From the IMG/VR virus record IMGVR_UViG_3300021512_000014: 20,818 nt of DNA. One strand, written 5' to 3'. Positions 1 through 20,818 of this stretch are shown here, in pieces; within the stretch, counting starts at the first letter, position 1; each line of letters starts with the position of its first letter. Made by a program: the position numbers and the translations under genes. Under the pieces are notes generated by a model, which had not been told where the DNA came from, did no database searches, and worked only from the letters and a program-made list of their open reading frames with translations. The DNA comes from a virus.

Positions 1-101
1 TTCTTCTGAGCTTATTGTAAAATGTAACTAATTATTAGAAAATGGGGGAAGTGAGAAAAGTGGCGTTTTTGTAGATGTGGTGCGGAAATGTTTTGTCTCA
101 T

Positions 102-157
102 GTTATGTTGCAATTTACACGAAAATTTGTCTGTTTTGAGGGTTGTTGCAACATAAC
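102..157. repeat. 12-bp perfect inverted repeat GTTATGTTGCAA / TTGCAACATAAC with a 32-bp spacer
   Basis: Arms read directly at 102-113 and 146-157. Confidence 0.85.
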
Positions 158-184
158 GTTAGACAATTTTACAAATTGAGAAAA

Positions 185-206
185 GTGTTATAAACGTTTA
201 TAACAC
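185..206. repeat. Perfect 22-bp palindrome GTGTTATAAACGTTTATAACAC
   Basis: The sequence equals its own reverse complement. Confidence 0.9.
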
Positions 207-396
207 CATTTTGTTGTTTTAGTCTAACCGTCGTTTAAAACATAGTTTTTTAAATCCAGTTTTAAACCAGTTTCGCAATTATTTTACCTAACCCCTATTC
301 AAACCATGCTTTTTAAAACCTAGTCTAAAACGCTTGCTACGCTTGAGTTTTTAGCTAGGGGAAGCACAGAGGTAGGGATGATAGAATGGGAAATTG

Positions 397-471
397 GTTC
401 GCACCTCAAAAATGAAGGTGCGAACTTAGGTGCGAACTTTAAAATGAAGGTGCGAACTTAGGTGCGAACTT
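397..471. repeat. GTGCGAAC array A: four exact AGGTGCGAACTT copies inside two identical 31-bp units, plus one inverted GTTCGCACCT
   Basis: 12-mers at 416-427, 428-439, 448-459 and 460-471; 31-bp units at 409-439 and 441-471; inverted copy at 397-406. Confidence 0.95.
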
Positions 472-500
472 ATTTGGCTACAAGCTAACCCCTTAAGAAC

Positions 501-530
501 TTTAAATTTCTTTAAATTTCTTTAAAATCT
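501..530. repeat. 10-bp tandem repeat TTTAAATTTC x2 plus one degenerate copy
   Basis: tttaaatttc tttaaatttc tttaaaatct at 501-530, overlapping the repressor stop codon. Confidence 0.7.
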
Positions 531-1205
531 TTCTTCTTTTACTCTTCTGATGATTTTTCCTATTATCTTATAGTTTTCGTTTGGCTCAATTGTTGGGTAT
601 TTAGGGTTATCGCTGGTAAGGTATGCTTTACCTTCTTTTTCTCTATAGCGTTTTAATATGAGTTCATTCCATTCATTTCTAACAATAATAATATCGCCAT
701 TTTTTATTGGCTCTGTTAATTTGTTAATTGGGAGAAAAACCACGTAATCACCGTCCTCTATAGTAGGCTCCATACTAGCGCCCCTTACTTTTATTGCTAG
801 GGAGCCTTTGGGAATATCAGGCAAGTAGAGGTAATCTATGATTTGTTCTTTATCTAAAGGTATTTCTGGGAAACCAGCAGGGACTTGAATATTTATTACC
901 GGGACCGGATGTGCAGGTATAGCTTGGGGAAATTGTTTTAAGATTTCTTCTGTGGGCATGTGTTTAAATTCTAGTTTAGTAGGTTTCATAAACATTTCTC
1001 CCTGGCCGGTGAGAAGCCAAGTAGGGTTTGCGTTTGAAGCATCGCATATGCGAACAATCTGTGCAAAACCTGGTTTTGCACTACCATCTAAGTAACGCTT
1101 AAAAGATCCTGGAGATATTTTTGCTTTTTTGGCAAGTTGAGTCCATTTCCCATCAAATCTTTTTTTAATAATCAGCCATAATCTTTCTGTAAAATTTTTT
1201 CTCAT
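522..1205 (-). CDS. cI: Prophage repressor, CI/LexA type (N-terminal HTH, C-terminal S24 peptidase), 227 aa
   Basis: HTH (WTQLAKKAKISPGSFKRYLDG...PGFAQIVRIC); Ala-Gly cleavage site in VPAGFP; catalytic Ser in VRGASMEP and Lys in LILKRY. Start moved to ATG 1205 (MRKNFTERL) because the longer ORF runs through the early promoter. Confidence 0.92.
   Translation of the reverse strand: MRKNFTERLWLIIKKRFDGKWTQLAKKAKISPGSFKRYLDGSAKPGFAQIVRICDASNANPTWLLTGQGEMFMKPTKLEFKHMPTEEILKQFPQAIPAHPVPVINIQVPAGFPEIPLDKEQIIDYLYLPDIPKGSLAIKVRGASMEPTIEDGDYVVFLPINKLTEPIKNGDIIIVRNEWNELILKRYREKEGKAYLTSDNPKYPTIEPNENYKIIGKIIRRVKEERF
1042..1053. promoter_or_regulatory. Candidate auxiliary operator: perfect palindrome TCGCATATGCGA inside the repressor gene
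   Basis: Matches the core of the promoter-embedded palindrome at 1228-1247 (TCGCATATGTGA). Confidence 0.5.
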
Positions 1206-1221
1206 TTGAGAAATTTCCCTC

Positions 1222-1250
1222 TTGACAATACTCGCATATGTGAGTATAAT
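1222..1250 (+). promoter_or_regulatory. Early promoter, consensus sigma70 TTGACA-N17-TATAAT
   Basis: TTGACA at 1222-1227 and TATAAT at 1245-1250, upstream of the early operon. Confidence 0.9.
1228..1247. promoter_or_regulatory. Operator-like 20-bp palindrome ATACTCGCATATGTGAGTAT
   Basis: One mismatched pair; fills the spacer and overlaps the -10 of the early promoter. Confidence 0.75.
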
Positions 1251-1268
1251 ACCAAGTAATTTACTACT

Positions 1269-1298
1269 ACTGTAACCGAGAGGGTGATGGAAAGTCAA
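1269..1298 (-). promoter_or_regulatory. Candidate repressor promoter TTGACT-N18-TACAGT, facing the early promoter
   Basis: Minus-strand -35 at 1298-1293 and -10 at 1274-1269; non-consensus, so tentative. Confidence 0.4.
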
Positions 1299-1718
1299 CA
1301 GTTTTTTTCGGACAAGTTGTTAGAAACACCACTTTTTAGCAGTCCTTCTTTAAATCCTGTTTCTAAAGTGAAGGCCGCTATGAGGCAAGCGATAAAAGGG
1401 TGCGGTTTGTCTAGGGAACAAATTGTAGATGAGATGAATAGATTGGCCAAGATTGAGAATATTCATGTCAAAGTTTCACTTTCTTTACTTGACAAGTGGG
1501 TGGCTCAGGAGGCGACTCACATTATTCCGTGGAAGGTATTGCCGATTTTTTGCAGGGTTACAGGGAGTATTTTACCACTTCAGGCGTTGGTGGCTCCACT
1601 TGGGGCTACGGTTATAACTGGGAAGGATCTTAAGTTGCTTGAGTGGGCAAAGGTAGAGATTAAAAGGCGTAAGTTATCACGAAAAACACGACAGTTATTA
1701 GAGGAGATAAGGATATGA
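1284..1718 (+). CDS. Early protein, probable HTH regulator (CII-like by position); alternative start at ATG 1287
   Basis: First gene after the early promoter; HTH-like segment LSREQIVDEM...VSLSLLDKWV; overlaps the next start (ATGA). Confidence 0.6.
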   Translation: MMESQQFFSDKLLETPLFSSPSLNPVSKVKAAMRQAIKGCGLSREQIVDEMNRLAKIENIHVKVSLSLLDKWVAQEATHIIPWKVLPIFCRVTGSILPLQALVAPLGATVITGKDLKLLEWAKVEIKRRKLSRKTRQLLEEIRI

Positions 1719-1903
1719 AGACTAAAAAAATAAATAAATGGCTCAAAAAGCAAGGGATTACAAAAGCACAGATAGCTAGAGAGCTTGGTATAAGCCATGT
1801 AGCGGTGGTTTTGGTGGTGCAGGGGCAAAGCACTTCCTCAAGAGTAGTCAATTGGCTTTTAGAACATGGCTGTCCTAAAGAATATTTAAAGAAGAAGAAG
1901 TAA
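1715..1903 (+). CDS. Ner/Cro-like small HTH protein
   Basis: 62 aa, GITKAQIARELGISHVAVVLVVQG; lies between repressor and transposase like Mu ner. Confidence 0.75.
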   Translation: MKTKKINKWLKKQGITKAQIARELGISHVAVVLVVQGQSTSSRVVNWLLEHGCPKEYLKKKK

Positions 1904-2179
1904 ATGGATATACGCACAGGGTTTGGGAAAGCTGATTTTATGGGGCTTGTTGGTAGGTATAAGAAATTACATAGTTTACGCAAGTTGCCTGTTTATCATC
2001 TTAATAAAGAAGTTGCTCAAAATGGTGTTTTTGGGGGTCTTTTTAATCCTAAAGAGATATTTCCAAGAGCTAGATTGGGTTGTGATGTCTTAGCATTAAT
2101 AGAATATCAAGGCAAAAAGGCTTTTTATATGTGCTCTTTAAAGAGGGCTTGGGAAATATGGGGACGGAGGCAGAGATGA
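1904..2179 (+). CDS. Hypothetical early protein, 91 aa
   Basis: Abuts the upstream stop and overlaps the transposase start (ATGA 2176-2179). Confidence 0.6.
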   Translation: MDIRTGFGKADFMGLVGRYKKLHSLRKLPVYHLNKEVAQNGVFGGLFNPKEIFPRARLGCDVLALIEYQGKKAFYMCSLKRAWEIWGRRQR

Positions 2180-4479
2180 TGGAACGGGAGATTGGTTCGC
2201 ACTTCAAAAATGAAGGTGCGAACTTTAGTGCGAACCAAAATATCAAAGTAGGAACCGAAAGTGCGAACTTTGAAGTGGTTGAAAAAGATGTTTGGCTCTA
2301 TGTAGTAGATGTAGCTAATCTTTTGGCTATAACTCCAAGAGGTGTTCAAAGAGCCTGTAAACAATCCAAATATAAAACCCGCAAAGTCAAGAAGTTTGGC
2401 GGCACAGCTTATCAAATCGCCCTTTCCTCCCTTCCACCTGAGGCCCAGGTTGTCTGGGTAAATCAAAACCCAGAGAAAGCCCGAACACTTCCTGAATACA
2501 TCAGAAACAGATTATCTTCTCAGGCACAATGGGAGATTAAAAGGCTTATGTCGCCTAAAGAGAGTGTGGGGTTAGAGATGTTTATAAAAGAAAATCTTAA
2601 AAAAAGATTAGCAACAAAAATAAAGGCTATTCAAAAGGCGCTTAGCTGCCCACCTGGGACAAAGAAATCTGAGTGGATCAGACAGGTAGCTTCTGAATTT
2701 GGAATTTCACATAAGACACTTTATCGGGATTTAAAGATATATCGTGAGAAGGGGCTCGCAGGGTTGGTTAACCCTAGAGAGAAAAAGGGTCTAGTGGCAT
2801 GGGATAAAGAGGCCATTGAGTTTATGCAGGGCGTTTATCTTAAGGCCGTCCGTGAGTGCGGACAGGTTTCAAAGCGTAGGGCGTATCAAGCAGTTATAGC
2901 AGAGGCAGAGAAAAAGGGCTGGCGAATTGGGAGTGAGAGTTCAGCTTTTGCCTACCTGCGAAGCCTAAATCCACTTTTAGCAAAGTATGCCTGTGCTGGG
3001 AGAAGAGCTTTAGATAATGTCTTTTACATTATGCGGGAATACAAGGATCTCGCTCCATTTGAAGTGAATGTGGGGGACCAGCACCGGTTTGATTTTTGGG
3101 TGCGGGATGCGGAGACAGGGAATATTTTTAGGCCTGAGTGTTATTTGTGGCTGGATTTACGGACGAGGCTAATATATGGGCTTTCTATTGCCCGGCATTA
3201 TGACCGCTATCTAATGGGTCATGCAATACGAATGGGCATGATGCGGTGGGGTATGTTTCAGAGTTGTTATACTGACAACGGCAAGCCTGAAATTAGCGAA
3301 TATGTGAATACTATAATTAATGATATTACTGCTTGGGGCAGCCAAGTTAAGGATATTGCTGAGTTATATAAGACAGATGAGGGTTATGTCATTGAAGGGC
3401 CTGACGGTGAACCTATAGAGAGCGTTTCCAGTCCTCAGATGTGGCACCGTCGTGCCCGTGCTTATAATGCGAAGGCGAAACCTATTGAGCGTTTTTTTAG
3501 GTCTTTTGAAGGTATTTTAAGAGATTTAGGGACACCGGGACTTGTGCGGGGGTTAAAGGGTGTTGCAGAGGAGAAGGCCCTTGCGGATAAACGCCTAAAG
3601 CATCTTATTGAAACCAACCAGCTCCTTACCTTTGAAGAGTTTTTGATTAATGTCTTTAAGGCGGTTGAAATCTATAACCAACGCAGACATGCGGCCTTAC
3701 GTAGGTCGCCAATAGAGGAACTTTGGCGGGCAGTAAAAAAAGAAGGTTTTGTGCCCAGATATTTGTCTGAGGCAGAGGTTGATTTTGTGCTTTTGGCACG
3801 GACTTCTCGTAAGGTTCAGCGTGGGCGTATTCTTTTAAACCATACTTGGTATCAGGGAGAAGCTTTATCAAATAACAATCTTGAGGCGGGCTTATGGCAT
3901 TTACCGGATAAAACGGAAGTTGAGATTAGATATGACCCGTTTGATCCGGCAAAGGTCATAGCGGTGCTTCCAGATGAGAGTGTCAGGAGACTTGAGCCTG
4001 TGCCTGTGTCTTCTATGAGAAACAGAAAGAAAACCAGTGAACTTATGGCTTGGAAGCGGCAGATGATACAGGCAGTTACGGAGCATTATAGACGCCTCAC
4101 CCGGCCAGTGTCTGGGATTGTTGAGTACAGCAAACGCACAAGGCAGGCTAAAGCGGCAGCCAGGCAGGCCAAACAGATTTCGCAGATTGATTTCGAGCAA
4201 ATCAAACGGGACGCAGAGCGGATGGTTAAAGAAAGTCTGGAAGATAAAAAGGTTGTGCCAATGGTGAGCAAAAGGCCGGTATTTAAGGACGAGTGGGAAT
4301 ACTATCGCTGGTGTCTAGATATGGAGCTTGCCGGGAAAAGGCTGACAGCAAAAGACAGGGCTTTTATGGCTCAATATGAGGCAAAGATGGATGAGGATGA
4401 AAGACAGTATTGGAATATACACAGACGGGTTTATGGGCAAGAAAAGCATAGAGAGAGAAAGGAGGTTGGGAGATGCTAG
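2176..4479 (+). CDS. A: Mu-type DDE transposase (MuA-like), 767 aa
   Basis: N-terminal HTHs (DVANLLAITPRGVQR; VASEFGISHKTLYRD); DDE residues in VGDQH, YTDNGK and AKAKPIERFF. Start placed at ATG 2176 (GGAGG at 2166-2170, ATGA coupling). Confidence 0.95.
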   Translation: MMEREIGSHFKNEGANFSANQNIKVGTESANFEVVEKDVWLYVVDVANLLAITPRGVQRACKQSKYKTRKVKKFGGTAYQIALSSLPPEAQVVWVNQNPEKARTLPEYIRNRLSSQAQWEIKRLMSPKESVGLEMFIKENLKKRLATKIKAIQKALSCPPGTKKSEWIRQVASEFGISHKTLYRDLKIYREKGLAGLVNPREKKGLVAWDKEAIEFMQGVYLKAVRECGQVSKRRAYQAVIAEAEKKGWRIGSESSAFAYLRSLNPLLAKYACAGRRALDNVFYIMREYKDLAPFEVNVGDQHRFDFWVRDAETGNIFRPECYLWLDLRTRLIYGLSIARHYDRYLMGHAIRMGMMRWGMFQSCYTDNGKPEISEYVNTIINDITAWGSQVKDIAELYKTDEGYVIEGPDGEPIESVSSPQMWHRRARAYNAKAKPIERFFRSFEGILRDLGTPGLVRGLKGVAEEKALADKRLKHLIETNQLLTFEEFLINVFKAVEIYNQRRHAALRRSPIEELWRAVKKEGFVPRYLSEAEVDFVLLARTSRKVQRGRILLNHTWYQGEALSNNNLEAGLWHLPDKTEVEIRYDPFDPAKVIAVLPDESVRRLEPVPVSSMRNRKKTSELMAWKRQMIQAVTEHYRRLTRPVSGIVEYSKRTRQAKAAARQAKQISQIDFEQIKRDAERMVKESLEDKKVVPMVSKRPVFKDEWEYYRWCLDMELAGKRLTAKDRAFMAQYEAKMDEDERQYWNIHRRVYGQEKHRERKEVGRC
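2195..2270. repeat. GTGCGAAC array B inside the transposase 5' end
   Basis: Inverted GTTCGCAC at 2195-2202; direct GTGCGAAC at 2216, 2228 and 2261; degenerate GTAGGAAC at 2248. Confidence 0.9.
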
Positions 4480-5348
4480 GTTTAAAAGAAGTTATGAAGA
4501 AGCTCAATTTAAGTGCTAGTGATGTTGCACAGATCACTGGCTATGCCAGAAGCACTATCAGTCAAATAAAAAATAATAAATATGGTGGCGACGGTCAAGT
4601 AGAAGCGGAAATTTTAGAAAAGCTGCGGGAAGCTGGCTATGTCCTACAGGAGGCGAAGTTGCGGGTGAAGAACGATGTTTTTGTAAAAACAGCTAATGTC
4701 AAGCGGTTTGATGACTTATGTGATGAGTTGGTAGCACCACAAGGAGACCTCACCTCTTCTATTGGTGTAGTAATGGGACGGGCAGGCCGTGGGAAGACAA
4801 AGGCTGCCAGACATTATGCGGTGCAGCATTCAGAGGCGGTGTATGTGCTTTTTATAGACGGTTTTAGCCTAGTGGATGTAGCACGGGAGATTGCTTTTGA
4901 GATTGGCGGCATCAGGCCACGCACTTTCAGGGCATGTCTAGATGTGATTGACGAGGCCACTCTTCAGCAAAGGCGGCTCATTATTATAGATGAAGCAGAT
5001 AAAATGCCTAAAAGGTATTTTGAGATGCTACGGGGGTTAAACGAAAGATGTGCTTGCCCAATAGTTTTGGTTGGCGAAGAGCCTTTAAGAAAGGCACTTG
5101 ATAGTGAGAGAAGGCTAAAAAGCAGAGTGAGGCAAATGGTAGTGTTTGAGCCAGTGTTGCTCACGGATATAGCTGCCTATTATCAGGCGGCAATTGGTAT
5201 TACGGTTAATAGTGATGTGCTTCAGGTTTTATGGCAGAGATCACAGGGCGATTTTCGGCTTGTGGTTAGGGATGCGTTCTCAGTAGTGCGGATTATGAAT
5301 ACTAACAGGCTTTCAGCAGTAACAATGGATGTGGTGAAGGGAATATGA
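4473..5348 (+). CDS. B: MuB-like AAA+ transposition ATPase with N-terminal HTH
   Basis: Walker A GRAGRGKT, Walker B LIIIDEAD, HTH LSASDVAQITGYARSTISQI; directly follows the transposase. Confidence 0.95.
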   Translation: MLGLKEVMKKLNLSASDVAQITGYARSTISQIKNNKYGGDGQVEAEILEKLREAGYVLQEAKLRVKNDVFVKTANVKRFDDLCDELVAPQGDLTSSIGVVMGRAGRGKTKAARHYAVQHSEAVYVLFIDGFSLVDVAREIAFEIGGIRPRTFRACLDVIDEATLQQRRLIIIDEADKMPKRYFEMLRGLNERCACPIVLVGEEPLRKALDSERRLKSRVRQMVVFEPVLLTDIAAYYQAAIGITVNSDVLQVLWQRSQGDFRLVVRDAFSVVRIMNTNRLSAVTMDVVKGI

Positions 5349-5776
5349 AGGGAGCGGCTAAAAAAATCAGAAAGCTTTTGAAGATAGTCAGGGTCTGGCC
5401 AGGTGGGAGATTTAAGGAGCTTGGCGAGGCGGCGGGAGTGGATAGGCAGAGCGCAAAGGACACGGTGCGGGATTTTTTGCAGCGTGGGGAGTTAGTGGTT
5501 GAAAATGGGATGTATCGGTATCGGGATAGGCCTGAAAATAAGGTAATAGATAAAATCTGGCGGGCGTGGCGGTATTGTCCGCAGTGGACAGTAAATGAGA
5601 TTGCACAGCTTGTGGAAACAAATAGAGAAACGGTGAAGGCATATGTGAGGCTTTATTGCCGAGCAGGCTATGTGGAGAAGATTGGTAGAAAAAAGACGCA
5701 GTTTGGCTATGAGGCGGTTTATCGGCTTAAAGACAGAAATTTAAAGGAGAGGCCATGTATAGGCAAAAGATGTTAG
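5345..5776 (+). CDS. Hypothetical protein with two winged-HTH-like segments
   Basis: RFKELGEAAGVDRQSAKDTVRDFLQRGEL and WTVNEIAQLVETNRETVKAYVRLYCRAGYV; ATGA overlap with B. Confidence 0.65.
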   Translation: MKGAAKKIRKLLKIVRVWPGGRFKELGEAAGVDRQSAKDTVRDFLQRGELVVENGMYRYRDRPENKVIDKIWRAWRYCPQWTVNEIAQLVETNRETVKAYVRLYCRAGYVEKIGRKKTQFGYEAVYRLKDRNLKERPCIGKRC

Positions 5777-6249
5777 CCAAGATTCATATTGCCGCAAATC
5801 AGGCAAGAATCTGCACAAACAGTAATTGTAGACGGCTTTGCTTTGAAGGGGTTTGTCCTAGTTGTGGGGCAGAAACAAGGCAAATGAGCGAGATGGATTA
5901 TAGAAGGTTTCTTTTAAACTGCACAGGAGTTTCTAGCTGCGGATATATGAATAGAGAACAGCTACAGCGAGTTATTAAGATTTTTGAGCTAGCGGGATTT
6001 GTGTTTAAAAAGCGGGGCACTTTACAGGAAGCGATGAATGATAGCCGTTTGGCGATGGTGACAAAAATAGAGGCAGAGGCAGAGAGGTATTTAGGAGAGA
6101 ATTGGAAGGCCAGGATTAGAGGGTATTGCAGGAAGGTTTTTAATAAGGATGATCTGCGTTTCTTAACTTTTAAAGAGTTAAGGCACATTTGGGGATTTAT
6201 GCGGAGACAGCAAAAAAAGGGAGGTAAGGTGATTTATGCGGCTTTCTAA
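5755..6249 (+). CDS. gemA: GemA/gp16-like protein (DUF1018-like) with a Cys-rich insertion
   Basis: LAKIHIA N-terminal motif and LL..TG..S...M...L.RV...F...GF pattern; SD AAGGAGAGG. Confidence 0.75.
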   Translation: MYRQKMLAKIHIAANQARICTNSNCRRLCFEGVCPSCGAETRQMSEMDYRRFLLNCTGVSSCGYMNREQLQRVIKIFELAGFVFKKRGTLQEAMNDSRLAMVTKIEAEAERYLGENWKARIRGYCRKVFNKDDLRFLTFKELRHIWGFMRRQQKKGGKVIYAAF

Positions 6250-6541
6250 ACATTTCAAAGAAAAATGGCATGACCGATTAGGAGAATGGCCGAGGTATAA
6301 ACAGGTAATATCTTTCTTAAGAGAGGCCATTTGTGTGCAGCCGTATCGCAATAGTGGCAACGGACAGAGTGTGCTTGGGATTTACTGGAATTACAGGCAG
6401 AATTTATTGTTTAAGCTGGATGAAGAAAGGCAAGTGCTTGTTACTGTGTATGTTGGCAGGCCATGTCTGCCCCTGCCCGACAGGCAGGCGGGCCTGCCCG
6501 ACCGGCAGGCGGGGATAATACAAAAGAAAAAAGGAGATTAA
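6236..6541 (+). CDS. Hypothetical protein, 101 aa, with in-frame REP-like units at the C-terminus
   Basis: SD GGAGGT upstream; C-terminus contains LPDRQAG twice. Confidence 0.7.
   Translation: MRLSKHFKEKWHDRLGEWPRYKQVISFLREAICVQPYRNSGNGQSVLGIYWNYRQNLLFKLDEERQVLVTVYVGRPCLPLPDRQAGLPDRQAGIIQKKKGD
6472..6513. repeat. Two tandem 21-bp palindromic REP-like units CCTGCCCGAC(A/C)GGCAGGCGGG
   Basis: 6472-6492 and 6493-6513 differ by one base; stem CCTGCC/GGCAGG with a 5-nt loop. Confidence 0.9.
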
Positions 6542-6542
6542 G

Positions 6543-6770
6543 ATGGATAAGGTAAGAGAGATTTTAGAGGGATATAAAGAGGCAGTAGAGGATAATATTT
6601 GGGAGCTTGTGTCATTTGTGGCGAGAAATAGGAAAAATTTAGATTTAAAGGAATGTGAGAGGCGATTTGAGATACTGGCCAGGTCTATTGATGAGTATTT
6701 AAACACGGTAGAACGAGCAAAGGAATTGGTAGCAAAACGGTTGGGACGAGAAGGAAGATGCCAGACATAG
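6543..6770 (+). CDS. Hypothetical helical protein, 75 aa
   Basis: SD AAGGAG; co-oriented and tightly packed in the operon. Confidence 0.7.
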   Translation: MDKVREILEGYKEAVEDNIWELVSFVARNRKNLDLKECERRFEILARSIDEYLNTVERAKELVAKRLGREGRCQT

Positions 6771-7300
6771 AGAAGTGGCTAAAAGATAACACTTTTGTAT
6801 GTCCACATGGTTTAGGTCGCATTACTCCCAAACAATGTGAGGCAAACAGAAAAAGGCCCAGGCTGAAAGAAATTGGGCGATGGACAAACCCTAATATATT
6901 TCCTATGCCTGGGGTATGTGAAAATTGCACAGAGTGGAAGGTGCTTTGTCAAGAACAAGAAGTAGATAAGAGAAAGGAGAAGAGAATGGCAGAAAGTAAA
7001 AAAATAATAATTTGTGCAGAATGTGGACGGAGAAAGACCCATAAGGCTAGAGGGCTTTGCGCTGCGTGTTATGAAAGGTTAAAAAAGAAGAACTCACTCC
7101 CACCTACACAGCGAAAACAAGGACCTGCTGTAAGTAAATATCGGATTTGGGTTGATTTTAGCGTATCTCCTGAAACTTTTGAGAAATTAGAACAAAAGGC
7201 GGCTGAAGAATTAAGGTCGCTAGAGACACAGATAGTGTGGGAAATAAAGAAGTCGCTAGGGATTACCTGCCCGACAGGCAGGCGGGAAGGCAATGGGTAA
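6758..7300 (+). CDS. Cys-rich (zinc-finger-like) protein with a C-terminal Arc/RHH-like segment
   Basis: CPHG..C..CENC..C and CAEC..GLCAAC clusters; WVDFSVSPETFEKLEQKAAEELRSLETQIVWEIKKSL resembles Arc. Confidence 0.65.
   Translation: MPDIEKWLKDNTFVCPHGLGRITPKQCEANRKRPRLKEIGRWTNPNIFPMPGVCENCTEWKVLCQEQEVDKRKEKRMAESKKIIICAECGRRKTHKARGLCAACYERLKKKNSLPPTQRKQGPAVSKYRIWVDFSVSPETFEKLEQKAAEELRSLETQIVWEIKKSLGITCPTGRREGNG
7266..7286. repeat. Third 21-bp REP-like unit CCTGCCCGACAGGCAGGCGGG
   Basis: Identical to 6472-6492; lies within the last codons of 6758..7300. Confidence 0.9.
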
Positions 7301-7526
7301 ACAACAAGCAAAAGTAATAGAGGCAAAGATTAGGTCATATATAGGTATTTTGAGGACAGGTCTTACTTATGAAGAGGTGCATAAATTAAACAAATTCTTA
7401 AAATCAAGCCAGGGGCTTGACGAGTTTGGGCAGGAGGCTCCTGGGCTTATTAAGGTATGCACGCTAGTAGAGCAATTGTTGTTAGAAGGAGGAGAAAATG
7501 AGAAAAAAAGAACAAGAGAGGTATAA
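7293..7526 (+). CDS. Hypothetical protein, 77 aa
   Basis: Overlaps neighbours in the operon; no recognised motif. Confidence 0.6.
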   Translation: MGKQQAKVIEAKIRSYIGILRTGLTYEEVHKLNKFLKSSQGLDEFGQEAPGLIKVCTLVEQLLLEGGENEKKRTREV

Positions 7527-7881
7527 AGCACGACTTTTGGCTGTGCTTTCAAGGCATATTGGTAAAGCAAGGGCTATAAGTATGGCCGAGCTTTATAGAC
7601 TTGTTTTTGAGAAAGAACCAAAAGATAAAATTACAGGCACTAGAGAAATAAGACAAATCATTACGGAACTAAGAAAAGAAGGGGTACCTATTTGTTCTTC
7701 AACCGAGCAAACAGGAGGGGGATATTATTTAGCCTCGGTGGGCTCGGATTTAGAGGTATATTGTAAAAAGCTCAGGCAAAGGGCCTTGAGGGCTTTGGCA
7801 ATGGAAGCAAAGTTGCGGCGTCTAACCTTGCCTCAACTGATAGGGCAAATTCAACTTAATTTAACAAGGGAGGCGATATGA
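7498..7881 (+). CDS. Winged-HTH DNA-binding phage protein
   Basis: ISMAELYRLV...REIRQIITELRKEGVPICSS...GGGYYLA pattern; SD AGGAGG. Confidence 0.7.
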   Translation: MRKKEQERYKARLLAVLSRHIGKARAISMAELYRLVFEKEPKDKITGTREIRQIITELRKEGVPICSSTEQTGGGYYLASVGSDLEVYCKKLRQRALRALAMEAKLRRLTLPQLIGQIQLNLTREAI

Positions 7882-8348
7882 GGGTAGCTAGGAAATTGTA
7901 TTTATCAGAGGCACATAAAGAGGCAGATCAATTATTGATGCAAATGGCTGAATATAAATGCAGATTAAAGGCAATTCAGGATGAGGCTGAAGCGGAAATA
8001 GCTAAGATTAGGGGGAAATATGTGGCAGAAATAAAAGATTTAGAGTCAATTATTCAAACACTGGACAAAAAGATTAAAACCCTTTGCAAGTACGAGAGGG
8101 AGGAGCTCTTTGCTGAAACACAAAGAGTGGAGCTTCAGCATGGGGCGCTTTTGTATCATGCGGAATGGAAGATTAAGCGGGCAAGGGGGGTCTTAGATAA
8201 ACTTGAGGAGCTGGGTATGACTGAGGCTATTAAAGTAAGTAAGTCTGTCAGATGGGATGTCCTGGAAAAATGGACGGATGAAAAGCTATTTTTAGTGGGC
8301 ACTGAAAGAAAATTAAAGGAAAGTTTTAGTTATGAACTATATGAATAG
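7878..8348 (+). CDS. gam: Gam-like host-nuclease inhibitor (DNA-end protection)
   Basis: 156 aa with a long coiled-coil N-terminus, then REELFAETQRVELQHGALLY and a basic beta region; located in the semi-essential region. Confidence 0.8.
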   Translation: MRVARKLYLSEAHKEADQLLMQMAEYKCRLKAIQDEAEAEIAKIRGKYVAEIKDLESIIQTLDKKIKTLCKYEREELFAETQRVELQHGALLYHAEWKIKRARGVLDKLEELGMTEAIKVSKSVRWDVLEKWTDEKLFLVGTERKLKESFSYELYE

Positions 8349-8423
8349 GAGAAAAAATGCTTATAGCTGAAAACAATTCAAAAACCACAGTGAGCAAGCA
8401 TTGAATATAAAGAGAGAGGAAGA

Positions 8424-8507
8424 ATGGCGAAAAGATTAAAAGGAATAAAATTTGGCAATGTGAAGGCTAGGAATCGTAAAAGCAAAAGAAGAAAGTATAA
8501 AATTTAA
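8424..8507 (+). CDS. 27-aa highly basic peptide (not in ORF track)
   Basis: MAKRLKGIKFGNVKARNRKSKRRKYKI; purine-rich SD GAGAGG upstream. Confidence 0.45.
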   Translation: MAKRLKGIKFGNVKARNRKSKRRKYKI

Positions 8508-8517
8508 GGAGGAGAAA

Positions 8518-8592
8518 ATGATAGATTTTTTAGAGATACTTGTAATATTATGGATATTTTTAGGAATTGTTTGTTATTGGTTCTTTACTTAA
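8518..8592 (+). CDS. 24-aa single-transmembrane peptide (not in ORF track)
   Basis: MIDFLEILVILWIFLGIVCYWFFT; AGGAGG at 8507-8512, 5 nt before the ATG. Confidence 0.55.
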   Translation: MIDFLEILVILWIFLGIVCYWFFT

Positions 8593-8607
8593 CCAAAGAG
8601 GAGTTAA

Positions 8608-8844
8608 ATGACGATAGAAGACCTTAAACAAGAGGCTATAGAAGCAAAAAAATATAATGGTCTTGTAGTTTTACGAGTTCTTAAAGGCTGCAAGCCACGC
8701 AGTTTCCCCAAAGGAGACTTGCTGGGTTATGAAAGCAGAAAAGGAAAATTATATCGCATTTACGGTTTTGACCCGGATAGGATTCTAAAATGGATTAAAA
8801 AACAAAACCTATCTAAATTTTGCGAAGTGAAGTCAATCAAATGA
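8608..8844 (+). CDS. Hypothetical protein, 78 aa
   Basis: SD GAGGAG; ATGA overlap with the next gene. Confidence 0.7.
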   Translation: MTIEDLKQEAIEAKKYNGLVVLRVLKGCKPRSFPKGDLLGYESRKGKLYRIYGFDPDRILKWIKKQNLSKFCEVKSIK

Positions 8845-9017
8845 GTAAAACAGGAGAGATGCTGTTTTGGGCGGCACTAGCCACTATACTGGCGGAGACA
8901 CGAACACCACAACCAACCAGAAAGCTTCCGCCTTTTACAAAGAAAGACAAAAAGGTCGAGAAGAGAAGAAAGCGCAATAAAAGGGCAAAACAAAGCAGGC
9001 GGAGGAATAGGAAGTGA
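8841..9017 (+). CDS. Small basic protein with an Arg/Lys-rich C-terminus, 58 aa
   Basis: Start placed at the ATGA overlap at 8841; ends KRRKRNKRAKQSRRRNRK. Confidence 0.6.
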   Translation: MSKTGEMLFWAALATILAETRTPQPTRKLPPFTKKDKKVEKRRKRNKRAKQSRRRNRK

Positions 9018-9277
9018 CAAATTACATTAAAAGGAGCGTTATGCCTTTTAATTTTTTTATTAAAACAATTAGAAAAGAAGTAGAGCAGCTTCCACATTTT
9101 TTAACACTCAAACAGGTTGCTCATTTTTTGCAAGTTGACTACTTCACCATCTATCGCTTAGTGGTGATAGGCGAAATTGATGCCACAAAAGTGGCAGGCC
9201 GCTGGAGAGTCCCTCGCTCATCTTTATTAGAGTATCTTGAGAGAAGGCATCCGTTCAACTGGGAAGACTCTTTTTAG
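9014..9277 (+). CDS. Excisionase/MerR-like HTH DNA-binding protein, candidate late regulator (alternative start ATG 9041)
   Basis: FLTLKQVAHFLQVDYFTIYRLVVIGEIDATKVAGRWRVPRSSL is a classic HTH_17-type pattern; last gene before the lysis genes. Confidence 0.8.
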   Translation: MTNYIKRSVMPFNFFIKTIRKEVEQLPHFLTLKQVAHFLQVDYFTIYRLVVIGEIDATKVAGRWRVPRSSLLEYLERRHPFNWEDSF

Positions 9278-9291
9278 CAGATTTTACACAC
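9269..9291 (+). promoter_or_regulatory. Late-promoter candidate element, copy 1: TCTTTTTAGCAGATTTTACACAC
   Basis: Exact 23-bp match to 16191-16213; 35 bp upstream of the endolysin ATG. Confidence 0.7.
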
Positions 9292-9326
9292 CTATTTTAG
9301 TTTAATTTTATCCTTTTATATTCAAA

Positions 9327-9800
9327 ATGTTAGATAAATTAAATGAATTAGAACTTTTGACCCTCGTTATCTTTGGAGAAGCTAGAGGATTAGATCATTG
9401 TGGCCGTTTAGCTGTTGGCTGCGTGGTTAGAAATAGAGTTATAAAAAACAACACAAATTACAAAATTGAAATTCTTAAACCTTATCAATTTAGCTGTTTC
9501 AATCCTGGAGATCCAAATCGTGAATTATTAGAACGCATTGCAAAAAAAATTGAATGTTTAAAAGAAGAGCAGAATATACTTACAGAAGAAATTTTTAATC
9601 GGCTTGATAAAACACTACTAGGAGAAGGAGCACTGTTTGATTGTTATACGTGTGCACTAGCAGTTATGAAAGGATGCCAAGATATTACAACAGGAGCCAC
9701 ACATTACATCGCAATTTATTGTGCTATGCCTGAATGGGTAAAAGGGATGCGAATGACCAAAGTAATTGGTCAACATATATTTTTCGTAGAGAAAAGATAA
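9327..9800 (+). CDS. Endolysin, SleB/CwlJ-like cell wall hydrolase (Hydrolase_2)
   Basis: IFGEARG...LAVGCVVRNRV, PYQFSCFN, GATHY and IGQHIF motifs. Confidence 0.9.
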   Translation: MLDKLNELELLTLVIFGEARGLDHCGRLAVGCVVRNRVIKNNTNYKIEILKPYQFSCFNPGDPNRELLERIAKKIECLKEEQNILTEEIFNRLDKTLLGEGALFDCYTCALAVMKGCQDITTGATHYIAIYCAMPEWVKGMRMTKVIGQHIFFVEKR

Positions 9801-9810
9801 GGAGGGAGAT

Positions 9811-10194
9811 ATGAAGATAGCAGTAATAGTAATAGGCATATTTTTTTTATGTTTTGCCTTAATAGGATGTGCTACTCGCATGAGATTTTCTAAGAGTTAT
9901 GACAAGTTCATGAAGCAGGCTGACAAGCTGGCCGCTGTGCTGTGTGAGCACAGCGAATTTTCAGTTTGCTACTGGAAGGCAGCTCTCGGAGAGGATATTG
10001 GCAAGATGCCTGCAGAGGCAATGGAAATCCTCAACGAAATTGAAGTGACGGTTAAGGGCAAGAAAGTCGAAGACCTCACAGAATGTGAGAAGGGCAAACT
10101 ATTAGGCTTGTGGCAACGGTTTGGCTCGCTCGTAGGTAAAGATCTCATTGAGCGGGTTGTGCCTTTTATGGTGAGGTTTGTGGGTGTGTTGTAA
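9811..10194 (+). CDS. Lipoprotein in the lysis cassette (possible spanin component)
   Basis: MK + hydrophobic stretch + lipobox LIG-C; SD GGAGGGAG; follows the endolysin. Confidence 0.6.
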   Translation: MKIAVIVIGIFFLCFALIGCATRMRFSKSYDKFMKQADKLAAVLCEHSEFSVCYWKAALGEDIGKMPAEAMEILNEIEVTVKGKKVEDLTECEKGKLLGLWQRFGSLVGKDLIERVVPFMVRFVGVL

Positions 10195-10364
10195 TGGAAA
10201 ATGAAATTACAAGAGCAAGGGCTTTTGTGACGCTGCTTAAGGCTTGGCTTTTGGAGGCCAGGACTAGGTGTGGCGAGGTTGAAGACCCTGAGGAATGTCG
10301 CAGAACTGCTGAGCGGCTCATGGAGCTGATAAAGAAATTTGAAAGACTGATGAAACTAGTGTGA
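10194..10364 (+). CDS. Hypothetical protein, 56 aa (not in ORF track)
   Basis: MENEITRARAFVTLLKAWLLEARTRCGEVEDPEECRRTAERLMELIKKFERLMKLV; TAATG overlap upstream and GTGA overlap downstream fill the gap exactly. Confidence 0.7.
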   Translation: MENEITRARAFVTLLKAWLLEARTRCGEVEDPEECRRTAERLMELIKKFERLMKLV

Positions 10365-10690
10365 GGCGTATGGAGATTACTGTTTTAAAACTTCTTTTAC
10401 AATATGGCACAGCACCAGCACTGATTTTGTTATGTGTTTTAATTGTCCTTTTTAATAAAGAAATTGGCAGGCGAATAGAAGGGCTGGAAAATACATTTAA
10501 GGAGCTGAAAGGTAAAACTGATTTTATCGAACAGAGTTATGTTAGGAAAGAAGATTTATATCGAGATATTTCTGGCTGGCGAGGAGATGTAAAGACACTA
10601 TTTACGAAGATAGATAATTTACGAGAAGAGTTTTTTTATTTAAAAGGACGATATGAGGAATTAAAGGACAAAAAAAATGAAGAGTTTTAG
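10361..10690 (+). CDS. Single-TM plus coiled-coil protein (Mu gp25/DUF2730-like or holin-like); alternative start ATG 10370
   Basis: TAPALILLCVLIVLF helix followed by a heptad-rich region; position before the gp26-like gene. Confidence 0.65.
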   Translation: MRRMEITVLKLLLQYGTAPALILLCVLIVLFNKEIGRRIEGLENTFKELKGKTDFIEQSYVRKEDLYRDISGWRGDVKTLFTKIDNLREEFFYLKGRYEELKDKKNEEF

Positions 10691-10964
10691 GGCATTGCGT
10701 GGTTTAATTCTGGACTTTTTAAAAAGTGTCTACCCCACAATGGTCCTTGAGCTGGATATAATTGGGGTATTTTATCAGGACTATCGTGATAAGCATATTA
10801 GGCAAGCATTAGCATATCTTGTGGATAAAGGGTATGTAGAAAAAATAAAGAAATTGCATCCTGTGCATCGTTATGAAAAACAGGTTTTTTATAGGTTAAC
10901 AGCCAAAGGAATTGATATTTATGAAGGCACCATCAGGGATGAAGGTGTGCTTTTAGAGGATTAA
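10677..10964 (+). CDS. Mu gp26-like winged-helix protein
   Basis: LRGLILDFLK...IRQALAYLVDKGYV...YRLTAKGID; position before the small terminase. Confidence 0.75.
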   Translation: MKSFRALRGLILDFLKSVYPTMVLELDIIGVFYQDYRDKHIRQALAYLVDKGYVEKIKKLHPVHRYEKQVFYRLTAKGIDIYEGTIRDEGVLLED

Positions 10965-11483
10965 ATGTCAAGACGTTCGAAAGTAGATATATATGGACTG
11001 GTTGAGCAGGTGCTTGCACTGTATGAGGAAGGCAAGACCATTGCAGAGATTGAGCAGATTTTACGCAGTGAAGGCTATGATATTAGCAGGGAGAGCATCA
11101 GGCGACGCATTAAATCGGCCAAAGAGGTGGCTAATATATATAAAAGGAGCCTGGAAGAGGCAAAGGTTCTTTTAGAGACGGTTAGAGATAATCCCAATAC
11201 AGATGTAGTTGAGGTAACCAATTCACTTCTGGCGCATAAGCTTTTTGAGTTTGCTAAGTCAGTTGAAGAACTTGATTTTGATAATCCTATGGCATTTGTC
11301 AAAGCAGTTAATCAACTTTCTGAAGCACAGGTGCGAGTGGCAAAGTTACGGCTTGATTATCAAAAGGGTTTTGAGGCAGCAAAAAAGGAGATTATGCAAG
11401 CTGTAGCAAAAGAGATAGAGAAGTACCCCGATTTAAAGGCACGACTTTTAGAGATTATCCAAAATGTTGAGATTCAGAAATGA
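10965..11483 (+). CDS. terS: Putative terminase small subunit (Mu gp27/DUF3486-like)
   Basis: MSRRSKVD start, HTH-like KTIAEIEQILRSEGYDISRESIRR; directly upstream of terL. Confidence 0.8.
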   Translation: MSRRSKVDIYGLVEQVLALYEEGKTIAEIEQILRSEGYDISRESIRRRIKSAKEVANIYKRSLEEAKVLLETVRDNPNTDVVEVTNSLLAHKLFEFAKSVEELDFDNPMAFVKAVNQLSEAQVRVAKLRLDYQKGFEAAKKEIMQAVAKEIEKYPDLKARLLEIIQNVEIQK

Positions 11484-12988
11484 TTATCAAAGACCTCATC
11501 GGCCCGACCGATCCAGAGAAAGAAGCCCGCATCAAACGGGCAACTCAAGATTTTGCCTATTTTTGCCAGTATTATCTTAAAGAAGCTTTTCCTATCCCCT
11601 TTGCAGAATATCAAAAGATTATCATAGACATTATTAATAAACAGGCCATTACAGAGGTAGATGTAAAATCTCTTAAAAAATTTATTAAAAAAGACAGGCA
11701 TATTTACCTTAAAGTTTCAGAAAAACTTGAAGGTATTTTAGATTTAGAACCCCGGGATCATGGCAAAACTACTCGTATGTCTCAAGCGTTACCACTGTGG
11801 TTGGTGCTGACAAGAGCAGGGGTTTTCCCTGTTGTAGTTGGAGTATCAAGGGAAAGCGCTACTAATTTTATAGAGAGCATCAAGCTTGAGCTTGAGAATA
11901 ATGATAGAATTTTAGAGGATTTCGGTGATTTAAAAGGGCGTACCTGGAAGAAAAATAAAATCACACTCAAAAACGGCAATGCTATTGCGGCAGTTGGAGC
12001 AAATGAAGGAATAAGGGGCATCAAAGACAAATATAGAAGACCAACACACATAATCTGTGATGACTTACTGAAAGACAAAGATGTGGAAAGTCGTAGTTTG
12101 AGGGAGTCGCTTTATAGATGGTTTAAGCGGGTCATAATGAATTTAGGTAAAGGGGCACTTATTATTGTAGTTAATACAATTATGCATCCGGATGACCTGC
12201 CCAGCCGTCTTTTAAAAGAGATAAAAGGTGGCAAATTGAAAAATTGGGTGGGTTTTAGGTTTTCAGCTACTACCCCTGAGGGTAAACCTCTATGGCCACA
12301 GCGATGGAGTTTGCGAGATTTAGCAAAGAAAAAAGAGGAATTAGGCGTATCTATTTATGCTACAGAATGGGAAAATGAACCGATAGCTGAGGAGGAGAAG
12401 AAATTTAAGAAAGAGTGGTTTCGTTATTTTGAGCTTGAGGATGTGAATTTGCGAAATTTGGTAAAAGTGATGGCGGTTGATCCGGCCACAGGTAAAGAGA
12501 CAGGGGATTATTCGGCAATTGTTGTGGTGGGATTGAGTGAGCGTGGCATGTTATATGTGCTAGATGCGGAGGGAGCGAAAATATCGGATTTAACGTTAAT
12601 AGATAGGATTATTACTAAATACATACTCTGGCGGCCAGGCAAAATTATGTTTGAAGACCAAAGTTTTCAAGAAATTTACAGGAATCAGCTTTTACGAGAA
12701 GCCTTAAAACAAAATGTCATTTTGCCTGTGATAGGGGTTAAACAAACAAGCAACAAAAAATTCAGAATTAGTAAGCTTTCACCGCTTATTGAGGCAGGTA
12801 TTGTTTTATTCAGAAAAGAGCAGACTTTACTTTTGACACAACTAGAGAACTTTCCAAAAGACCACGATGATTTGCCAGATGCTTTGGAGATGGCGGTTTC
12901 AGCCCTTATTAGTGCTGGAAGTGGGCCAGTAGAGTATGAAACGGTGGCAAGGCGCAGATATAGAAACAAAAGGGGAGGTATTTGGTAA
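11480..12988 (+). CDS. terL: Terminase large subunit
   Basis: Walker A PRDHGKTT, Walker B IICDD, nuclease motifs VDPA..DYSA and HDDLPDA. Confidence 0.95.
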   Translation: MIIKDLIGPTDPEKEARIKRATQDFAYFCQYYLKEAFPIPFAEYQKIIIDIINKQAITEVDVKSLKKFIKKDRHIYLKVSEKLEGILDLEPRDHGKTTRMSQALPLWLVLTRAGVFPVVVGVSRESATNFIESIKLELENNDRILEDFGDLKGRTWKKNKITLKNGNAIAAVGANEGIRGIKDKYRRPTHIICDDLLKDKDVESRSLRESLYRWFKRVIMNLGKGALIIVVNTIMHPDDLPSRLLKEIKGGKLKNWVGFRFSATTPEGKPLWPQRWSLRDLAKKKEELGVSIYATEWENEPIAEEEKKFKKEWFRYFELEDVNLRNLVKVMAVDPATGKETGDYSAIVVVGLSERGMLYVLDAEGAKISDLTLIDRIITKYILWRPGKIMFEDQSFQEIYRNQLLREALKQNVILPVIGVKQTSNKKFRISKLSPLIEAGIVLFRKEQTLLLTQLENFPKDHDDLPDALEMAVSALISAGSGPVEYETVARRRYRNKRGGIW

Positions 12989-14529
12989 TGGCCAATAATA
13001 TTATTATTTATGACCAATTTGGACGGCCGGTCAATACACAGGGGTTAAGGCCAGAAAAAAGGGAGCTGGCTGTAACTTCAATAAGGGACCGTTGGTCCAG
13101 TTATCCAAGTAGTGGACTAACACCTGAAAAGCTGGCACGCATTTTTAGAGAGGCCGATGCGGGCTATATCTTGAGACAGGCGGAGCTTTTTGAAGAGGTG
13201 TTAGAGAAAGATGGGCATATTTTAAGCGAAATTTCCAAAAGAGAAAATGCCCTTTCTACTCTTGATTATGAGATTGAACCTTTTAGTGAAGAGAAAAGAG
13301 ATATTGAGGTGGCAGAGTTTGTCAAAAATGTAATTGAGAAGCAAGTTGATCTGGATGAAGTGATAGAAGCCTTAAAGACGGCCGTGCCCCGTGGTTTTGC
13401 TAGTGCGGAGGTTATTTGGGATGTTTCAGAAGGACAAGCTGTGCCAAAAGAGGTTAAGTTTGTTGAACAAAAAAGGTTTGTGTGGCCGTGGGACGAACCA
13501 TATCCCCGGCTTATTACCGAAGATGCCCCAAATGGTATAGAAATACCGCCTTTTAAGTTCTTGTTCCATAAGTATAAGCCCTTATCAGGGCATCCTAACA
13601 GGGCACCAATTTTGCGGGTGTGCTGCTGGATGTTTCTTTTTAAGCATTATTCAATAAAGGATTGGGTGGCATTTAGCGAAGTTTATGGGATGCCTTTGCG
13701 ACTTGGCAAGTATGATCCGACCGCTACAGAACCAGCCAAAGAGGCACTTAAACAGGCTATCCAGCAGCTTGGCAGTGATGCCGCAGGCATCATATCAAAA
13801 GACACAGAGATTGAATTTGTGGAAGCGATCAAACAGGCCACAGTGGATGTGTATGATAGATTGGTTAAATTATCTAATACCGAGGTTTCAAAGGCAGTTT
13901 TGGGGCAAACTTTGAGTGTTGAGGTGGGCGATAGAGGCAGCTATGCTGCCGCTAAAGTGCATAATGAAGTAAGGCTTGACCTTTTGAGTGCAGATGCGAC
14001 AGCGATGGCCAAGACAATTAGAAAACAACTTTTTCTACCTCTAGTGGGATGGAATTTTGGCTTTGATACACCCGTTCCATATATTGGGTTTGTGGTAAAG
14101 AAGCCAGAAGATAAAGAGAGAGAAGCAAAAACGGTCAGCACTCTTTTTAAAGATGTAGGTGTGCCGATGAGTAAAAGCTGGATTTATGGCAAGTTTAATA
14201 TCCCACCGCCAAAAGATGAAGAAGATACGCTTGTGCCTTTACAGATGCCTAAAGTGCTTAAGGCAAAGACAAAGAATTTAAAGCAATATACTGCTGAACA
14301 GCAAAGTATTGAGGGGTTGGTTGAAAGAGCGGTTGACTTAGCCAATCAGCAAATGGGCACTTTTTTAGACCCGATTGTAAAGATTGTGCTTGAAAGCAAA
14401 AGTTATGAGGAAATGGAAGAGAAGATTATGACGACTTTTAGTGAGATTTATACGCCAGCAGAATTGCAGGAATTACTTGCCAGGGCCATGTTTATGGCGG
14501 ATTTATTTGGAAGGTTTTCAGCAAAGTAA
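12988..14529 (+). CDS. Portal protein (Mu gp29/DUF935-like)
   Basis: YGMP.R.GKY, SKAVLGQTL, SYAAAKVHNEVR.DL motifs; start placed at the TAATG overlap (12988). Confidence 0.93.
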   Translation: MANNIIIYDQFGRPVNTQGLRPEKRELAVTSIRDRWSSYPSSGLTPEKLARIFREADAGYILRQAELFEEVLEKDGHILSEISKRENALSTLDYEIEPFSEEKRDIEVAEFVKNVIEKQVDLDEVIEALKTAVPRGFASAEVIWDVSEGQAVPKEVKFVEQKRFVWPWDEPYPRLITEDAPNGIEIPPFKFLFHKYKPLSGHPNRAPILRVCCWMFLFKHYSIKDWVAFSEVYGMPLRLGKYDPTATEPAKEALKQAIQQLGSDAAGIISKDTEIEFVEAIKQATVDVYDRLVKLSNTEVSKAVLGQTLSVEVGDRGSYAAAKVHNEVRLDLLSADATAMAKTIRKQLFLPLVGWNFGFDTPVPYIGFVVKKPEDKEREAKTVSTLFKDVGVPMSKSWIYGKFNIPPPKDEEDTLVPLQMPKVLKAKTKNLKQYTAEQQSIEGLVERAVDLANQQMGTFLDPIVKIVLESKSYEEMEEKIMTTFSEIYTPAELQELLARAMFMADLFGRFSAK

Positions 14530-14532
14530 AAC

Positions 14533-15942
14533 ATGCTTAAATTAGAACCCTTGCCTCCGGAAGAAGCAATTAAGTTTTTTGAGCAAAAAGGACTTGTTCT
14601 CTCTGAAAGATGGGATGAGATTTGGCAAGAGATGCACGCAAAGGCCTTTACTGTGGCTGGTGTGATGAGGCTTGATGTGTTGGCTGATATTTATGAACAA
14701 ATACAAAAGGCCATTGCCAAAGGGACAACGCTGGCAAATTTTAAAAAAGATTTTGAAGAGATAATGAAAAGACGGGGCTGGTATGACCCTAAGTTTAAAA
14801 GGCCCTGGAGGCTGGAGACAATTTTTAGGACAAATGTGCAAACAGCATATCAAGCAGGTAGGTATAAACAGCAAAAAGAAATGGCAGATATAAGACCATA
14901 TTGGATGTATGATGCGGTCAATGACAGCCGCACAAGACCAAGTCATGCGGCAATGGATGGCAAGGTATTTAGGGCGGATGACCCGATTTGGGAAACCTGG
15001 TATCCACCAAATGGATTTAACTGCCGCTGTAGGGTGGTGAGCCTTTCTAAAAGGCAGGTTCAGAGCAGAGGGCTTCAAATAAGCGAGGGAAAGGGAGTAA
15101 AGGTTAAACCAGATCAGGGATTTGAGTATAATCCGGGGAAGGTAATTTTTGAGTTAGATATAGAGAAATATAGAAAAAAATATAAAGACCTTTTTAAAAT
15201 AAATCCTGAAATTTTTAAACCACCACAAAAAATTCCCCAGGCGATTTCTGAATTAAAGGATTTCCTAAATGAGAGACTTAATCTTAATATCCGGGAAATA
15301 AAAACAGTGAGGAGCAAACGCTATTTTATGGCTTGCACACGAGATAATGAAATAAGAATCAGCAATATAACTTTCTATGATTATAATAATTTTTGCCCCA
15401 ATAAGGATTTAAAGAATGCTTTAAAGAAAATGAGAAAGGGTGCTCCCCTTACTTTTAACGAAGAATATTCACTTGAGTCATTATGGCATGAGATATTGCA
15501 TAGCTGCCAAAGCATAAGAGACAAGTTTTTATTACCTGAAAAAGACACACTTATTATGGAAACCTTCCATCAATGGCGGGCAAGGCTAACTTATGGGGAA
15601 CTTTTACAGGCTTTTGGTTATACTCCTAGATTCGCAACAAAAACCTTAAATGAAGGCTATGGATATGACTGGTTGGTTAAAAAAAACCGCTGGCTTTTTA
15701 AGCGTCTTAAGTTAGATGCCAGGCCTCTTTTAAAATTGTCAAAAAGAGGCACTTTAATAAAATCTTCTGATGTAGAGAGTTATATGAGTGAAAAGTTAAA
15801 TATTGATTCGTTAGATTCTAAAATGAAATTGAGAGATATGATGTATGATGCTACACGCTGGGAGGTATCTGAAGAAGAATTCAAAAAGAAATGGGAACCT
15901 TTTATCAATTTTCTTCTAAAAAAACGTCAAAGTGGGCATTAG
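14533..15942 (+). CDS. MuF (gpF/gp30-like) minor head protein with a C-terminal HExxH metallopeptidase-like extension
   Basis: MuF motifs AFTVAG, RLETIFRTNVQTAY.AGR, RTRPSH and PPNGFNCRC.V, ending at GFEYNPGK (~aa 203); then ~265 extra aa containing HEILH (aa 319-323) and E343. Confidence 0.9.
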   Translation: MLKLEPLPPEEAIKFFEQKGLVLSERWDEIWQEMHAKAFTVAGVMRLDVLADIYEQIQKAIAKGTTLANFKKDFEEIMKRRGWYDPKFKRPWRLETIFRTNVQTAYQAGRYKQQKEMADIRPYWMYDAVNDSRTRPSHAAMDGKVFRADDPIWETWYPPNGFNCRCRVVSLSKRQVQSRGLQISEGKGVKVKPDQGFEYNPGKVIFELDIEKYRKKYKDLFKINPEIFKPPQKIPQAISELKDFLNERLNLNIREIKTVRSKRYFMACTRDNEIRISNITFYDYNNFCPNKDLKNALKKMRKGAPLTFNEEYSLESLWHEILHSCQSIRDKFLLPEKDTLIMETFHQWRARLTYGELLQAFGYTPRFATKTLNEGYGYDWLVKKNRWLFKRLKLDARPLLKLSKRGTLIKSSDVESYMSEKLNIDSLDSKMKLRDMMYDATRWEVSEEEFKKKWEPFINFLLKKRQSGH

Positions 15943-16147
15943 CAATATACCGATCCCAAGTTAAACCCATTTTTTTTAGATACTCTTTTGCTTTCTCGTC
16001 TTGCCCACGTAGATAATATAAATCAACAATGTGGGCATAATGAGGGGGAGGACCTAAGCGTTTTTCAATTTCTTCTTTTTTTAACTCACCAAAAAGCTTT
16101 TCAATCTCTTTTTTGCTAGGGTTATGTTCCCAAAAACTCTCCTGCAT
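15905..16147 (-). CDS. 80-aa antisense protein, candidate immunity protein for the MuF extension
   Basis: Only minus-strand gene in the late region with its own promoter; occupies the MuF-protease gap and overlaps the MuF 3' end by 38 bp; helical, TPR-like HIVDLYYLRGQDEKAKEYLKKM. Confidence 0.7.
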   Translation of the reverse strand: MQESFWEHNPSKKEIEKLFGELKKEEIEKRLGPPPHYAHIVDLYYLRGQDEKAKEYLKKMGLTWDRYIANAHFDVFLEEN

Positions 16148-16153
16148 ATTTCT

Positions 16154-16182
16154 ATATTAATGATTTTTAGTAAGGCTGTCAA
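16154..16182 (-). promoter_or_regulatory. Sigma70-like promoter TTGACA-N17-TAATAT, 6 nt upstream of ATG 16147 (leaderless geometry)
   Basis: Minus-strand -35 at 16182-16177 and -10 at 16159-16154, then AGAAAT and ATG; no SD. Confidence 0.75.
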
Positions 16183-16190
16183 CCGCCAAT

Positions 16191-16213
16191 TCTTTTTAGC
16201 AGATTTTACACAC
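16191..16213 (+). promoter_or_regulatory. Late-promoter candidate element, copy 2
   Basis: Exact 23-bp match to 9269-9291; 47 bp upstream of the protease ATG. Confidence 0.7.
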
Positions 16214-16260
16214 GCTGCTAAGCTAACATTTATAGTTTTTAAAAATAGAAGGGGGGCAAT

Positions 16261-17547
16261 ATGCCTATTGTTTTAAATCAGGCCGGCTATCGGCATGCTT
16301 TAAGCCTTATTAGACAAGGGAAGGTAAATAAAAAAGATGCCTGGAGCTTTTCTGCTGATGATGGCAATGCCTTACTGGGAGACCCACCTAAATATGATGT
16401 TTATAAAAAGTGGTTTTTAGGTCATGACACAGATGCCAATCCTGAAACTAAAGAGGCTTGGAAGTATCCATTTGGGAAAAACGGGAATGTATATAGAAGT
16501 GGGCTAATTGCTATTAGGCAAAGAGCTGCGCAACAAGGAGAGAGGGATATTTTTGAAGCGGCAGGCAGGCTCTTAGAGCTAGTTGATGCAAAGAAGCAGA
16601 CTGCAAAGGCCCTTGCCTTTAAAGCAGAAAACGATGTGCCAACAGATATTTTGCTTTTGCCCTTTGGAGAGGTGGAAACAACTAAGGGTAAATATGTAGT
16701 TGATGAGAAAGCAGCGGCTTTGGTTTTGTCTATTTTTAAAGAGATTGGGAATGATATTGTGATTGATTATGAGCATCAAACATTAAAGGATGTACAAGCA
16801 CCTGCGGCGGGCTGGATTAAGGATTTATATGTAGGGGAAGATGGCGTTCATGCAAAAGTTGAATGGACAGAAAGGGCAAAACAATATATTGCTAACAAAG
16901 AATATCGCTATTTTTCACCTGTAGTCTATGTTGATGAGGAGAGTGGACGGGCGATTTATATCCAGACGGTGGCCTTAACCAATCTTCCTGCCACCATGAA
17001 TGCAAAGCCTTTAATAAATAAACAAAAAGAGGAGGAAGCTATGAAAAAAATTTTGGAAATCCTGGGGGTATCGTCAGAAGACGAGGCATTAAAGGCTATT
17101 AAGGCCTATAAACAAAAGAAAGACGCTATTCCTAAAGAGATCCTGGAGCTGCTTGAGTTAAAAGAAGATGCTGGTATTTCTGAGGTGAAAGCATCCATTT
17201 TGGCATTTAAGCAGGGCATGAAGACAAGTAATGATTTGGCAAAAGAAGTCAAGGAGTTAAAAGAAAAACTTTTGGCAAAAGAAACTGAAGAGATAGTAGA
17301 GATGGCTTTAAAAAAGGGCAAGATTACACCTGCCCAGAAAGAGTGGGCCTTAGACTATGCCAGAAAGGACATTGAAGGGTTTAAGGTATATGTCCAGAAG
17401 GCACCTCAAATAGTGCCTGTTGGTGATGGCATAGCTAAACCAGTTAAGCAGAATGTAGATGGCCTTGATGATGCAACCATTATGATTGCCAAGCAGATGG
17501 AAATAAGTGTTGATGATATAAAAAAATATGCCTTAAAGGAGGGATAA
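16261..17547 (+). CDS. I: Prohead protease/scaffold (Mu gpI-like) with an extra N-terminal domain
   Basis: IVIDYEHQ, APAAGWI, VEWTERA...EYRYFSPV and ALTN.PA motifs; SD GGGGG. Confidence 0.92.
   Translation: MPIVLNQAGYRHALSLIRQGKVNKKDAWSFSADDGNALLGDPPKYDVYKKWFLGHDTDANPETKEAWKYPFGKNGNVYRSGLIAIRQRAAQQGERDIFEAAGRLLELVDAKKQTAKALAFKAENDVPTDILLLPFGEVETTKGKYVVDEKAAALVLSIFKEIGNDIVIDYEHQTLKDVQAPAAGWIKDLYVGEDGVHAKVEWTERAKQYIANKEYRYFSPVVYVDEESGRAIYIQTVALTNLPATMNAKPLINKQKEEEAMKKILEILGVSSEDEALKAIKAYKQKKDAIPKEILELLELKEDAGISEVKASILAFKQGMKTSNDLAKEVKELKEKLLAKETEEIVEMALKKGKITPAQKEWALDYARKDIEGFKVYVQKAPQIVPVGDGIAKPVKQNVDGLDDATIMIAKQMEISVDDIKKYALKEG
17041..17547 (+). CDS. Nested in-frame scaffolding protein (Mu gpZ-like), 168 aa
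   Basis: AGGAGG at 17030-17035, 5 nt before an in-frame ATG (MKKILEILG), right after the protease domain; coiled-coil composition. Confidence 0.7.
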   Translation: MKKILEILGVSSEDEALKAIKAYKQKKDAIPKEILELLELKEDAGISEVKASILAFKQGMKTSNDLAKEVKELKEKLLAKETEEIVEMALKKGKITPAQKEWALDYARKDIEGFKVYVQKAPQIVPVGDGIAKPVKQNVDGLDDATIMIAKQMEISVDDIKKYALKEG

Positions 17548-17548
17548 G

Positions 17549-17965
17549 ATGAGTTTAAGCGCAGATAGAGACACACCGCAAATTTGCCCCTTTTATACGT
17601 TTCTGAGGCAATTGCCTGTTAAAGGAGGGGTGAAGATTTATGCCGGGGGCATGGTAGTCCTTGATGGCGGATATGCCAAACCGGCTGCGGAGGCTACGGG
17701 ATTAGTTTGTATTGGACGGGCGGAGGAATATGTGGATAATAGCGACGGGAGTGATGGAGATGTATTTGTAAATGTGAGAAGGGGGATTTTTAGATATAAC
17801 AATTCTTCTTCTAGTGATGAAATTACCAGGGCTGATATAGGGAGCGATTGCTATTTAGTTGACGATGAAACGGTAGCTAAGACAAATGGCAGTGGCACAA
17901 GGAGTGTGGCCGGCAAGGTGTTTGATGTGGATGATGAAGGCGTTTGGGTAGAATTTTATAAGTAG
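17549..17965 (+). CDS. Putative head decoration/cement protein
   Basis: Gly-rich beta protein (KIYAGGMVV...VAGKVFDVDDEGVWV) between protease and capsid. Confidence 0.7.
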   Translation: MSLSADRDTPQICPFYTFLRQLPVKGGVKIYAGGMVVLDGGYAKPAAEATGLVCIGRAEEYVDNSDGSDGDVFVNVRRGIFRYNNSSSSDEITRADIGSDCYLVDDETVAKTNGSGTRSVAGKVFDVDDEGVWVEFYK

Positions 17966-17976
17966 GAGGATAAGAG

Positions 17977-18852
17977 ATGATTATAAATCAGCAAACATTA
18001 CAAGGCATTTATGTAAATTTTAAGACCATTTTTAATCAGCAGCTTGAAATTACAAAAACTTTTTGGGAACAGGTGGCAACCAGGGTGCCATCTACAACAA
18101 AAAGTAATGATTACAAATGGTTGGGGGCACTGCCTACACTGAGAGAATGGATTGGTGAAAGGCAGGTTAAGAATCTTTCGGCATTTTCTTATGAAGTTGT
18201 AAATAAGCCTTTTGAGGCAACTGTAGCGGTTGATCGAGATGATATTGAAGATGATAACATTGGCGTTTACAAACCAATTATTCAACAGCTGGCTAGTGCG
18301 GCCAAACAGCATCCAGATGAACTTGTTTTTACTTTGCTGAAAGAAGGGTTTAGCAGGAAGTGTTTTGATGGGAAGTCTTTTTTTAATGACAGCCATAAAA
18401 TTGGCAAGACTACTTATAGCAACATACAGACTGGAAGTGGAGCGGCTTGGTTTCTGCTTGATACCACCAAGCCAGTGAAACCATTGATTATGCAGTTTAG
18501 ACGGCAACCGGAGTTTGTGGCCCTTGATAGACCTACAGATTCAAATGTCTTTTTGCGAAAAGAATTTCTCTATGGCGTGGATTACAGAGGTAATGCTGGC
18601 TATGGCTTTTGGATGCAGGCATTTGGCAGTAAGGCAACATTGGATGAGACTAATTTTAAGGCAGCAAGAAAGGCAATGGAAAGTATTAAAAATGAACATG
18701 GCGTGCCCTTAAGAATTACACCAAATCTGATGGTAGTGGGGCCTTCTAATAGAGAAGCAGCTGAAACCTTGCTTCATAGCCGGGAGATAAACGGTTCTAC
18801 TAACGTGCTGTATAAGGCAGTGGACCTTTTAGTAGTGCCATACCTTGATTAA
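17977..18852 (+). CDS. T: Major capsid protein (Mu gpT-like)
   Basis: YKWLGALP.LREWIGER, FEATVAVDRDDIEDD.IG.Y.P, HPDELVF.LL and PLI.Q.R..P.F motifs. Confidence 0.95.
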   Translation: MIINQQTLQGIYVNFKTIFNQQLEITKTFWEQVATRVPSTTKSNDYKWLGALPTLREWIGERQVKNLSAFSYEVVNKPFEATVAVDRDDIEDDNIGVYKPIIQQLASAAKQHPDELVFTLLKEGFSRKCFDGKSFFNDSHKIGKTTYSNIQTGSGAAWFLLDTTKPVKPLIMQFRRQPEFVALDRPTDSNVFLRKEFLYGVDYRGNAGYGFWMQAFGSKATLDETNFKAARKAMESIKNEHGVPLRITPNLMVVGPSNREAAETLLHSREINGSTNVLYKAVDLLVVPYLD

Positions 18853-19046
18853 AAAATTATGGTTTGAATAGGGGTTAGGGCAAAATTAACACAAAAATGT
18901 AGAGGAAAAAATAAAAAAATAGAAACAGAAACGGCTCAGAAAAAAGAGGAGGGGGTGATTGTATATTCTTCTACCTGTTTTGTTCCGACCCCCTGTTTAT
19001 AACGCGTTTTGAACACCTTAGAAGCGATTTTTAAGAAGAGGTTAGG

Positions 19047-19472
19047 ATGGGTATTTATATAACACAAGATGATCTTTTTAGTCAGATAAGTGAAGAGGAG
19101 TTGATAAGTTTAACGGATGATGAAGAACTTGGGTCTATCAATACGGAGCGGGTGAATGCCTGTATTAGTCAGGCAGAGGCTATTATAGATAGCTATCTCG
19201 GGGCCCGATATAAATTGCCTTTGGAGGTAGTGCCTGAAGTTCTTAAAAAGATAGCGGTTGATATGACGGTGTATTTTTTAGAGAGCAGACGCAGGGCGCC
19301 GACAGAGGAAAGAAGGCAAAATTATGAGGATGCTGTGAGGTTTTTGAAAGATATTGCTAAGGGTATAGCTTCTTTAGGTATATCTCAAGAGGTGGATGTG
19401 CCTCAAGAGAATAAACCAGAGATTACGGCTAATGAACGTATTTTCACTAGAGGAAGCTTAAAGGATTTTTAA
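19047..19472 (+). CDS. Head-tail adaptor (Mu gp36/DUF1320-like)
   Basis: YIT.DDL, A.AIIDSYLG.RY.LPL..VP..L and YEDAVRFL..IA.G motifs. Confidence 0.9.
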   Translation: MGIYITQDDLFSQISEEELISLTDDEELGSINTERVNACISQAEAIIDSYLGARYKLPLEVVPEVLKKIAVDMTVYFLESRRRAPTEERRQNYEDAVRFLKDIAKGIASLGISQEVDVPQENKPEITANERIFTRGSLKDF

Positions 19473-19946
19473 ATGTATATAGAAATTGAACCCAAAGGCC
19501 TAGAACGTGTGCAAGGAATGTTAAGAAGGCTACAGGCAGGGTTTTCTGATTTAACACCTGTGATGCGTGAGATAGCGGAAGAGCTTTTAGCAAATTGGCA
19601 GCTTAAGTGGCGTGAAGAGGAAGACCCTTACGGTGAGCCCTGGAAACCACTTAAACCAAGCACTTTAAAAAGAAGAAGAAAAGGTAAGGGGTCGGGGCCA
19701 GTAGCACAGATTTTACGTGATACAGGTATAATGCAGGACAGCTTTACACCAAAAGCAGATAAAGAGAGTGCTAGAATTGGCACATATGAAGATGGGTTTT
19801 ATGCACGGTTTCATCAGTTTGGGACTAAATATATGCCCATTAGAAGGCTTCTGCCAGATGAATATTTGCCAAGTGAGGATGAGGAAGCAGTATTTGCTAT
19901 TTTAAAAAGGCATTTACACAACTTGATGTCAGGCGGGAAGGTGTAA
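19473..19946 (+). CDS. Virion morphogenesis protein (Mu gpG/tail S-like)
   Basis: DP.G.PW.PL.PST..RR, ILRDTG.M..S and YARFHQFGT..MP.R..L motifs. Confidence 0.88.
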   Translation: MYIEIEPKGLERVQGMLRRLQAGFSDLTPVMREIAEELLANWQLKWREEEDPYGEPWKPLKPSTLKRRRKGKGSGPVAQILRDTGIMQDSFTPKADKESARIGTYEDGFYARFHQFGTKYMPIRRLLPDEYLPSEDEEAVFAILKRHLHNLMSGGKV

Positions 19947-20359
19947 TGTTGAATGAGTTTGAGCAAGCGATTGTAGATAAAATTAAGACAATAGCAGATT
20001 TCAGGACAGTCAAGGGATATGAAGGAGAATTTGCACGGCAAACTTATAAAGAAATACTGGGGCTTATGCCTTGTGCATTAGTAGTGTATGAGGGGGGAGA
20101 TTTTGATAGACAAAATTTAATACTCAGAAGGCGGATGCGTTGGACAGTAATTGTGGCATGTGAGAGTTTCAGAAAGGATAAGGCTCGACAAGAAGTTTAT
20201 ACATTTTTAGAAGCAACTAAAGAGGCATTAAATGATGTGCGTTTCGCTGATTTTAAAATGACGCCCCTGAGTATTACGAGGGAAAGGCTACTGTATCATG
20301 ATGAGCGCATAGTGGCCTTTGGGCAGGTATATGAGACAGAAGTAAGGGAGGAAGCCTAA
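19946..20359 (+). CDS. Tail terminator/completion protein (Mu gp37-like)
   Basis: E.AIVD.IK...F..V..YEGEF and PCALVVY.G patterns; position after the neck genes. Confidence 0.75.
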   Translation: MLNEFEQAIVDKIKTIADFRTVKGYEGEFARQTYKEILGLMPCALVVYEGGDFDRQNLILRRRMRWTVIVACESFRKDKARQEVYTFLEATKEALNDVRFADFKMTPLSITRERLLYHDERIVAFGQVYETEVREEA

Positions 20360-20400
20360 ATGTACTGGCTATAATAAATATTATGATGGAGGGATAAAAA

Positions 20401-20818
20401 ATGGCAGGATTTTTAGGAAAAGGGCAAGTATATCTAGACAGAAATAAGCAGGGGAAATATTTGCCTGTTGGGAATGCTATTAAATTTGCTATAGATGAGT
20501 CAGATGCAGAAATCAAAGAAAGGATTTCCAGGCAGACAGATACTTATGGACAAGCCCTTGACAGAGTTGCTATCCCAAAACCTGCAAAAATCAGCATTGA
20601 AATGGATGATTTTAATGCAAACAATCTTGCAGCAGCATTGCGAGGAAACGTGGAGGAAGGGGCAGGCACAGGGAATGTTACAGATGAGGAAGTAACTGCT
20701 AGTATTGGCAATTATGTGAAGCTTGCGCATAGTGGGCTTTCTAGTGTGGTTGTGAAAGACAGCGGAGGGACGACAACTTATGTGGAAGGAACAGATTATG
20801 AGGTAAATACCAACGTTG
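20401..20818 (+). CDS. Major tail (tube-like) protein, 5' part, truncated by the window (not in ORF track)
   Basis: GGAGG at 20388-20392; frame open to the window end: MAGFLGKGQVYLDR...GNAIKFAI...SIEMDDFNANNLAAALRG...YVEGTDYEVN. Confidence 0.75.
   Translation, partial: MAGFLGKGQVYLDRNKQGKYLPVGNAIKFAIDESDAEIKERISRQTDTYGQALDRVAIPKPAKISIEMDDFNANNLAAALRGNVEEGAGTGNVTDEEVTASIGNYVKLAHSGLSSVVVKDSGGTTTYVEGTDYEVNTNV

Follow-up and report, generated by a model that had tools for sequence, protein, structure and literature searches.

The window analysed here (the whole stretch of 20,818 nucleotides) is a Mu-like transposable prophage in which the MuF minor head protein carries a C-terminal zincin-like domain and in which a small gene of the opposite strand converges on the MuF gene. 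The explanation that we favour for these two genes, with a probability of about 0.55 for the whole of it, is that the phage packages a MuF-peptidase and that the small convergent gene encodes an inhibitor or immunity protein made in the lysogen. The small gene would probably be the inhibitor or immunity gene of this very protease. The protease motif and the small ORF on which this explanation is built stand out from chance because relatives conserve them, a lone HExxH or promoter match meaning little. The features of the window are the following:

522–1298: CI/LexA-like repressor gene, separate from the gene of the 80-aa partner
9269–9291: second copy of a 23-bp exact repeat, upstream of the lysis/head operon
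12982–14529: portal gene (Portal_Mu), directly before the MuF gene, which starts at 14533
14533–15942, plus strand: 469-aa ORF, MuF minor head protein with a C-terminal gluzincin-like domain
14533–15141, plus strand: MuF module, aa 1–203, from Pfam, PHROG and TIGRFAM-type profile matches
15235–15939, plus strand: zincin-like domain absent from Pfam, aa 235–469, with a conserved core at about aa 258–403
15450–15435, minus strand: terminator-like hairpin
15487–15501, plus strand: HEILH motif (H319, E320, H323), conserved in the family and located on predicted helix 105–121 of the domain model
15559–15561, plus strand: E343, candidate third zinc ligand, conserved and located on predicted helix 133–157 of the domain model
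15905–16147, minus strand: conserved 80-aa helical partner, candidate inhibitor or immunity protein (ORF and family alignment A4)
16154–16182, minus strand: predicted sigma-70-type promoter of the partner gene, TTGACA-17-TAATAT, 10 of 12
16191–16213, plus strand: copy of the 23-bp exact repeat upstream of gene I, back to back with the partner's promoter
16261–17547, plus strand: Mu gpI-like head protease/scaffold (Pfam Mu-like_Pro, E 5e-72; phrog_328), with which the next late operon starts

The Mu-like gene set of the prophage includes the repressor, transposases A and B, Gam, the terminase, the portal, MuF, gpI and the major head protein. In phage Mu, separate late promoters lie ahead of the lysis genes and ahead of gene I. 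The 23-bp repeat is a late-promoter-like element that would mark an operon boundary at the 80-aa gene.

The N-terminal part of the 469-aa protein is matched by Pfam Phage_Mu_F (PF04233) on aa 52–168 (E 4e-31, 108.4 bits for a cut-off of 29.6), by TIGR01641 (76.2 bits for a cut-off of 39.65) and by phrog_220, ‘minor head protein and DNA pilot’, which covers aa 4–261. As the original prediction had it, the MuF domain ends near aa 203, where the segment GFEYNPGK stops, and translation from nt 15142 begins with V204. This module shares 36–48% identity with the MuF proteins of Mu-like phages from Pseudomonas, Ralstonia, Burkholderia and E. coli. The C-termini of the latter differ from the domain found here and do not match the profile of this protease domain. 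In these comparisons, a conserved MuF module carries alternative C-termini among related phages.

The HEILH motif at aa 319–323 and E343, 20 residues past H323, lie exactly where they had been placed. Among the aligned family members, H319 is kept in 149/149, E320 and H323 in 148/149 each and E343 in 148/148, and the HExxH motif is also invariant in a second alignment (A6). The residues E311, Y312, E315, W318, Q347, R351, Y354, G375 and Y378 are likewise kept by 148–149 of the 149 relatives. The family comprises 291 representative clusters (E<=1e-3), most of them fused to MuF, and includes short stand-alone forms of the domain. Among 102 of its relatives, the only matching Pfam models are Phage_Mu_F and intein, and in a search that was not exhaustive, no T5SS, T6SS, T7SS or Rhs module was seen with the domain. 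The domain thus appears almost confined to MuF proteins and devoid of the shared-pool hallmark of polymorphic toxins, which counts against a toxin reading. The Hint/intein domains of some 880–950-aa relatives were considered as toxin-releasing modules and rejected, as they interrupt the MuF domain in the manner of mobile inteins. No member of the MuF-protease/partner system was found in 50,697 deposited phage genomes.

Single-sequence and profile searches of Pfam, NCBIfam and PDB returned nothing relevant for the C-terminal domain, the weak old-yellow-enzyme and designed-protein rows being dismissed as noise. None of the peptidase families of Pfam, including Tox-MPTase, MPTase-PolyVal and Peptidase_M78, matched aa 204–469 in hmmscan at E<=10. 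In the ESM Atlas, a neighbour cluster (rank 24) contains Peptidase_M78 in 18% of its members and is retained as a lead only.

A zincin fold had been expected for aa 204–469; the model and the identity of its best matches support it, but the strength of these matches does not settle it. The AlphaFold2 model of the domain is confident (pLDDT 90.7) and shows a small beta-sheet, then the HExxH helix, then the helix that bears E343. When the model was searched with VIA against 48,161 chains, the top 11 matches, among them M1 aminopeptidases, DPP III, LTA4H and ArdC, were all zincin metalloenzyme domains (ten gluzincin peptidases plus ArdC), aligned over 135–190 residues that span roughly model residues 20–260, with middling Z values (7.0–5.4) that, according to the warning of the tool for Z below 8, can reflect a common arrangement. 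Foldseek searches of PDB and BFVD gave nothing at E<=1e-3, and their weak rows are also zincins. The HExxH helix and the Glu found 20 residues on, in the next helix, are also those of thermolysin (M4), M1 aminopeptidases, DPP III and minigluzincins, and thermolysin has the same spacing, from H146 to E166. Unlike these known gluzincins, to which it has no detectable sequence relationship and only Z 5–7, the domain is compact (~170–230 aa) and has conserved residues of its own, namely those listed above from E311 to Y354 together with GYGY. From sequence and model, we infer that the C-terminal domain is a putative gluzincin-type zinc metallopeptidase.

Such a peptidase might be morphogenetic or self-processing, i.e. 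it might trim MuF, the portal or head proteins in the procapsid, or free itself, while the partner holds it latent. Its gene does lie among the head genes, with the portal gene on one side and gpI on the other, and phrog_595, ‘head maturation protease’, weakly matches aa 51–285. Moreover, zincin domains of phage polyvalent proteins (MPTase-PolyVal) have been proposed to process their own polypeptides (Iyer et al. 2017, PMC5512222); like the present domain, they have a HExxH motif and a MuF anchor and are packaged or injected by prediction. However, these proteins are giant and multi-domain, whereas the protein studied here has two domains, which leaves little substrate for the proposed polyprotein processing and no further cargo to release, and the passages of that paper on these domains that were consulted note no dedicated small partner gene, unlike what is found here. 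The phage already encodes a head protease/scaffold of the Mu gpI type, related Mu-like phages build their heads using a MuF that lacks the zincin-like domain, and both the partner copies found alone in islands (see below) and a lysogen-type promoter are ill-suited to a purely morphogenetic role, which is therefore quite improbable.

The small ORF of the opposite strand overlaps the 3' end of the MuF gene by 38 bp (15905–15942), as claimed. A profile made from 43 other partner proteins, the window's own being left out, recovers it with an E value of 5e-11, and it is the sole match to this profile among the 192 six-frame ORFs of the window. The family (116 clusters) has a consensus that begins at the initiator Met (METIFDxNPT..EL), an invariant E14 and a central motif L..LF..RGD...A..Y, and its members still have motifs in common with the window's 80-aa protein at 14–28% identity. 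The dN/dS of the gene relative to one orphan copy is 0.16, which indicates purifying selection, and AlphaFold2 predicts six short helices with a pLDDT of 90.3. The possibility that this ORF arose by chance, or as an antisense artefact of the MuF C-terminus, was rejected, since the overlap covers only 38 bp, the family is conserved at the protein level, dN/dS is low and orphan copies exist; on sequence and modelling grounds, the 80-aa ORF is taken to encode a real protein.

The Pfam matches of this protein are sub-threshold (DUF4810, 20.8 bits for a cut-off of 34.7; TPR), weak TPR matches being found in single members of the family only. There is no usable PHROG match for the protein or its relatives, ESM Atlas was uninformative, and a fold search with the model gave nothing above Z 3.9, with helical repeats among the rows. 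Matches of single members that would make the partner a ‘superinfection exclusion’ protein (PF17420, E 0.002; phrog_1510, E 0.007) were discarded as too weak.

The original prediction also implied that homologues of the two genes co-occur, and they do so across several phyla. In 105 loci chosen by the protease domain alone, a partner-family gene lies immediately 3' of the protease gene in 101, from Desulfobacterota, Bacteroidota, Fibrobacterota, Methylococcales, Nitrospirota and others. In almost all these loci (98), the partner gene is convergent and the 3' ends meet within about -4 to +38 nt; in two it is co-oriented, and in one (L062) it is fused in frame. The convergent layout is not essential, as these last three versions show. 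The four loci that have no partner match consist of three contig ends and of L106, which has a convergent ORF of divergent sequence. In four control Mu-like phages whose MuF has another C-terminus, no partner-family match was obtained even at E<=10, and a co-oriented gpG occupies the partner's place. Partner distances correlate better with protease-domain distances (Spearman rho 0.41, partial 0.36) than with MuF-module distances (rho 0.23, partial 0.09): the partner gene travels with the protease domain more than with the MuF module. A locus first considered as an independent case of split MuF (L006) was rejected, as it belongs to the same phage lineage (90% identity) and has frameshifts in both genes.

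Since the two genes abut or overlap at their 3' ends in almost every locus, and since the partner promoter points into the late operon at the boundary marked by the 23-bp repeat, with a terminator-like hairpin on the same strand at 15450–15435, the element could act mainly as an RNA, its antisense or convergent transcription damping or insulating the lysis/head operon and its reading frame being secondary. This is hardly credible: conservation is found at the protein level (motifs in common despite low identity, low dN/dS), the fold of the 80-aa protein is predicted with confidence, and the co-oriented, fused and orphan versions retain the protein without the antisense geometry.

The partner gene had been supposed to have its own promoter, and the sequence TTGACA-17-TAATAT is indeed found at 16182–16154, at a position that is conserved across homologous loci. 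Only 6 nt separate the -10 box from the ATG. In a scan of 3 kb, the 10/12 score is the joint best, the number of promoter-like sites being 7 for 7.4 expected. Among 66 non-redundant upstream regions of homologous loci, 18 have a TTGAC starting -35 to -37 from the ATG, 12 have a Bacteroidota-type TAnnTTTG at -12 to -16 and only 7 have a Shine-Dalgarno motif. In several phyla, these predicted promoters are thus placed to give a leaderless partner mRNA. The cI gene of phage lambda, transcribed from PRM, is a prophage gene expressed in the lysogen from a leaderless transcript. The likeness concerns promoter geometry only, i.e. a promoter set against the start codon, the lack of a Shine-Dalgarno sequence and an orientation opposed to the lytic operons; unlike cI, the partner gene does not encode a DNA-binding repressor, and the CI/LexA-like repressor of the phage comes from another gene. 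Judging from promoter motifs, the partner would be expressed during lysogeny, with the late genes off.

Some partner genes are orphans: they have a tRNA-Arg gene, a tyrosine integrase, an XRE regulator or AlpA as neighbour and lack a protease in their vicinity. When partners were looked for without reference to the protease, orphans accounted for four locus types and paired genes for one, in few genomes. The protease domain was never seen without a partner, apart from the three contig-end loci and the divergent ORF of L106. According to the original prediction, homologues of the small ORF found apart from this C-terminal domain would speak against it, and formally they do, since orphan copies exist; this is nevertheless a poor test because orphans are a usual feature among the immunity genes of polymorphic toxin systems (PMC11699363), in which these genes are likewise kept without their cognate toxin. 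That the protease is never alone while the partner sometimes is favours an immunity reading, the asymmetry appearing, at the sequence level, as the pattern of a toxin and its immunity protein. Given the orphan majority (in small numbers), the partner could also have a function of its own.

The two genes could form a functional pair in which the small protein, instead of inhibiting the MuF-peptidase, activates it, serves as its specificity or adaptor subunit, acts as a chaperone for its folding or packaging, or regulates lysogeny or late expression, these phages requiring such a regulator for another reason. Near-obligate linkage reveals dependence and not its direction, the 80-aa protein looks like a TPR-like helical hairpin, a common adaptor shape (from the weak TPR/DUF4810 and helical-repeat matches), the in-frame fusion of L062 is easier to square with a subunit than with an antidote, and orphan copies could mean an independent function. 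However, an assembly chaperone or subunit would be expected inside the late operon, yet 98/101 partner genes are convergent and have their own promoter. Besides, an activator or subunit has no obvious use when alone in an integrase/tRNA island, where purifying selection still acts on it, and no DNA-binding fold was detected in the 80-aa protein by Pfam and fold searches. A partner of this kind is unlikely.

If the small protein is an inhibitor or immunity protein, the following model can be drawn. The N-terminal MuF module would put the protein in the capsid, at the portal, from which it would leave with the DNA, as can be supposed from SPP1 gp7 and Mu F. The C-terminal gluzincin-type peptidase would then work inside the infected cell, in its cytoplasm. 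The 80-aa protein, small, cytoplasmic and helical, would bind the peptidase and block it. Its gene, located at the boundary of two late operons, would use a constitutive-type promoter of its own and yield a leaderless mRNA, and the partner would hence be made in the lysogen at a time when late genes are silent. It would shield lysogens from the peptidase of sibling or related virions, and an orphan copy would likewise protect the bacteria that hold it alone. It would also keep the peptidase harmless in the producing cell; an inhibitor serving that cell alone would be more simply co-transcribed with the protease gene, which is a point against.

The term ‘toxin’ goes beyond the evidence, and an effector of counter-defence or host takeover is just as good a fit. 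In another reading, the MuF-peptidase would be required for productive infection, for example by destroying a host defence or control protein, and the partner would be a factor of superinfection exclusion and anti-phage defence that disarms it. Prophages would exclude their relatives by means of the leaderless transcript, and the orphans of islands would be stand-alone defence genes. This reading is doubtful.

The system that we favour, a packaged peptidase with its inhibitor or immunity protein, can be compared to the MuF polymorphic toxins and phage-delivered effectors described by Zhang et al. 2012 (PMC3482391) and Jamet et al. 2017 (PMC5576092). In a survey of MuF toxins, a small ORF follows 89% of the genes and a metallopeptidase domain is found in ~20% (PMC5576092). 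Two such toxins have been characterised, Apk2 and Bxa, and the small binding protein encoded next to each neutralises it (PMC11699363). Like these systems, the one found here combines an N-terminal MuF module, a variable enzymatic C-terminus, a temperate phage and a small adjacent candidate immunity gene. Unlike them, it has a C-terminal domain for which none of the toxin or peptidase models of Pfam gives a match and which appears almost confined to MuF, and its partner belongs to an unnamed family that is mostly convergent, with a predicted leaderless promoter, and often orphan.

Of the MuF-fused effectors, which occur widely, no more than two have been characterised, one a (p)ppApp synthetase and the other an ADP-ribosyltransferase. 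The present analysis defines a large unannotated family of protease-type MuF effectors together with the family of its partners. Both need profile models, as their members are annotated as ‘hypothetical protein’ or, for the small gene, left uncalled. The island orphans suggest a defence principle, the neutralisation of an ejected phage enzyme, of which a literature search found no description. The layout, with a convergent gene, a leaderless promoter of its own and a location at a late-operon boundary, hints at when the partner is made, and makes testable the idea that lysogens may be immunised against the proteins that phages of their own kind inject.

The window, a Mu-like transposable prophage by its gene content, also encodes a Ner-like regulator, Gam and transposases A and B. 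The features that frame the locus are the following:

522-1298, minus strand, CI/LexA-like repressor
11480-12988, terminase
12982-14529, Mu-type portal
14533-15942, plus strand, MuF, 469 aa
15905-16147, minus strand, 80-aa ORF (the partner)
16261-17547, gpI protease/scaffold
17977-18852, major head protein

At its N-terminus, gpI has an additional module of about 115 aa (aa 1-114, window 16261-16600), which matches phrog_34096 and lies outside the Pfam Mu-like_Pro region. The nearest genome compared (G001), of only about 0.8 Mb for 99% completeness, includes a 6.2-kb contig (C32, loci L091 and L092) 90% identical to window 32-6108 (repressor, transposases A and B). Either this very small genome harbours a Mu-like transposable prophage, or a contig of phage origin was misassigned by binning.

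The Pfam MuF match covers aa 52-168 of the 469-aa ORF, in agreement with the original prediction of an N-terminal MuF domain, and HEILH lies as claimed at aa 319-323, with E343 20 residues past H323. The C-terminal part (aa 204-469) has no sequence match in Pfam, NCBIfam or the PDB. HMMER, run exhaustively against 1.84 billion representative proteins, retrieved 291 relatives of this domain at E<=1e-3, most of which are 450-650 aa long and carry it at their C-terminus; some reach 880-950 aa, and short forms, many of them probably fragments, are also found. Phage_Mu_F was detected in 44 of the 102 relatives scanned, the sole other domains being inteins, which interrupt the MuF domain itself in the long relatives. 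In three of the latter (P0027, P0032 and P0059, 880-950 aa), the inteins (Hint_2 and Intein_splicing) sit where the MuF domain ends, ahead of the peptidase domain. H319, E320, H323 and E343 are conserved in 148-149 of the 149 aligned sequences, and E311, Y312, E315, W318, Q347, R351, Y354, G375 and Y378 are likewise conserved. The gluzincin-like spacing initially noticed between HExxH and the Glu is that of thermolysin and is firmly established by this conservation; motif and spacing make the domain a candidate metallopeptidase. Three diverse members of the family gave no match in 50,697 deposited phage genomes, a result that accounts for the domain still being without a name.

A zincin fold had been expected for aa 204-469. 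The AlphaFold2 model obtained from the family alignment is confident (pLDDT 90.7, pTM 0.87) and begins with a three-stranded sheet, after which come helices; HExxH is on model helix 105-121 and the Glu on model helix 133-157. In a scan of 48,161 chains, places 1-11 were all occupied by zincin metalloenzyme domains, namely M1 aminopeptidases, DPP III, LTA4 hydrolase and ArdC, with Z scores of only 7.0-5.4 over 135-190 aligned residues, which are middling by the scan tool's own warning. Foldseek returned no significant match to the domain model, and its weak rows were zincins. The model thus makes a zincin fold probable.

The opposite-strand 80-aa ORF was confirmed at 15905-16147, with a 38-bp overlap with the MuF 3' end. 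A word-based search with its product retrieved only three close clusters: the same phage (L007), a 90%-identical relative carrying frameshifts (L006) and a 78%-identical copy outside any phage context (L001-L005). In L006 (1900-3512), the frameshifts split the MuF-peptidase gene into three pieces and the small gene into two; they probably reflect sequencing errors in this assembly and not decay. When 80 viral contigs collected solely by the protease domain were searched by tblastn with the 80-aa protein, weak matches appeared in many of them, all just 3' of the protease gene and on the opposite strand. Systematic ORF calling found, in nearly all loci, a minus-strand ORF of 70-100 aa that abuts the protease stop codon, within a gap of 250-390 bp ahead of the next plus-strand gene. 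The translated ORFs appear as one obvious protein family, with the consensus METIFDxNPT..EL from the initiator Met and then a central L..LF..RGD...A..Y; E14, L43 and R47 (window numbering) are invariant and the extreme N-terminus is the most conserved part. A leave-out profile of 43 members, excluding the window's protein, recovered the window ORF at E 5e-11 and matched no other of the window's 192 six-frame ORFs. The AlphaFold model of the partner is confident (pLDDT 90.3), with six short helices and no informative neighbour in the fold search. The family is absent from Pfam and PHROGs; among the 116 clusters found with its profile, the named ones are called 'hypothetical protein', and one UniRef record is named 'tetratricopeptide repeat protein'.

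The predicted co-occurrence of the two genes was scored with the partner profile in 105 loci picked by the protease domain as sole criterion (those 80 viral contigs plus 25 loci of species-representative genomes). A match directly past the protease gene was found in 101, in hosts belonging to Desulfobacterota, Bacteroidota, Fibrobacterota, Methylococcales, Competibacteraceae and Nitrospirota. Orientation is convergent in 98 of these 101 pairs, whose 3' ends usually meet within -4 to +38 nt; in L013 and L117, the partner is co-oriented with the protease gene. In L062 (2870-4828), MuF, peptidase and, at the C-terminal end, the partner share one in-frame 653-codon open frame; this natural fusion, which may reflect loss of a stop codon or misassembly, would offer a ready single chain for predicting the structure of the complex. 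Three of the four misses are contigs that stop at the protease gene; in the Crenothrix case among these, the partner is at the end of a separate contig, beside a protease fragment. At the fourth (L106), there is a convergent open frame of 123 codons, counted from stop to stop, whose central motif is divergent but recognisable. Four Mu-like phages that share the MuF N-terminal module (38-44% identity) with a different ending served as control: a co-oriented gene G occupies the partner's position, and neither profile matches, even at E<=10. Partner distances correlate more closely with those of the protease domain (rho 0.41, partial 0.36) than with those of the MuF module (rho 0.23, partial 0.09), which fits a cassette moving and evolving together, although close linkage alone could give the same result.

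The separate promoter attributed to the small ORF, TTGACA-17-TAATAT, is present at 16182-16154. Since its -10 box ends 6 nt ahead of the ATG and no Shine-Dalgarno sequence precedes this ATG, the transcript would be leaderless or nearly so. Among 66 non-redundant regions upstream of partner genes, 18 have TTGAC starting at -35, -36 or -37 from the ATG (about 0.2 expected by chance at these three fixed positions, by our own estimate), a further 12 have the Bacteroidota -7 element TAnnTTTG at -12 to -16 and only seven have a Shine-Dalgarno motif. Partner genes of several phyla thus carry a housekeeping-type promoter of their own, placed directly at the start codon. A 23-bp repeat, TCTTTTTAGCAGATTTTACACAC, occurs in exact copies upstream of gene I (16191-16213), back to back with the partner promoter, and upstream of the lysis/head operon (9269-9291). 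A looser third copy lies at 11050-11067, and the repeat is also present in orphan loci L001-L003. In phage Mu, late promoters are located ahead of the lysis genes and ahead of gene I; by analogy, the repeat looks like a late-promoter or activator site. The small gene would then lie precisely where two late operons meet, pointing against the first, and from this geometry we infer its expression in the lysogen.

The original prediction had named small-ORF homologues independent of the C-terminal domain as evidence against it and, formally, such homologues exist (L122, L123, L137 and L001-L005). The partner profile was run on the six frames of two genome sets, 301 from one class and 401 from a second class, and the protease profile on the set of 301. 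Clear matches found independently of the protease were one paired copy (L128, in genome G136) and three orphans, i.e. partner genes without a protease gene nearby. One adjoins an AlpA-type regulator and an apparent restriction-enzyme (HsdR) fragment (L122), another a tyrosine integrase, a tRNA fragment and an XRE regulator (L123), and the last sits among small genes without known family (L137). In L137 (1477-2325), the orphan precedes two small ORFs in the same orientation (90 and 93 aa), neither of which belongs to a known family; this set could be a poly-immunity array. The L001-L005 copy, about 350 bp from a tRNA-Arg gene, is homologous to window nt 16369 to 15926. This span begins with the opening 109 nt of gene I, continues through the intergenic region and its two promoters into the small gene, and ends 16 nt into the MuF 3' end. 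This 440-bp phage-lineage remnant (e.g. L002 501-974), about 100 bp from tRNA-Arg(TCT) in a non-phage context and with an intact small gene, is either a prophage deleted to one gene worth keeping or a mobile cassette. This orphan differs from the window copy by 17 synonymous and 17 non-synonymous changes over 40 and 179 sites (dN/dS 0.16); therefore, its protein stayed under selection without the protease. No protease was seen that lacked the partner, and the partner was often alone; despite small numbers, this pattern is clear, and the asymmetry is the kind shown by a harmful enzyme with its antidote. Polymorphic toxin systems are well known to include orphan immunity genes (PMC11699363).

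Taken together, the best-supported reading is as follows. Proteins of the MuF family generally enter the capsid and exit with the DNA. MuF would thus take the peptidase into the capsid and then out with the DNA, the peptidase would work in the cytoplasm of the infected cell, and the small protein would bind and block it. In some metalloprotease inhibitors, the N-terminus plugs the active-site cleft and, purely by analogy, the conserved N-terminus of the partner might do the same. The enzyme may arrest growth as a toxin, or serve in counter-defence or takeover. Delivery with DNA is proposed for MuF fusions in PMC3482391, PMC5512222 and PMC5576092. Rival readings make the partner an adaptor or regulator, make the peptidase a morphogenetic enzyme, or give the opposite-strand element a role as RNA only.

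Fusions of MuF to an effector beside a small immunity gene are a kind of system already known, and a class with metallopeptidase C-termini has been recorded among them (PMC5576092). What appears to be new is a protease family without a match to any model, its partner family, the occurrence of orphan partner copies in islands, and a layout that is almost always convergent and leaderless with an independent promoter: the literature search found no description of any of them, which does not prove that none exists. For phage biologists, lysogen immunity to injected proteins thereby becomes a concrete, testable hypothesis.
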